Source of the DNA: Candidatus Kapaibacterium sp.
GTDB taxonomy: Bacteria > Bacteroidota > Ignavibacteria > Kapaibacteriales > UBA2268
Direction of reading: 5' to 3'
Length of the DNA: 64,000 nucleotides
NCBI GenBank assembly: GCA_026418625.1
Contig: JAOABA010000040.1
Span: 51,978-115,977 of the forward strand
In this document: positions 1-64,000 of the stretch, one piece after another
Layout: every line of letters begins with the position of its first letter
Position numbering within the stretch: the first letter of the stretch is position 1
The notes under the pieces: generated by a model
Seen by the model: the letters and a program-made list of their open reading frames with translations, nothing else
Told to the model about the DNA's origin: nothing
The model's database searches: none
Position numbers and translations under genes: made by a program

Positions 1-537
1 AGAGCCCATCTGAGCATCACCCATTTCCCCTTCGATTTCAACTCTTGGTGTAAGTGCGGCAACAGAGTCTATAACGATAACGTCAATAGCACTGCTTCTA
101 ACAAGGGTTTCAACTATTTCGAGGGCTTGTTCCCCAAATTCGGGCTGGGATAAAAGCAGGGAATTAAGATCTATTCCGAGTCTTTGGCAATAATTTATAT
201 CAAGAGCATGCTCGGTATCAATAAAAGCAGCAAGACCACCCATTTTTTGAGCCTCGGCGATTACGTGTAACGAAACTGTGGTTTTTCCAGATGACTCAGG
301 TCCAAATATTTCGGTGATTCTGCCACGAGGGACCCCACCGATTCCAATAGCATTATCGAGGGAAAGGCAACCGGTTGAAATAGCATCAACCTGAACGATA
401 TTTGTATCGCTCAGTCTCATAATTGAGCCTTTACCGTGATTTTTCTCAATTTGCTCGATAGCAGATTTTACCGCTTTCAGTTTTTCTTCACTCATTTTTT
501 GAGGCTCAACCGCCTCTTTGCTTTCTTTAGTAGCCAT
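1..537 (-). CDS. recA: Recombinase RecA (N-terminal ~179 codons; 3' part lies outside the window)
   Basis: Reverse translation from the ATG at 535-537 gives [45 protein letters not shown] (Walker A)..[22 protein letters not shown]. The ORF stays open to position 1. Confidence 0.95.
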
Positions 538-629
538 TTTCATTATTAATTAATTTTCAAAAAATATAAATTTAAGTTACTAAAAAAGTTCGATTTTTTC
601 TTCGCAATTTCTAAATATGAATAAAACGC

Positions 630-1700
630 CTATTCAGTGAAATAAATTCCATTATATGAAAAGCTAAGTAGTAAGACTACTAATGCAATCCATCCTATTA
701 ATTTTCTTTTGGAATCTAGAACTGAATAATCATAAATAACGGGATGTTTAAGTTTAATAAAAAATCGTGTTATCAATCCCCAGAAAATCCAGCCACCCCA
801 TCCATTGAAATACCAAGGGACTGTTTTTTTGAGCCAACTCAAAACGGGTAGAATTGTGTTTTGTAGAAAAATATAAACCCCAGATGGATTGTCAAAACTT
901 AATAATTCATAAATCAGAGCGAGTATTGAACCAAAGCCTATGAGAATAATCAACCACCAGACATATTTTGCAATTTTATGCTGCTTTTCACCGAACATAG
1001 CATAAGTAACGTGACCACCGTCAAGTTGTCCAAGAGGAAGCATATTCAAAGCTGTAACAAATAATCCAAACCAACCAACACACAAAAAAGGATAATGGTA
1101 GATCTCGTTCATTGGTGGGAGCCATCCATTTGGATTTGCAAAAACGCTACTTAAAAATGAATAAAGTAGAGTATCACCGAAATGAAGACCTGTATCCAAA
1201 ACACCTGTTATTTGGTATTGAGGATGGATTGTGAATATGAATTCTTTTGGTGGTAGGGTTTGAAGTCCAATAATTAGAAAAATCAAACAAACAATGAAAC
1301 CAGATATAGGACCAGCAACACCTATATCAAAAAGGGCTTTCTTACTTGTAATGGGACTTCGTGTTTTGATAACAGCACCAAAAGTTCCAAAAAGCATAAT
1401 TTCTGGGAAAGGAACAGGGATATAATATGGCAAAGTTGCATCGACTTTATGAAATCTGGCAGCAAAATAATGACCGAACTCGTGTGCGGAAAGAAAAGTT
1501 AAAATCAAAACCGCATAGGTAAGCCCTGACGACCAATTTGCTATATCTAAATAATTTTGCCCAGCCCAAAGTGTTCCAGCAATAGTGCAAGTGAGAAATG
1601 TGGCAAGGAATAGCAAAAGATGAATACTCCAATGAGTTTTTTTAGGCTTAACGTAATAAGGTTCATTTTCTAAATATCTTGCCGAATATGGATTATTCAT
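630..1700 (-). CDS. M50 family (site-2 protease-like) membrane metallopeptidase
   Basis: HEFGHYF (HExxH) lies in a TM segment. A second motif, NMLPLGQLDGGH, matches NxxPxxxLDG. The protein is multi-pass and hydrophobic. Confidence 0.8.
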   Translation of the reverse strand: MNNPYSARYLENEPYYVKPKKTHWSIHLLLFLATFLTCTIAGTLWAGQNYLDIANWSSGLTYAVLILTFLSAHEFGHYFAARFHKVDATLPYYIPVPFPEIMLFGTFGAVIKTRSPITSKKALFDIGVAGPISGFIVCLIFLIIGLQTLPPKEFIFTIHPQYQITGVLDTGLHFGDTLLYSFLSSVFANPNGWLPPMNEIYHYPFLCVGWFGLFVTALNMLPLGQLDGGHVTYAMFGEKQHKIAKYVWWLIILIGFGSILALIYELLSFDNPSGVYIFLQNTILPVLSWLKKTVPWYFNGWGGWIFWGLITRFFIKLKHPVIYDYSVLDSKRKLIGWIALVVLLLSFSYNGIYFTE

Positions 1701-1705
1701 TTTGA

Positions 1706-2110
1706 TTACCTGACTTCCTTTGTCTTATTATTATAAGTAATAATTCCCGTTTCGCTAATTTTTAAATTTGTTTCTCTCATTGAAAAGCGAAAATCAATAA
1801 ATTTATCGAAAATTCTATCTTTTATTTTTGATTCCGATTGAAAATTAAAAACTGTCATTTTAAAATTATTTTTTATCAGCATTTTTTTCAGTAAATCACT
1901 CAAAAATCGGAAAATTTTTCTTTTATCATAATTGAAACCAACTTTAAGAAAAAAATATCCATTTATGAAACCAATAATTGAAATAATTAATCCGTAAACT
2001 CTTGCAGTAGAGACAGTTACAGATGAAGATACAATACTAAAATTTATTGAAATCAATAAAGTTGATAAAAGAATCCAAATAATGCCAATGATTGTCAGAA
2101 TATACTTCAC
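1706..2110 (-). CDS. Hypothetical small membrane protein (2 predicted TM segments plus a charged C-terminal tail)
   Basis: 134-aa ORF with hydrophobic N-terminal half. It lies 1 nt from the upstream ORF and is very AT-rich. No recognisable motif. Confidence 0.4.
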   Translation of the reverse strand: MKYILTIIGIIWILLSTLLISINFSIVSSSVTVSTARVYGLIISIIGFINGYFFLKVGFNYDKRKIFRFLSDLLKKMLIKNNFKMTVFNFQSESKIKDRIFDKFIDFRFSMRETNLKISETGIITYNNKTKEVR

Positions 2111-2111
2111 A

Positions 2112-2549
2112 TTAAATGTTGAAATATTTATGTAAATAATACCAAATTTGGTTGAAATTTCCGTTTAGTGCATCAAAAATTTCGACATAAATAAACAAAA
2201 GAAATGAAATTACAAAATATGAAATTACTATCACTCTTATTCTTTTTTTCTTTTTATGAATGTCAGATTCCGGATCATTTAGTAATTTAAAAAAAAATCT
2301 ATATCTGTCTTTATGCAAAAATATAAGGTAATTAACAATCACAAGGATAATAAAAACAATAAGACTGACCAATTTTAATATTAAATGTAATTTGTAAATA
2401 GCATTTATATAAATTATTAATGTAGCTATATTTAATCCTTGAAAAAAAGATAAAATAAAGACAACCAAGATACTTTTGTTGAAGTTATCTTTTTCGAATT
2501 TGAAAAAGGACAAAAGCCCAAGATAAATACTATGATAAAATTTAAGCAC
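2112..2549 (-). CDS. Hypothetical small membrane protein (~4 TM segments)
   Basis: 145-aa ORF with four hydrophobic stretches and a KKKKR loop. Sampled lines are about 18-30% GC. No recognisable motif. Confidence 0.4.
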   Translation of the reverse strand: MLKFYHSIYLGLLSFFKFEKDNFNKSILVVFILSFFQGLNIATLIIYINAIYKLHLILKLVSLIVFIILVIVNYLIFLHKDRYRFFFKLLNDPESDIHKKKKRIRVIVISYFVISFLLFIYVEIFDALNGNFNQIWYYLHKYFNI

Positions 2550-2565
2550 TTAGCACCAAAAATTT

Positions 2566-4077
2566 TTAAGTTTTAGACTTTTCGGGTCTCATTTGTGGGA
2601 AAAACAAAACATCTCTAATTGATTTTTCTCCTGTGAGAAGCATAACAAGTCTGTCAATTCCAATTCCGAGACCAGCAGTAGGAGGCATACCAACTTCTAG
2701 AGCATAGAGAAAGTCCTCATCAACAACCATTGCTTCTTCATCCCCACCAGCACGTAGGAGAGCTTGCTCTTCGAGCCTTTGCCTTTGGTCTCGAGGGTCG
2801 TTCAGTTCCGAGAAAGCGTTCGCAACTTCGAATCCAGCGATAAAAAGTTCAAATCTCTCAACAATTCCATCCTCAGTTCTGTGTTTTTTTGCCAAAGGTG
2901 ACATTTCCACCGGATAATCAATCATAAAAGTTGGTTGAATTAAATTTGGCTGAACTTTGACAGAAAAAATTTCGTCCAGAATTTTCATTGCACCTGCTTT
3001 TTCATCAATTTCGACATTGAGCTTTTTTGCAGCACTGTAAAGTTCATCTCTCGATAGATTTCTGAGGTTCATTCCTGTATATTCAAGAAGTAGGTCATAC
3101 ATTTTAGCCCTTCTGAAAGGTTTTTCAAGTTTTATTTCCTTGCCGTCATATTCCAGTATTTCAGTCCCGTTAACTTTTTTGGCAATCGTTATCAGAAGGT
3201 CCTCGGTCATATCCATCATCCAGTTATAATCTTTGTAGGCAACATAGATTTCCATTGAGGTAAATTCGGGATTATGCATTCTGTCCATACCTTCATTTCT
3301 GAAATTTTTGCTGATTTCATAAACCCCCTCGAACCCCCCAACAATCAATCTTTTCAGGTAAAGTTCATCGGCAATTCTCAAGTATAAATCAATATCGAGA
3401 GCATTATGATGAGTAATGAATGGTCGTGCCGTAGCTCCACCATATAATGGCTGAAGGATTGGCGTTTCGACTTCCAACCAGCCACGAGAGTCAAAATAAT
3501 GACGCATTTCGGTGATGATTTTTGCTCTCTTTTTAAAAGTATCACGAATATGATGATTGACAATCAAATCGAGATATCTTTTTCGATAGCGTTGCTCAAC
3601 GTCCGCAAAGGCGTCATATACAATTTTGTTTCCTTCCTCATCAATTTCTTCTTTTGGCGTGGGAAGAACCCTAAGAGATTTGCAAAGAATTTCGACTTTT
3701 TTAGCGTGAACAGTAATTTCGCCCATCCTTGTCCTAAAGACAAAACCTTCAACGCCAATTATATCGCCAATATCCAATAGCTTAAGTTTATCATAAAAAT
3801 CCGGCAGGTCATTTTGCTTAAAATATATTTGAATTTTATCGCTTTCGTCCCGAATATCGCAAAATGTTGCCTTTCCCATTGTTCTAATTGTCATAATTCG
3901 ACCTGCAACACTCACATTTGCGAAGGGAGATGGGTCTTCGTCCCTGAAATTAGTTTGTATCTCTTTATTGGATATTGTTTTATTGAATGAATAAGGGAAA
4001 ACATTTATCCCTAAACGCTCGAGTTCCTCGAGCTCTTCTAATCTTCTTAATTCCTGATCGTTTCGTTGTAAACTCAT
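2566..4077 (-). CDS. lysS: Lysine--tRNA ligase, class II
   Basis: 503 aa. An OB-fold N-terminal domain is followed by class II motifs (..[32 protein letters not shown]..; ..[13 protein letters not shown]..). Confidence 0.95.
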
Positions 4078-4262
4078 TTATTTCACGTATTTTAAAAAAT
4101 TGAAAAATATAAATTTAAGAATTTTAAGATTAATGAGTTGGAAAAAAATTGTATTTGCAATATTTATGCTATTTCATAATTGCTTTAATTTGATATAAAA
4201 CAGATTTTTGTAATTAAACTCAAAATCATTAATTTGTTTTTTTAAACAAGAAATCATTAAAT

Positions 4263-5258
4263 CTGTCAAATTATCCTGATATATCGGTTATTGTAGCTTC
4301 AAGGAATGAGGAAAAATATATTTCCTTATGCTTGGATTCACTCTTAAATCAAACTTATAAGGGAAGGATTATTATTATTGTTGTTGATGGGATGTCAGAG
4401 GACAAGAGTCAATCTATAGTTGAGGAATATATCAAAAATTATGACAATATCATACTTTTGAAAAATGAAGGAGTAAATCAGGCTATTGGCAGAAATCTTG
4501 GCTTTACTTATGCCAAAACTGAGCTAGTTGCATATATTGACGCACATAGTTATGCCGAGAAAGATTGGCTTGAAGAGCTTTACACAGCTTATAATAAGTT
4601 GGCTGAAAATGATGATAGAATTATCGGTGTAGGCAGTATCTATAGAAATGCAGAGAACAACAATTTTACGCTGGCAGCTGAAATTGCTTTTGAAAGTGTC
4701 ATAATAGGGACTACCAAAGCTTCATTTCTTAAAAGGGAAAATATATCAAAGGTTGATAATGCCTATGCTTGTCTTTATAGCAAAACGAAATTGATTGAGG
4801 CAGGGTTATACAATCCGGAGCTGAAAATCGGCGAGGATATGGAATTGAACAACAGACTGACATATAAACTTGGGTATAATCTTTATGTAAATCCGAACGC
4901 AATAACATATTATTTCCGCAGAAACTCTGTATTGGGGATTTTCAAACAACAAATGAATTATGGCTATTGGCGGCTGAAAGTTCTGAATCAATTGAAAATG
5001 TTCAATTTGAAAGTAATCGCTCCTGCTGTTTTTCTTATGACATTGGGGGTTTTATTTTTGGCAAGTTTTTTTTCAAAATTTGTCTTAATTTTATTTCTGA
5101 CGGTAGTAACTTTTTATATAACAATTATTTTAATTGCTACGATTTATTATTCAATTAAAAATAGAAAATTTTTGGGCTGGTTGGTTTTCATTTTTCCTGC
5201 AATACATTTTGGCTATGGTGCTGGTGTAATGCGGGGAATAATTAAGGGGAATTTTTGA
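4263..5258 (+). CDS. Family 2 glycosyltransferase with C-terminal TM segments (start codon uncertain)
   Basis: The track ORF starts at TTG 4332. The conserved GT2 N-terminus (..YPDISVIVASRNEEKYISLCLDSLLNQTY..VVDGMSEDKS..) continues in frame upstream to the stop at 4230-4232, with no ATG/GTG/TTG in frame. CTG at 4263 is the only candidate start. Confidence 0.75.
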   Translation: MSNYPDISVIVASRNEEKYISLCLDSLLNQTYKGRIIIIVVDGMSEDKSQSIVEEYIKNYDNIILLKNEGVNQAIGRNLGFTYAKTELVAYIDAHSYAEKDWLEELYTAYNKLAENDDRIIGVGSIYRNAENNNFTLAAEIAFESVIIGTTKASFLKRENISKVDNAYACLYSKTKLIEAGLYNPELKIGEDMELNNRLTYKLGYNLYVNPNAITYYFRRNSVLGIFKQQMNYGYWRLKVLNQLKMFNLKVIAPAVFLMTLGVLFLASFFSKFVLILFLTVVTFYITIILIATIYYSIKNRKFLGWLVFIFPAIHFGYGAGVMRGIIKGNF

Positions 5259-5283
5259 GAAATAAAAAATAACAAGAAATAAG

Positions 5284-6399
5284 ATGGAAATAACTGCAAA
5301 AATTACTGGAATAGAGTATAAACCTGTTTTAATAAGTAAGTTATCGGAATTTAATTATAATAAAAGTAATTTCTTCAATAACTTTGACGTTAACAAATTG
5401 CCTTCTTGTTGTATGGTAAATTTTGATAATTTTTCATTTGGACTATCAAAATGGGTATCACCAAAAAGGACACGTTCTTATCCTTATGAGAGAGTCTATA
5501 ATACTTTAGGTTGTAGTAAGCGAATAACGATAATACCAGTTATTAAAGATGAAGGGAAAAATGGAGATAGAGATTTTATACAATGGGATACAATTTCATT
5601 GATGAGTTTACTTGATGTTTATATAGTATTTACTTATTATAATGATGCTGAAATTAATTATAAGAAAGAAAATAAAATCACTAAACAAAAATACTGCAAC
5701 GAATTAGTCAAGCAAAAGATTGATGAAATAAAAAACTACCATAGTTCTGCATTACATTGGAATTTGAAGGAAATTGATGAGTCATTTGATAAGTTAATTG
5801 AAAAAGTAAAACAATCATATCAAATTTTATCCAACAAATTAAATATCGATTTTCACAATGAGTCTGGTATTGATAACTATTATGAGCAATTTCATAAAGG
5901 AGTAGAAGAATTCAAGTCATTTTCAAGGAGAAAAGCGAAGGGGGCTCAAAATCGTGAAAGTTTGACTATTCAACCAAAAGAAGCTTTATCTACTTTGTCC
6001 AAAGCTACGATAACAATAAAAAATTATCTTGGTGGGATTTATTATTTTACTGTTGATGAGATCAAAATAGTTAATGATAACATTTTCCTCATAGAAACAA
6101 AGCATTCAAATCGTTCTTTGATCCCAAGTGCAAGAGATATTAAAGATGGTTTATTAAAGATGATTTTATTCACAAATCTGAAAGATATTAAAATATTAAC
6201 AAAAAAATATAAATCAACTCCTATTTTAAAATTAACATCTTCAAAATTAACAAAAGGTATTACATCTAATAATTCCGATGTTGTCTTTCAAAAATTTAAA
6301 AAAGATAATAATCTAACTTATAAACAAGGAGTTTTGATTAACAATCTTTTAGAAGAAGCAAGGTATAATAGTTTTAAATTAATAATAGAAAATTACTAA
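5284..6399 (+). CDS. Putative type II restriction endonuclease, partner of the adjacent Dam-like methyltransferase
   Basis: 371-aa ORF located 7 nt upstream of a D12-class methyltransferase on the same strand. A candidate PD-(D/E)xK signature is ..VDEIKIVNDNIFLIETKHS.. (D...ExK). About 27% GC on a sampled line. No family assignment is possible by eye. Confidence 0.45.
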   Translation: MEITAKITGIEYKPVLISKLSEFNYNKSNFFNNFDVNKLPSCCMVNFDNFSFGLSKWVSPKRTRSYPYERVYNTLGCSKRITIIPVIKDEGKNGDRDFIQWDTISLMSLLDVYIVFTYYNDAEINYKKENKITKQKYCNELVKQKIDEIKNYHSSALHWNLKEIDESFDKLIEKVKQSYQILSNKLNIDFHNESGIDNYYEQFHKGVEEFKSFSRRKAKGAQNRESLTIQPKEALSTLSKATITIKNYLGGIYYFTVDEIKIVNDNIFLIETKHSNRSLIPSARDIKDGLLKMILFTNLKDIKILTKKYKSTPILKLTSSKLTKGITSNNSDVVFQKFKKDNNLTYKQGVLINNLLEEARYNSFKLIIENY

Positions 6400-6406
6400 T
6401 TAGATT

Positions 6407-7255
6407 ATGATAAATAGCCCGTTGAGATATCCCGGTGGTAAAAGTAAAGCTGTAAAATACATTGCACCCTTTATACCAGATTTTGATGAATATAGAGAGC
6501 CTTTTTTAGGGGGTGGCTCGATGTTTATTTATCTTAAACAAAGATTTCCTGAAAAAAAATTTCTGATAAATGATATTTATGAGAACCTGTATCTTTTCTG
6601 GAAGAATATGCAATCGTATCCTGATTTGGTTATAAATCAAATACAAGATTGGAAAGACAATTTTAAAAATGGCAAAGAACTTCATAAATATCTGATTGAT
6701 AATATTGAAATTTTCAATGAAATAAAAAGAGCAGCTGCTTTTTTTGTTATAAATCGTATCACATTTTCTGGAACTTCTGAAAGTGGCGGGTTTTCTGAGT
6801 CTGCATTTCAAAAAAGGTTTACTCAAACAAGCATAGAGAGATTAAAAAAAATACCAAAAATTTTAAATGATACAATTATTACAAATATGGATTATCAAAG
6901 AGTAATTGAATTAAAGGGTAATAATGTTTTTATATTTTTAGATCCACCATACTTTTCAACAGCTAAGTCAGCTTTATATGGAAAAAATGGAAATTTACAT
7001 AAATCTTTTGATCATAAAAGATTTGCTGAATTAATGAAAAACATTCATCATAAATGGTTAATAACTTACGACGATAGTGATTATATAAGAGATTTATTCT
7101 CTTTTGCTAACATTAAAGAATTACAATTAACTTATGGAATGAGAAATGTGGGAAAAGTTATTGATCAAAAAAGAAAGGAATTATTAATTTCAAATTATCC
7201 TTTAAAAAATGAAATCGCTGAATTTTCATTATTCTCAGATGTTTATTGCGAATGA
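6407..7255 (+). CDS. N6-adenine DNA methyltransferase, D12 (Dam-like) class
   Basis: N-terminal ..LRYPGGKSKAVKYI..EPFLGGGSMF (SAM-binding motif I region) and catalytic FLDPPY (DPPY motif IV). Confidence 0.85.
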   Translation: MINSPLRYPGGKSKAVKYIAPFIPDFDEYREPFLGGGSMFIYLKQRFPEKKFLINDIYENLYLFWKNMQSYPDLVINQIQDWKDNFKNGKELHKYLIDNIEIFNEIKRAAAFFVINRITFSGTSESGGFSESAFQKRFTQTSIERLKKIPKILNDTIITNMDYQRVIELKGNNVFIFLDPPYFSTAKSALYGKNGNLHKSFDHKRFAELMKNIHHKWLITYDDSDYIRDLFSFANIKELQLTYGMRNVGKVIDQKRKELLISNYPLKNEIAEFSLFSDVYCE

Positions 7256-7276
7256 ATTTTAGCTTAATACTTAATA

Positions 7277-8452
7277 GTGAATTTAATCATCAATACCTCG
7301 AAAAAACATATTTGCATTTTTAATGCTCTTTATTATCCTCATACAGGTGGGGTGGAAAGATATGTTCATCAGCTTGCTCTTCATTTGACTGAAAAAGATA
7401 TTGATGTTACTATAGTTACTTTTAACACTGAAAATGTCAGTCCCTTTGAAATAACTGAAAATTTGAAAATTTACAGGCTTCCTTCCATCAATTTTCTTGG
7501 TGGGAGATATCCTTTGCCAAAATACAACAAAGAATATTTTAGATTGAAAAAGGAAATCGAGGCGATTGGTTTTGATTTTATCATTACCAATATGCGTTTC
7601 TATCTTTCCTCTCTAATTGCAGCAAAAATTGCAAGGAGAAAAAAAATTCCAATCTTATTAATTGAGCATACTACTGGTCATTTCACCGTTAATAATAAAC
7701 TTTTCGATTGGATTGGTCACCATTATGAGCATTTTATTTCAAATCTGATTAAAAAACGTGTTAACTATTTTTATGGAGTATCAAAAGCTTGTAGCAATTG
7801 GCTTACCCATTTCGGAATAAATTCAAACGGTGAAATATTCAATGGGGTTGATTGTGATTATAAAATAAAAAGTTATTTCGATATTAGAGAAAAATTTAAT
7901 CTTCCTGATGACTCAATAATTCTGTTTTTTGCAGGTAGATTGATTTTAGAAAAGGGAATTTTATTCCTTGCTGAAGCCGTCAAAGAATTAAGCCCAAAAA
8001 TTGATAATCTTTATCTTTTTATCGCAGGTGTCGGTCCTTTATACGATGAGATTAAAAGAAAATATGGAAATTCTAAAAATATTATTCTTTTGAATCAAAT
8101 AGAATATGACGCTGTAATGACTTTCCTTAAACAGACTGATATTGTGGTCATACCATCTTATTATCCTGAAGGTTTGCCAACTCTTATTCTCGAAGCCGGA
8201 GCAAGTAAATGTCCTGTTATTTCAACGCCTATGGGAGGTGCAAAAGAAATAATTACAGATGTAAATTACGGACTTATTATTGAACCAAAAAATGTTGAAG
8301 AACTGAAAAAAGCAATTATTTTTTTGATTGAAAATCCTGATAAAAGAGAGACAATCGGGGAAAATCTTCATAGAAGAATTTGCGAAAAATATGATTGGAA
8401 TATTATTACTGATAATCTACTTACAGAACTTGATAAAATAAAAAATGATTAA
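7277..8452 (+). CDS. GT4/GT1-type glycosyltransferase
   Basis: GTG start. The N-terminus has ..YYPHTGGVERYV.. and the C-terminus has EX7E-type ..YYPEGLPTLILEAGASKCPVISTPMGGAKEII.. Confidence 0.8.
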   Translation: MNLIINTSKKHICIFNALYYPHTGGVERYVHQLALHLTEKDIDVTIVTFNTENVSPFEITENLKIYRLPSINFLGGRYPLPKYNKEYFRLKKEIEAIGFDFIITNMRFYLSSLIAAKIARRKKIPILLIEHTTGHFTVNNKLFDWIGHHYEHFISNLIKKRVNYFYGVSKACSNWLTHFGINSNGEIFNGVDCDYKIKSYFDIREKFNLPDDSIILFFAGRLILEKGILFLAEAVKELSPKIDNLYLFIAGVGPLYDEIKRKYGNSKNIILLNQIEYDAVMTFLKQTDIVVIPSYYPEGLPTLILEAGASKCPVISTPMGGAKEIITDVNYGLIIEPKNVEELKKAIIFLIENPDKRETIGENLHRRICEKYDWNIITDNLLTELDKIKND

Positions 8453-11252
8453 TGATTTAGACAAATTACCGCTTCATTCTCGAAAAATATCCCAAAATTT
8501 AGTTGATATTTTAACAAATGCCACAGATGCAAGTTTCTATAGATATGTCCCCGAAGCAGTTATTAAGCCCGAAACAGAACAGGATATCCAAAGCCTTTTT
8601 CTGTGGTGCAAGACTTTCAACAAATATATTACTTTTAGAGCTGCTGGAACAAGCCTTTCTGGACAGGCTTTAACCGATGGAGTCTTGATAGATTTAAAAA
8701 ATGGATGGAATAAGTTCGAAATTAATAAAAGTATTGATTTTGCAACATCGGATTGTGGTGTTATAGCTGGTAAGATAAATGAAAAACTAAAAAAATTCGG
8801 AAAAAAAATCGGACCAGACCCAGCTTCAATTAATTCCTGCACTATTGGAGGCATTCTTGCTAATAATTCAAGCGGAATGTCGAGCGGAATTGAGCGAAAT
8901 CCTTATCATACTATTGAGTCTTTGAGATTTATTCTACCCTCAGGTTTAGTAATTGACACAAGCAAGCATGATTCCTCGTATCTAAAAAAATTCGAGCCAA
9001 ATTTGTTTAATGGTCTATTAGACTTAAGAAAAAAAATCGTATCGAATGATGAATTAAGAAATAAAATTATTAATAAATATAAAATCAAGACTACTATTGG
9101 TTATTCTCTTAACGCCTTTATTGATTTCGATTACCCTCTCGATATTCTTGAACATCTGATGATTGGTTCAGAAGGGACTCTTGGATTTATTTCCCAAGCA
9201 ACATTAAAATTATTCGAGGATTATCCTGTTAAACTGACAGGGCTTTTGATTTTTCCTTCCGCAAGGGAAGCTCTAAGACAGGTTGAATTGCTTAAGGAAA
9301 CCGGACCCGTAGCTCTTGAATTTATGGATTATTTTTCGCTGTTATCAGTGGAAAGTAAACTAAAGGAAGTTTATCCAAATCTTTCATTAGCTGAAGATAA
9401 TTCTGCACTTCTTTTTGAATTTGCAAGTTCAAGCGAAGAAGATTCAAAGCAAAAATTAGAATCAATAAAGCATTTACTGAAAGATTTTTATCTGGTAAGC
9501 AAGCCTTTAATTACAGATGATGATATTCAGCAATCAAAACTCTGGAGTATTCGGAAAGGTTTATTAGCCTCATTAGGAAATACTAAGGAATCCGAAACAA
9601 CTTTCATTCTCGAAGATATTTGCTTTCCCCTGAAAAGTTTACAGGAGGCTGTTCCTGATTTACAAAAGCTCTTTTCAAAATTTGAATATTATAGAACAGG
9701 TGTTTATGGTCACGGTTTAGATGGAAATATGCACTTTATGCTTACCGAGGATTTTAAAAGACCAGAAGCAGTCAATAGGTTATCTTCATTTATGAATGCT
9801 TTGTTTGACTTGGTGGTCGTGAAATATAATGGGTCACTCAAAGCAGAACACGGAACTGGCAGAAATATGGCTCCATACGTAAAAAAAGAGTGGGGAGAGG
9901 ATGCTTACGAAGTAATGCTTCAAATAAAAAAACTGATAGACCCTCATAATTTTTTGAACCCCGGAGTTATCATTAACGAAGATGACAAAATTCATCTGAA
10001 AAATATCAAAAATTATCCGAAGATAGAAAGTGAAGCTGATAGCTGCATAGAGTGCGGTTTTTGCGAAAGTCACTGCCCAAGTAAAAATCTGACCCTTACT
10101 CCAAGAAAAAGAATTGTTTTGCAAAGGGAGATTGCCCGAAGTTTTAATAGAATTATACCAAACGAATTAAAAAAGATTTATGATTACAATGAAAAAGATA
10201 CCTGTGCTGTTGATGGTATTTGCTCTGTTTATTGTCCCATTGGAATAAATACAGGAAATTTGGTAAAAATTCTCAGGCAAAATGATAAAAGTAATTTTGA
10301 ACTGAAAGCAGTAAAATATTTTGCCAGAAATTTTTCTCAACTTGAATTTTTTCTAAGATTGGGATTAAGAAGCCTAAATTTTATTCCAAAGCTCATAGGA
10401 ATTGAAAAGCTGAACAATACGCTGAAATATTTAAATAAAATTATTAATCTTCCGCTTCAGGAATGGAATCCTTATGTGAATTACCCATCACCAAGAATTT
10501 TCACAAGTCCCAATAAAGCCGATTTTGTATATTTCACATCCTGTGTTTCAAGAATAATGGGAAGGTATAAATCTCAAAATCTATCTTTAGCGGAGGCAAT
10601 GATAAAATTAGCAGAAAAGTCTGATTTAAAATTATATTTACCTGAGGGCTGTTCTGATTTTTGTTGTGGAACAATTTTTCATTCAAAGGGTTTTTCTGAG
10701 GCCGGAGATACTTCGGTTAACAAATTAATCAAACAGCTTTATTTATGGTCGGATGAAGGAAAGCTTCCAATAATAATTGATTCATCTTCTTGCAGTCAAA
10801 ATCTAAAAAATTGTGAGTCACACTTGGAAGACAGTCTCTTAGAGCAATATAAGAAATTAAAAATTATTGATGTTGTTGAATTTATTAATGATTATGTTAT
10901 TGACAAGTTAATTATTGATAAAGTTAAATGTGTAGTTCCTCACTATACTTGTTCAACAACAAGAATGGATTTGAACAGTAAATTCCATTCAATATTAGCA
11001 AAGTGTTCCGAAGAAGTTTTTGTGCCGTCTGAAACGAATTGTTGTGGATTTGCAGGAGACAGAGGATTTTTATTCCCCGAACTAACAAAAAGTGCAACCA
11101 AGGATGAGGCACAGGAGGTTATAGAATTTTCTTCTGAAAATAAAGTCTTTGGATATTATTCAACAAACCCACCTTGTGAAAATGCTATGAGCCACTCCAC
11201 GGGCTGTAATTATGAATCTATTGTATTTTTACTGCTTGAAGTTACCAGGTAA
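8445..11252 (+). CDS. FAD-linked oxidase fused to 4Fe-4S and CCG cysteine-rich domains (YdiJ / D-lactate dehydrogenase-like oxidoreductase)
   Basis: 935 aa. An FAD-binding PCMH-type N-terminus (..FRAAGTSLSGQA..) is followed by ferredoxin motifs CIECGFCESHCP and CAVDGICSVYCP. Two CCG-like motifs follow (CCGTIFHSKG, CCGFAGDRG). Overlaps the GT4 stop by 8 nt. Confidence 0.8.
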   Translation: MINDLDKLPLHSRKISQNLVDILTNATDASFYRYVPEAVIKPETEQDIQSLFLWCKTFNKYITFRAAGTSLSGQALTDGVLIDLKNGWNKFEINKSIDFATSDCGVIAGKINEKLKKFGKKIGPDPASINSCTIGGILANNSSGMSSGIERNPYHTIESLRFILPSGLVIDTSKHDSSYLKKFEPNLFNGLLDLRKKIVSNDELRNKIINKYKIKTTIGYSLNAFIDFDYPLDILEHLMIGSEGTLGFISQATLKLFEDYPVKLTGLLIFPSAREALRQVELLKETGPVALEFMDYFSLLSVESKLKEVYPNLSLAEDNSALLFEFASSSEEDSKQKLESIKHLLKDFYLVSKPLITDDDIQQSKLWSIRKGLLASLGNTKESETTFILEDICFPLKSLQEAVPDLQKLFSKFEYYRTGVYGHGLDGNMHFMLTEDFKRPEAVNRLSSFMNALFDLVVVKYNGSLKAEHGTGRNMAPYVKKEWGEDAYEVMLQIKKLIDPHNFLNPGVIINEDDKIHLKNIKNYPKIESEADSCIECGFCESHCPSKNLTLTPRKRIVLQREIARSFNRIIPNELKKIYDYNEKDTCAVDGICSVYCPIGINTGNLVKILRQNDKSNFELKAVKYFARNFSQLEFFLRLGLRSLNFIPKLIGIEKLNNTLKYLNKIINLPLQEWNPYVNYPSPRIFTSPNKADFVYFTSCVSRIMGRYKSQNLSLAEAMIKLAEKSDLKLYLPEGCSDFCCGTIFHSKGFSEAGDTSVNKLIKQLYLWSDEGKLPIIIDSSSCSQNLKNCESHLEDSLLEQYKKLKIIDVVEFINDYVIDKLIIDKVKCVVPHYTCSTTRMDLNSKFHSILAKCSEEVFVPSETNCCGFAGDRGFLFPELTKSATKDEAQEVIEFSSENKVFGYYSTNPPCENAMSHSTGCNYESIVFLLLEVTR

Positions 11253-11324
11253 TTATTTACTAATATGAATAGATTAAAGAATGGTATAAAAATTGAGTTA
11301 GTATAAAATGAATAATTATAAAAA

Positions 11325-12464
11325 ATGGAAGCAAATAAAAATAATCATGAAGAATTAACGAAAGTTCTCATTATCTCTGACGATTTGAAAACAGTTAATG
11401 AGATAAAAGAACTAAGCGATGAACTATTTATTTCTTTAGATTTTCTATCATCGGATAACATAATTAAATCCGGTGTTTCTTTGGAATCTCACGATATATT
11501 AATAGTTGATTCAGAATTGAAAGCAGTTAATTATAAAGATTTTTTGAGTATTTATAAGAATAATTTCGATAATATTTATACACCTATATTAATTTTAACC
11601 CCTAATGATAATAAAGAGTTCTTAAAAACAATTATCACGTTAAATGTAAATGATTATATCCTGAAACCTTTGAATTTGTATTTATTATTAATCAAATTAA
11701 AGAATTTAATTCTGATTAGTAATTTAAGTAAAATGCTCATTGAAGCAAGGAATGACTTTATTCAAAAAAACAAAGAAAAGAATGAATTGTTGGGTCTGAC
11801 TGCACACGATTTGAAGAATCCGATAAACAGCATATCGATGCTATCAAAAGTTTTAAGGGACGCTGATGAATTGTCACAGGAAGAAATCAAAGAATATTCC
11901 AGTGATATAGCATCAACTGCAGAGAGGATGCTATCCTTGATTAAAGAATTACTTGATTTTAATGCTATCGAAGAAGGAAGGATAAAAATCAAACCTGAAG
12001 AACTCGAATTAAACGAGATAATTTCAGAAGTAGCTGACTTTTACATGAAAAATGCTGAAAAAAAAGATATTTCAATAAATATTGAATTACCAGACGAGAC
12101 GGTTTACGTAAAGACTGATAGAAATGCTATTGTTCAAATTCTTGATAATCTTATTTCTAATGCTGTTAAATACACCGCACAGGGAAAAAAAGTAGGTATA
12201 ATTTTAAAAAAATCGAATAATTTAGCAATTGTAGAAATTAAGGATGAAGGTCCCGGATTTACCGAAGAGGATAAGAAAAAATTATTCCAGAAATTTTCAA
12301 AACTAAGTGCAAAACCAACAGCTGGAGAGCATTCAACAGGTCTTGGTTTATCAATAGTTAAGAAATATGCTGATTTGATTGGAGCTGATATAAAATTAGA
12401 AAGTGAAGCCGGAAAAGGCTCCACTTTCTTCATAACTTTACCGATTGTAGATATAGAAAATTAG
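11325..12464 (+). CDS. Cytoplasmic receiver-domain / histidine kinase fusion
   Basis: N-terminal CheY-like region (..ILIVDSEL.., ..YILKPLN). H-box GLTAHDLKNPINSI, N-box ILDNLISNAVKYT, G1 DEGPGF, G2 GLGLSIV. No TM segment. Confidence 0.8.
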   Translation: MEANKNNHEELTKVLIISDDLKTVNEIKELSDELFISLDFLSSDNIIKSGVSLESHDILIVDSELKAVNYKDFLSIYKNNFDNIYTPILILTPNDNKEFLKTIITLNVNDYILKPLNLYLLLIKLKNLILISNLSKMLIEARNDFIQKNKEKNELLGLTAHDLKNPINSISMLSKVLRDADELSQEEIKEYSSDIASTAERMLSLIKELLDFNAIEEGRIKIKPEELELNEIISEVADFYMKNAEKKDISINIELPDETVYVKTDRNAIVQILDNLISNAVKYTAQGKKVGIILKKSNNLAIVEIKDEGPGFTEEDKKKLFQKFSKLSAKPTAGEHSTGLGLSIVKKYADLIGADIKLESEAGKGSTFFITLPIVDIEN

Positions 12465-12472
12465 TTGGATTA

Positions 12473-14002
12473 CTATTTAGCAACTCTTTCGAGCCATTTC
12501 AACATAAATAACATAGTCAGCATTGAAATTAAACAGGCTATAACGAAAACAAGCCAAGTTAGCCAAATTGGCATATTGTCATAGAAAATAGCTCCGATGA
12601 AGAGCAACTGATTTCCCAAAGCAGTTGCACCAAGCCAACCACCCTGCATAATGCCCTGATATTGTGGTGGAGCAACTTTCGAAACGAAAGATATACCTAA
12701 TGGGCTGATGAATAATTCAGCAACAGTTAAAATAAAATATGTTCCAATCAAGAGCCAAGGTGTTACTCTTTGAGCGTCAGATAGACCTCCCATTGCAATG
12801 ACTTCGGATTTTAAGGGCAAACCGAATGAACCAATCATCATAAGAAGATAAGCGAGCGCAGCTATTAACATACCAATGGCAATCTTTTTGGGGGTTGATG
12901 GTTCGATACCTTTAGCGTTGAGCCAACCAAATATTGCCATAATTATGGGAGTTAGAATTACAATAAACAATGGATTTATTGATTGAAATATCTCGGCACC
13001 CTGAATGGTAATGAAACCTAAATTAATAGCTATTCCACTTAAATCTGTATAATCTTTTGCAAAGTAAGTCAGAGTTAAACCGTTTTGATGGAAAGAGAAC
13101 CAGAAGAAAATAACCACTCCAAAAACTGCAAATAAAGCATATAAACGTTGCTTGACTTCTCTTGCTTCCATTTGGACGGCACTTGGATCAACTGATTTGG
13201 ATACCTTTGGAGCGGGATTTGGAAATGTCTTTTTGTTTAGCATATAAATTAAGAAAGATATAAACATTGCTCCAACAGATATCGCAAAAGCATAATGGAA
13301 ACCTTCGGTGAATACATTCAGATAATCGTGTGTGAATGCTGATATATCGGTAACTACCTTGCCTGTAACTTCATTTGCAAGAGTTGCTAATCGTTCACTT
13401 GCCTCGGGTGTAATTGTCCCTTCGATTGATTTATGGCAGAGTTCTGGTAAATCTGGATTATATTTATAACCAAATCTTTCGAGCCAACCATTTCGCATCG
13501 CAATAGCCATTAATGGTGCAAATAAAGCACCAACATTAATAAACATATAAAATAGAGAGAAACCTGAGTCTCTCTTGCTTGAGTAGTCTTTGTTGTCATA
13601 CATTTGTCCTACCAAAGCCTGCAAATTTCCCTTAAATAAACCATTACCGAATGCTATTGTAAAAAGACCAAAGCAAGAGATAATCAGAAATAAAGTCTTA
13701 TCAGGCACTGGGGTAGGCGTTGGAATAGCTATCAATACATATCCGATAGCCATTATAATCAAGCCAGTCATTATAGTGCCTTTATAATTCCTTGTTCTAT
13801 CGGCAATCAATCCCCCGACAAAAGCAAGAATATAAATAGAGAAATAGAATATTGAATATATTATTCCTGCATCAGTTCCACTCAAACCGAATTTCGCCTG
13901 TAGGAATAATACAAGAATAGCCATCATAGTATAGAAACCAAAACGTTCGCCCATATTAGCTAACGCAGCAGCTAGTAAACCTTTAGGATGTCCTTTAAAC
14001 AT
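12473..14002 (-). CDS. Proton-dependent oligopeptide transporter (POT/PTR2 family, MFS)
   Basis: N-terminal MFKGHPKGLLAAALANMGERFGFY.. matches the ExxERFxYY-type POT signature. 509 aa, about 14 TM segments. Confidence 0.85.
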   Translation of the reverse strand: MFKGHPKGLLAAALANMGERFGFYTMMAILVLFLQAKFGLSGTDAGIIYSIFYFSIYILAFVGGLIADRTRNYKGTIMTGLIIMAIGYVLIAIPTPTPVPDKTLFLIISCFGLFTIAFGNGLFKGNLQALVGQMYDNKDYSSKRDSGFSLFYMFINVGALFAPLMAIAMRNGWLERFGYKYNPDLPELCHKSIEGTITPEASERLATLANEVTGKVVTDISAFTHDYLNVFTEGFHYAFAISVGAMFISFLIYMLNKKTFPNPAPKVSKSVDPSAVQMEAREVKQRLYALFAVFGVVIFFWFSFHQNGLTLTYFAKDYTDLSGIAINLGFITIQGAEIFQSINPLFIVILTPIIMAIFGWLNAKGIEPSTPKKIAIGMLIAALAYLLMMIGSFGLPLKSEVIAMGGLSDAQRVTPWLLIGTYFILTVAELFISPLGISFVSKVAPPQYQGIMQGGWLGATALGNQLLFIGAIFYDNMPIWLTWLVFVIACLISMLTMLFMLKWLERVAK

Positions 14003-14060
14003 TAATCAGCCTTTATTTATTGAAAAATAAATTAATTAAAAAAAACAATAATACTAAAAT

Positions 14061-14082
14061 ATACTTTTATGGCAAAAGTATT
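14061..14082 (-). terminator. Possible intrinsic terminator downstream of adk
   Basis: ATACTTTT-atggc-AAAAGTAT hairpin, with T-rich sequence following on both strands. Confidence 0.35.
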
Positions 14083-14112
14083 TTTTTGTTTTGAATTCTA
14101 TATGTTATTATT

Positions 14113-14763
14113 TTATATGTACTTATTGAGAACGGTCTGGATTTGCTTATATATGAAATCTATTTCACCAACACCGTCAATTTTATCAACAAGATTTTTC
14201 TTTGAATAATAATCAATCAAAGGCATAGTTTGTGCTTCATAGACTTTCAATCTATTCATAATTGGTTCTTCTTTATCATCATCTCGCTGATAAAGCTCTC
14301 CTCCATCGGCATCACAAACTCCCTCAACCTTTGGTGGATTATAAATCAGGTGGTATGATTTTCCGCAAGTTCGACATACTCTTCTGGCTGTCAGACGCTT
14401 CAAAAGTTCTTCATTTGGAACTTCAAGCACAAGGACTGTATCGAGTTTTTGTCCTAATTCTTCAAGAAGTTTATCAAGTGCTTCAGCCTGAGGAACGGTT
14501 CTTGGAAAACCATCAAGAATGTATCCATTCGCAAGGTCTGGATTTTTCAGTTCAACCCGAATCATCTCAATAATTAATTCATCGGGGACCAAAGCACCGG
14601 AATCCATATAGGATTGTGCTTTCTTGCCCAAATCTGTTCCCATTTTTCGGTTTGCTCTTAAAATGTCGCCTGTTGAAAGCTGAACAATATTATAATCCTT
14701 ACAAATTCTTTCTGACTGTGTGCCCTTGCCAGCTCCCGGAGGTCCCAAAAAAATGATTCTCAT
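14113..14763 (-). CDS. adk: Adenylate kinase (long form with Cys-containing lid)
   Basis: MRIIFLGPPGAGKGTQ P-loop. Lid CRTCGKSYH..C.DADGG. 216 aa. Confidence 0.95.
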   Translation of the reverse strand: MRIIFLGPPGAGKGTQSERICKDYNIVQLSTGDILRANRKMGTDLGKKAQSYMDSGALVPDELIIEMIRVELKNPDLANGYILDGFPRTVPQAEALDKLLEELGQKLDTVLVLEVPNEELLKRLTARRVCRTCGKSYHLIYNPPKVEGVCDADGGELYQRDDDKEEPIMNRLKVYEAQTMPLIDYYSKKNLVDKIDGVGEIDFIYKQIQTVLNKYI

Positions 14764-14814
14764 AGTATTCTCTCTTTTGTAAAACTTAAAAAAATGATAA
14801 TTTAAAATAAATAA

Positions 14815-16200
14815 TTATAAAGTAACCCTTAGCATAAGGTAAGCCCAAAATGCAATATCTTCTCTCTTCTTTTCATTCGATTTTCCCGGATTTACAGTCC
14901 ATATTTCTTTCATCAGCTTGCCGGGTAAGAAAAATCCTCCACCGCCTTCTATGACGCTGTTCTTGAAAATACTATATCGTAAGATATAATCTATTTCAGT
15001 TCCAAAATCTGTCAAATCTGTTGCACTTTTTTTATCTGATGTAAAGTAATGAATATCCAATTGTGCATACCAAGGACTGTCTTTTGGCTTATAAGAACTT
15101 CTTAAATAATAATCGTGAAGCCCAAGATTTCTCGTTGAAGTTTCTATAGTGCTGAAATAATCCATATATCCATAAATAGCGTGCTTAGTTGAGTATGTAT
15201 TATCAAAAACACGGAGTTTATTTGAATTTTTTGCAGTATCGCCTCCTTCAGTTCCCGAAACAATTTCTCCGTTCAAGGACACTGAAAGTTCTTTTAAGTC
15301 ATATTGAAATCTTGCTGCTATTGTATAGGCAGAAATATCATAATCAAAATAATTAACCGTTGTTTCGCCGGCTTTTTTTGTCCCTTTGGTTAATGTTCCA
15401 GCTTGATAGGCACCTTCAATCAATGTGCTAAATTCATTTAGTTTGTAATTTATTGAAGCACCACTTGTAAGTCTGTTAAGATTGACATTTCTTGAAGAAG
15501 CAAAGAGAGTGTCTTTAGCTTTTCTGTCAAGCTCATCTTTTCGCCTATCTGTCTCATAGTAAGAAAACAAGTCGAATGAGAGGTTTTCGGCAGGTTTTAT
15601 ATTAGCCCATAATCCATAAATGCTAAAACTTGTATCGGCATTTGGAGGATATGGATATGTGTTTTGATTGTAGTTAGCAGTAAAATCCTTGAAATATGTA
15701 TGTGTGAAATTAAAAACATCTACCCAGAAAGAGTTGAGTTTATATTTTATTAACAAACCGTCGAAGGTTCTTGAAGCATAATGCCACTGATTTGAACCAA
15801 AAAATCTGTTAGACCCATAACTATGCTCGTATCTTCCAGCTTTCGCAGATAAGGGTAATCCAAAAATGCTGTCTATTTCAGCAAATCCCTGATGTAAATC
15901 AACATTAAATATACTTGCTGTAGTGCTTTTTTCCTGTCCCCAAACACGAGAATCCTGAAGCTCAACAAATAGTTTAATTTGGTTAAGAACTTTTTTTTCA
16001 ACGCTCATTCTTGTTCTCATACTTGTTAATGAGTAAGGATATGTTTCGTTTAGAAAATCACGCCCATCAAGTTCAGACCTTATTTGTATTTGACCGCCGA
16101 AAATCCAATCGCTATTACCTTCTGAACGCACTTTAGAAGGTATGATTATTATACAAATGAAAATAATTAGAAGTATTAACTTAGTATAATTATGAATCAT
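14815..16200 (-). CDS. Putative outer-membrane beta-barrel/porin-like protein
   Basis: Signal-peptide-like N-terminus. Long run of alternating aromatic/polar beta-strand-like segments. The family is not recognisable by eye. Confidence 0.4.
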   Translation of the reverse strand: MIHNYTKLILLIIFICIIIIPSKVRSEGNSDWIFGGQIQIRSELDGRDFLNETYPYSLTSMRTRMSVEKKVLNQIKLFVELQDSRVWGQEKSTTASIFNVDLHQGFAEIDSIFGLPLSAKAGRYEHSYGSNRFFGSNQWHYASRTFDGLLIKYKLNSFWVDVFNFTHTYFKDFTANYNQNTYPYPPNADTSFSIYGLWANIKPAENLSFDLFSYYETDRRKDELDRKAKDTLFASSRNVNLNRLTSGASINYKLNEFSTLIEGAYQAGTLTKGTKKAGETTVNYFDYDISAYTIAARFQYDLKELSVSLNGEIVSGTEGGDTAKNSNKLRVFDNTYSTKHAIYGYMDYFSTIETSTRNLGLHDYYLRSSYKPKDSPWYAQLDIHYFTSDKKSATDLTDFGTEIDYILRYSIFKNSVIEGGGGFFLPGKLMKEIWTVNPGKSNEKKREDIAFWAYLMLRVTL

Positions 16201-16405
16201 AGATATTATTAATATAATTTTAAAAAAATAAGTTTTTTAATATAACCAAAGTGTTTTAATTAGTAAAAAATTAGTTAATATTATTTAATCAAAGTGTGTT
16301 TTTTATTAAATAATCGCTTCTAAATTTTTAAAATGATGGTTACGAAATGAAAGTTTGGCTGAATTTAGTTAATTTTGTTTTTTTTATTAGAAATTTTGGT
16401 GAAAA

Positions 16406-17608
16406 ATGACATTAAATCCAATAATACCTGCTCGTAAAACAGAAAACGTAACTTATGCTATTCGAGACATTATTCTTCTTGCTAATGAGGTTGCCAAAAC
16501 TGGTAAGGAAATGCTTTATCTTAATATTGGCGATCCAAATGTTTATGACCACTCCACTCCGAAGCATCTTATTGATATTATATACGATGCAATGCTAAAG
16601 AATTATAATGGTTATGCACCTTCAACTGGTGTAAAATCAGCTTTGGAAGCTATTGAAAGAGATGCAAACAAAAAAGGGATTGACAATATTCTCGATATTT
16701 TTGTTACTACAGGAGCGAGCGAAGCAATTGAACTTTGCCTGACTGCTTTGCTCAATCCGGGGGAGAATGTTTTAATTCCAACACCCGGATATCCGCTTTA
16801 TACTGCAATTCAAAGCAAATTGGAACTTATTGGAAACCCTTATTACCTTGATGAAAGTAATGGATGGCAGCCTGATATTGCGGACATTAGGGCAAAAATT
16901 AATAATAAAACAAAAGCAATTGTTTTGATTAATCCTAATAATCCAACCGGAGCCATTTATAAAAAAGAAACATTAGAAGAAATAATTAAAATAGCCCTTG
17001 AATACAATTTGGTCATATTTGCTGATGAAATTTACGATAAACTTCTTTTTGATGGAAATAAGCACATTTCAATAGCTGCTTTGAACAAAGATGTTTCAGT
17101 AATCACATTTTCAGGATTATCGAAAAATTATGTAGCTCCCGGATTTAGAATTGGTTGGGGAATTGTCTCAGGTCAGCAAAAAGTTTTAGGTGATTTTATT
17201 GAAGCAATTAACAAGCTTCTCAGGGCAAGAATTTGCGCTAACCATCCAATACAATATGCTATAGCACCCGCACTCGACGGTGATCAAACTCATTTGGTTG
17301 AATTAAACAAAAAACTTGAAAGGCGACGAGATATAACTATGAATCAGTTAGCGACTATACCGGGTATTTCTCTCGTTAAGCCAGAGGGTGCATTTTATGC
17401 ATTTCCGTCAATTGAAGTTGATGATGATGCTCAGTTTGCCGCAGGTCTAATAAAAGAAACTGGTGTTGTCATTGTTCCCGGGACTGGATTTGGTCAAAAA
17501 CCCGGCACAAGTCATTTCAGAATAGTAATTCTTCCTGATGAGAAAACGCTCGAAAAAGCTTTCAACCTTATAGCGGACTTTATGAACCGTTATGGAATTG
17601 GAAAATAA
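16406..17608 (+). CDS. Class I/II PLP-dependent aminotransferase (alanine/aspartate aminotransferase-like)
   Basis: ..LINPNNPTGA.. and the PLP-lysine motif ..FSGLSKNY.. are present. 400 aa. Confidence 0.85.
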   Translation: MTLNPIIPARKTENVTYAIRDIILLANEVAKTGKEMLYLNIGDPNVYDHSTPKHLIDIIYDAMLKNYNGYAPSTGVKSALEAIERDANKKGIDNILDIFVTTGASEAIELCLTALLNPGENVLIPTPGYPLYTAIQSKLELIGNPYYLDESNGWQPDIADIRAKINNKTKAIVLINPNNPTGAIYKKETLEEIIKIALEYNLVIFADEIYDKLLFDGNKHISIAALNKDVSVITFSGLSKNYVAPGFRIGWGIVSGQQKVLGDFIEAINKLLRARICANHPIQYAIAPALDGDQTHLVELNKKLERRRDITMNQLATIPGISLVKPEGAFYAFPSIEVDDDAQFAAGLIKETGVVIVPGTGFGQKPGTSHFRIVILPDEKTLEKAFNLIADFMNRYGIGK

Positions 17609-17628
17609 TATTATTATTGGGATAAAAA

Positions 17629-18060
17629 ATGGGAAAACACATAGTAAGAATAGACGTAGAATATCTTGGTGACCTGCATTGTCGCATAACTCACGGACCA
17701 TCGGGTCAACAATTCCTTACGGATGCGCCTGTTGATAATCAGGGCAAAGGTGAATTTATTTCACCTACTGATTTGCTCGGAACAGCCAGTTGTTCCTGCA
17801 TAGTTACAATTATGGGTATAGTAGCAAGAAATAATAACTTCGATATTACTGGTTTGAAAGCCTACGTAGAAAAAGAAATGGTTAATGATCCCTTTCGAAG
17901 AGTGGGAAAACTAACAATGTATTTTCATTTTCCCAGAAAATTAAACGATAAAGAGTTTGCTTTGATGAAAAATGTGGTGAATACTTGTCCAGTAACAAGA
18001 AGCATAAGTCCTGATGTGGAAATTGTAACGCATTTTTCATTTGAGGAAAACGACAAATAG
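17629..18060 (+). CDS. OsmC family protein
   Basis: 143 aa. Size and the paired Cys context (..GTASCSCIV.. / ..NTCPVTRS..) are typical of OsmC/Ohr-like proteins. Confidence 0.7.
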   Translation: MGKHIVRIDVEYLGDLHCRITHGPSGQQFLTDAPVDNQGKGEFISPTDLLGTASCSCIVTIMGIVARNNNFDITGLKAYVEKEMVNDPFRRVGKLTMYFHFPRKLNDKEFALMKNVVNTCPVTRSISPDVEIVTHFSFEENDK

Positions 18061-18266
18061 TTTTCCACAAGTTTCCAACATAGCATTTTAACTATTTGTT
18101 AATATAAAATAAATAATTAAATTACTTTTGTTACAATGGATTGTAACAAATAGTAGCTATCTCTATTAGTTATGAGTTAATCAAGGAGGATTTGACATTA
18201 AAAAAAAATGATTCAAATTATCCTTCTTTTTTTGGATTTAAGTGTGTTTGTGATAGATAGACAAGG

Positions 18267-19619
18267 ATGTATATGAAAGCATTAATTATTATATCCTTCA
18301 TAATAGTTTACGGATTTGTTAGTTGCACTAATAAAAATCCTGAGCAGACAGAAAAAAATAAAACCACCGAAACAACTCAAAAGACAAACGAAGGTAAAGG
18401 TGGTGGTGCAAATGAGGCAGAAAAAGAGGCTACAAAAGTTCAAGATGTGAACCCAGAGATGTATTCTGATGTTACTCATTATAAACCTTATGAGTTGAAA
18501 GAAGACGGTCTCTATATCTACTATGACGGTCCTAAGTTGTCTGATAAAGTTGACAAAAAATGCGAAAGTGTAAAATTAAAAAATTACAAATACCAGCCTG
18601 TTCCCTCCCAAAGAACTAATATTAAAACTGATGAAATGAAAACTTGGCAGTATTGTCAAGTTATTAGAGAATGTGAATCGAATTTGGGTAAGCCCTCATT
18701 AAGGGAATTGGGCTATGAGCGACATAAAGAAAGAGAAATCAAGCCAGAAGATAACCGTTTTGGGCAAGTGATTACTAAAAAGGAAAAATGGACGGAAAAT
18801 GAAAGAAGAATCAAGCAGGAAATCTTTATTAACTATATTGACTCTGATAAGTTTATGAAAATGAGTCGTCAGGAATTTTTGGAAAATGGAGTAGTAATCA
18901 TAGGGAAGCGTATAAGTAGAGTTGTTGTAAAAAAATCTCCAACATTACCTTTCTTTTACACCCCAACAAGGATTCCTGTTAGCTTCACCGTTAAGAATTA
19001 TAATTGTGACGGGTTAGTAAACACAAATGAATATGGTCTTGTCCAGCTCGGTGATTTTAAGCGAATTGACCTGAAAGAAAATATATTTGAATTTATTCAG
19101 GAAGAACCGCTACCCGGTAATGCGAGTTATTTGAGCGATTTACAGATGAAAAGTCTTAGCGAATATATTCATCAGCTTATACCTCGACATCCTTATGATG
19201 GCACTGTTCATAAGAGTTTTTATTATCCACCGGGTTACTATTTCATAGAATATTATAACGGCGATCAGCTTTATGACTATCTATGTATTCAGTTGATCAG
19301 TGCTCCATATCCTCCTCCTGCACCAGTTAAGCCTCTTAGCTTTAATAAACCGGCACCCCCTGATTCACCTGTCAGCGAAAAAGGCTGGGCTCTAATTTTA
19401 GGGAAATTTAATACATTAGGAGAAGCAAGTAATTTTATTAAAATGAAAGATCCTTATCCTCTTGTTGTTTTGTCATCGAAAGATGGAAAATATTATGCAG
19501 GAAGGATGTTTTATGATAAAAATGCTGCAGAAATGGAAAAGAAACGAATCTTAAATACTGGTGTTTCAAGACAAGCTTGGATACTCGATATTCAGGAAAT
19601 CCAATTTAACGTACCATAA
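18267..19619 (+). CDS. Lipoprotein with C-terminal SPOR-like domain
   Basis: Lipobox-like ..YGFVSC.. after a hydrophobic leader. The C-terminus KGWALILGKFNTLGEASNFIK..VVLSSKDGKYYAGRMFYDKNAAE.. follows the SPOR pattern. A Pro-rich linker precedes it. Confidence 0.5.
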   Translation: MYMKALIIISFIIVYGFVSCTNKNPEQTEKNKTTETTQKTNEGKGGGANEAEKEATKVQDVNPEMYSDVTHYKPYELKEDGLYIYYDGPKLSDKVDKKCESVKLKNYKYQPVPSQRTNIKTDEMKTWQYCQVIRECESNLGKPSLRELGYERHKEREIKPEDNRFGQVITKKEKWTENERRIKQEIFINYIDSDKFMKMSRQEFLENGVVIIGKRISRVVVKKSPTLPFFYTPTRIPVSFTVKNYNCDGLVNTNEYGLVQLGDFKRIDLKENIFEFIQEEPLPGNASYLSDLQMKSLSEYIHQLIPRHPYDGTVHKSFYYPPGYYFIEYYNGDQLYDYLCIQLISAPYPPPAPVKPLSFNKPAPPDSPVSEKGWALILGKFNTLGEASNFIKMKDPYPLVVLSSKDGKYYAGRMFYDKNAAEMEKKRILNTGVSRQAWILDIQEIQFNVP

Positions 19620-19642
19620 AGAATACAACTTTTGATTAATAA

Positions 19643-19679
19643 AGCGAGGGAAATTAAATTTTCCTTCGCTTTTTTTTTC
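19643..19679 (+). terminator. Intrinsic terminator
   Basis: AGCGAGGGAAA-ttaaa-TTTTCCTTCGCT hairpin followed by T8, 24 nt after the stop. Confidence 0.6.
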
Positions 19680-19720
19680 TTAAGGTTAATTATATTTGCT
19701 TTTTTTTGTAAGGGCTGTTT

Positions 19721-20743
19721 ATGAGGAAAGTTTTTTTAATTGTAACATTGATGATTTTCTCTGCTTTATTCTCTTTTTCTCAGGATATGACTACTATTTA
19801 TTCAAATCTTGATATAATTAACAACAAAATATATAATCTTAGCCAGAGAGTTACAAAGTTGTCAAACTCTATTGAATCAGTTCGTTCTTCAAATGTGAAA
19901 TCCATAGATAAACTCAAAAAGGATTTCGAGGAAATTTTAATTGATTTTAATGAAATAAGGATTCTCTCTCAAAGTATGGAATCTGTTTGTTCAAGAATGA
20001 TCGAAATAAACGACACCTTACGAAATGAAATAAAAGATGTTAGAAAGGAAAATGATGCACTATTAGCCGCACAAAGAGTTTTAAGGACTCAAACAAAAGT
20101 GCTTGGGGAGCAGATAGAGTATCTGAATATAAAATTTAATCAAGTCCCACCAATCTTTTTTTGCGAAGACTGTCCTCCGAAATTTTCCATCGGCGCCTCG
20201 GCAAAATATTATCCATCACTCAATGTAACTAACATAAGAACTTATGCATCACCATCAATGGGTATTAGTTACAAAGTTAGCTCAAAATATGGGTTCTGGC
20301 TTGATTATACATCTCCATTTATTATTTCTTTATCGGACTATTCACTACAATATAATACAGAAGTTAGTGATCAATGGACTGCCCACATTATATCATCGGG
20401 ATTTTTTTACCATTTAAATGATTTAATACGAAAACCTATAATTTATACTCTGGGTTTTGGTGTGTTTTATGGCGAAGCTGATTACGACAGGTATTTTACA
20501 AATGATATCGGTATAGAAAGAGGAGACATTTCTGGGTTTTCAGGTTATGGAGTATTATTTTTAATTGAAGCTTCTTATAACGAATTTATTAATAAGTTTC
20601 CGATGGAGCTTTTTGTTAACTTTACAGGAAATTTATTCCAAAAAAAAATCAAATTAAATACAGGTATAGGTCAGCCGCACGATTTGGGTTTGTTCCTTGT
20701 TTCTGCATCTATCGGTGTTCGTTTTAATTTTTGGGGAAAATAA
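19721..20743 (+). CDS. Hypothetical secreted protein (signal peptide, N-terminal coiled coil, beta-rich C-terminal half)
   Basis: Signal peptide MRKVFLIVTLMIFSALFSFSQ. The first ~130 residues are heptad-like. The C-terminal half is aromatic-rich. Confidence 0.4.
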   Translation: MRKVFLIVTLMIFSALFSFSQDMTTIYSNLDIINNKIYNLSQRVTKLSNSIESVRSSNVKSIDKLKKDFEEILIDFNEIRILSQSMESVCSRMIEINDTLRNEIKDVRKENDALLAAQRVLRTQTKVLGEQIEYLNIKFNQVPPIFFCEDCPPKFSIGASAKYYPSLNVTNIRTYASPSMGISYKVSSKYGFWLDYTSPFIISLSDYSLQYNTEVSDQWTAHIISSGFFYHLNDLIRKPIIYTLGFGVFYGEADYDRYFTNDIGIERGDISGFSGYGVLFLIEASYNEFINKFPMELFVNFTGNLFQKKIKLNTGIGQPHDLGLFLVSASIGVRFNFWGK

Positions 20744-20747
20744 AAAA

Positions 20748-20774
20748 AGCCGGCTCTTGAGTTTAGAACCGGCT
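20748..20774. terminator. Possible bidirectional terminator between convergent genes
   Basis: AGCCGG..(15 nt)..CCGGCT hairpin, flanked by an A-run on the left and T-containing sequence on the right. Confidence 0.4.
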
Positions 20775-20795
20775 TAGTAATTTAAAGCGATTTTA

Positions 20796-23700
20796 CTATT
20801 TAACTATTACCATTGGCTTTGTAGCGGATTTTTCCCCTAATGTGATAGTATAATAGTAAACCCCAGCGCTCAAGTTAATTTCACTTGGATTAAATTTGAT
20901 TTCATTGTAGCCTACTTTTGATAAACCATTAAACAAAGTCTGAATTTCTCGACCCATTAAATCCCTGAGAACGATTTTGGTTAAGACTTCATCATTTGTA
21001 TTGAAGAAAATAGTTGTTGCACCACTTGTTGGATTGGGTGTATTGCCAAAATCGAGAGAAGATTGGTTTTCATCAACTGAGGTAACAATGAAGGTTGTGA
21101 TTGCAACCGTGCATTCCTTTGAAGTCAAGGTTCCGCATTCGTTTGTTGCTACACACTTATATACTCCTGCATCAACGAAGGCAGAATTCGGGATTAAAAG
21201 TGTGTTTTCGGTGAAGTTAGGTAACAAATTACCGTTTTTAAACCATTGATAGGTAATCGGAGCTTCGCCAACAACTTCGAAGACAAGTTTTAATTCGTCA
21301 CCTACTTTAACGCTCAGATTTTCTGGCAACTGGGTCAAATAGAACAAATTCTGCTTGATATCGAGAGAAACATTGTCAGAATTGATGGTAATATTATATG
21401 GATGCAAGGTAATTCTGACAAAATAGTCATCACCTTCGTCATCAATTGTAACATTTTTAATTGTTAAAGTCTTTGATTTTGATCCACTATATTTTTGGCC
21501 ATCGGTTAGTGGATTAGAACCTCTAAACCACTGATAAGTTATATTTGCACCACCAAAAGCAATTGCATCAACTGAGAAACTAATATCTTTATATTCACAG
21601 CTAACAACGTTTTGTGGATTATTAAGGATTTTAATATCGGGAGTTTCTAGAGTGATATACTTCATAGAGTCAGCACCACAAAGACCCGTTACCATAACCC
21701 AATAATCATTGCCATAGTCAGATGGCTGCAAATCACGAATTGTAAGAATAGATGAATTAGCACCTGCTATTCTATCGTTGTCTCGGATTTTAGTATTACC
21801 ACGCCACCATTGAATATCATAATTTTTATTATCAATTAATTCAACGTGTGCTCTGACTTCGAATTGAGCAACATCTCCAAGTGGTTTATAAATTGTTGTT
21901 GGCTTGGAAATGATTTCTGTCTTTGAATGAACATAGATAAGAGCTTCATTCGAAATTATATCTCTAATGCCTTTACAATCCTCAACATTAATAATGCAGC
22001 GATAAACACCAGAAGAAGCGAAATTGAGGTTGTTCAGGTAAAGTATTGGCGATTTGGCAGTTGGAAAACGATCAACTGTAAGATCAACTCCATCTTTTTG
22101 CCATTGATAGCTGAAAGTTTGGGCGTCGGTATAGGCAGTTAAAACGACATTAGCTCCAACACAAACCTGTTGGCTTTGCGGTTGGAATGTAAAAGATGCT
22201 TCAGGGAAAATTTTGATAGCAAATGTTTCTGATATAGCCTGAGATGGATTGCAATAGGGACTTCCGAAAATAATACATCTATAATTTCCTGATTCACTTG
22301 GATCAGCACCTTTAAATACTAATTTATTGCTTGTGGCTGATGGATATTTGTTTAAAGGTAAATCTTTCCAGCTACCTGTTTCTAACTTTTGCCACATATA
22401 GCCGAGGACTGTGCCATCGCTAGTAACAGAAATATCAAATTTATCTCCAACACAAACACTTGCTATATTAGTTGAAGCGTGATTTCTAACCCAAGTGATT
22501 GGATCGGAAACATTAACATAAGCAACGTTAGTAAATATCTCTCTTGGACCGCAGTTGCCGGGACCAATAATTTTTAATCTATAAGCTCCAGCAGCCTCTA
22601 AGGCATTTGCTAAAGTTAATTGTAATGTAGGAGAATTTTGACCGACGATATCATCAAAGGTTCCGGGTGATGCTTTTCTTTCTTTCTGCCATTGATAACC
22701 AAGAATAGTCCCAGCTCCACCACCTTGAAGAGTGAGCGATGGATCGTTGGAGCAAACCTCAGCACTATTCGGATGGCGAGTCACGCTCATAGCAGTTTCA
22801 ACTCTAATAAGCTTAACATCGGATTGAACCTGAGAACCGTCAAAAGTTGTAATAACATAATAATTTGCCGAATCTGACTGAACAACGGGGATAAAGGATA
22901 AGGACGTTCTTGTATCAAATCTCTGATTGTTTTTATACCAATCATAGGTAAATACAGGATTGACAGATCTTTTAACTCCATCCACAAAACCTTTTACTTC
23001 AGGTTCAAAACTAAGAACAACATTTGATGAGTTTGAGCAGTAAACTGGTAAATTAGGAGTAGCGGTTATGTTCGTTTTAATGCCAAGAATGGAATTTACT
23101 TCATCTGCGCCTACATAGCAGTTTGTTGTTCGTCTGTTTTCTAAGTCAATATCGTTTCCAATTCCTAATGCAGGTGCATAAAAGTCTGAATGACCGACAT
23201 TATCACCATCTAAATGTAAATCGTTGTTTGCAACAAAAGTTACTGTTCTAACCTTTGTATTGGTATTGCGTCCATATATAGATCTTAAAGTAGCTAAGTC
23301 AGATATATCAGTTGGTGGGGATGTTGTATTATATCCAGCTAAAATACCATAGCTACCATAAGCATAATGAACATTATAATCCATATTATTAAATTGTCCA
23401 GAGGGACTTGCATTATAAACATACACAGTGTAAGACTTAGTTCCCGAGATATTAGATGATAATCCATTAGCAAAAATGTTATTTCTTAAATCGATACTTG
23501 TTACAGATGAAGATGTAACCAGAAAACAAGCTGTTAAAGATGCAGCTGAACCAACGTTATCTTGAGTTCCATATAAGTGAACTGTATTATGATATATCGA
23601 GAAGTATTGCCCACCAGTTAATCTTATTCCAAATGGGTTATAAGTTGTTGAACTATTTGAATAGTTCATAGTGGTTATATCCCAGATGAAATTATTATAG

Positions 23701-26700
23701 ATTTTTAAATAATATGTTGATGACGAAGCAACATTAATTCCAAAAGCCCCCCAACCGCCGGAATTAGGATTTTTAATAGCATAAATTTTATTACGATAAA
23801 TTTCGCAATAATAATTTGTTCCGCTTATTTCAATTGCAGAAATATTAGTTGAAGGTGCAACCCTCATATTGAATACTTCATTATCTCGTATATGAGCATA
23901 ATCAGCATTTTGAACAAAAATACCTCTGATATTTATATAATCTGACGCAGTGTTTGAGCCAATAATATTTCTTGAGATAACTAAGTTATCAGTTCTTACA
24001 CTGGCATTTCCACCGACATAAATACCATAATATGCTCTTGTGATAACATTATTATCAATCGTTAGGTTATCGTTATCATTTCCTGCTCCAGATGTGCTTA
24101 TAGCATTATCAGCAACATATATTGCAAAATTTGTCGTTGTATTAGATCCTGTTGAAATATTACAATTTTTTATTGTATTATTATTTGCACCTCCTGTGAA
24201 ACTTGCAACGTGTATTGTAGCGATGCTTGAGGAAGTTGAAGTATTAATAAAAGTAAGATATCTTCCTGCATTATTGAAACTACCATCAATTGTAACCCTA
24301 TCAGCACCTTCGAGCCTAATCAGAGATGTTGAGGAGCTACCAGAGATAGTAAAATTCGTTGCTGAGACGGGTCTGATAGTTATTGTATAAGGATTTCCTC
24401 CTTCGGCAGCTATTTCTTTTAATCCAACAGCTCCAGTTTCGTCTGTGATGCTTGAAGTAATCAATATTGTTACGTTGCCTGTTAAAACTGCATTATTCAT
24501 ATAAGCAAAGAGTCCATCAGTTTTTGTAAGGGATTTATAAGTTTCAGATGAGCCGACCCGAATAGTTCCAGATATTGAAGGTGAAATTCTATAGGATAGA
24601 ATTGTTCCAGTAATTGGAAAAGCAGACGTTCCTAAATCAACATTTGAAGGTTTGGAATTGAATTTTCCACTGTTTATTCCTACATTTGGGGGTGAAACAA
24701 GATCCTGTGCAACAATAAAGTATTGGATTTCATCATTTGCCTGAACAGAGCCACCTTGCAATTTTGAGTAATCAATTGTAAACGAGAACATATCTCCTGA
24801 ATTTGTCCCTACTACGTATTTCCAGCCGTTATTTGCTGAGGTATTACCAGTGTAAGTATTTGCATCGGTAGATTTTTTATAATAAAGCCTTGGTGCATAG
24901 GTTGTAGTATTAACTCCAGAGTTATCTGTGATACGTGCGAAATTGTTCAGGACTCTGTTGGAAGTTGACGTTGTATTTGCAAGAGGTGTAAATTCAATCC
25001 TTGGAGGAGCAAATTCACCAGATTGTTCATAGGCACCTACTGTTGGTGCTGTAGTTGAACGATTTGCGTTCAGAAAATCACGAGGAACTTCGGTTAATGG
25101 GGTTCCAGCTCCTACCAGAGGAGAACCCGGCAAGGGAATCAAGAAATCATCAGCATTATAGTTAGGATTTGACGAAAACGAGTTTGCATCCTGTGATGTT
25201 GCACTTCGCCAAGCTGCTATTGTTGTTCTGTTACCGCCTAAATAGCCCAAGACACCGTATGTTCCTGAGGCATAATAATCATTATAATTAATTGTGGTAT
25301 TTGTCAGATTAGTGGTTCCATATAAATATATTGCATAAGATTGTGAGCCTGTTAAACCTACCAAACTATTACTAAAAACATTATTTCTAATATCAAATGC
25401 ATTTGATGAACTACCAGAAATACAGAAAGCTGCTGATAAAGTTCCCGAAGTATTAGAGCCTTCCTGTTGACCATAAAGATTAATGCTATTGTGCCATATT
25501 TTATGTCCCAAACCACTCGCAATGAGAATACCAAAAGGATTATAAACCAAGGAGGTAGATGAGTAGTTTGTTGAAGTCATCTTATAAATCACATTGTTTC
25601 TGAGTGTATCATAATTCCCTGCAGTTGAAGTAGAACCAGCCATATAGATACCTACTGCCGCATAACCGCCTGTAGAAGTTGATTTTAATGAATTAATTAA
25701 ATTTCTTTCATATAAAGTATAAGCGGAATAACTGTATATTCCATACATAGTGTAAAGTGCTGTTATGTTTTGAATTGTATTAAGATAAATTCTTGAAGTG
25801 TCACAATAATAGTGATACATTGCATAGCAAGTTCCGTTGACATTCAAATTTTGAACAATATTATTATAAACTAATGTTTTATTAGAATAATAATTGTATA
25901 ATGCATAAACAGTAGAAGCAGAGGTTATATTGTCAAAAGTATTATCATAAATTTCTGTATAACTACCATAGTAGTTGTAAATGCCATAAAATGAGCTTGC
26001 TGCTGTAAGATTTGTAGCAGAATTACCGTAAATTTTTGCATTAGTTCCATAATAAGAGTATAAATAATATAGCACTGACCCAGTAGTATGATTATTCAAG
26101 TAATTGTTAGAAACAGTGAACCCGTCAGCATAGTATATATACATAAAATAGTACATTATACTGCCTGTTGCAGTGTTATAACTAATTTCAAAATTCTTGT
26201 TTTTCCCTGTTATAGCTGTGCCTGTTCCATAAATTCTGATGGCATAATAAACATTACTGAAATTATTATATAGGAAACGGTTATTATCCATTCCAACGCC
26301 ACCTGTGCTTAAAGAGGCACTCGAACCACAGGTTATACCCCAAGAAGATGAAACATTTGAACCAACAATATTACAATTTCTAATTGTATTGTTCTTTGCA
26401 CCATTTGCAATAGTTGAGGTTGTATTGCTATCAAGCCAAATAACAGTAGATGTTGAAGTATAAGTGTTTTGAATTGTCAGAGCATTTGTTGAACCGCTTT
26501 GGTTAACTCTTCCATCAATTGTTACATTATCAGCTCCTCTTAGCTCTATTAGACCATTAGCTATACTTCCCGAAATTGTATAAGTTCCAGTAGGATAAAT
26601 TGTAACAGAATTATAATTTGCTGAACCAACGCCAGATGCTTGAAGAACGGCTGCTGAAGTTTCTGTTAAATTACTTCTAATTGTGATTACAATATCACCA

Positions 26701-26882
26701 GTATGTGTCCCTGCATTTATAGCATCAAAAGCAGCTTTTAAGGTCGAGTAATCGGTCGAACCTATTCTTGCTTGTGAATAAAGATTGCCAAATGATAAAG
26801 TTAATAGCGTTGACACAAAGAGAAAGAACCTGATGGTTCTTGATAAGTTGTTTATTGAATAAACAGTAGAACTATTGAACAT
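20796..26882 (-). CDS. Giant T9SS-secreted adhesin-like protein: two tandem parallel beta-helix modules, about 7-8 Ig (I-set-like) domains and a type-A T9SS C-terminal domain
   Basis: 2028 aa with a signal peptide. Beta-helix repeats include NNTIRNCNI / NNTIKNCNI. Ig signatures recur (YQWQK.G, YQWF(R/K).G.., G.Y(R/K)C(I/V)..N). The CTD is ..PNPTSG..GVYYYTITLGEKSATKPMVIVK. Confidence 0.75.
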   Translation of the reverse strand: MFNSSTVYSINNLSRTIRFFLFVSTLLTLSFGNLYSQARIGSTDYSTLKAAFDAINAGTHTGDIVITIRSNLTETSAAVLQASGVGSANYNSVTIYPTGTYTISGSIANGLIELRGADNVTIDGRVNQSGSTNALTIQNTYTSTSTVIWLDSNTTSTIANGAKNNTIRNCNIVGSNVSSSWGITCGSSASLSTGGVGMDNNRFLYNNFSNVYYAIRIYGTGTAITGKNKNFEISYNTATGSIMYYFMYIYYADGFTVSNNYLNNHTTGSVLYYLYSYYGTNAKIYGNSATNLTAASSFYGIYNYYGSYTEIYDNTFDNITSASTVYALYNYYSNKTLVYNNIVQNLNVNGTCYAMYHYYCDTSRIYLNTIQNITALYTMYGIYSYSAYTLYERNLINSLKSTSTGGYAAVGIYMAGSTSTAGNYDTLRNNVIYKMTSTNYSSTSLVYNPFGILIASGLGHKIWHNSINLYGQQEGSNTSGTLSAAFCISGSSSNAFDIRNNVFSNSLVGLTGSQSYAIYLYGTTNLTNTTINYNDYYASGTYGVLGYLGGNRTTIAAWRSATSQDANSFSSNPNYNADDFLIPLPGSPLVGAGTPLTEVPRDFLNANRSTTAPTVGAYEQSGEFAPPRIEFTPLANTTSTSNRVLNNFARITDNSGVNTTTYAPRLYYKKSTDANTYTGNTSANNGWKYVVGTNSGDMFSFTIDYSKLQGGSVQANDEIQYFIVAQDLVSPPNVGINSGKFNSKPSNVDLGTSAFPITGTILSYRISPSISGTIRVGSSETYKSLTKTDGLFAYMNNAVLTGNVTILITSSITDETGAVGLKEIAAEGGNPYTITIRPVSATNFTISGSSSTSLIRLEGADRVTIDGSFNNAGRYLTFINTSTSSSIATIHVASFTGGANNNTIKNCNISTGSNTTTNFAIYVADNAISTSGAGNDNDNLTIDNNVITRAYYGIYVGGNASVRTDNLVISRNIIGSNTASDYINIRGIFVQNADYAHIRDNEVFNMRVAPSTNISAIEISGTNYYCEIYRNKIYAIKNPNSGGWGAFGINVASSSTYYLKIYNNFIWDITTMNYSNSSTTYNPFGIRLTGGQYFSIYHNTVHLYGTQDNVGSAASLTACFLVTSSSVTSIDLRNNIFANGLSSNISGTKSYTVYVYNASPSGQFNNMDYNVHYAYGSYGILAGYNTTSPPTDISDLATLRSIYGRNTNTKVRTVTFVANNDLHLDGDNVGHSDFYAPALGIGNDIDLENRRTTNCYVGADEVNSILGIKTNITATPNLPVYCSNSSNVVLSFEPEVKGFVDGVKRSVNPVFTYDWYKNNQRFDTRTSLSFIPVVQSDSANYYVITTFDGSQVQSDVKLIRVETAMSVTRHPNSAEVCSNDPSLTLQGGGAGTILGYQWQKERKASPGTFDDIVGQNSPTLQLTLANALEAAGAYRLKIIGPGNCGPREIFTNVAYVNVSDPITWVRNHASTNIASVCVGDKFDISVTSDGTVLGYMWQKLETGSWKDLPLNKYPSATSNKLVFKGADPSESGNYRCIIFGSPYCNPSQAISETFAIKIFPEASFTFQPQSQQVCVGANVVLTAYTDAQTFSYQWQKDGVDLTVDRFPTAKSPILYLNNLNFASSGVYRCIINVEDCKGIRDIISNEALIYVHSKTEIISKPTTIYKPLGDVAQFEVRAHVELIDNKNYDIQWWRGNTKIRDNDRIAGANSSILTIRDLQPSDYGNDYWVMVTGLCGADSMKYITLETPDIKILNNPQNVVSCEYKDISFSVDAIAFGGANITYQWFRGSNPLTDGQKYSGSKSKTLTIKNVTIDDEGDDYFVRITLHPYNITINSDNVSLDIKQNLFYLTQLPENLSVKVGDELKLVFEVVGEAPITYQWFKNGNLLPNFTENTLLIPNSAFVDAGVYKCVATNECGTLTSKECTVAITTFIVTSVDENQSSLDFGNTPNPTSGATTIFFNTNDEVLTKIVLRDLMGREIQTLFNGLSKVGYNEIKFNPSEINLSAGVYYYTITLGEKSATKPMVIVK

Positions 26883-26972
26883 ATTTTAAACCCTTTTAAA
26901 TAATTAACTTATTGTTTCCTATAAATTTAAATATTTAAATTAATAATTTTTTTTTCTATTTCAAAAATTATT

Positions 26973-28127
26973 TCAAAAGTTAATATTTTTTGCAATTTCT
27001 CTTGCAATTACAATGTGTTGAATCTCGGATGTGCCTTCGTATATTTCGGTTACTTTGGCGTCTCTCATCATCCTTTCAACGTGATATTCTCTAACGTAGC
27101 CATAACCACCGTGAATTTGGACAGCATCTCTTGTGATTTCATTTGCAATTGTCGAAGCATAAAGTTTTGCGTGAGAGGCAGCCATTATGTTTGTATTACC
27201 CTGATCTTTGAGCCAGGCAGCTTTATATACAAGAAGTCTTGCAGCTTCGATTTTCATTGACATTTGAGCTAATTTTGCTTGGATTAATTGATGTTCAATC
27301 AAAAGTTTCCCAAAAGCCTTTCTTTGCTTTGCGTATCTGACAGATGCCTCGTAGGCTCCTTGTGCAATTCCAAGTGCTTGAGCAGCTATTCCTATTCTTC
27401 CGCCATTCAAGCCAGACATAGCGATATAAAAACCTTGTCCTATATCTCCGATGCGGTTTTCATCTGGTATTTTTACATTTGTAAGAGCAATTGAACAAGT
27501 ATCACTTGACCTCATTCCCATTTTATCCTCTTTTTTTGCAGGTTCAAAACCTTCAGTTCCCTTTTCGATGACAAAACAGGTAATTCCTTTGTGCCTTAGC
27601 TCTTCATTTGTTTGGGCAAAAAGAATATAGAGTCCGGCATTTTGGGCGGTTGATATCCAATTCTTCATACCATTCAAAATCCAATAGCCATCTTTGAACT
27701 CAGCCTTGGTTTTTTGATGTGTGGCATCCGAGCCAGCTTCGGGTTCACTTAGACAATAAGCTCCAATGATTTTGCCTTCGGCTAAATTTCTAAGGTATTT
27801 TTCTTTTTGTGATTCAGTCCCATAAGTTTCAATTATCCAGTTTACTAAAGAATTATGAACTGAAAAAATAATACCGATACTGGCATCAACCTTGCAAATT
27901 TCCTCTTGGGCTACAACGTAGCTAATTGTATCAAGGCCACTTCCACCCCATTCGGGTGAAACCATCATTCCCATAAATCCAAGTTCTGCCATTTTTTGAA
28001 TGATTTCTGTTGGGAATGTCCCGTTGATGTCTCTTTCAATTACAGAAGGGGCTATCTCTTCCAAAGCAAATTTTCTCGATGTTTCCTGAATTTGCTTTTG
28101 TATTTCGTTCAATTCAAAAGAAATCAT
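26973..28127 (-). CDS. Acyl-CoA dehydrogenase (short/butyryl-CoA type)
   Basis: 384 aa. Motifs ..CLSEPEAGSD.., ..GGRIGIAAQALGIA.., ..QIHGGYGY..EYHVER..RDAKVTEIYEGTSEIQ.. Confidence 0.9.
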   Translation of the reverse strand: MISFELNEIQKQIQETSRKFALEEIAPSVIERDINGTFPTEIIQKMAELGFMGMMVSPEWGGSGLDTISYVVAQEEICKVDASIGIIFSVHNSLVNWIIETYGTESQKEKYLRNLAEGKIIGAYCLSEPEAGSDATHQKTKAEFKDGYWILNGMKNWISTAQNAGLYILFAQTNEELRHKGITCFVIEKGTEGFEPAKKEDKMGMRSSDTCSIALTNVKIPDENRIGDIGQGFYIAMSGLNGGRIGIAAQALGIAQGAYEASVRYAKQRKAFGKLLIEHQLIQAKLAQMSMKIEAARLLVYKAAWLKDQGNTNIMAASHAKLYASTIANEITRDAVQIHGGYGYVREYHVERMMRDAKVTEIYEGTSEIQHIVIAREIAKNINF

Positions 28128-28214
28128 ATTTAACTCTTAATTTTAAACTTTAAACATTAAATTTTCGTTATTGACAAAATAATAAATTTTTGTAAATAAA
28201 ATGAAGATAATGAA

Positions 28215-28958
28215 ATGATTAGGTTTATAACTATATTATTACTGTCTTTAGGGTTATTATGGACTAATTCATTTAGCCAGCCAAAACTTGAAATGGAAGG
28301 TGGTAAAGTATATGATTGGGGTGACGTCAAGCTGAAAGACTCTCCATTGAAGGCAAAAATTAAAATTTATAACAAGGGAAATGAAAAATTAAAAATTTAT
28401 AAAGTTAAACCTGCTTGCGGTTGCACTACTGCTCCGCTTGATAAAGAAGAAATTGAACCCGGAGATTATGCCACACTCGATGTTACATTGAATCTTGGCA
28501 ATCATTCTGGTCTTTTCATTAGACACATTAATATAACTTCGAATGCCCCTGATAATTCTCCTTTAAATTATCAACTTAAATGCAATATCATTGTTCCGAT
28601 TAAATATTTCCCAAGTCAATATATTTCTTTTGGTATGATGGAACTCAATAAAGAAGCAACCGCAAAAGTAGTGCTTACAAATTCAACAGATACTACAATA
28701 ACAATAAAAAATGTAATTTTCTCCCCAGAAAATATGATAGTAAATCTGAAGAATGATACTCAAATTCCGCCAAAAGGAAGTATTGACGTTGAAGCAAAAT
28801 ACTTGCCCAAAAGCAGTGAGCCAGTGATTGGATGGATCCGATTCCAAACTGATAATCCTGAAATTACTGAGGCAGAAATTACTATCAGAGGAATAGTTAA
28901 AGACGGCAGTATGGATATTGCTCCGCCTCCACTTCCTCATCAATCAGGCAAGAAATAA
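28215..28958 (+). CDS. DUF1573 domain-containing secreted protein (two Ig-like modules)
   Basis: Signal peptide, then the hallmark ..VKPACGCTTAP.. motif of DUF1573. Confidence 0.7.
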   Translation: MIRFITILLLSLGLLWTNSFSQPKLEMEGGKVYDWGDVKLKDSPLKAKIKIYNKGNEKLKIYKVKPACGCTTAPLDKEEIEPGDYATLDVTLNLGNHSGLFIRHINITSNAPDNSPLNYQLKCNIIVPIKYFPSQYISFGMMELNKEATAKVVLTNSTDTTITIKNVIFSPENMIVNLKNDTQIPPKGSIDVEAKYLPKSSEPVIGWIRFQTDNPEITEAEITIRGIVKDGSMDIAPPPLPHQSGKK

Positions 28959-28967
28959 ATTAAGGTT

Positions 28968-30116
28968 ATGCCGACAGTTCTAATCAAAACCTTAGAAAAA
29001 AAATTAGAATATCTGGGGAAAAAAATTTTTTATTCGTTATTCAAATTGATATTTAGAAATAAAATTTCTAAAGTTCCATTGGATATCAAACAGATCAAAA
29101 AGATTTTAATAATCAGATATGATAAAATTGGGGATATGATAGCTACTCTTCCAGCGATAGATTGCTTAAAAAGATTAAATCCAGCTTTAGAAATAGATGT
29201 TCTATGCTCAAATCAAAACTATGAAATAATTAGAAACGATGATAGAATTAATCATAAGTTTTTAACAAGAAACAAGCCATTAATTTTATTAAAGGATGCT
29301 TTAAAATTAAGAAAAAATAATTATGATTTGATTTTTTCCTTTGTTTTTTATAAAACAACTCTCGGTGGTTTAATTTCCAATTTTTCAGGGAAAAGAAAAG
29401 CTATAAAGATTTCCATTCAACACAAAGATAGAAGCAAACTATATTCGACTTTTTTCAATATTTTAGTGCCTTCTGAAGATTTTATACAAAGCAAGAGTAT
29501 GCTCGAGGTCCTTTTCAATATGGTCTGCTATGTCTTTGGTATTGATTTCGACTTGAAAAATATCAGACAAAAATTATACATTGATGAAGAAGCAATTCAA
29601 AGAACTAATAAATTTATAAATTCATCTGCAAAGGGGAAATTTATCATAATAAATATTTCAGCTGGTCATCCAATAAGAACTTGGGCAGATGAAAATTTCA
29701 TCAAATTATTGGATTATCTGACAAAAGAATATAAAGATTTAATCTTTGTCATAATATCCTCGCCCGAAGACTATACAAGAGCATTATCTATCTCTTCGAA
29801 TTTTTCCGAAAGGGTATATAGCTTTAATTCAAAATCCATTCTTGATGTTGCTGCTTTAATATCTCGAAGCCAATTTGTTATAAGTCCGGATACCTCAATA
29901 ATTCATTTAGCGTCTGTTTATTCGGTTCCTGTTATAGGTCTTTATTCAAGGTATTCAACAAATATTAATAACTGGGGACCATTCAACATACCTCACAAAA
30001 TATTATTAACCCAGAAAAAAGAAAGTATAAACACGATTCTCCCCGAAACAGTATTCTTTTCTTTTAAAACTTTATTCTCTGAATTATCTTCAGATAAGTT
30101 TAAAGAAAAAAATTAA
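28968..30116 (+). CDS. Family 9 glycosyltransferase (LPS heptosyltransferase-like)
   Basis: ..ILIIRYDKIGDMIATLPAIDCLKRLNP.. at the N-terminus and ..SPDTSIIHLASVYSVPVIGLY.. at the C-terminus, typical of GT9. Confidence 0.75.
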   Translation: MPTVLIKTLEKKLEYLGKKIFYSLFKLIFRNKISKVPLDIKQIKKILIIRYDKIGDMIATLPAIDCLKRLNPALEIDVLCSNQNYEIIRNDDRINHKFLTRNKPLILLKDALKLRKNNYDLIFSFVFYKTTLGGLISNFSGKRKAIKISIQHKDRSKLYSTFFNILVPSEDFIQSKSMLEVLFNMVCYVFGIDFDLKNIRQKLYIDEEAIQRTNKFINSSAKGKFIIINISAGHPIRTWADENFIKLLDYLTKEYKDLIFVIISSPEDYTRALSISSNFSERVYSFNSKSILDVAALISRSQFVISPDTSIIHLASVYSVPVIGLYSRYSTNINNWGPFNIPHKILLTQKKESINTILPETVFFSFKTLFSELSSDKFKEKN

Positions 30117-30199
30117 CTTCCTTTGGCATAAGTATTGCTAAAACATAAAGTTCAGTAAATAATTGACGATATTAATATATTCGGCAAAGGGAAAAGAAT

Positions 30200-31648
30200 A
30201 TGAAACTAATAAAATATATCTTAATTTTTTTGATGGGTTTCAATCATTTGGCTCATTCTCAAACTTTGAAATTTATAAGGACTGACGTAGAGCCAGCCAG
30301 AGAGGGTTTTGTAACAGCCACATATATTTTTGGTTTGGATGTTTATGCAGATAATATTAAAAACTGCACTGGTGTTACATTTGAGTTAAGACATAACCTT
30401 CCTGAAATTCTAAAATTATCGGATTGGTCCTATGGGGACTTTGGTGAAAAAGGCTCTGCTGTTGTAATTCACGATATTGACACTTTAACTAAGCAAGGTA
30501 GATTATATGTCGGTGTCCTTTCCGGTGAACCGGTAGGTTTTACAGGGCTTGATAACCCTAAACTAATTCATCTTGAATTTGCAGTAAGCCAAGCAGCACC
30601 CCACGGGACCGAACTAAACTTTGATGTAATTAACTCAAAAGCAGTTATTTACGATGGTTTAGCAGGAAAAATCAGGGATATCTATGTTCCCTCTTTCAAA
30701 TACAAAGTTCACGGTTTTACCGATGTCTGGCCCGGAGATGCTGATAATAACGGGGTTGTTGATACTCGCGATATAGCAACAGTTGGTCTTTATCTTGGTT
30801 ATGGATTATCAAAAGAAAATTTCAGAAGCTTCAAAAGAGATAATCCAAGCACTTTTTGGACAAAACAGAGAGCTTTATGTTGGGATAGTCTGGAAGTTAC
30901 CTATGCTGATTGTGATGGAAACGGAGACATTAACATTACCGATATGCTTATTATACCTTTAAATTTTGGGAAAGTAGTTGAAAATCCTAATAATAAAAAT
31001 AAACCTCAACCCATAATTAAAAATAATAAAGAGTCTTGTGATTTTTATGAATCAAACAGAACTCCAATCATAACTTATCTTCCAGAACCTGTTATAGGGG
31101 TTGTCGCACGCATTGATTGGAAGCTTTTAAGAAATAACTTTTTATGTATTGAGGATAACATTTTATTTGGCTCAGAACAATACTCTTATATTAATGAGCA
31201 TAGCGATTTATATCAAACTGATTTTCTATTAAGTTCAACTTCAAAAAGTTCTCTACATCAAGGATATACAACTATTGGGTGGGTTCGCTCTAATATATCT
31301 GGCGATACTCAAGGAATGTTCGAATTGTGTGATGCTAAAGGTGTAACTTCTGAAGGAAGAATTATCCCATTAAAATTATCCACAACTTCCGTTGATGACA
31401 ATTACTTTAGTGAAAATAATAAAAATCTTATTGTATCAGATGGTTTCTTGAATTTAAGCATTAAAGAAGACAATCAGATAGAGTCAATAGAAATTTATGA
31501 TTTAATTGGTAGTTTGCTGACTAAAGAGAGAAAAATTTATAATCAGGGTCAGATAAAATTCGATGTGTCAATATTAGCCTCTGGTTATTATTATGCAATA
31601 CTGAAATTTAATAATCATAACGAAATAATAAAATTCCTTAAAATTTGA
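30200..31648 (+). CDS. T9SS-secreted protein with cohesin-like N-terminal module and dockerin-like Ca-binding repeats
   Basis: Signal peptide. Two EF-hand-like repeats (DADNNGVVDTRD and DCDGNGDINITD). CTD ..IEIYDLIGSLL..ASGYYYAILKFNNHNEIIKFLKI. Confidence 0.55.
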   Translation: MKLIKYILIFLMGFNHLAHSQTLKFIRTDVEPAREGFVTATYIFGLDVYADNIKNCTGVTFELRHNLPEILKLSDWSYGDFGEKGSAVVIHDIDTLTKQGRLYVGVLSGEPVGFTGLDNPKLIHLEFAVSQAAPHGTELNFDVINSKAVIYDGLAGKIRDIYVPSFKYKVHGFTDVWPGDADNNGVVDTRDIATVGLYLGYGLSKENFRSFKRDNPSTFWTKQRALCWDSLEVTYADCDGNGDINITDMLIIPLNFGKVVENPNNKNKPQPIIKNNKESCDFYESNRTPIITYLPEPVIGVVARIDWKLLRNNFLCIEDNILFGSEQYSYINEHSDLYQTDFLLSSTSKSSLHQGYTTIGWVRSNISGDTQGMFELCDAKGVTSEGRIIPLKLSTTSVDDNYFSENNKNLIVSDGFLNLSIKEDNQIESIEIYDLIGSLLTKERKIYNQGQIKFDVSILASGYYYAILKFNNHNEIIKFLKI

Positions 31649-31730
31649 AAAATTCTAATTTTTTCGCTTTTTTTGTTTTTATACAACCTCGAAGACAGGA
31701 ATCTCTTCATTACTTCAAACCACTTGCATC

Positions 31731-31864
31731 CGAGGCTGTGTAAAAACTGGTCATTCTAAGGCGAAGGCGAAGAATCCATATCATTTAAGTCATTGAATTA
31801 TAATAGACTCTTCAATTCGTTCAGAGTGCCTAATAACTACTTTTTATACTTTTTACACAGTCTC
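31731..31864 (+). mobile_element. MITE-like element, copy 1 (~135 bp, terminal inverted repeats)
   Basis: 5' CGAGGCTGTGTAAAAAC.. and 3' ..ACTTTTTACACAGTCTC are reverse complements. The core ..CGAAGGCGAAGAATCCATATCATTTAAGTCATTGA..GACTCTTCA.TTCGTTCAGAGTG.. is shared with copies 2 and 3. Confidence 0.6.
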
Positions 31865-31946
31865 ATCCGCAGGAGTGACACTCTAAACTTATTTGTCATT
31901 CCTTGCTTGTCAAGGAATCTCTTCATTACTTTAAGAATCCAGTATC

Positions 31947-32081
31947 CGAGGCTGTGTAAAAAGCAGTCTTTCTGATTCGAAGGCGAAGAATCCATATCAT
32001 TTAAGTCATTGATAAATAATAGACTCTTCACTTCGTTCAGAGTGACTAATAACTACTTTTTATACTTTTTACTCAGCCTCG
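31947..32081 (+). mobile_element. MITE-like element, copy 2
   Basis: 5' CGAGGCTGTGTAAAAAGCA and 3' TACTTTTTACTCAGCCTCG match as reverse complements over about 17/18 nt. Same core as copy 1. Confidence 0.6.
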
Positions 32082-32178
32082 AACACAGGAATCTCGTATT
32101 ACTTTATAAACAACCCCGTTTGTCAGAATAACAGTCCATAATTTAACCTATTTTCAATTTGATTTTACATTATTTTTT

Positions 32179-32198
32179 CTCGCAGAGACCGCAGAGAG
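32179..32198 (-). repeat. Short dispersed motif CGCAGAG-RY-CGCAGAGAG, copy A
   Basis: ctCGCAGAGACCGCAGAGAG matches the reverse complement of 37023-37040 at 16/18 positions. A third CGCAGAG lies at 32210. Confidence 0.5.
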
Positions 32199-32260
32199 AA
32201 AGTAGAGTTCGCAGAGATTTCACAACGTTCTCTACCTGACACAGAAAAAAATTGAGTTTG

Positions 32261-32302
32261 GTTAAAAATTAAAAACCCTCTCAGTTTAAGCCTGAGAGGG
32301 TT
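32261..32302 (-). terminator. Intrinsic terminator of the 32326..33594 gene
   Basis: Perfect 11-bp stem AACCCTCTCAG-tttaagc-CTGAGAGGGTT, followed on the minus strand by TTTTTAATTTTT. Confidence 0.75.
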
Positions 32303-32325
32303 GATATTTAGTGCTTTGTAAAATG

Positions 32326-33594
32326 TTATTTTACAATTTGCATAGTCTTGGTGATTGAATGAATACCAGACTTTAATGTATAGAAATAAGCTCCCGAAGG
32401 AAGATTTGTAACATCAAATGGAACAGTATAGCTTCCGGGAATCATATAATTATTTACCAAGACAGCAACTTCCTGACCCATACTATTGTAAACTTTCAGA
32501 CTGACATCACCGGAATTTTCAAGGGCAAAATCAATATTTGTTGAGTTAAATACTGGATTTGGAGTATTTTGGTTTAATGTAAATGGCTGTGCCTCATAAG
32601 AATTAGCCCTAACGCTTAATTCACCTTCGTATGTTCCAACTAAAATCATTGAAAAGTTTTGTCGAACATATTGACCGTTTAATGGTTTAAACTTTTGATC
32701 ATAAGGCGGTTGCCAGGTTCTATACCATAAAAATGTGGATTCTACAGTGTCAGAGAGGCCGTTTTTTCTAATTATGGTGGCATAGGTTTCTTTACGTGGT
32801 AATTGCCATTCAAATCCGCCAAGCATACGAACAGAATCTCTTAAAGGATTGGAACCGGCTGAAAACATAAGGAATCCAAAATTATTACCGGCTTCGATAA
32901 CTATAGGTTTTGGTAATTTTAAAATAACTCTGTAACGCTGAACTTGACCGCCTCCGATATCTTTCAAGCGTGAATTGATAGTATCTTTTGGAATTTTAAT
33001 TTGATCTCCAAGTTCTTGGTAATCCACATTGTTTAAATCAAATCTAAATCCATTCCAAGAACTAGTGTCATTTATGTTAATGCTGGGTAATGAAATTGGA
33101 TAGAGCCAGAAATCACTTGTAAGATCAGGTCTTACTAATAATTTAAAGAGATCAAGTGCGATTGTATCAATAGTAAGTTTACCGGGCAATGCAGGATGGA
33201 ACTGTCCAAAGCCATAAGCATTTCCCCAGCTTCCTAATGAGAAAGGATAATCATAAAAGCCTGTGAATGTCCATATCTCATTTGGGTCCTGAAAATTTGG
33301 GTTAGGTGGATAAATAAAAGCCGAATCGCTCGTATCCTTTAATGTAAAAATAAAAACTCTTTGCGAAGCCTGAATATCGTAGAAAAGAGATGAAGCTTTT
33401 GTTTTAATTGGTTGAATGGCTTCGGGGTTTAACTCTGCCTCAGTGTGAATCTGTGGTAACAAATATTCCCTAACGCTATTGTCTGGAACTTTAGAAATGT
33501 CTCCCTTGAGTGTGTTGATCATTACTCTGGTCTGCTGTGAATAAGCAACTGTAGCTGCAAGTAATAAAAGTGCGATAAAGTATAATTTTTTCAT
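32326..33594 (-). CDS. Hypothetical T9SS-secreted protein
   Basis: Signal peptide MKKLYFIALLLLAATVAYSQ. CTD ..TPNPVFNSTNIDF..VYNSMGQEV..PSGAYFYTLKSGIHSITKTMQIVK. Confidence 0.6.
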   Translation of the reverse strand: MKKLYFIALLLLAATVAYSQQTRVMINTLKGDISKVPDNSVREYLLPQIHTEAELNPEAIQPIKTKASSLFYDIQASQRVFIFTLKDTSDSAFIYPPNPNFQDPNEIWTFTGFYDYPFSLGSWGNAYGFGQFHPALPGKLTIDTIALDLFKLLVRPDLTSDFWLYPISLPSININDTSSWNGFRFDLNNVDYQELGDQIKIPKDTINSRLKDIGGGQVQRYRVILKLPKPIVIEAGNNFGFLMFSAGSNPLRDSVRMLGGFEWQLPRKETYATIIRKNGLSDTVESTFLWYRTWQPPYDQKFKPLNGQYVRQNFSMILVGTYEGELSVRANSYEAQPFTLNQNTPNPVFNSTNIDFALENSGDVSLKVYNSMGQEVAVLVNNYMIPGSYTVPFDVTNLPSGAYFYTLKSGIHSITKTMQIVK

Positions 33595-33756
33595 AAAATA
33601 CCTAAAAAATTTGATATTAATAATTAATTAAATTTCTTTTTCTTTTAAACAATGTAATGACACATTTATTTGTTATTTAGTTACATCATTTAAAAATTAC
33701 AAACAACAAAATTAATATAAATAAATTGAAATGCAAAGAATGAGTTAAGAGTTTTT

Positions 33757-34602
33757 TTATTTGTCAAATTTTGCAACTGCGAAAAGCTCAACAGCTGTTG
33801 TTGCCTGATAAAAATATTTTAAGAAATTAGTAAAAGAAGGGTTATTATCAAAAGATTGGCTAAAAATTAATTGAGATTGCCAAAAAGCCTTGCGAGTCAG
33901 TCTTGTGTTTGGTCTCCTTTTTTCAATTTTTTGCACATCAAAGCCTTGACTCGAAAGCAAAAAATTTAGAGATTTATGAGAAAAATGAAAATAATGATTC
34001 TGTGGTTGAAACCATATCCAGCGGCTTTTCAATATTTTAGACCAAAGAGAATCAAATGCTGGGACTCTAATAAATAAGTATCCATCAAGTTCGAGCTTGG
34101 ATTTAAGTAAATTAATAAATTTTTTTGGTTCGGGATTATGTTCAAGTGAATGCCAAAGAGTGATTATATTAAACTTTTCCTTGATATCCTCAATATCCTT
34201 AAAAACATTAAGTCCAATTTTAGAGCAATAATTCCTTGCTGTTTCAGAAGGCTCAACTCCGGTAACATCATAGCCAATTCTTCTGGCTTCGTCAAGGAAA
34301 AAGCCTTTATCGCAACCAATATCTAATAATTTTGCCGGGGCTTTAAAATATTGACTTATTTCTCCAAGCAAAGAGAATTGCTCAGGGATACGTGCGAGCC
34401 TTCTCTTTTCGGTAACAATGAAATCAGATTCGGTTATTTTGTATGACTTTTGATAATAATTTTCCAGAGCATCTTTTTCTGGAATTTCAGAATTGAAGTG
34501 AATATCGCAAACAGGGCAGTAAAATAATTTAATTTGACCAAATGTTTTTTTTGTTAACTCATTTGAATTGCATATAAGGCAGCTATTTACTTCTATGCTC
34601 AA
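33757..34602 (-). CDS. Class I SAM-dependent methyltransferase with N-terminal Zn-ribbon
   Basis: CLICNS..(13)..CPVCDIHF four-Cys ribbon. Motif I is LLDIGCDKGFFLDEA. Confidence 0.75.
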   Translation of the reverse strand: MSIEVNSCLICNSNELTKKTFGQIKLFYCPVCDIHFNSEIPEKDALENYYQKSYKITESDFIVTEKRRLARIPEQFSLLGEISQYFKAPAKLLDIGCDKGFFLDEARRIGYDVTGVEPSETARNYCSKIGLNVFKDIEDIKEKFNIITLWHSLEHNPEPKKFINLLKSKLELDGYLFIRVPAFDSLWSKILKSRWIWFQPQNHYFHFSHKSLNFLLSSQGFDVQKIEKRRPNTRLTRKAFWQSQLIFSQSFDNNPSFTNFLKYFYQATTAVELFAVAKFDK

Positions 34603-36059
34603 TTTACCCCTCTATCTTTACTCGTTTTGAAATTAAGATATTTTGCCAAATTTGAACTTAATTGCTCTTTAAGTGGGATTGAAACCAAAGAAAAGATTTT
34701 AACATTTTCACCTTTTTTGATATAATATGTATTAATAATAAAAAATATCATAGCAATAGGCATCCAAAGCCCGATGGTAACTAAATTATTTCCTGTAATA
34801 AAATTTATTTCAAATAAAAGAAGCATAATATAAAAAGACATACCCGCAATTCGTTTCTCATCATCATCAAGAAATGATAACTTTTGGGGATTTTTTATGA
34901 AAAAGGCAGTTATGGCAAGAAGGATTGCAAACATACCAACAAAACTGAAGAAACCGAAAAGTCCCATCTCAGCCATTGCAGCAAGAAAACCAAAATCACC
35001 AAATTCAATGTCCTTGCCTTGATAATACGTCAAACCTAAGCCAACACCAAAAATTGGATTTTCTTTCCAGATTTCGAAGCTTTTGCCGCCGGATTCGAGC
35101 CTAACACCAAATGATTCCCCGGGCGTTGCTATTGAAGTCTCAGAACCCCATTCGGCAATGCCTGTAATTCTTTTTTCAAATAATTCTATAATGCTAATTT
35201 GAGTATAAGATTTCACAGCGAAGTCTGTAATAAAAATAACTATGACCGCAAAAATCGCAATTTTCCATACTTTCGTATAATTTTTCACTTTTTCTAAAAG
35301 GAAATATCCACCAACGACTAATGCTAAACCAACAACTCCAGTCATTGAATAAGCTATTAGTAACCCAACAACCGAAAAAGCAAGAAATATATACGTTATT
35401 GTTTTTGACTTGAAAAAAGGTTGCCGACCTTGCAGCCAAGGAACGAAGATGAATATAAACATATAAATATTGAATAAAGCTAATGCAGAGGGTTCCGAAA
35501 AAATTGAAGTTGCCCTGAAAAAATCGCCGTAACTGAGACTTAACTGCCTAATCATTGAAGGGTCAGCTTCAGTTTCGGATTTTGGCACAAAGCTGACATT
35601 CGTGTAATCTATCCACGCAAGAGGAAGGTCATAAGCTCGTGCAACAATTTGATAAGCTGCGAATAAGTTGATGAATAAACCTATAATCAACCAAGTCCTG
35701 ACAACATTTGTCCAAGTTCTGGTTTCAACTGGATAGAACGAATTGACAACAGCAAAAAAAACAAGGAAAATAAAATGAATTGTCGTTTTAAAATTCTGTA
35801 ATAAAAGTTTTGGGTCGCCAGATATAATAACAGGAATGGTAGTAACGATTGCTGCAAATAAAATGAAAGCCAAAGAAAAGACAGCAATATTTGGAACAAA
35901 TTTTATCTTAATTCCGTCCCAGATTAATTTTTTAAAAAATACGAAAAAGCACAAAGCAAGGCTTAAATCTATCGCCGTAACGCCATAATTCAGAACTGAA
36001 AAAATCTGAAACGGCGTCAGAAAATATGATATAAAAACCAAAATTATTGCTATGTGCAT
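34599..36059 (-). CDS. O-antigen ligase/polymerase-like polytopic membrane protein
   Basis: 486 aa, about 11-12 TM segments with one larger loop. Overlaps the downstream methyltransferase start by 4 nt. Sits in an LPS/glycan context. Assigned from architecture and context only. Confidence 0.55.
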   Translation of the reverse strand: MHIAIILVFISYFLTPFQIFSVLNYGVTAIDLSLALCFFVFFKKLIWDGIKIKFVPNIAVFSLAFILFAAIVTTIPVIISGDPKLLLQNFKTTIHFIFLVFFAVVNSFYPVETRTWTNVVRTWLIIGLFINLFAAYQIVARAYDLPLAWIDYTNVSFVPKSETEADPSMIRQLSLSYGDFFRATSIFSEPSALALFNIYMFIFIFVPWLQGRQPFFKSKTITYIFLAFSVVGLLIAYSMTGVVGLALVVGGYFLLEKVKNYTKVWKIAIFAVIVIFITDFAVKSYTQISIIELFEKRITGIAEWGSETSIATPGESFGVRLESGGKSFEIWKENPIFGVGLGLTYYQGKDIEFGDFGFLAAMAEMGLFGFFSFVGMFAILLAITAFFIKNPQKLSFLDDDEKRIAGMSFYIMLLLFEINFITGNNLVTIGLWMPIAMIFFIINTYYIKKGENVKIFSLVSIPLKEQLSSNLAKYLNFKTSKDRGVN

Positions 36060-36183
36060 TATTAACTAATTTTTTTACAAAAACCAAAAAACAAAACTAA
36101 CTTTGTTATCAATTAAATAAAAGAAATAAATCATTTTTTTTTAATTTGCTTTTTTGTTTTTTTAGCTTTGAGTTTTTCAGAAA

Positions 36184-37002
36184 TTGACACAAGAGAACAT
36201 AAATTACAGTGACTTTCCAGAACAAAAATTAAGCGGCAGATTAAAATTTTCCTATGACAACCTTCCTGATAAAATTGAAAAGCTACTCGATGCTGGTTGC
36301 TCTTATGGCTACGGAACAAAGTATTTTTCAGAAAAGAGCAAAGAGACTTACGGTATTGATATTTTTGAAGAGCATATTAAAATCGCTAAAGCAAAATACC
36401 CAAATATCAACTTTTTTTGCAAAGTAACCGAAGACACTGGTTTTGAGGCAGAGTTTTTCGATGCAATTGTCTTCAACGATGTTCTCGAGCATACAAAAGA
36501 TAAAATAAAGTCCCTTTCTGAATTATTCAGAATACTTAAAAAAGATGGAACTATAATTATTTCCACTCCAAATAAAGGTTTGTTTGGTTTTCTTGACCCT
36601 TATAATTATGGTTACTATTTAAGAAAGCTGTTTCCATTTGTCTATAAGTTTTTATATAAGATTATCAGGTTTTTCAAGGAGGGAAAAATACCAAAAGATT
36701 ATAATCCCGAACATCTTGAAAAGCATTACCACTATTCCTTAAAAGATTTAATACAAATGCTTGATAGTTCCAATTTCAAAGGAAATTATGAAATAAAAAA
36801 AGTTTTCAGGTCTGGACTTTTCATTGAAGTATTTACGATGAATTTGGAAGTTTTTTTGAGTATATTTCTCAAGAAAAAAATCAGGGATATTATATTAAAG
36901 CCATTTGTTTGGCTCTCTGAGCAAGATTACAAGATCCCTTATGGGATTTTTGCTTACAATATCGCAATTGTGCTTCAAAAGAAAATCCCTGAAAAAGGAT
37001 AG
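36184..37002 (+). CDS. Class I SAM-dependent methyltransferase
   Basis: TTG start. Motif I LLDAGCSYGYGT, then ..DAIVFNDVLEHT.. and ..LKKDGTIIIS.. Confidence 0.75.
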   Translation: MTQENINYSDFPEQKLSGRLKFSYDNLPDKIEKLLDAGCSYGYGTKYFSEKSKETYGIDIFEEHIKIAKAKYPNINFFCKVTEDTGFEAEFFDAIVFNDVLEHTKDKIKSLSELFRILKKDGTIIISTPNKGLFGFLDPYNYGYYLRKLFPFVYKFLYKIIRFFKEGKIPKDYNPEHLEKHYHYSLKDLIQMLDSSNFKGNYEIKKVFRSGLFIEVFTMNLEVFLSIFLKKKIRDIILKPFVWLSEQDYKIPYGIFAYNIAIVLQKKIPEKG

Positions 37003-37022
37003 CATTTTGCGGTCTCAACGAG

Positions 37023-37040
37023 CTCTCTGCGACCTCTGCG
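37023..37040 (+). repeat. Short dispersed motif (CTCTCTGCGACCTCTGCG), copy B
   Basis: Reverse complement of the 32181-32198 motif (16/18). Lies between convergent genes. Confidence 0.5.
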
Positions 37041-37065
37041 TGAAATATTTTTAAACTAAAACAAA

Positions 37066-40000
37066 TTATTCTTTTGGGTAGATTTTCAAAAAAATGATGC
37101 CATTTCCGGGAATTGTCAATGGCAAAATGATATTTCCATTCTCTTTGGTGGCTATCTCTGTTTTAACAGTCCTAATTTGGTCATCACCTCTTGTTTTGTA
37201 GTATTCCTTTTGTTTTTTCCAATGCTTTTCAATAACATCTAATTCATAAGCACCTGCAATGTTCATATCATATCTTGATTTACCTGCTTTTGGACTGATA
37301 TTTGATTTATTACAGTATTCCAACCACTTATTGAAAAAGTTTGAATTTTCTGCGTCAATCCTGCTTTCTTCAAGAGCAAATTGCTGATTAGCTTTCAGTT
37401 CGTTAATTTTGATTGAGAATCTTTTATTTGAGCTGGAATACTGTCTATCCGGATGGAAATTATACAGAAGAATAAAAATTGTGTCTTGATTTTTTGAAGC
37501 TAATCCATCGAAATTTTTGTTTTCATTCTCCTTTGAATTTAGGAATGAAATTCTTGTGCTGCCCTTCATATTCTCAAGAAGCTCAAACAGATTATAAGAA
37601 GGCGAGCGAAGTTCTTCACTTGTATAGCCCCATTGAGTGAAAGCTTCTAATCCCACATCCAAAGCCGATTTAAAAATAGCTGCATTCCAAGCAGAACCAA
37701 GATCAGTCCCATCACTACAATCAAGAATTTTTCCTTCTTCATCAAGATAAATACTTGCCTCGGCAACTTCAATTTTAGCATCTTTGAAATATGGACTGAT
37801 GTCTCTCTTAATTTCATCTGTCAGGGTTTTTATATCTTTTGGATCCATTCCAATTTGATAGTCGCCCTCAGTTTGTAATAGAGCATAATATGAATATGAA
37901 AATCTTGGATTGAATCCCTTTGGAATTCGTGGCAAAGCACCAGCTTCATAAGGGATAATATCAGAAATCTTTAAGTCACTAATATGAACTCCTTGAGAGT
38001 TATTTGCTTTGAACCCGATTTTTCCTTTGGTGGCTGTCTTGTTATCATAGACTACTGCATAGGTAATGCCATCAATGTTTAAAATCTTTACAAAGTCATC
38101 ATTAATCAATTCAAAATTATGATAATCGAGAGGGCTGATACCACGGCTATCTCCTTCATAAGTAATTAAATAATTCTGAACTAGCAAACTGCTGTTTTCA
38201 TCTTTGGAAAGGAAGCCCAACCTGCCGTAAATTCCCCCATTATCATAACTTCCGCTAAGAGCTTTTTTCCCATTTACATAAAGAGTAATGTTATTTTCAA
38301 TGGTATTCCAAACCTCTTTCTCTCCTACTAATTCAATATCGCCGCCAACCCTTAAATCAAAATCATTAAAATCACCTGCTTTAAAGTCAGCTTTAGCTTT
38401 AGCAATGAGAATATCTTTTCCCTTTACTTTTCTTTTTATTATTAATGTGTCATTATTATGTATTTGAACACCCCAAAAATTCAATGAATCAGTGAAATTA
38501 AAAACAATCAGATTATCACCCTCAGCTTTTGGATTGTTTGACTGGATTTTTAATTTTGCCCTAATTCTACATTCAAAAGAAAACAAAGGGTTAGAGTTGC
38601 CAATTATGTATGACTCATTTTTTAATTTCAGAAGACCATTTTCAATTTTACCAGATTTTAGGTTGCTGAAAATAAAATCTTCGGGAGTGTCCTTAAAATT
38701 TGTATAAAAATATGGTTTTGGAAGACCAGTCCATGAAGACCTGTGAACAATTGATTGTCCGTTTACTATTTTTTTATATTCGATATAGCCGTGATAATTA
38801 AGGATAAAGGCACTATAATTATTAGAATCCAGATAATCAAAAATAAGCCAACCGACATCACTACCCTCTTCCCCTGAAACATCTGTTTTCATCTTGAAAT
38901 TTAATTTGTAATTCGATTGAAAATCAGAATTGAAAATTGCTTCTGCATTACTCAAAACAATTTCGTTCTTCCTTGTTTCATTTGTTCCCTTGATTTTCCA
39001 ATTATCTGAACCAGTGAAATTGCTGACATAATGATATTTAGAACCAATAATATTATCAATAATAATGTCATTCCTTCCGTTTTCGTTGAGAAATCCTATT
39101 TTACCTGAGTCGAATCCCTCTCCAAAAGCCATAAGAATTGGAGTATCGTTGATTTTGATTTTAATGCTATCCAGAAGGGAAATAATTTGGAATTTGTAGT
39201 CTTTTTGGTAGGGAATATTAGTCTCAATTTTTTCCAATTCTTTGATTATTCCGTCTTTTTTCTGAGAAACGGATAATATCCCTCTATTTCCGAATGAAAA
39301 TTTCACTAAAATATAATTATTATCATCTTTAAAATTGAGGAAAACACCTAATTCTGCACCATCTGACCCACTTCCGGCAAATTTTGAATAGAATGTCAAA
39401 TCATAATTTTTCCAGTCAATGGCAACTTTTGAAAAAATTCTACCTTCGGATAGAACTAACTCTTTATTTAGTATTCTGGCTTTTCCTTTAATATCCCAAT
39501 TTTTTAGGTCCGAATCGAATGCCTCGATAAATTTTCCCTTGTAATCCTCCTTTAGCCATTTGGCAAATGCAATAGTCCAAGGATAAAACATTGAAGTTGT
39601 ATCAGATAATTTCGAGGGAGCCATAAAATTACCGGGGTGGAGAATAGGTGTGTAATTAATATCTTTCAGCCCCTCACGCATTGCTGAAAGTGTAAAGTCA
39701 TACAATCTTTTATATTCTTCCAAACCGTTATTAAACCAAACGTAGAAATCAGGCTCAGTATAAAGCCTGTATTGAAAATCATTTGTTCTGGAAGAAAAGG
39801 TTTTTGCCAGATATTCAAATAAACTCGAAATATAATCATAATATTCCTTGTAATATTTTGGTTTTCCAATATTTGAATTGAAGGCACCCTTTTCGTTAGG
39901 CATATCCGAAAGTGATTCAGGAGTATTTCCAATGACAATAATGGGTTTTAATCCCGAATCAAGAAGATTTTGAATAGCTTTTCCTAAAATTGAAAAATTA

Positions 40001-40287
40001 TGATTCCCATTTTCATTATACATTTCGTTAGTTGCTTTTCCCCCTGTTGCTGTCATTAAATTTGCTTCTGCAAGGAATGGATATTTATGATGAGGGTATG
40101 CAGGAAACCGCTCAGTGTGGGTCAAATCCCAAATATTTATTCTTTGATATGTCGGAAAAATCTGACCAAGCGATTTATTTGGAAAGACATACAATGTATC
40201 TTGAGAAAATAAAAAGCAATTCGAATTTGAGAGAAAGAGAACTGATATAATAAAAATCTTGAATAATTTCATTTTTAAGAGCATCAA
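37066..40287 (-). CDS. Large secreted protein: glycoside-hydrolase-like N- and C-terminal segments separated by 3-4 concanavalin/LamG-like (DUF1080-type) jelly-roll repeats
   Basis: 1073 aa with a signal peptide. A repeated pattern recurs: ..NW(D/K)IKG....(E/N)(L/I)VLS......NY(D/K)L.F......G.....G(V/W)(F/L).F.D..NY.. The termini loosely resemble GH39-like TIM-barrel enzymes (low certainty). No T9SS CTD. Confidence 0.35.
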   Translation of the reverse strand: MMLLKMKLFKIFIISVLFLSNSNCFLFSQDTLYVFPNKSLGQIFPTYQRINIWDLTHTERFPAYPHHKYPFLAEANLMTATGGKATNEMYNENGNHNFSILGKAIQNLLDSGLKPIIVIGNTPESLSDMPNEKGAFNSNIGKPKYYKEYYDYISSLFEYLAKTFSSRTNDFQYRLYTEPDFYVWFNNGLEEYKRLYDFTLSAMREGLKDINYTPILHPGNFMAPSKLSDTTSMFYPWTIAFAKWLKEDYKGKFIEAFDSDLKNWDIKGKARILNKELVLSEGRIFSKVAIDWKNYDLTFYSKFAGSGSDGAELGVFLNFKDDNNYILVKFSFGNRGILSVSQKKDGIIKELEKIETNIPYQKDYKFQIISLLDSIKIKINDTPILMAFGEGFDSGKIGFLNENGRNDIIIDNIIGSKYHYVSNFTGSDNWKIKGTNETRKNEIVLSNAEAIFNSDFQSNYKLNFKMKTDVSGEEGSDVGWLIFDYLDSNNYSAFILNYHGYIEYKKIVNGQSIVHRSSWTGLPKPYFYTNFKDTPEDFIFSNLKSGKIENGLLKLKNESYIIGNSNPLFSFECRIRAKLKIQSNNPKAEGDNLIVFNFTDSLNFWGVQIHNNDTLIIKRKVKGKDILIAKAKADFKAGDFNDFDLRVGGDIELVGEKEVWNTIENNITLYVNGKKALSGSYDNGGIYGRLGFLSKDENSSLLVQNYLITYEGDSRGISPLDYHNFELINDDFVKILNIDGITYAVVYDNKTATKGKIGFKANNSQGVHISDLKISDIIPYEAGALPRIPKGFNPRFSYSYYALLQTEGDYQIGMDPKDIKTLTDEIKRDISPYFKDAKIEVAEASIYLDEEGKILDCSDGTDLGSAWNAAIFKSALDVGLEAFTQWGYTSEELRSPSYNLFELLENMKGSTRISFLNSKENENKNFDGLASKNQDTIFILLYNFHPDRQYSSSNKRFSIKINELKANQQFALEESRIDAENSNFFNKWLEYCNKSNISPKAGKSRYDMNIAGAYELDVIEKHWKKQKEYYKTRGDDQIRTVKTEIATKENGNIILPLTIPGNGIIFLKIYPKE

Positions 40288-40303
40288 TTTTTTACAAATT
40301 AAA

Positions 40304-40834
40304 TCAAATAAAGAAATCGGCTACCTGATATAAATTTTTAAAAAGGTAATCAGCTTCATCGGGTTTTTCGTTTAAATAATGATTTATGAGAATAGTGTTT
40401 GTCCCCGCTTTTTTCCCTGCAATAACATCAGAGAGGCTATCGCCAATCATATAAGAACTTTTAGGGTCAATTTTCCATTTTTCAATAGCTTCGAGAATCA
40501 TTCCGGGGTTCGGTTTTCTTCGGAAACTTCCGGAACCAGTCAAATCAGTGCAATAGAAGATGTCATCAAAACCAAAGCCAAACATATTAATTAATTTTTT
40601 TTGCATAAATGAATGGATTTTCTCCAAATCCTTAAGAGTTAAAATTCCTTTCCCGACGCCCTGTTGGTTTGATATGATAATTGCCAGATATCCGATTTTT
40701 TTCACAAGGTAAAACAAATCAAAGAAGTCCGGGATAAACTTGAATTGTTGCTTGGTCTCAACATAACCCCCGACAATCCGATAGTTCACGATACCATCAC
40801 GGTCAAAAAATATTGCTTTATTTAATTCTTTCAA
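40304..40834 (-). CDS. gmhB: HAD-IIIA phosphatase, D-glycero-D-manno-heptose 1,7-bisphosphate phosphatase-like
   Basis: ..AIFFDRDGIVN.. (DxDG nucleophile motif), ..IISNQQGVGKG.., ..RKPNPGMIL.., ..MIGDSLSDVIAGKKAG.. Confidence 0.7.
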   Translation of the reverse strand: MKELNKAIFFDRDGIVNYRIVGGYVETKQQFKFIPDFFDLFYLVKKIGYLAIIISNQQGVGKGILTLKDLEKIHSFMQKKLINMFGFGFDDIFYCTDLTGSGSFRRKPNPGMILEAIEKWKIDPKSSYMIGDSLSDVIAGKKAGTNTILINHYLNEKPDEADYLFKNLYQVADFFI

Positions 40835-41019
40835 TAATTTTCAATATAGCTATCATAACCGATGTAAATTAATAAATATTCCTAATGTATAAATATCAGA
40901 TTAAAGTCAAAGGCTTCAATTATGAATTTTTCTACTTTTTATGAGCCTAACATTTATAATAAATGGAGTAAATTGAGAAATTTCTCAAAGAGTTAAACTT
41001 ACGGAGGCAGATATCTAAA

Positions 41020-41172
41020 ATCAGAATTTATAACATCCTTGGTGAGTGCGTTTTATCAGAGAAAATTCATCCGATAACTCTGAGTTATCGGATGAATATC
41101 GAACATTTGCCATCAGGAATTTACTATGTCCGTCTTGGTGATTGGATGGGGAGCTTTGTTAAAATTAAATAG
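41020..41172 (+). pseudogene. Orphan 3' gene fragment encoding a T9SS C-terminal domain remnant (copy a)
   Basis: Encodes ..IRIYNILGECVLSEKIHPITLSYRMNIEHLPSGIYYVRLGDWMGSFVKIK*. This is DNA-level similar to the 3' end of the 44175..45536 gene. No upstream gene body is present, and an in-frame stop lies at 40969. Confidence 0.7.
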
Positions 41173-41192
41173 CCACTACTTACAAGTAGTGG
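41173..41192 (+). repeat. Conserved post-stop hairpin CCACTACTT-aca-AGTAGTGG, copy 1
   Basis: Starts on the base immediately after the TAG stop. The same hairpin plus ATAAAAAAA follows the stop of the 44175..45536 gene. Confidence 0.7.
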
Positions 41193-41254
41193 ATAAAAAA
41201 AATAATAATAATAGTATTTCCCAGTGGAACAGACTTCTCCGACTATTCTTCGTC

Positions 41255-41274
41255 ATTCCTGTGCATACAGGAAT
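41255..41274. repeat. Hairpin module ATTCCTG-tgcata-CAGGAAT (GTCATTCC.. family)
   Basis: Related palindromes ATTCCTTG-cttgt-CAAGGAAT occur at 31898-31918 and, imperfectly, at about 41545-41567. Confidence 0.6.
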
Positions 41275-41338
41275 CTTGTCAAACCACAGAGACTCCTGCA
41301 TCCGCAGGAGTGACATATCGGTAGTAGGCTCCTGCCTT

Positions 41339-41474
41339 CGAGTCTGTGTAAAAAAGCAGCAATTCTGAGCCGAAGGCGAAGAATCCATATCATTTAAGTC
41401 ATTGATAAATAATGGACTCTTCACTTCGTTCAGAGTGACAAAAAAACCACTTTTTATACTTTTTACACAGCCTC
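41339..41474 (+). mobile_element. MITE-like element, copy 3
   Basis: 5' CGAGTCTGTGTAAAAAAG and 3' ACTTTTTACACAGCCTCC. The core is nearly identical to copies 1 and 2 (..CGAAGGCGAAGAATCCATATCATTTAAGTCATTGATAAATAATGGACTCTTCACTTCGTTCAGAGTGAC..). Confidence 0.6.
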
Positions 41475-41683
41475 CTCCGCAGGAGTGACATATTGGTGGG
41501 AGAACTGCCTCTCGAAGGAGTGACGCTATGGATATTCAAGTCATTCCCTTGCTTGTCAAGGAATCCGAAAAAATTAATTTGGATTATTTAAAAATTGTCA
41601 ATAGTTTTCACATGTAAAATTGACATAACATTAAAATATATATTAAAATTACATTTTCTCTAACCATTTGAGGAGAATTAGTT

Positions 41684-42865
41684 ATGTCTAATATTTGTTT
41701 TACTCCCCTCGTAAAGAATAATTTTCTTAATAGTGATTATAAGTTCAAGAATTGTAACGTAAATAAACTTTTTGGAAAATTCTTTTTCTTATTCATTTTG
41801 TTTTTTTTATCTAATACTTCAACTTTACTATCTCAATGGTCTTCAATAAAGACCATTTCTCAAAATTTAAATTTGAACAGTATTTATGCCGTTACACCGG
41901 GACATATCTTTATTGCAACCGATAGTGCAACAATTTTAAAATCAAGTGAAGGTGGGTTCAATTGGACACGAACAAGCGGAGTGGGGGGCATTTCGCAATC
42001 AAATAATTTATATACAATTTTCTTTATTGATTCAGTCAATGGATGGGCAGCAGGAACAAAAGGTTCTGCAGTTAAAACTACAAACAGCGGAAACACTTGG
42101 ACTCCGATGACTATGGCTGATGGAAACATAACAATAAAACAGATTAGATTTGTAGATTCACTTAATGGCTGGGCAGTCGGTAATAGCGGTAAAATTCAAA
42201 TAACTACTGATGGTGGTTCAAGTTGGTCAATTCAACATACTTTTCAATCTGTTCAATCAATTAATTCAATTTATTTTATGCCCGAAGATGCTCAAACAAT
42301 TTGGGTAGCTGGAAATAGCGGTTTTATTGCAAAAAGCACTAATGAAGGCATAAACTGGATTAACCTTAATTCAGGAACCAATAATGATTTACTATGTATT
42401 AAGTTTGGAGATAGAAATATTGGTTGGGCTGTTGGCAAGTCAGGGACGATATTATTGACTGTAAACGGGGGAATTAACTGGATTAGCGTGCCTTCACCAA
42501 TAATCGGAGCAGGAGATATCAATTCTATATTAGTTAGTTCCGATGGATCTGCCATAATTGCCTGTAGCAATGGAAGATTATACGAAACATACAATTTTGG
42601 TAATACTTGGGTTGATGTGGAGCCTATATTTAATCAGAGTATTAATTCAATATTCTTTTTGCCATTGTTGTTATATTCAGTTACAAATGGAGGAAATATT
42701 GGAATCACCTATTTAGCAAGAACAAGAGATGAAATATGCTATGATGCATATAATCTCTGCTTAAATAAATGTAATAAAGGACAAACGGAATGTATTGAAA
42801 GCTGTAATAGAATGTTTATAGATTGTTTAAGAAAATCAAGCAAAATTAATTTGATTTATTATTGA
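41684..42865 (+). CDS. BNR/Asp-box beta-propeller protein (Ycf48-like) with a Cys-rich C-terminal tail and no T9SS CTD
   Basis: GAGGAG SD. Repeats SSEGGFNWT, TTNSGNTWT, TTDGGSSWS, STNEGINWI, TVNGGINWI, YNFGNTWV. The tail is ..CYDAYNLCLNKCNKGQTECIESCNRMFIDC.. Confidence 0.65.
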   Translation: MSNICFTPLVKNNFLNSDYKFKNCNVNKLFGKFFFLFILFFLSNTSTLLSQWSSIKTISQNLNLNSIYAVTPGHIFIATDSATILKSSEGGFNWTRTSGVGGISQSNNLYTIFFIDSVNGWAAGTKGSAVKTTNSGNTWTPMTMADGNITIKQIRFVDSLNGWAVGNSGKIQITTDGGSSWSIQHTFQSVQSINSIYFMPEDAQTIWVAGNSGFIAKSTNEGINWINLNSGTNNDLLCIKFGDRNIGWAVGKSGTILLTVNGGINWISVPSPIIGAGDINSILVSSDGSAIIACSNGRLYETYNFGNTWVDVEPIFNQSINSIFFLPLLLYSVTNGGNIGITYLARTRDEICYDAYNLCLNKCNKGQTECIESCNRMFIDCLRKSSKINLIYY

Positions 42866-43007
42866 AAGCGTTGGGAATTTTTTGGTTAATTCTTTGCTAA
42901 TTGACATACCTGTTTTCCATTGCTGAATTCTTGATCATTCAAATTCAGCAAAAAAGATTGGATTTAATCTCGATAAAGTCATTTTTAAATCAGTGTATGA
43001 TTTATTA

Positions 43008-43179
43008 AGGATATATAACATCCTCGGCGAGTGCATTTTTATCAAGTGGTAACTACAGAGGAACACACCCCTTTATCCCCTCTCAAGAGGGGAAGATATG
43101 GATTGGTGTTTCAAGTTTGCCCGCAGGGATTTACTATGTCCCTCTTGGTGATTGGGTGGGGAGGTTTGTGAAGAATTAG
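43008..43179 (+). pseudogene. Orphan, frameshifted T9SS C-terminal domain fragment (copy b)
   Basis: Reads RIYNILGECIFIKW*, then in another frame GTHPFIPSQEGKIWIGVSSLPAGIYYVPLGDWVGRFVKN*. DNA-level similar to 45390-45536. Confidence 0.7.
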
Positions 43180-43457
43180 AGATTGCTTCGTCGCTTTCCT
43201 GCTCGCAATGGCATGAAATTGTAATTGATTGGTTCGTTTCACTCATAACGATGGGATAAGCTTTTAATTGAAAGGGAAGGTTTTTGAAGTAAAGGAGTTG
43301 AAAAATTGAGAATTGATAATGTTGAATCAAAAACAATTTATTTCTTGCATATTTAAAATTATTTTTGTAATTTTTTTTTGAAATTTAATAATAGTTTTTT
43401 TAACATGATTGATTTAGTTCTTTAAAATAAATAATTAACATTTTCATAAAAAAACTT

Positions 43458-43507
43458 GAGGAGCTTTAGTCATGGCAAAAAACAATATTTACCCCCCCCC
43501 CCCATAA
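43458..43507 (+). other. SD (GAGGAG) plus ATG leader ORF of 11 codons that runs through the C12 tract and stops (MAKNNIYPPPP*)
   Basis: GAGGAG at 43458-43463, ATG at 43472, TAA at 43505. The frame of the downstream 43575 ORF is open back to 43470. Confidence 0.6.
43492..43503 (+). repeat. C12 homopolymer (candidate slipped-strand phase-variation tract)
   Basis: Twelve consecutive C in an AT-rich intergenic/5' coding context. Confidence 0.9.
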
Positions 43508-43574
43508 TATTATTAGGTTTAATAATATTATTAAATTAGCCTGGAGATGGCTTTTATTAAATGCAGAAGTCCCT

Positions 43575-44168
43575 ATGCCAACAAAGGATTCATGTGATAC
43601 AACTTATAGAGCAATAACAGCACCTTGCTGGAAAGATGATTCAATAACTATAGTTCCCCCCGAGGGTTTACATTTTCAATCTTGCAAGGATTCTGCTTGT
43701 TGTTGGGCAGTTTATGAGAAATGTAATTATGGTGATACTCTTTTCACTTTTAATAAATTTCAAACAGGTACAACTTATGAGCCCTGGTTTTGTTATCAAT
43801 ACGATTCCTGTAATGTGGCATGCAATTGGTTTCCATCATACGATTCAGCTTTCATTAGTCATCCAAGAAAAATTGATTATGATATTGAAAATATGATTTT
43901 ACAAACAAAAACCCTGCCATGCAGGAATATTCTTACTACCGATAATAATATTGATATATTATATCAGGATGAAAAGAAAGGGAATATGTTAATTGAAATT
44001 TATAATTCATACGGAGTCAAAATATTATCAAAAACAATCAATAAAAATGAGTTTATTATAAAACAGAAAATTGAACTTGGAAACATTGCAAGTGGTTTGT
44101 ACTTGTATAAATTAAATATCGGCAATGAATATTTATGTTCAGGTAAGATTATGTTAATCAAGGAGTAA
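43575..44168 (+). CDS. Small Cys-rich T9SS cargo protein (annotated start lacks SD and signal peptide; true start probably 43472 in another frame)
   Basis: Cys-rich N-terminal half (..DSCDTTY..APCW..QSCKDSACCW..). CTD ..IEIYNSYGVKIL..ASGLYLYKLNIGNEYLCSGKIMLIKE. Confidence 0.55.
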   Translation: MPTKDSCDTTYRAITAPCWKDDSITIVPPEGLHFQSCKDSACCWAVYEKCNYGDTLFTFNKFQTGTTYEPWFCYQYDSCNVACNWFPSYDSAFISHPRKIDYDIENMILQTKTLPCRNILTTDNNIDILYQDEKKGNMLIEIYNSYGVKILSKTINKNEFIIKQKIELGNIASGLYLYKLNIGNEYLCSGKIMLIKE

Positions 44169-44174
44169 ATTAAA

Positions 44175-45536
44175 ATGAAAAAAATAAAATTATTTTTAGC
44201 TCTGATGTTTTTTATATTTACTAATTTAATTGGCGCGGGTAAATGGGAAAAGGTTTATGAAACCGGAGAACAGTGGGGTTTTTCAATAAAATCAATAAAA
44301 TGTAAGGATTCAGAAAATTGTATAGCTATTGGCAATAAAAACTCTTATCCAATTTTTTTAATGAGCAACAATGGCGGTTTTACCTGGTATGAAGCATATA
44401 GTGATAAAAAGTGGAGTTATTATGATTCACTTGGTAAATATTGGTTTTATAAACCGAGTCAGTGTGCCGAAGTATCCTATTTGCCTTCAGGAAAAATTGT
44501 TGCAGTTGGAGATACCGGTACAGTCTGGAAATCTAATGATAATGGTAAAACTTGGGATACATTCAAAATCAGATCGAGGACATTCCCTGTTTTTGTTGCC
44601 GATAGTTACAATATATCTATGCATTCTGATGATTTTGGTGCAATTTCCTGTCCATTTGAAGTATATATTACAGAAGATGGTTGGAATAGTTATAAAAAAG
44701 CAACATTTAATTTACCTGATAGTGTAAATCCAAATTATATTGAAGATATACATTGTTTTGAAGAAAAAAAAATCAAAGTTCTTGCTTATAAAACTGGTAG
44801 AGGTTATTATATAATAAATTCTGACAATAAGGGTGAAACTTGGGAAGCATATAAACCAATATATCCATCGGCTGCTAAAATTTTCTTCCTGGATGAATAT
44901 AATGGCTATGCTGTTGGAGGAAGATATAAGGTGAATACAAACACAAATAAAGATTTAATTTATCATACAACAGACGGCGGTAAAACATGGGAAACTCAAT
45001 TAGATACTATAGAACATTACCCTGATGGATTAACACGAATCCATTTTTATGATTATAATCATGGTGTAGCAATAGGAAATTATCATAAGATGTGGCGGAC
45101 AACAAACGGAGGAAAGTATTGGTACAAAGATTCAACCCTTAACTACTCGATAAGTGATGAATACATTGTTGAAATAGTTATGCTGAGTCCAAATGAAATG
45201 CTTGGAGCTTTATCAGGATTTGGTAATATATGGAGATATACTGAAGAAACCTCAGCAGAGGAGGATGGATTAACTACTAATTCCGATAACATTTCTATCT
45301 CCCCCAATCCGGCTTGGGAGTATATAGTGATTACGGGATTGAGCAAGTGGTTGCAACCCCTTGTTCCTGAGGATGTGAGGATATATGATGTGCTGGGGGA
45401 AGTAGTTCAAACAGGACCACACCCCTTTATCCCCTCTCAAGAGGGGAAAATAAGGATTGATGTTTCAAGTTTGCCCACAGGGATTTACTATGTCCATCTT
45501 GGTTATTGGGTGGGGAAGTTTGTAAAAATTGAATAG
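44175..45536 (+). CDS. BNR/Asp-box beta-propeller protein with T9SS C-terminal domain
   Basis: AAGGAG SD and a signal peptide. Repeats SNNGGFTW, SNDNGKTW, SDNKGETW, TTDGGKTW, TTNGGKYW. CTD ..ISPNPAWEY..RIYDVLGEVV..PTGIYYVHLGYWVGKFVKIE. Confidence 0.7.
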   Translation: MKKIKLFLALMFFIFTNLIGAGKWEKVYETGEQWGFSIKSIKCKDSENCIAIGNKNSYPIFLMSNNGGFTWYEAYSDKKWSYYDSLGKYWFYKPSQCAEVSYLPSGKIVAVGDTGTVWKSNDNGKTWDTFKIRSRTFPVFVADSYNISMHSDDFGAISCPFEVYITEDGWNSYKKATFNLPDSVNPNYIEDIHCFEEKKIKVLAYKTGRGYYIINSDNKGETWEAYKPIYPSAAKIFFLDEYNGYAVGGRYKVNTNTNKDLIYHTTDGGKTWETQLDTIEHYPDGLTRIHFYDYNHGVAIGNYHKMWRTTNGGKYWYKDSTLNYSISDEYIVEIVMLSPNEMLGALSGFGNIWRYTEETSAEEDGLTTNSDNISISPNPAWEYIVITGLSKWLQPLVPEDVRIYDVLGEVVQTGPHPFIPSQEGKIRIDVSSLPTGIYYVHLGYWVGKFVKIE

Positions 45537-45556
45537 CCACTACTTTCAAGTAGTGG
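45537..45556 (+). repeat. Conserved post-stop hairpin CCACTACTT-tca-AGTAGTGG, copy 2
   Basis: Same stem as 41173-41192. The downstream ~45 nt (..AATAGTGCTTTTCCGGTAGAACAGAC..) also resembles 41210-41245. Confidence 0.7.
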
Positions 45557-45678
45557 ATAAAAAAATTATTTTTAATAGTGCTTTTCCGGTAGAACAGACA
45601 TCCCTGTTTGTTTAAATCGATAGATTTTAAAAATAGTTATGTTTAAGTTACAATTTTTTAATATAGTTACATTAATTC

Positions 45679-47478
45679 CTACAATGGTTTAAATGGAAAT
45701 ATAATTGGTATAAGAATTAATGATATGATTAGAATTATCAAATTCAAAGGACCGCCCACCCTAACAAAATCCATAAATTTATAATTTCCAACACCATAAA
45801 CAAGCATATTGGCTTGATGGCTGATTGGAGTGAGGAACGAAGTTGAAGCTGAGATTGCAACTGCCATCATAAAGGGATAGGGTTGCAAACCAAATCCTCC
45901 GGAAATTGCCAGTGCAATTGGTCCAATCAATAGCGCAGCTGCAGCATTCGACATTATCTGAGTAATAATAGTAGTAAAAAGATAAATTGTTCCAAGCATT
46001 ACAAGAGGTCCATAATCTCCTACCTGCGTTACAATGTTGTTAGCGAGCCATTGAGCCGTTCCGGTGTGATTATTATCCATTGCTATTCCCAAAGGCATCA
46101 TTCCAGCTATTAAAAATATCACTCTCCACTCAACATTATTATAAATATCTTCCATTTTGACGCAACCGGTCAATGTCATAATAAAAGCACCCAAAATACC
46201 TGCAACAGATATGTGCAAGATGCCTAATGCTGCCGAAAGAATAGTTAAAAACATAATTAGCAAAGCTAATGGAGCTTTCTTTGAGTGCCTTGGATCGTGT
46301 TCCAAACGATTTACAACAGTAAAATCGGGACTTAATGCGAGATTGGTAATAGCTTCTTTTTTTCCCTTAACAAGAAAGACATCACCGGCTTCGATCGGCA
46401 TATATTGAAATCCTTCAACAACTGTTCGGATGCCTCTCTTTAGTGCAAGAACAATAACGCCATATAATTTATGAATATCATTTTCTACAATGCTTCTTCC
46501 AATTAAATGGCTGTTATTCGAGACTACCGCTTCGGAAAGCTCAATTCCCTCCTTTGTCAAATCAATATCACTGAATTTGCTTGTAGATGTTAGTTGTATA
46601 TGCTTTGTAATTTGATTATCAATCAGCTTACTGATATTTCCTTCAATTATCAATTTATCATTTGGTAACAGCAATGTGTCGGGCTTTGGCTCGATAATTT
46701 CAAGATTATTATCTTTCTCTCTTTGAATTCGCAAAACGGTAAAACCGAGATCATCGTGAATACAGCAATTCTGAATTGTTTTATTTACATATTTGGAAGT
46801 TACTGGTAAGACTACCTCGCTTAGATAATTATCAAGGAGGAACTGATTGGTAAGTTGATTATCCTTCTCCCTGACAGGTATTAAATGCCTGCCGATGAAA
46901 ATCATATATAACACGCCTGCAATCATAATAACCAAACCTGTAGGTGCATAATCAAACATCTTGAACCCTGTGAAGCCATTGTCTTCTAATAGAGTTGATA
47001 TAAGAAGGTTTGGAGGAGTTCCAATCAACGTTACAAGACCGCCTAATAAAGAACCGAATGACAATGGAATTAATAACTTGTTTATTGGATATTTTAAATT
47101 TTGCGATATTATGAATAAGGTTGGTAAAAGAATGGCAACTGCGCCAATATTATTCATAAAGGCAGACATTGTTCCAACGCAGAGCATTACCATCAAGGTC
47201 AGAATAATTGGGCTTTTACCTCCGAATTTCATTATCAAATCAGCTACATAATCGGCAACACCTGTTCTAACCAGTCCAGAACTTAATATAAACATTGCAA
47301 TGACTGTGATAACCGCTGGATTACTAAACCCGGAAAAACCCTCGTTAACGGTTACATAACCTAATATCATCAATGTTAGTGCAACAAAGATAGCAATAAA
47401 ATCTGCCCGAATAATCTCTGATGCAAAGAGAATTAGAGCTGCAACAGTTATTCCGATTATTACATAATGCTCTATCAT
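45679..47478 (-). CDS. SLC13/DASS family permease with two central TrkA-C (RCK_C) domains
   Basis: 599 aa. Hydrophobic N- and C-terminal halves flank a ~200-aa soluble insert with a duplicated ..L.E..V...S...G..I... pattern. Confidence 0.75.
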   Translation of the reverse strand: MIEHYVIIGITVAALILFASEIIRADFIAIFVALTLMILGYVTVNEGFSGFSNPAVITVIAMFILSSGLVRTGVADYVADLIMKFGGKSPIILTLMVMLCVGTMSAFMNNIGAVAILLPTLFIISQNLKYPINKLLIPLSFGSLLGGLVTLIGTPPNLLISTLLEDNGFTGFKMFDYAPTGLVIMIAGVLYMIFIGRHLIPVREKDNQLTNQFLLDNYLSEVVLPVTSKYVNKTIQNCCIHDDLGFTVLRIQREKDNNLEIIEPKPDTLLLPNDKLIIEGNISKLIDNQITKHIQLTSTSKFSDIDLTKEGIELSEAVVSNNSHLIGRSIVENDIHKLYGVIVLALKRGIRTVVEGFQYMPIEAGDVFLVKGKKEAITNLALSPDFTVVNRLEHDPRHSKKAPLALLIMFLTILSAALGILHISVAGILGAFIMTLTGCVKMEDIYNNVEWRVIFLIAGMMPLGIAMDNNHTGTAQWLANNIVTQVGDYGPLVMLGTIYLFTTIITQIMSNAAAALLIGPIALAISGGFGLQPYPFMMAVAISASTSFLTPISHQANMLVYGVGNYKFMDFVRVGGPLNLIILIISLILIPIIFPFKPL

Positions 47479-47619
47479 ACAACAGAAATATATTATTTAA
47501 AATCTTAATTTACTAAATTTAATTAACAATATTAAAAATGAATTTAATTATTTTAAGCTTAAATATATTTTTGGAAAGCCTCAACAAATTGAACTATAAT
47601 CCGTTACTTTTCATTTTGA

Positions 47620-49425
47620 ATGTCAAAATCAGGAATGAGCGAAAAACATATATCGCAGGAAGTCGAATATAAAGAAATTGACTTTAAGTTATTGAAGCGT
47701 CTTCTTGTTTTTCTTAAACCTTTCAGAAAATATGTTTTTCTCTCAATAATTCTTACTTTAGGAACATCAGCTCTCGGACCATTAAGACCTTATCTGACTC
47801 ATATTGCAATAGATGATTACATCTCTCTGGGCAACTGGGACGGATTAATCCTGATTGTCGCTTTAATTGTTGGTATAATGTTCCTTCACGGAGCCTTGCA
47901 ATTCGGTCTGACTTATTTAATGCAATGGGTCGGGCAAAGGGTTCTTTATGATATAAGAACAAAATTATTCGCCCATATCCAGTCAAGAAAAGTCAAATTC
48001 TTCGATAATAATCCTGTTGGAAGGCTTGTAACAAGGGTTACAAACGATGTTGAGGTTCTGAATGATTTATTTTCTTCCGGCGTAGTGATGATTATAGCTG
48101 ACCTGCTGCTTATCATCTGGATTATCATTTTTATGTTCTATACAGATTGGAAACTAACTCTTTTAACTTTGTCATTCTTGCCGGTTTTGATTTTTGTTAC
48201 AACAATTTTCAGGAAAAAAGTCAGAGTAGTATTCAGAGATATAAGGCTTAATGTTGCTTCGATGAACTCATTCCTCAATGAGTTTATTTCGGGAATCCTG
48301 ACAGTTAAGATTTTCACAAATGAAGAAAAGTTGAACAGTGAATTCGAGGTAATTAACAGGAAAAATCGAAAGCTCTGGATTAAAACTATAAATTATTATT
48401 CTCTTTTCTTTCCTTTTGTGGAATTTATGAGTTCGGTGGCATTGGTAATTGTTCTCTGGTATACGGCAAATAATATCTTGTCCTCGCAGATGACTGTCGG
48501 AATACTAATTGCATTCATCCAATATGCCGAAATGTTTTTCAGACCAATTAGGGATTTAACAGAAAAATATACAACTTTGCAGAGTGCTATGGCTTCGTCG
48601 GAGAGGATTTTCAGTCTTTTGGACAACAATGAAACTTTGGATGATAAACCGGGTGCTAAAATTTTCGAGAAACTCAATGACAGTATTGAATTCAAGAATG
48701 TCTCATTTTCCTACGATGATTCTAAATATGTACTTAATAATGTTTCATTCAAGATAAACAAGGGCGAAACAGTTGCCGTTGTTGGTGCTACAGGTGCGGG
48801 AAAGACTTCTCTAATTAATTTACTTTGCCGATTTTATGAATTTCAAAGCGGGGACATTCTAATTGATGGAGTAAGCATAAGGGACATTGACCAAAAGTCA
48901 CTCCGTAGCAAGATAGCATTGGTTATGCAGGATGTGTTCCTTTTTTCTAGGGATATTGCAGAAAATATATCACTTGGTAAAGACTATATAACAAACGATA
49001 TAATAGAATCTTCTGCCGAAGCAATTGGTGCAAAAGATTTTATTGAAGCGCTTCCGAATAAATTTTCTACTGAAGTAATGGAGCGAGGGGTAACACTTTC
49101 GGCAGGCCAGAGGCAACTGATTGCTTTTTCACGGGCTTTTGCGGCTGATCCCGACATATTGATCCTTGACGAAGCAACCTCAAACATTGACACAAACACA
49201 GAAAAAATAATTGAAGAGTCACTTGCAAAATTGCTGACCAACAGAACTTCTATAGTCATAGCTCACAGATTATCAACCATCAAAAGGGCTGATAAAATCA
49301 TTTTACTTCATCACGGAGAAGTCAGGGAAATCGGAACACATCACGAATTACTCGAACTGAACGGAATCTATGCGCGACTCTATCAACTCCAATTCAAAGA
49401 GCAAAACGGAATAATCGCAGCGTAA
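47620..49425 (+). CDS. ABC exporter, fused permease/ATPase (MsbA-like)
   Basis: Six-TM N-terminal domain. Walker A GATGAGKTS, signature LSAGQRQ, Walker B ILILDEATS, H-loop AHRLST. Confidence 0.9.
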   Translation: MSKSGMSEKHISQEVEYKEIDFKLLKRLLVFLKPFRKYVFLSIILTLGTSALGPLRPYLTHIAIDDYISLGNWDGLILIVALIVGIMFLHGALQFGLTYLMQWVGQRVLYDIRTKLFAHIQSRKVKFFDNNPVGRLVTRVTNDVEVLNDLFSSGVVMIIADLLLIIWIIIFMFYTDWKLTLLTLSFLPVLIFVTTIFRKKVRVVFRDIRLNVASMNSFLNEFISGILTVKIFTNEEKLNSEFEVINRKNRKLWIKTINYYSLFFPFVEFMSSVALVIVLWYTANNILSSQMTVGILIAFIQYAEMFFRPIRDLTEKYTTLQSAMASSERIFSLLDNNETLDDKPGAKIFEKLNDSIEFKNVSFSYDDSKYVLNNVSFKINKGETVAVVGATGAGKTSLINLLCRFYEFQSGDILIDGVSIRDIDQKSLRSKIALVMQDVFLFSRDIAENISLGKDYITNDIIESSAEAIGAKDFIEALPNKFSTEVMERGVTLSAGQRQLIAFSRAFAADPDILILDEATSNIDTNTEKIIEESLAKLLTNRTSIVIAHRLSTIKRADKIILLHHGEVREIGTHHELLELNGIYARLYQLQFKEQNGIIAA

Positions 49426-49428
49426 AGG

Positions 49429-51747
49429 TTATTTTTTTGCCTTTTTAGTTGGTTTACTGGCTTCCGTTCCTTTTACAATCTCCATTACCTTTTCGTAGGA
49501 AATGTCTGTTAAATCGAAATTCTTTGGCAATCTGTAATTTTCCGATTTATAGGATATATAAGGTCCCCAGCGTCCTTTCAGGATTTTTAGTTCGGGGTCG
49601 TTTTGGAAAACTTTTATTATTTTCTCCTCATCTTTCTTCCTTTTTTCCAGAATTATTTCAACTGCCCTGTCCTGTTCAATTGTAAAGGGATCATCATCTT
49701 TGCCCAAAGAATAAAAAGAGGAATCGTGCAGAATATAAGGACCGAACCTGCCCTTCGAGACAATCATAGGTTTTCCCTCGAAAGTGCCAATTTCTCTCGG
49801 AAGCTTGAAAAGATCCAATGCTTCCTCTAAAGTAATGTTTTCAATTAATTGGTTTGGTTTCAAACTTGCAAATTTCGGTTTTGAGCCATTGTTGCTTTCC
49901 CCAATCTGAACAACCGGACCATATCGGGCAAGACGAGCATAGACTTTTTCGCCAGATTTTGGATCAATTCCCAATTCTCTGACGGATATGGCTTCGGAGC
50001 GTTTCTTTTCGGTTGTTTTCTCTACGTCATTATGAAAATCTTTATAGAATGCACCCAGCATCTTCTGCCATTGTTTTTCGCCAAGAGCGATTTCGTCCAA
50101 TTCTTTTTCGATGTTGGCTGTGAAAGAATAATCGACAACTTCTGAAAAATGCTCGACCAGAAAATCATTAACAATCATTGCAATACTGGTTGGATAGAGC
50201 TTGTTTTTTTCTGCACCTGTTATTGATTTATTAGTGCTTAAAGTTATCTGATTATTGCTAAGAATATACTCTTTGAAAAATCTTTCCTTCCCTTCCCTCG
50301 ATTCCTTGATAACATAGCCCCTCTTTTGAATAGTCGAAATGGTGGGAGCATAAGTCGAAGGTCTTCCGATTCCCAATTCTTCGAGCTTTTTAACAAGGCT
50401 GGCTTCGGTGTATCTTGGGGGTGGATTAGTGAACTTTTCGGTAGCTTTCATCTCTTTCAAATTCAGCTTTTGACCGATATCGAGTTTAGGAATCAAATTT
50501 GTTCCTTTTTCATCTTCTTCCTCCTCGTCTTTGGACTCCATATATACTTTTAAGAAGCCATCGAATTTGATAGATTCTGCGGTAGCAATCAGATTTTGAG
50601 GGACTGTTGAAATTGATATTGTGGCGATAGTTTTATCAATCAATGCTTCTGCCATCTGCGAGGCAATAGCTCTTTTCCAAATTAAATTATATAATCTTTG
50701 CTCATTTCTTCCCATTCCTATATCCTGAACCGAGAAATCGGTCGGTCTGATGGCTTCGTGTGCTTCCTGAGCATTTTCGGACTTAACCTGATACTGTCGT
50801 GTTTTTAAATATTCATCGCCAAAAGATTGTTTGATTTCAGCTGCAGCCTTTTGCAAAGCTTCTTCCGAAAGATTGGTTGAATCGGTTCTCATATAAGAAA
50901 TTTTACCGGCTTCATATAATTTTTGTGCAACAGTCATTGTCTGAGTAACTGAAAAACCAAGTTTGCGGCTTGCTTCCTGTTGCAAAGTCGAAGTTGTAAA
51001 AGGTGCTGAGGGTTTTTGTTTTTCAGTCTTTACTTCGATGTTAGAAAGTGTGAATTCAGCATTTTTGCATTTCTCGAGGAAGTTTTTTGCATCTTTTTCG
51101 TTTTCAAAGTTCTTTGGTAACTCAGCTTTTAAAGTTTTGCCGTTTCCCAAATCGAAGAAAGCAGTAATTTTAAATGAAGATTTTGAATTAAAGCTATCTA
51201 TTTCTCTTTCACGCTCTACAACAAGCCTGACAGCAGCGGATTGAACCCTTCCAGCGGATAAACCTCTTTTAATTTTTTTCCAAAGAACTGGTGAAAGCTC
51301 GAAGCCGACAAGTCTATCAAGGATTCTTCTGGCTTGCTGAGCATTAACCAAATTTTCATCTATTTCCCTTGGGTTTTTGATTGCTTGTTCGATTGCAGTT
51401 TTAGTAATTTCACGAAAAACAATTCTTTTTGTCGGCTTTTTCCCAATGTTTAATGCTTCTTTAAGGTGCCAAGCAATTGCTTCTCCTTCACGGTCTGCGT
51501 CAGTTGCAAGCCAAATAACATCAGATTCTTTTACTTTCTTTTTTAAATCATTAACAATCTGTTTTTTATCTGGTGTAACTTCATATTGAGGTTTAAAATT
51601 ATTTTTAATATCAATTGCTTTATCATCCTTTGGTAAATCACGCACGTGTCCCATACTCGAAACAACCTTGAAATCTTTTCCAAGGTATCTTTCGATTGTT
51701 TTTGCCTTTGCCGGTGATTCAACTATTACTAAATTTTTCTCTGACAT
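49429..51747 (-). CDS. topA: DNA topoisomerase I (type IA)
   Basis: TOPRIM start MSEKNLVIVESPAKAKTIERYLG.., ..ATDADREGEAIAWH.., active-site region ..ISYMRTDST.. The C-terminal repeats lack Cys, and the tail is Lys-rich. Confidence 0.95.
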   Translation of the reverse strand: MSEKNLVIVESPAKAKTIERYLGKDFKVVSSMGHVRDLPKDDKAIDIKNNFKPQYEVTPDKKQIVNDLKKKVKESDVIWLATDADREGEAIAWHLKEALNIGKKPTKRIVFREITKTAIEQAIKNPREIDENLVNAQQARRILDRLVGFELSPVLWKKIKRGLSAGRVQSAAVRLVVEREREIDSFNSKSSFKITAFFDLGNGKTLKAELPKNFENEKDAKNFLEKCKNAEFTLSNIEVKTEKQKPSAPFTTSTLQQEASRKLGFSVTQTMTVAQKLYEAGKISYMRTDSTNLSEEALQKAAAEIKQSFGDEYLKTRQYQVKSENAQEAHEAIRPTDFSVQDIGMGRNEQRLYNLIWKRAIASQMAEALIDKTIATISISTVPQNLIATAESIKFDGFLKVYMESKDEEEEDEKGTNLIPKLDIGQKLNLKEMKATEKFTNPPPRYTEASLVKKLEELGIGRPSTYAPTISTIQKRGYVIKESREGKERFFKEYILSNNQITLSTNKSITGAEKNKLYPTSIAMIVNDFLVEHFSEVVDYSFTANIEKELDEIALGEKQWQKMLGAFYKDFHNDVEKTTEKKRSEAISVRELGIDPKSGEKVYARLARYGPVVQIGESNNGSKPKFASLKPNQLIENITLEEALDLFKLPREIGTFEGKPMIVSKGRFGPYILHDSSFYSLGKDDDPFTIEQDRAVEIILEKRKKDEEKIIKVFQNDPELKILKGRWGPYISYKSENYRLPKNFDLTDISYEKVMEIVKGTEASKPTKKAKK

Positions 51748-51855
51748 TCCAAAATTAGATTTTTAAATATTAAAAAAAGACGAATAAGCAAAACGTCATA
51801 ATAAAATAATTATTATTGATAATCTTTTGAGCGGATAATAAAAAGAAAGCGTTAT

Positions 51856-52302
51856 CTATTTTTCTTCAATTTCTATGAAGCGGTGAGTATCTGAATTTTC
51901 ATCCTGCCGAATATAAACATTATATCTTTTTTCGGGCAACATTCCATTAGCTTTTTCAGCCCATTCAATAATTTTTATACAGTCTCTGGAGACAAGGCAC
52001 TCATCAAAGCCTATATCTTCAATTTCTTTTTCAGTTTTTAACCGGTATAAATCAATATGATAAATAGAGACAGGTTTATCGGATTTTTCAGAAGTATAAT
52101 GATTCATTATGGTAAATGTAGGGCTGGTAACAATATCATCAACATTGAAATAATCACAAATTCCTTTAACAAACTCAGTCTTTCCAGCCCCAAGATCACC
52201 ATAGATAGCAACTATATCTCCGTTTTTCAACCTTTTGGCGAATTGTCTGCCCAGATTGAAAGTTTCTCTTTCATTCGAAGTTTCAAAAATTTCTTTGCTC
52301 AT
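51856..52302 (-). CDS. tsaE: tRNA t6A37 biosynthesis ATPase TsaE
   Basis: 148 aa. ..IYGDLGAGKTEFVKG.. and ..SPTFTIMNHY.. are typical of TsaE/YjeE. Confidence 0.85.
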   Translation of the reverse strand: MSKEIFETSNERETFNLGRQFAKRLKNGDIVAIYGDLGAGKTEFVKGICDYFNVDDIVTSPTFTIMNHYTSEKSDKPVSIYHIDLYRLKTEKEIEDIGFDECLVSRDCIKIIEWAEKANGMLPEKRYNVYIRQDENSDTHRFIEIEEK

Positions 52303-52343
52303 TTTTTAATTTTTTAAAAAAAAGAAAATCAAAAATAATAAAA

Positions 52344-53915
52344 TTATCTTGGAATTAACTCAACTATCGGAACTATCATTTCCTCCATCGAAACTCCACC
52401 GTGTTGGAAGCTATCTCTATATTTTCCAAGATAATAATGAAAATCAGTGGGATAAACAAAGTAGAAATCTTCCTTAGCAATAATATTATTTACTGTTATG
52501 CCAAGGCGAGGCAATTTGAAATCAGCCGGATCTTTCAATTGAATAGCGTGACGGGATTCAGCTTTAACATTTTTTCCAAATTTATATCTCAGATTTGTTG
52601 ATGTTTCTTTATCACCAATTACTTTTACACCCCTCATACACCTAATTGAACCGTGATCGGTAGTTAAGATAATTTTTACATTTTTTATTGAGGAAATTGC
52701 TTTAAGAATACCAAACAAGCTTGAATGCTGGAACCAAGAAGAGGTTAGCGAGCGATAAGCTGACTCATTTGGTGCTATTTCTTTCAAAATTGCAAAATCC
52801 GAACGGGAGTGTGCTATCATATCCACAGCATTGACTACTATTGAGGTTAAATGGTTCCTCGAATATTTCATTATATCCGATTCAATCTTTTTCCCGAAGT
52901 CTGTGTCGTGAATTTTAATGTATTGCAAAGGAGAATTCAAGGATGCCCTTTTTCTTTTTAACTGCTCTTCCAAAAGTTCCTTTTCATAAGCATTAAGCTT
53001 ATAATCTTCTGAATTAAGTTCATTAACCCACCATTGAGGATAATGTTTCTGAATGTCAATCGGGAAAAGCCCAGCAAAGATAGAATTCCTTGCATAGGGT
53101 GTTGCAGTTGGAAGAATGGCAGAATAAAAATCTTTCTTGAAATTATAAAATGGTCTAAGGTGCTCTTCCATAATTAGCCACTGGTCAAGTCTCATACAAT
53201 CAACTACTATGAAAAAGACAGGGTTACCTGATTTGAGCTTTGGCACCAAATATTTTTCAACAATCTCCGGCGAGAAAACAGGAGCTTCTGGCGTCTTTCT
53301 ATGAATCCAATTCTGATAATTATCCTCGATAAATTTTGAAAAAACAGTGTTACACTCTCTCCATTGATTCTGAAGGGTTTCCTGAAAACCTAATTGTGGG
53401 TGACGGTCTAATTCGAGTGACCAAGTTACAAGTTTAGTATAGATTTCTTTCCAGTCGTTCCAGTTTAAGTCGTCATAAAGCAATGAAGTAATTTGGTTCA
53501 GCCCTTGAATATAATCCTGAGTAATTTTTTCCTGAGAGATTCTTTCAGATTCGAGGAATTTTTTACAAGCAGCTAAAATTTGAGCAGGATTGACGGGTTT
53601 AGTCAAATAATCATCAATTTTTCTGCCGATAGCATCCTCCATCACACTTTCTGCTTCGTTTTTAGTAACCATAACAACAGGAGTTGCAGGGTCAATTTCC
53701 TTCAATATTGGCAAAGTTTCAAGACCGCTAATTCCAACCATTGACTCATCGAGAAAAGTGAGGTCATAATGCGATTTCTTAACTAATTCAATGGCATCCT
53801 CGCCGTTTGTTGCTGTTTCAACACTATAGCCACGTTGTTCGAGAAGGATAATGTGAGGCTTTAGCAGTTCAATCTCGTCATCAATCCAAAGAATTCTACC
53901 TTTACTTTGATTCAT
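52344..53915 (-). CDS. porX: Response regulator with C-terminal PglZ (alkaline-phosphatase-superfamily) domain, PorX-type T9SS regulator
   Basis: Receiver RILWIDDE..DLTFLDESM..YLTKPV. PglZ-like region ..FFIVVDCMRLDQW.. and ..LTTDHGS.. Size (523 aa) and architecture match PorX. Confidence 0.7.
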   Translation of the reverse strand: MNQSKGRILWIDDEIELLKPHIILLEQRGYSVETATNGEDAIELVKKSHYDLTFLDESMVGISGLETLPILKEIDPATPVVMVTKNEAESVMEDAIGRKIDDYLTKPVNPAQILAACKKFLESERISQEKITQDYIQGLNQITSLLYDDLNWNDWKEIYTKLVTWSLELDRHPQLGFQETLQNQWRECNTVFSKFIEDNYQNWIHRKTPEAPVFSPEIVEKYLVPKLKSGNPVFFIVVDCMRLDQWLIMEEHLRPFYNFKKDFYSAILPTATPYARNSIFAGLFPIDIQKHYPQWWVNELNSEDYKLNAYEKELLEEQLKRKRASLNSPLQYIKIHDTDFGKKIESDIMKYSRNHLTSIVVNAVDMIAHSRSDFAILKEIAPNESAYRSLTSSWFQHSSLFGILKAISSIKNVKIILTTDHGSIRCMRGVKVIGDKETSTNLRYKFGKNVKAESRHAIQLKDPADFKLPRLGITVNNIIAKEDFYFVYPTDFHYYLGKYRDSFQHGGVSMEEMIVPIVELIPR

Positions 53916-54114
53916 TTTTTGCTCCTGTAATTATTGAGAAAATATTGACGTTTTCACAAATGATGAATTATGATAATTAAATCAGGTAGATATTCTTTTC
54001 ATTGACTTTATTTTTTGATAAACACAAATATAAAAGTATTAACATCATTATTATTGTTTTTGATATTAATAACTTCGTTGTTAAATTAAAAAGATTTAAA
54101 AACAAAAAAATGCT

Positions 54115-56613
54115 ATGAAAAAAATATTAAACATATACATTATCCTAATTATTCTTAGTTCAGTATCATTTGCTAAAATAAATAACTTGGTATTCGAAAA
54201 ATCCGAGTGCGGTTTGAAAATAGCTTATGCTTTTCAAAAAGTAACAAATAGATACACAATACCTCCCGGCTCGGGAATCCCCTGTAAATTGAAGATTGAC
54301 AGTCTTCCGGAAAGATGTTACGAGATTATTGATGCATTCATCTGGACTACATTATCGGATTCGATAAGCAAAAATGAGCCAATTTCATTAATGGTCATAA
54401 ATCCCCGTAATAAAGCTGATTACTACTATACAACCAAAACAGGTCAACAAGCCGATAAATGCTGGGGTGAACTGCACACAAGCGGTTATAGAGCCTCTGT
54501 TAAAAATTCAATAACAGGGAATGGAGAATATATCATCAGCACGAATGCATCTGAATGGGAAGTTGATGGTTTTTTCCTTTTAATTATCTACAAGGATTAT
54601 ACTGACGAATACGAAGGTCATATTACCATTATGGATGGATTATCTACTGAGCAAGCAGGCAGAAGTTCTTTCGATACTTTAAAATTTAAACCTGTCTGCG
54701 ATTTTTCTGGAGAAGCTAACTTTTTCTCAGTGGTTTCTGATATGCAATTTGGATATTTCCCTCAGTATGTAATGAATATGAACGGGACAGACCATTATGT
54801 TCAATGTAATTTTTGGAATGTTGAATTCAGGAAATCAAATGTTTTCAAAGATCAGACATCATCGGCTTTTGCCGTTAAACCAATGAGGAATGATTGTTAT
54901 TCTTGGATATTATCTGGGCTTTATTATAGAACTAAAACCTGCAGAAATTGTTATCTCCCAACAATAAACATTACAGCCAAAGGAAGTGATATTTGTCCGG
55001 GGGATAGCGTCCTTTTGACTGCAGATGGCGGTTTTCATTACGAGTGGTCATCAATACCTGAAGGATTCGTGTCAAATAAAAAAGATGTTTATGTTAGACC
55101 TAAGACAACAACAAGGTATATAATCAAAGGAATGACCGAAGACAGTTGTTTTAAAGGATATGACACTGTTTTGGTTACGGTGAACCCTAAACCAAAAGCT
55201 GCAATTATTCCCGAAGGTCCAATAAACTTTTGCCGTGGTGATAGCGTCGTTTTAAGAGCTTCACCAAGTGATAACAATCATACTGCTCTATGGTCTGATA
55301 ATTCAAAGACAAGCAGAATCACCATTAAAGAATCGGGAAATTACACTTTGATTGTTGAAAATCAATTTGGTTGTAAGGATACAACTTCAATTGATATAAC
55401 AGTTTATGAAAATCCTAAAGTTAAAATTTTGAATGATAATGATTTTCGAGTCTGTCTTGGTGATAGTATTGAGCTGATTTCCGATAAAAATTTTATTAAT
55501 TACAGGTGGTCAACCGGGCAAACTACAAAATCAATATTTGTAAAATATCCGGGTATTTTTCATCTATCTGTTACTGATTCTAATGGTTGCAAAGCCTATG
55601 ACACAGTTCTGGTGAAACCTGCTGATTTAACTTTATCTTATCTTAATAAAATTAATCTTGATTCTGTGTGTATTGGTGATAAAGAAACCTATTTATTAAA
55701 TATCCATAACTCAGGAACTGATAACTATAGTGTAACTGATATAATCTTTTTGAAAGCAGACTCTAATTTAAAAATTTCAACTAATATACCTATTCCAACA
55801 AATCTTAATCCGGGCGATAGTATTAAGGTTTTGATAGAATTCACCCCCGATGAAATAAGGAATTATTCAGATAGTATTAAAATATTTTTAGAGAAAGCAC
55901 CCTGCAAAGAAATAAAAACAGTTTATGTAAATGCAATTGGTGTCCCAAGATTTCAACTTTCTATTCCCGATACAGTTGGATATGTGAAAGATGAAAATTT
56001 CTGTTTTCCGGTTTTTATTAAACTTCTTGCAAAAGAAAACACCAGTTTAGTGATTGATTATCAGGCAGATATTAGCTTCGACCCTTATGTATTTTTACCC
56101 AAAATCCCATTCAGAATTGTAAATGATAAAAGAATAGTCTCTCTATCGGGGCGTAATTTTCAGGTAACAACAGAACCAAAATTATTAGCAGAAATTTGTG
56201 GGCTGGTAATGCTCGGTGATTCTCTTACGAAAACACAAATTGAAAGATTTAACTATAAGAATAGTAAAATATGTTTAGAAACTTTGAACGGGAATTTTGC
56301 AATAACAGGCATTTGTGCTATTAAATCGAGCAGAGTAGTCCTCTTGAAAGAAGCTAAATTAAATATTTCCCCAAATCCGGCTGATGACAAAGTTGAAATT
56401 TCAGTAAACACTGAAAATTCAGGTGAACACAGACTTACAATTTATAATATACAAGGAGAGAAAATCATCCAAGAAATCGCTAATAAAAACAATAATTTAT
56501 CAGAAGATTTATTATTTAATTTTGATTTAAAAAACTTCTCAAATGGATTATATTATGTGATTTTGTATAATGAAAATAATATTATAAAAAAGCCATTAAT
56601 TATTTTAAAATAA
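54115..56613 (+). CDS. Hypothetical T9SS-secreted protein with tandem Cys-containing Ig-like repeats
   Basis: Signal peptide. Repeats ICPGDSVLLTADGG, FCRGDSVVLRASP, VCLGDSIELISD. CTD ..ISPNPADDKVEI..IYNIQGEKI..SNGLYYVILYNENNIIKKPLIILK. Confidence 0.6.
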   Translation: MKKILNIYIILIILSSVSFAKINNLVFEKSECGLKIAYAFQKVTNRYTIPPGSGIPCKLKIDSLPERCYEIIDAFIWTTLSDSISKNEPISLMVINPRNKADYYYTTKTGQQADKCWGELHTSGYRASVKNSITGNGEYIISTNASEWEVDGFFLLIIYKDYTDEYEGHITIMDGLSTEQAGRSSFDTLKFKPVCDFSGEANFFSVVSDMQFGYFPQYVMNMNGTDHYVQCNFWNVEFRKSNVFKDQTSSAFAVKPMRNDCYSWILSGLYYRTKTCRNCYLPTINITAKGSDICPGDSVLLTADGGFHYEWSSIPEGFVSNKKDVYVRPKTTTRYIIKGMTEDSCFKGYDTVLVTVNPKPKAAIIPEGPINFCRGDSVVLRASPSDNNHTALWSDNSKTSRITIKESGNYTLIVENQFGCKDTTSIDITVYENPKVKILNDNDFRVCLGDSIELISDKNFINYRWSTGQTTKSIFVKYPGIFHLSVTDSNGCKAYDTVLVKPADLTLSYLNKINLDSVCIGDKETYLLNIHNSGTDNYSVTDIIFLKADSNLKISTNIPIPTNLNPGDSIKVLIEFTPDEIRNYSDSIKIFLEKAPCKEIKTVYVNAIGVPRFQLSIPDTVGYVKDENFCFPVFIKLLAKENTSLVIDYQADISFDPYVFLPKIPFRIVNDKRIVSLSGRNFQVTTEPKLLAEICGLVMLGDSLTKTQIERFNYKNSKICLETLNGNFAITGICAIKSSRVVLLKEAKLNISPNPADDKVEISVNTENSGEHRLTIYNIQGEKIIQEIANKNNNLSEDLLFNFDLKNFSNGLYYVILYNENNIIKKPLIILK

Positions 56614-56668
56614 AATGTATTTGATTTTCATCAATAATTTGAATTATGTTAAATAAGAAGAAGATGCT

Positions 56669-57994
56669 ATGAATTTTCAGAAATTAACTTTGAAATCGCA
56701 GGAAGCTGTTCAATTGGCTCAGGAAATAGCTTCGAATTACTCTAACCAGTCAATTGAGCCAATACACCTTTTGGCAGCCTTGATACAGGACCCAAACGGT
56801 TTAGTTCCAGATATTATACAGAAACTTGGAGCAAATATAAATTACATTAAAATCAAAGTAAACGAAAATTTAGAAACCCAGCCAAAAGTATCCAATGTAA
56901 ATATTTCAAATCAATATCTGTCTCCTGCAATGACGACAGTTTTTGATTTAGCACATAATGAAGCAAAAACATTAAGAGATGAATATGTAAGTATTGAACA
57001 TTTATTGATTGCTCTTTCGGAAAGTAAGTCTTCAGCTGGGGACATACTAAGAGCAAACAGTATCACCAAAGATGAAATTTATAAGGCTTTAAGGACTATC
57101 AGAGGAACTTCAAGGGTTACCGATCAAAACCCCGAAGATAAATATCAAGCCTTGAAAAAATACGGTAGGCTCCTCAATGATGAAGCAAGAGAAGGAAAAC
57201 TCGACCCCGTCATCGGAAGAGAAGAAGAGATAAGAAGAGTTTTGCAGGTGCTTTCGAGAAGGACCAAAAATAACCCTGTTTTAATAGGTGAACCGGGTGT
57301 TGGTAAGACAGCAATTGTAGAGGGCATTGCCCATCGAATTGTATCTGGCGATGTCCCAGAAACTTTGAAATCTAAATCTGTTGTTATGCTCGATATGGCA
57401 TCCTTGATTGCTGGGACAAGTTTCAGAGGGCAATTTGAAGAAAGATTGAAGTCAGTCATTAGAGAAGTAACTGAATCGAATGGACAAATAATCCTATTTA
57501 TTGATGAAATTCATACTTTAATTGGAGCTGGCTCTGCTCAGGGCAGTATGGATGCTTCGAATATATTAAAACCTGCCTTGGCAAGAGGAGATTTAAGATG
57601 TATTGGAGCCACAACACTTGATGAATATCAGAAATATATTGAGCGTGACCCCGCACTTGAAAGAAGATTTCAAAAAGTTATGATAGACGAGCCTGATGTT
57701 GATGACACGATTTCAATCCTTAGAGGCTTAAAAGAAAGGTATGAAGTCCATCACGGAGTAAAAATAACAGACGCAGCTATAGTAGCAGCTGCAGAATTAT
57801 CTCATCGTTATATTACTGATAGATTTTTGCCCGATAAAGCCATTGACCTGATTGACGAAGCAGCAAGTAAGCTCAGGTTAGAAATTGATTCTATGCCCGA
57901 AGAGCTTGATTCAATTCAAAGAAAAATCCGTCAGCTCGAAATCGAACGTCAGGCTTTATTGAGAGAACTCGAAATTGAAAAAGAAAATGACTGA
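56669..57994 (+). CDS. clpB: ClpB-like AAA+ chaperone truncated after NBD1 and the start of the M-domain (441 aa; possible pseudogene)
   Basis: Clp N-domain, then Walker [14 protein letters not shown], Walker [10 protein letters not shown] and ..[23 protein letters not shown].. The M-domain coiled coil begins ..[19 protein letters not shown] and then stops. No NBD2 is found anywhere downstream. Confidence 0.75.
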
Positions 57995-58066
57995 AATGAG
58001 ATATTAATTATTCGTAATTTTGTTCCGATTTCTTTCATATAAATATTTAATTTTCTAAGGATTATT

Positions 58067-59266
58067 ATGGGAAGTGATTTCCCTTTTATTATCATAGACG
58101 AAGATGATTCAAGGTCACTGACGCTTGAAAAAATAATTATAAGGGCATTCCCAAGTATAATAATTCAAAAATTTACTGACGGACTGGACGCAATTGAAGA
58201 ATTAAGGAAGACTGATTTTAATGGAATAGTAATTTCGCACTTTAACACTGCCTCCTTGAATGGTTTGCAAGTTTTAAAAAATATAAGACAGGAGGAGACA
58301 AGCAAAAATCTATATTTTATTCTTGTAATTCCGGAAATTGAAAAAGACCTCCCAATAAAAGCAATTCAATCAGGAGTTGATGATTTTATCAAAGAGCCTT
58401 TGTCATTGGATGATATAATAAGTAAACTCAAAATCGCTGTTAGAACTATTAATAATCAATCCAAAATTGAAGTACTTGAACTTAAAAAGGAAAGTTTGAC
58501 CAAAGAAATTGACGAAATCTATGACAAGATGCTGAACCTTGTCATAACATTTCTGCAAATGAGATATCCCCATTACGATTTGATGACCGAAAGAATAAAA
58601 TCTTCGGCTCTTTGGATTGCAAGTCATTATAATTCTGAAAAGGATTTAATTTCAAAACTCGAAAAAGCTATACCCTTGGTCTTCGTTGGAAAATTATTTT
58701 TAAGAGATAATCAAATTGCGGCAAAAGTTACAATTGACGGAATGCCTAAGAATGATGATATGCTGAAAATCCCCGAATATACAAGATCTATGCTTGGGAA
58801 TCTTAGAAATTATGAAGATGTTATTGATATCATAGTTCATATTTATGAAAATTATGATGGAAGCGGTTTTCCAGATAAACTAATGTCAAGAATGATTCCC
58901 CTTGCTTCGAGAATTTTACGTGTTGTTATTGATTTCGAAGAGTATGTTAACGAAAGAAAGTATGACAAAACAAAAATAGTCGAGATGATGGGCTACGAAG
59001 CCCGTAGGTTATATGATCATAGAATTATAGCCCTTATGGATCAATATTTAGCTGAAACTTCCTCAAGAGGCGGAGTAACTTTGGAAATAAAAGTTCAAAA
59101 AAATAATCTAACCGAAGGAATGATACTTTCGAGAAATATCATTACTGAATCTGGTTTAAAGCTTCTCTCAGCAGGAACATTATTAAATCAGGAAAGTATT
59201 GAAAAAATATTAACAATAACAAAATCGGATCAAATAGTTGGAAATATTTATGTCAGGAACAAATAA
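58067..59266 (+). CDS. Pseudo-receiver plus degenerate HD-GYP domain protein
   Basis: CheY-like fold, but the acceptor position reads ..GIVISHFNTASLNG.. with no Asp. The HD-GYP-like region is ..HIYENYDGSGFPDKLMSRMIPLASRILRVVIDFEEY.. The expected LHDIGK is replaced by LVFVGK. Confidence 0.6.
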   Translation: MGSDFPFIIIDEDDSRSLTLEKIIIRAFPSIIIQKFTDGLDAIEELRKTDFNGIVISHFNTASLNGLQVLKNIRQEETSKNLYFILVIPEIEKDLPIKAIQSGVDDFIKEPLSLDDIISKLKIAVRTINNQSKIEVLELKKESLTKEIDEIYDKMLNLVITFLQMRYPHYDLMTERIKSSALWIASHYNSEKDLISKLEKAIPLVFVGKLFLRDNQIAAKVTIDGMPKNDDMLKIPEYTRSMLGNLRNYEDVIDIIVHIYENYDGSGFPDKLMSRMIPLASRILRVVIDFEEYVNERKYDKTKIVEMMGYEARRLYDHRIIALMDQYLAETSSRGGVTLEIKVQKNNLTEGMILSRNIITESGLKLLSAGTLLNQESIEKILTITKSDQIVGNIYVRNK

Positions 59267-59472
59267 TGATTAAATTGACTAAAGTTGATGGGAGGGAAAT
59301 AGTTGTTAATGCTGAGGAAATTGAGACTGTTGAATCCTCACACGATACAACAATCACCCTTCGAAGCGGAAGAAAAATTATCGTCAAAGAAGCACCGGAA
59401 GTTATTTCTGAACTTGTTATAATCTATAAGCGAACTTGTATGCTAAAAAATATTAATGACTTTCTAAGCTGA
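59266..59472 (+). CDS. flbD: FlbD family (flagellar) small protein
   Basis: MIKLTKVDGREIVVNAEEIETVESSHDTTITLRSGRKIIVKEAPEVISELVIIYKR closely follows the FlbD family pattern (MIkLtrlnG..f.lN...Ie.ie..pDTvItL.nG.k..VkEs.eEv...i..y.r). The start overlaps the previous stop (ATGA). Confidence 0.75.
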   Translation: MIKLTKVDGREIVVNAEEIETVESSHDTTITLRSGRKIIVKEAPEVISELVIIYKRTCMLKNINDFLS

Positions 59473-59474
59473 GT

Positions 59475-61352
59475 ATGTTAAGATTGAAGCCGGTTTTTTT
59501 TTTTCTCTTTTTTGTTTACACATTAAGAGCTGTTTCTCAAGAATACAACCTTCTTGAAAATAATTTTCTTCAATTCGGCTTCGATAAAATTTATGGGACG
59601 TATATTTTTGCTGGTCTGGGTAATATAAAATTAGATAATGAATTAGGACAATTTAATCTTTTGCAAAATTATAGAAGCACAATCCTCAAGACACCTTCTC
59701 AAAGCTTCAGAGACGACCAATCACTTTCATTTTTATATAAATACAGATTGTCAAACTTGTTTTATTTTTTTTCAAACAATTCTTGGTTATTATCCTCCGA
59801 TTCGAGGTCAATTGGCTTGAATAAACTTGAAAATTTGCTTGGGACAGTCGGTTCTGGACTAAATTTTGGGAATAATTCATATTTTGAAATTAATGGCGGT
59901 TTTGAAAGGAACACTCAGCTTAATATTTCATCAGGGGGACCTTCCTTTGGTTTAAGTGGAAATTTAGAAAAAATTGAAGTCCTTGATTTGATAATGAATT
60001 CTAACCTTAAAGGTAAATATTCATCATTAAACCCTGATAGAAAAAATGCTGATTTAAATTTTATTCTTGGCTTAATGAAAGAATATGACCAAGAAAACAG
60101 AATAAATGCTTCTTTGGATTATAAAATAATGAACAGGGATTTTGTTTATTATCCTGTGAATATTACCGACAGATATTATATAGAGCAAAGAGAAGAACAA
60201 AGGATTAGTTCTGCTTTGGAAAGTGATTTTTTAATTTCTGGAAAACTATTTGGTTCGATGAGGATTAATTTGAATAGTTTGAAAGTAAGCAGAGCCTATA
60301 ACGATTCAATTTCGAATTTCTCTTTGTCATATTTTTATAGAAATTTAAATGAATTAATACTAACATTTAATCCGGAAATTAAATTCGCCTCTGAAAGATA
60401 TATTCATCGAGCTGGATTTAAATACGATTTGAGAAATGAAGACAATTTCATCTCGAAGAAATTCAATATCAGTGAGGCAATTGAAGACGAGCTTCAAAAT
60501 AATGAAAGCCAGAGGGATAACAATTCTACCAAGTCAGGTCTTTATTCTTTTTTTACTTTTCTTGTTTCAAGCTATGATACTCTTTCGTTCAATGTAAATA
60601 CCAGCTTGCTTCAATTTGATACCCCAAGCACAACAAATTATGATGACCGTGATGAGTTCAATGCAATATTCGATTTGAAATACTCAAAAAGATTTTCAGA
60701 AGTTCTGACTGCTTCGGCAACTTTAAATCTGCAATTAAACCATCTTGTTTATATAAAAGCTCAACGGAGTGCTTTAAATAATTGGAACCGTGTAATTAAG
60801 TTTAATCCTGAAATAAATTATCGAAGTTCTTTTTTATCGGCTAATCCTTCGTTCGAGATTTTAGCAAATTACACTGTATATGATTTTGAAGATATAGCTC
60901 CGGGAATAAAAAGTTATAGTTTCAGGCAGATTGCTTATAAAGATTCACTTTTAATTCCCTTATTTAAAAATATCAGATTAAATTCAAGAATTAATATCCG
61001 TTATTTTGAGCGTGGGATACTTTTCTGGAAAAAATTTGCCGAATCACCACAAAGTAATAATCTTGAGCAATATTACAGGCTTATGATATTCTATAATCCA
61101 AGCATCGGTAATATTATTGGATGTGGATTAAGTTTTTTCAATTTAAAGACTGGTGTTTTGAAGTCTGACTCTAAAGCTTTCTCTGATGATTACAACCAAC
61201 AATCAATATCATTAGAAAGTGAAATTGGAATGAATTTCATTTCTGGATCATTTATTTCGTTCAGGGGTTGGCTTGAATTTCAAGAAATTAATTATAAGAT
61301 TAAGAAAGTTTTTCCAAATTTTTTTATATTGGTAAAATACTTTTTTGGATAA
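59475..61352 (+). CDS. Hypothetical outer-membrane beta-barrel-like protein
   Basis: Signal peptide MLRLKPVFFFLFFVYTLRAVSQ. 625 aa of alternating-pattern beta-strand-like sequence with an aromatic C-terminus. No family recognised. Confidence 0.4.
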   Translation: MLRLKPVFFFLFFVYTLRAVSQEYNLLENNFLQFGFDKIYGTYIFAGLGNIKLDNELGQFNLLQNYRSTILKTPSQSFRDDQSLSFLYKYRLSNLFYFFSNNSWLLSSDSRSIGLNKLENLLGTVGSGLNFGNNSYFEINGGFERNTQLNISSGGPSFGLSGNLEKIEVLDLIMNSNLKGKYSSLNPDRKNADLNFILGLMKEYDQENRINASLDYKIMNRDFVYYPVNITDRYYIEQREEQRISSALESDFLISGKLFGSMRINLNSLKVSRAYNDSISNFSLSYFYRNLNELILTFNPEIKFASERYIHRAGFKYDLRNEDNFISKKFNISEAIEDELQNNESQRDNNSTKSGLYSFFTFLVSSYDTLSFNVNTSLLQFDTPSTTNYDDRDEFNAIFDLKYSKRFSEVLTASATLNLQLNHLVYIKAQRSALNNWNRVIKFNPEINYRSSFLSANPSFEILANYTVYDFEDIAPGIKSYSFRQIAYKDSLLIPLFKNIRLNSRINIRYFERGILFWKKFAESPQSNNLEQYYRLMIFYNPSIGNIIGCGLSFFNLKTGVLKSDSKAFSDDYNQQSISLESEIGMNFISGSFISFRGWLEFQEINYKIKKVFPNFFILVKYFFG

Positions 61353-61388
61353 CTTTATTAATGTTAATATTTTGATAATTTTATTTAA

Positions 61389-61808
61389 ATGAATAAAGAA
61401 ATATATAATTATGAGAATGATTTTCCGAGCGAATTAATAACGCTTAATTTGATTGAACCTGTTATTAATGATGTAAGAAAACATACAAATATTTCTGAAG
61501 ATGTTTATCACAATATAATGATATCTGTAACAGAGGCAATTAATAACGCTGTTATTCACGGGAATAAATTTGATAAGTCAAAAAAAGTTCATATCAGTAT
61601 CAAAGTAAATTCTAAATTTATTTATATCAATGTGTCAGATCAAGGAAAAGGATTTGACCCATCATCAATTCCTGATCCAACTCAAGGTGATAATATCTAC
61701 AAAGAAAGCGGACGGGGTGTTTTTTTAATGAATGAACTTAGTGAGTCAACTGAGTTCGTAATAACAAATAAGGGAACTACAGTAAAATTAAAATTCCCTT
61801 GTAAGTAA
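61389..61808 (+). CDS. RsbW/SpoIIAB-like anti-sigma factor serine kinase (HATPase_c_2)
   Basis: 139 aa. N-box ..EAINNAVIHGN.., G1 ..DQGKGFD.., G2-like ..SGRGVFLM.. Confidence 0.7.
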   Translation: MNKEIYNYENDFPSELITLNLIEPVINDVRKHTNISEDVYHNIMISVTEAINNAVIHGNKFDKSKKVHISIKVNSKFIYINVSDQGKGFDPSSIPDPTQGDNIYKESGRGVFLMNELSESTEFVITNKGTTVKLKFPCK

Positions 61809-61834
61809 AATTCAAATATTTTTTTATTTTCCTT

Positions 61835-64000
61835 ATGCATAGCTTATTAGTTGACAAAGCAAAAGAAGTTTTAGAGTTACTGAATAAAAGTAGAGCTGAA
61901 AATAACAAATTCATTTTTTTTATTTCTGGTCAATTTGGCGTCGGAAAAACTGAACTAATTGAAAATTTAGCCGAGAATAACCTTTCAAATTTTTATTCTG
62001 ACATTGTTATAAAATTTAGTCATAATCAACAGTATTATTTCTTTCCCGATTTTTTAAAAAATGCTTCAATCTCTTTGATTGAGGATTACAATTCAAAAAA
62101 AATTGGTTTCGATGAATTAAATTATTTCTATGATACTTTCTACACAAATTTTACTCATTTGAAATCTCTAAATGAGGATATCTATAATAATTATATTAAT
62201 CTAAATAAACTAAAATCTATACCCGAATTTGTAATATCTGAAAAGCAAAGTGATGATTTAAAAAATCAAGTGAATGATTTTATCTGTCAGAACATCGAAA
62301 AAAAGGGGTATCAAAGAATTTTGCTTAATTATTTTGAAGTAGCTACCGAAACCCTTATTATGGATTTGCTCAGCATTTTCTTTCTTAGTTCTGATAACAG
62401 CGACCTTAAAGACATACAAATTGGAGGAGAAAAAAAGAATATTACTCTTATTTTTGATAATTATGACCGTGTTGCAGGAACTATTAATCAATGGTTATTT
62501 GAATATTTAATTGAATATTTTTTAAATAAAAAATTTTCTGATTTCATCTCTTATTCAATAAACTTTGAAAATTCTGATATCAAGGTCAGTGATTTATTTG
62601 ATATTAATATTATTATTTCGGGTAGGTATTTAAAGAAAAAATACATTGATGCTTTGAAACCAATTGTGAGAGAAAATTCAGAGCTAATTGAACTAAATAA
62701 TTTCACCGAAAGCAGTTTGAAAACCTATCTTGAAGAAGAACACAAAGAAATTTCTGATAAATCCAATGAAATTTTTGAATATTCAAGAGGTTTCCCCTCA
62801 ATTGTTTTTTTTATAACAAAACATTATTCAAGATTCAAAAAAATTCCTGATAAAAATGACATTCTGAACTTTGCAATTCATCAAATTTTTCTTTACACCC
62901 CCGAAAAATTTAGGCAATGTGTCATATCAGCTTATTTTGTTGAAAGATTTGAAAAAACTTTTTTCCGATGTTTTGACGAAACAAAGGATTGTGTTGATAT
63001 TTGTTTTGAATTTGTAAAAAATTCAACTGATTTTTTCGATACTAATAATCATATTTTAGAAACAAATCAGAGTTTATCAAATTTCATCAAAGAATACATA
63101 AGTTTTAATTTCTCTCATTCATATGAAAATTACCAAACCGTTTCAAAAATTTATTCCGAATGCTTCGACATTCTAAAACCATTTTCTTATGAAGAAATTA
63201 AAATTCTGAGAAGCTTAGCTTATTTGAAAAATATAGACTTGGAATTTACTTTAAGAGAAATTTATCAAGATGATGCTGAAAAAGTTCTCAGTTTTATCAA
63301 AAATCATAATGATTTATTCGAAAAAAATAATAACCTTTTCAACTTGAAAGAGACCATAAGAAGCAGGCTTGATGAACTGAACAAAATTATTGATGGCGAG
63401 AATTATTTACTAAAAATTGAAACCATCGAGAATAGCTTAAAGAAATTAGTTTCAAACTTGGTCGAAGAGAAACGGGAAAAGAAAATTTTGATATCCTCTT
63501 TGGAAACTGATATTAAAATTATAGAAGATTGTATATCTTCCGATAAAACAAATTTTGAAACAACTCAAAAAAGCTTCATTGAAAAAGAAAATGAGCTTAT
63601 TGAATTAAGGAAGCAATTGAATATATTCACAAATAACAGGCATTACACAAATTCTGCCTTAAACTTTTTCTTTGCATTATTTGTTGCCTTGCTGTCTTAC
63701 TTTTTCCCTGATATTTTCAGTTCTCCCGAGAACCATAGTTCGCTTTTTATGGTTCAATCCATTCTTTATTTTATTGCTATTGTTTTTGGTGTTTTAAGTA
63801 TATATAGCCTTTATCAAGGTCTCTTATTAGCTTCAAAAAATAAACAAAAATTTGAGGTTAATACTAAGCTCATTAATGCAGAACAGGAACGTGCAAATCT
63901 ACAGGAACAAATGACAAGATTAAAGGAAAATCAGGAATTAAACAAAAATTTACTGACTGAAAAAAAAGAACAATTAGAGCTTTTGAAAAAACGCTTAATA
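61835..64000 (+). CDS. STAND/AAA-like P-loop NTPase with C-terminal coiled coil and two TM segments (3' end outside the window)
   Basis: ATG at 61835, frame open to the window end. Walker A FFISGQFGVGKTEL, Walker B-like ITLIFDNYD, and a STAND-like ..ELNNFTESSLKTYLEE..IFEYSRGFPSIV.. region. Heptad-rich stretches flank ..ALNFFFALFVALLSYFF.. and ..ILYFIAIVFGVLSIYSLY.. Confidence 0.6.
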   Translation, partial: MHSLLVDKAKEVLELLNKSRAENNKFIFFISGQFGVGKTELIENLAENNLSNFYSDIVIKFSHNQQYYFFPDFLKNASISLIEDYNSKKIGFDELNYFYDTFYTNFTHLKSLNEDIYNNYINLNKLKSIPEFVISEKQSDDLKNQVNDFICQNIEKKGYQRILLNYFEVATETLIMDLLSIFFLSSDNSDLKDIQIGGEKKNITLIFDNYDRVAGTINQWLFEYLIEYFLNKKFSDFISYSINFENSDIKVSDLFDINIIISGRYLKKKYIDALKPIVRENSELIELNNFTESSLKTYLEEEHKEISDKSNEIFEYSRGFPSIVFFITKHYSRFKKIPDKNDILNFAIHQIFLYTPEKFRQCVISAYFVERFEKTFFRCFDETKDCVDICFEFVKNSTDFFDTNNHILETNQSLSNFIKEYISFNFSHSYENYQTVSKIYSECFDILKPFSYEEIKILRSLAYLKNIDLEFTLREIYQDDAEKVLSFIKNHNDLFEKNNNLFNLKETIRSRLDELNKIIDGENYLLKIETIENSLKKLVSNLVEEKREKKILISSLETDIKIIEDCISSDKTNFETTQKSFIEKENELIELRKQLNIFTNNRHYTNSALNFFFALFVALLSYFFPDIFSSPENHSSLFMVQSILYFIAIVFGVLSIYSLYQGLLLASKNKQKFEVNTKLINAEQERANLQEQMTRLKENQELNKNLLTEKKEQLELLKKRLI

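What the first reader, a model, noticed from the sequence alone, without database searches (positions are those of the whole stretch)
43458..43577. C12 homopolymer directly after an SD+ATG: likely ON/OFF switch for a T9SS cargo operon
A strong SD (GAGGAG) and an ATG at 43472 are followed at codon 7 by twelve consecutive C residues (43492-43503), which is very unlikely by chance in such AT-rich DNA. With 12 C the ORF stops after 11 codons (TAA at 43505). With 11 or 14 C the ATG becomes continuous with the frame of the 43575..44168 ORF, which is open back to 43470. The annotated ATG at 43575 has no SD and no signal peptide, although the protein ends in a T9SS CTD. The BNR-propeller gene at 44175 follows after only 6 nt and could be co-regulated. 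Caveat: the N-terminus predicted for the 11-C state (MAKNNIYPPPHNIIRFNNIIKLAWRWLLLNAEVP..) is only a weak signal peptide. Gene decay or a homopolymer sequencing error are therefore real alternatives.
Basis: partly seen in the sequence, partly recalled or inferred. Interest (0 to 1): 0.65.

Follow-up and report, generated by a model that had tools for sequence, protein, structure and literature searches.

The report
Poly-C phase switch on a decayed secretion gene
The run of twelve C's is real and belongs to a conserved on/off switch cassette found in front of many secreted-protein genes in related hot-spring bacteria, but the gene behind this copy has lost about 0.8 kb, so no tract length can give an exportable protein here.

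Summary
GAGGAG lies at 43458-63, the ATG at 43472 and C12 at 43492-43503. The next-longest G/C run in the 64 kb is 6.

The tract is not an isolated oddity. Relatives from hot-spring and other metagenomes carry a nearly identical cassette: sigma-70-like promoter, strong SD, ATG, "MSKNYF", poly-C of 7-11, then the hydrophobic core of a signal peptide. It heads long intact ORFs (242-947 aa) for Cys-rich proteins, most of which end in a T9SS C-terminal sorting domain (CTD).

Of 12 distinct loci, 2 are in frame and 10 are out. Some need +1 C and others -1 C. One orthologous locus is C7, out of frame and carries three lesions in six assemblies. In a 94.5%-identical strain it is C9, in frame and lacks all three. 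This is classic slipped-strand translational phase variation, as in pilC and opa.

The window copy is a relic. A deletion of about 0.8 kb between two 12-nt repeats (ATAATATTATTA) fused the signal-peptide core to the middle of the protein, out of frame. C13/C10 gives a 22-aa peptide. The downstream BNR gene has its own SD and is intact. Within-population length heterogeneity could not be tested because no raw reads were available.

The parts
43409..43437 (+). Promoter-like segment of the cassette: TTGATT, 17 nt, TAATTA, followed directly by ACATTTTC.
   Evidence: It aligns with the TTGACA-17-TATAAA box of the canonical cassette. On its own it cannot be told from chance in AT-rich DNA: 18 promoter-like sites were found against 17.8 expected.
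43458..43463 (+). Strong Shine-Dalgarno GAGGAG, 8 nt before the ATG.
   Evidence: It is homologous to the AAGGAG of the cassette. Strong SDs are unusual in this genome: only 10 of 33 long ORFs have any SD-like motif.
43472..43491 (+). Start codon and n-region of the leader (MAKNNIY). It corresponds to MSKNYF(T/I) in relatives.
43492..43503 (+). C12 homopolymer, the hypermutable element. It encodes poly-Pro between the n-region and the hydrophobic core of the signal peptide.
   Evidence: One search shows it is the longest G/C run by a factor of 2. Homologous tracts of C7-C11 sit at the same site in relatives.
43505..43507 (+). TAA that ends the 11-codon reading of the C12 state.
43504..43539 (+). 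Remnant of the signal-peptide hydrophobic core (IILLGLIILLN, then TAG). It is in frame with the ATG only at C13 or C10.
   Evidence: It is homologous to IIILGLIILLITL of L001. Hydropathy is 3.66.
43522..43533 (+). Deletion junction. This is the second copy of the 12-nt direct repeat ATAATATTATTA; the first copy is at 43504-43515.
   Evidence: locates the two 12-mers. Contigs of 93-94% relatives (X2, X5, X6) match only from 43521/43523 rightwards. To the left they continue with ..GGGAATTGTCAGTTTTGCTTGACCTCAACA.., the end of the missing domain.
43521..44168 (+). Surviving 3' part of the Cys-rich cargo gene (NNIIKLAWRW... to the stop). The called ORF is 43575-44168.
   Evidence: 57% identity to P0002 over 218 residues, with the alignment extending upstream of ATG 43575. 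41% identity to the intact L006 protein.
43941..44165 (+). T9SS type A C-terminal sorting domain.
   Evidence: TIGR04183 23.9 bits (cutoff 23); PF18962 E=2e-5. In the AF2 model this is a beta-sandwich with pLDDT 70-82.
44175..45536 (+). Intact BNR/Sortilin-type propeller gene with its own SD (AAGGAG 44160-44165), signal peptide and T9SS CTD. It is the syntenic partner of the cargo gene in L001 and L006.
41540..41710 (+). Second, canonical copy of the cassette in the window. The hairpin is at 41540-41566, TTGACA at 41620-41625 and the ATG at 41684. The poly-C is interrupted (ACTCCCCTC, 41702-41710) and is in frame with the 393-aa BNR ORF.
   Evidence: (2 mismatches to the 36-nt consensus, 0 expected by chance).

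Best explanation
The C12 tract is the slippage-prone element of a conserved 5' switch cassette.

The cassette has these parts in order:
- a REP-like hairpin;
- a TTGACA-17-TATAAA-type promoter;
- a strong SD;
- an ATG and a 6-7 codon n-region;
- poly-C, which encodes poly-Pro;
- the hydrophobic core of a Sec signal peptide.

In related AT-rich hot-spring bacteria the cassette heads a multigene family of Cys-rich proteins. Most of the long ones end in a T9SS C-terminal sorting domain.

Slipped-strand mispairing during replication adds or removes C's. That moves the fixed ATG in or out of frame with the signal peptide and the mature protein. It is translational ON/OFF phase variation.

In this window the switch sits on a dead gene. 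Recombination between two copies of a 12-nt repeat removed about 0.8 kb. It fused the signal-peptide core to the middle of the protein in the wrong frame. The outcomes by tract length are:
- C12 gives an 11-aa peptide;
- C13 or C10 gives a 22-aa peptide;
- C11 or C14 gives a 231-aa product that has a CTD but no signal peptide, so it could not reach the T9SS.

Shown: the tract, the cassette homology, the length differences between loci and between strains, the frame states and the deletion.

Inferred: that slippage occurs at a high rate and reversibly in living populations, and that the ON products are exported.
For: 1. The tract is real and non-random.

2. The same SD+ATG+leader+poly-C stands at the same place in relatives. 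It is C7 in L001-L005 and L017, C10 in L006, and C8-C10 in L009, L011, L012, L014/L020, L018 and L023. C7, C9 and C11 variants appear in X15 and X17 contigs.

3. Behind the tract, always in the frame that begins with a hydrophobic signal-peptide core, lie long intact ORFs of 505, 881, 483, 821, 947 and 242 aa, in about 33% GC DNA. Of the five scanned against Pfam (L023 was not scanned), three hit only the T9SS CTD and two hit nothing.

4. Of 12 distinct loci, 2 are in frame and 10 are out. This is compatible with random phase (P=0.18). The correction needed is +1 C in five and -1 C in five.

5. The orthologous locus differs between strains. The L001 type has C7, is out of frame, and carries TGA 5360, a frameshift near 5440 and TGA 5902. 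The X24 strain is 94.5% identical. It has 30 nt from the ATG to the hydrophobic core (C9), so it is in frame. It also has TGA>TTA, an extra A behind 5439, and TGA>TGT.

6. The cassette alignment shows a near-identical promoter, SD and leader across paralogs. A canonical copy with an interrupted tract, locked in frame, lies in the window at 41651-41686.

7. The deletion in this copy is supported in three ways. Homology to P0002 extends upstream of ATG 43575. Relatives at 93-94% identity diverge left of 43521/43523 into domain-1 sequence. The 12-mer occurs twice.

8. The window's other ORFs are long and intact, so the assembly is not riddled with indel errors.
Against: - No raw reads were available for any run. 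Length heterogeneity within one population, the hallmark of phase variation, was not observed. The same locus had the same length in different samples: C7 in six assemblies, and C8 in two (L014 and L020).
- One Logan contig ends exactly at the start of the tract (X11). That is only weakly suggestive of a graph branch.
- The strain pair C7/C9 differs at 5.5% of sites, so that length change could be old.
- None of the 147 family representatives begins with the MSKNYF..PP leader. No in-frame product turned up among them.
- X1 depth is only about 9, so the window tract could be off by one. This does not change the conclusion, because no length restores an exportable protein.
Confidence: 0.7

Rival explanations
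1. This copy is a working switch: at 11 or 14 C the ATG at 43472 reads through into the 43575 frame. The result is a functional 231-aa T9SS cargo, and the BNR gene is co-regulated with it.
For: The frame is open from 43470. The tract is long enough to be highly mutable. The BNR gene follows after 6 nt, and the gene pair is syntenic in L001 and L006.
Against: - The 11-C N-terminus reads the signal-peptide codons in the wrong frame (HNIIRFNNII). Its best hydropathy window is 1.2, against 2.65-3.7 for family signal peptides.
- The segment KLAWRWLLL is an internal helix in the intact relatives.
- A CTD without Sec export cannot reach the T9SS (established knowledge).
- The BNR gene has its own SD and signal peptide, and it has stayed intact.
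Confidence: 0.1
2. Expression without DNA change. RNA-polymerase slippage on the C run, or ribosomal frameshifting on C_CCC_CCA next to the TAA, restores the frame in a fraction of molecules. On this view the out-of-frame genomic state is the normal, expressed state.
For: Ten of 12 loci are out of frame, yet six of them keep ORFs of 242-947 aa. In the window and in L001 the zero frame ends CCA TAA right after the tract, which resembles a slippery site followed by a stop. Long homopolymers are known to cause transcriptional slippage (own knowledge: Baranov et al. 2005; Tamas et al. 2008).
Against: - Half of the out-of-frame loci need +1 nt and half need -1 nt. A single directional ribosomal mechanism therefore fails.
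- Two loci are in frame at the DNA level (L012, and the X24 ortholog).
- No stable RNA structure lies downstream (z=+0.8).
- The out-of-frame L001 copy has accumulated nonsense mutations, as expected if it is truly silent.
- Low-level transcriptional slippage could still coexist with DNA switching.
Confidence: 0.12
3. Homopolymer sequencing or assembly error. The true tract has another length and the gene is intact.
For: Depth is low (about 9x) in the only run that holds the sequence. Homopolymers are error-prone.
Against: - An independent assembly gives the identical sequence.
- No tract length gives a continuous signal peptide plus protein, because the deletion junction changes frame as well.
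- Five to six Illumina assemblies of the relative show the same kind of out-of-frame tract.
- Other ORFs in the window are intact.
Confidence: 0.05
4. A regulatory upstream ORF. The short peptide MAKNNIYPPPP-stop is a poly-proline stalling leader, sensitive to EF-P or proline, that controls downstream translation or transcription.
For: A strong SD, an ATG, a short ORF ending PP(PP)-stop and a TAA immediately after the tract occur in two species.
Against: In other family members the zero frame runs 3-31 codons past the tract, with no conserved stop position. In the in-frame alleles the leader is fused to the signal peptide. No attenuator-like structure is present.
Confidence: 0.03

Closest known systems
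Neisseria pilC1/pilC2 poly-G tract (Jonsson et al. 1991, as summarised in PMC5320596)
   Same: [quoted passage not shown] Length changes shift the frame and switch the protein ON or OFF. Tract lengths differ between strains.
   Different: - pilC has one or two genes, not a cassette shared by many paralogs.
- The host is a host-adapted proteobacterial pathogen, not an AT-rich hot-spring bacterium carrying the T9SS regulator gene porX.
- pilC switching has been shown experimentally. Here it is inferred from comparative data only.
Neisseria opa gene family (CTTCT repeats; PMC5320596)
   Same: A multigene family of about 11 loci. Each copy carries its own repeat in the leader-coding 5' end and its own ON/OFF state. 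Most copies are OFF at any time.
   Different: The opa repeat is a pentamer, not a homopolymer. The products are outer-membrane adhesins, not T9SS CTD proteins. No conserved promoter hairpin cassette has been described for opa (own knowledge).
Campylobacter jejuni poly-G/C contingency loci (PMC8437040, PMC5380846)
   Same: Many G/C homopolymers of 8-13 nt stand out in an AT-rich genome. They drive stochastic frameshift switching of surface-related genes.
   Different: In Campylobacter the tracts lie at various positions in unrelated genes, mostly glycosyltransferases. Here one homologous promoter-leader-tract module precedes each gene, always between the n-region and the hydrophobic core of the signal peptide.
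Mycoplasma vlp/vsp-type variable lipoprotein families (own knowledge)
   Same: Paralogous surface-protein genes share a highly conserved 5' promoter and leader block that contains a homopolymer switch.
   Different: The Mycoplasma tract is poly-A in the promoter spacer, so the control is transcriptional. Here the tract is poly-C inside the ORF, so the control is translational.

Membership tests
SSR-mediated translational phase variation (contingency locus) | A simple-sequence repeat long enough to be hypermutable (G/C run of about 7-8 or more). | tested here: met
   C12 at 43492-43503. Relatives have C7-C11.
SSR-mediated translational phase variation (contingency locus) | The repeat lies inside the ORF, near the 5' end, so that length changes shift the reading frame. 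| tested here: met
   The tract follows codon 7 of the leader. The three frames give different products.
SSR-mediated translational phase variation (contingency locus) | At least one tract length gives a complete, plausible protein. | tested here: not met
   Not met for the window copy: products are 11 aa, 22 aa, or 231 aa without a signal peptide. Met for family members L006, L009, L014, L018, L023 and L012, and for the X24 ortholog.
SSR-mediated translational phase variation (contingency locus) | Tract length differs at the orthologous locus between strains. | tested here: met
   The L001-type locus is C7 (26 nt from the ATG to the hydrophobic core) in six assemblies. It is C9 (30 nt) in the 94.5%-identical X24 strain. 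No second strain of the window's own locus was found.
SSR-mediated translational phase variation (contingency locus) | Length heterogeneity within one population, and reversible switching. | not testable with these tools
   All runs were available only as Logan contigs. The only hint is one contig break at a tract.
T9SS cargo protein | A C-terminal sorting domain (type A CTD). | tested here: met
   TIGR04183 23.9 bits against cutoff 23; PF18962 25.1 bits, below the Pfam cutoff of 27.
T9SS cargo protein | An N-terminal Sec signal peptide in the same reading frame. | tested here: not met
   The hydrophobic core IILLGLIILL is in a different frame from the CTD-bearing part. The 43575 and 11-C N-termini are not hydrophobic. 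SignalP was not available.
T9SS cargo protein | T9SS machinery encoded in the genome. | tested here: inconclusive
   PorX lies at 52344-53915 (700 bits, cutoff 300). The core genes (sprA, porK-N, porV) were not in the window.
Programmed ribosomal frameshift site | A conserved slippery site with one conserved shift direction and a stimulatory element. | tested here: not met
   The shift needed is +1 nt in five loci and -1 nt in five. There is no stable downstream structure (z=+0.8).

The most novel reading that the evidence does not exclude
Uncultured, AT-rich hot-spring bacteria that carry the T9SS regulator gene porX have a 'phasome' built from one portable module. The module is about 190 bp: hairpin, promoter, SD, MSKNYF leader and poly-C. 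It has been copied in front of many paralogous T9SS cargo genes. At least 8 distinct loci were seen, and the k-mer depth ratio reaches about 19x.

On this reading each cell displays a random subset of Cys-rich secreted or surface proteins. Copies locked OFF decay, and copies with interrupted tracts are locked ON. This would be SSR contingency switching in a free-living thermophile, coupled to type IX secretion. No paper in the searched library links the two.
Probability: 0.55. Interest if true: 0.65.

Novelty: new member of a known kind. Interest (0 to 1): 0.45.

Why it matters
Homopolymer contingency loci are known almost only from host-adapted pathogens and commensals. In the T9SS phyla, phase variation is usually attributed to invertible promoters (own knowledge).

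Here a shared poly-C switch cassette heads a family of T9SS cargo genes in hot-spring bacteria. This would show that free-living thermophiles use the same bet-hedging trick for their secreted or surface proteins, perhaps against phage or grazers.

It also gives metagenomics a directly countable marker: tract length per locus in reads.

For annotation there are two practical consequences. First, these genes are systematically mis-called: the starts are truncated and the signal peptide is missed. Second, this window's copy should be marked as a pseudogene, not as a 197-aa protein.

Tried and rejected
- **Alternative genetic code or selenocysteine.** I considered this to explain the three in-frame TGAs in L001. 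I rejected it because TGA ends normal genes in both sequences, and the X24 strain has sense codons at two of the three sites.
- **Single-direction -1 ribosomal frameshift at C_CCC_CCA.** Rejected because other loci need the opposite shift.
- **Rfam scan of the window.** No hits.
- **RNA fold of 43440-43580.** No better than shuffled sequence.
- **Protein search with the in-frame form of L006.** It returned nothing, so ON-state calls could not be counted in the large database.
- **Representative search.** It gave 147 relatives, none with the leader.
- **AlphaFold on the remnant.** The Cys-rich part came out at pLDDT about 30, so I ran no fold search.
- **Read laying.** Two calls were lost to a filter on L006 2998-3041.
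- **BNR TGA at L001 6950 in X24.** I could not tell whether it is repaired in that strain.
- **Taxonomy.** Not resolved. The only GTDB hit, L006, is labelled 'uncultured Hyphomicrobiales'. That does not fit a 34% GC sequence whose genes end in T9SS sorting domains, so the label is probably wrong.
- **Copy number of about 19x from summed unitig depth.** This may overcount, because overlapping unitigs of one copy are added together.

Full report
**1. Observation**

GAGGAG lies at 43458-43463. The ATG is at 43472. Twelve C run from 43492 to 43503. The zero frame reads MAKNNIYPPPP and stops at TAA 43505. The frame of the 197-aa ORF (43575-44168) is open back to 43470 and is reached with 11 or 14 C.

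The window is 32.9% GC. C-run counts fall about five-fold with each added C, and nothing lies between 6 and 12. The tract is therefore not a chance run. An independent Logan assembly of a 2014 hot-spring metagenome (X1, depth about 9) reproduces 43200-44400 exactly, C12 included.

The 197-aa ORF ends in a T9SS type A sorting domain: TIGR04183 scores 23.9 bits against a cutoff of 23. The next gene, 44175-45536, is a BNR/Sortilin-like propeller. It has its own AAGGAG SD, signal peptide and CTD.

**2. The called start at 43575 is wrong, and the gene is truncated**

The large protein database held a single homolog, P0002 (272 aa, 57% identity). Its alignment runs upstream of ATG 43575: IKLAWRWLLLNAEVP matches IKKAWKWLLLKAELP.

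The third frame behind the tract, reached with 13 or 10 C, encodes IILLGLIILLN and then TAG. That is a typical signal-peptide hydrophobic core, with hydropathy 3.66.

Contigs from three other metagenomes (X2, X5, X6) are 93-94% identical to the window. They match only from 43521/43523 rightwards. To the left they continue with ..AATTGTCAGTTTTGCTTGACCTCAACA... This corresponds to the ..GNCNFCFSST.. segment that precedes the IKKAW helix in P0002.

The 12-mer ATAATATTATTA occurs at 43504-43515 and at 43522-43533. In the signal peptide it encodes IILL. In the mature part it lies one base out of register, within NNIIK. The simplest reading is a repeat-mediated deletion of about 0.8 kb. The size comes from the L001 coordinates, roughly 5336 to 6171. 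The deletion joined the signal-peptide core to the middle of the protein in the wrong frame.

**3. The tract is part of a conserved cassette**

The five contigs that encode P0002 come from five different samples (L001-L005). All of them carry AAGGAG, ATG TCT AAA AAT TAT TTT A, then C7, then ATAATAATATTAGGTTTAATTATC.. about 700 nt upstream.

The only hit among the GTDB species representatives is L006. It has the same leader with C10, followed by a fully open frame of 505 codons. That frame starts with SYLFLTLFIYFLV and ends in a CTD. A BNR gene follows 4 nt later.

I scanned the JGI metagenomes for the leader-plus-C6 pattern. That scan, together with loose ends of Logan contigs, gave more loci:

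| Locus | Tract | ORF behind the tract |
|---|---|---|
| L009 | C10 | 881 aa |
| L011 | C9 | 242 aa |
| L012 | C10 | at least 126 aa, running to the end of the locus |
| L014 = L020 | C8 | 483 aa |
| L018 | C9 | 821 aa |
| L023 | C8 | 947 aa |
| L007 | C9 | none (orphan cassette) |
| X15, X17 contigs | C7, C9, C11 variants | only about 30 nt seen |

The upstream 150 nt align almost perfectly between paralogs. The parts are a hairpin (GTCATTCCCACGAAAGTGGGAATC), TTGACA-17-TATAAA, and ACATTTTCTCAAACYATTTAAGGAGARTTAGTT before the ATG.

The window's C12 copy is a diverged version, 72% identical over 156 aligned columns. A canonical copy, with 2 mismatches in 36 nt and none expected by chance, lies in the window at 41651-41686. 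Its tract is interrupted (ACTCCCCTC) and is in frame with the 393-aa BNR ORF.

L009 and L017 lie on the same 398-kb contig. Summed unitig depth over the cassette is about 19 times the single-copy depth in a 3.7-Mb genome data set. That figure may overcount. At least eight distinct loci were seen directly.

**4. Frame states**

Of 12 distinct loci, 2 are in frame with the conserved ATG: L012, and the X24 ortholog of L001. The other 10 are out of frame. Five of those need +1 C and five need -1 C.

This is compatible with random phase (P=0.18 for two or fewer ON). It is not compatible with a single-direction ribosomal frameshift.

The long intact ORFs behind out-of-frame tracts show that these genes are maintained by selection. 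They must therefore be expressed at least some of the time.

**5. A natural before-and-after pair**

In six assemblies the L001-type locus is C7 and out of frame. It also carries TGA at 5360, a frameshift near 5440 and TGA at 5902. The BNR gene behind it has an in-frame TGA as well.

In the X24 metagenome a 94.5%-identical strain has ATGTCAAAAAATTATTTTATA followed by C9. That makes 30 nt from the ATG to the hydrophobic core, so the locus is in frame. At the lesion sites it has TTA for the first TGA, an extra A behind 5439, and TGT for the second TGA.

So the in-frame allele is intact and the short-tract, out-of-frame allele is decaying. This is what one expects of a contingency gene that has become locked OFF. 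The window copy fits the same picture. Its neighbourhood also holds CTD fragments without gene bodies, at about 41005-41170 and 42990-43175.

**6. Mechanism**

*Shown.* A homopolymer of variable length sits at a fixed site between the n-region and the hydrophobic core of a signal peptide. It lies behind a conserved promoter, SD and ATG. Frame states differ between loci and between strains.

*Inferred from established knowledge of slipped-strand mispairing (pilC, opa, Campylobacter; PMC5320596, PMC8437040).* Replication slippage changes the tract length at a high rate and reversibly. Each copy therefore switches independently between ON (leader, poly-Pro, signal peptide and cargo, exported by Sec and then the T9SS) and OFF (a short peptide).

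*This window's copy.* No state gives a product with both a signal peptide and a CTD. The BNR gene behind it has its own SD and remains intact. Its dependence on the switch is unproven.

**7. Rivals**

- *Transcriptional slippage on the C run.* It could add low-level expression from OFF alleles and is not excluded. It is not needed, however, and the decay of the C7 allele argues that OFF really means silent.
- *Sequencing error.* It is not needed and cannot rescue the ORF.
- *A poly-proline stalling uORF.* It is not supported, because the stop position is not conserved and no structure is present.
- *Alternative code or selenocysteine.* I excluded this as an explanation of the TGAs in L001.

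**8. Comparison and novelty**

The mechanism is that of pilC (a poly-G tract in the 5' coding region) combined with the family logic of opa (many paralogs, each with its own leader repeat).

Two things are new:
- The setting: uncultured AT-rich hot-spring bacteria whose genome carries the T9SS regulator gene porX (PorX at 52344-53915).
- The portable cassette of about 190 bp shared by the paralogs.

The genome is SD-poor. Only 10 of 33 long ORFs have any SD-like motif, against a 12% background rate. Yet the cassette has a strong SD.

The wider protein family has 147 representatives. Many of them carry an ordinary signal peptide and none has the leader. The cassette therefore appears to be a lineage-restricted addition.

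No paper in the searched library links homopolymeric phase variation with type IX secretion.

**9. Limits**

- No raw reads were available, so within-population heterogeneity is untested.
- Taxonomy is unresolved.
- The function of the Cys-rich proteins is unknown. Pfam finds only the CTD, and the AF2 model is poor outside the CTD.

**Verdict**

This copy is a relic of a switch on a deleted gene. The family-level finding is the more interesting result.

Noticed in passing
window 41540-41710: A second, canonical copy of the switch cassette: hairpin, TTGACA promoter, GAGGAG, ATG at 41684. Its poly-C is interrupted (ACTCCCCTC) and is in frame with the 393-aa BNR-propeller ORF 41684-42865. It looks like a copy locked ON.
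   Followed up: partly
window ~41005-41170, ~42990-43175, 45413-45526: T9SS CTD-coding fragments without gene bodies. One is intact in frame and one is frameshifted. Segment 43059-43172 is 92% identical to the 3' end of the BNR gene. The neighbourhood is an eroding array of cargo/BNR modules.
   Followed up: partly
window 56669-57994 and 58067-59266: The ClpB ORF stops at residue 441 of about 853 (..[11 protein letters not shown]). An unrelated ORF resembling a receiver domain follows. This is either a truncated gene, a rearrangement or an assembly join.
   Followed up: partly
window 52344-53915 (- strand): A clear PorX, the T9SS response regulator (700 bits, cutoff 300). The organism therefore carries a T9SS regulator gene.
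   Followed up: no
window, all 33 ORFs of 220 aa or more: Only 10 of 33 have any SD-like motif within 20 nt of the start, against a background rate of 12%. The strongest SDs belong to the cassette genes and the BNR gene. The genome is SD-poor, like Bacteroidota.
   Followed up: partly
L001 5360, ~5440, 5902, 6950: Three in-frame TGAs and one frameshift lie within 1.6 kb of the C7 lineage, including one TGA in the downstream BNR gene. All five P0002-encoding contigs, from five different samples, give the same gene calls here (147-aa and 272-aa ORFs). The two TGAs in the cargo gene and the frameshift are absent from the X24 strain.
   Followed up: yes
L001 4960-5150 and upstream of every cassette: Clusters of REP-like palindromes (GTCATTCCCAC GAAA GTGGGAATC and variants). 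One always lies directly 5' of the promoter. It may be a terminator or insulator, or a recombination site that helps the cassette spread.
   Followed up: no
L007 49-130: An orphan cassette (C9) with no ORF behind it. The next genes are on the other strand.
   Followed up: partly
L006 record title: The GTDB representative MAG holding the intact ortholog is labelled 'uncultured Hyphomicrobiales'. That does not fit a 34% GC sequence whose genes end in T9SS sorting domains, so the label is probably wrong.
   Followed up: no
window 59494-59504: T11, the longest A/T homopolymer in the window, just downstream of the start of ORF 59475-61352. Not examined.
   Followed up: no
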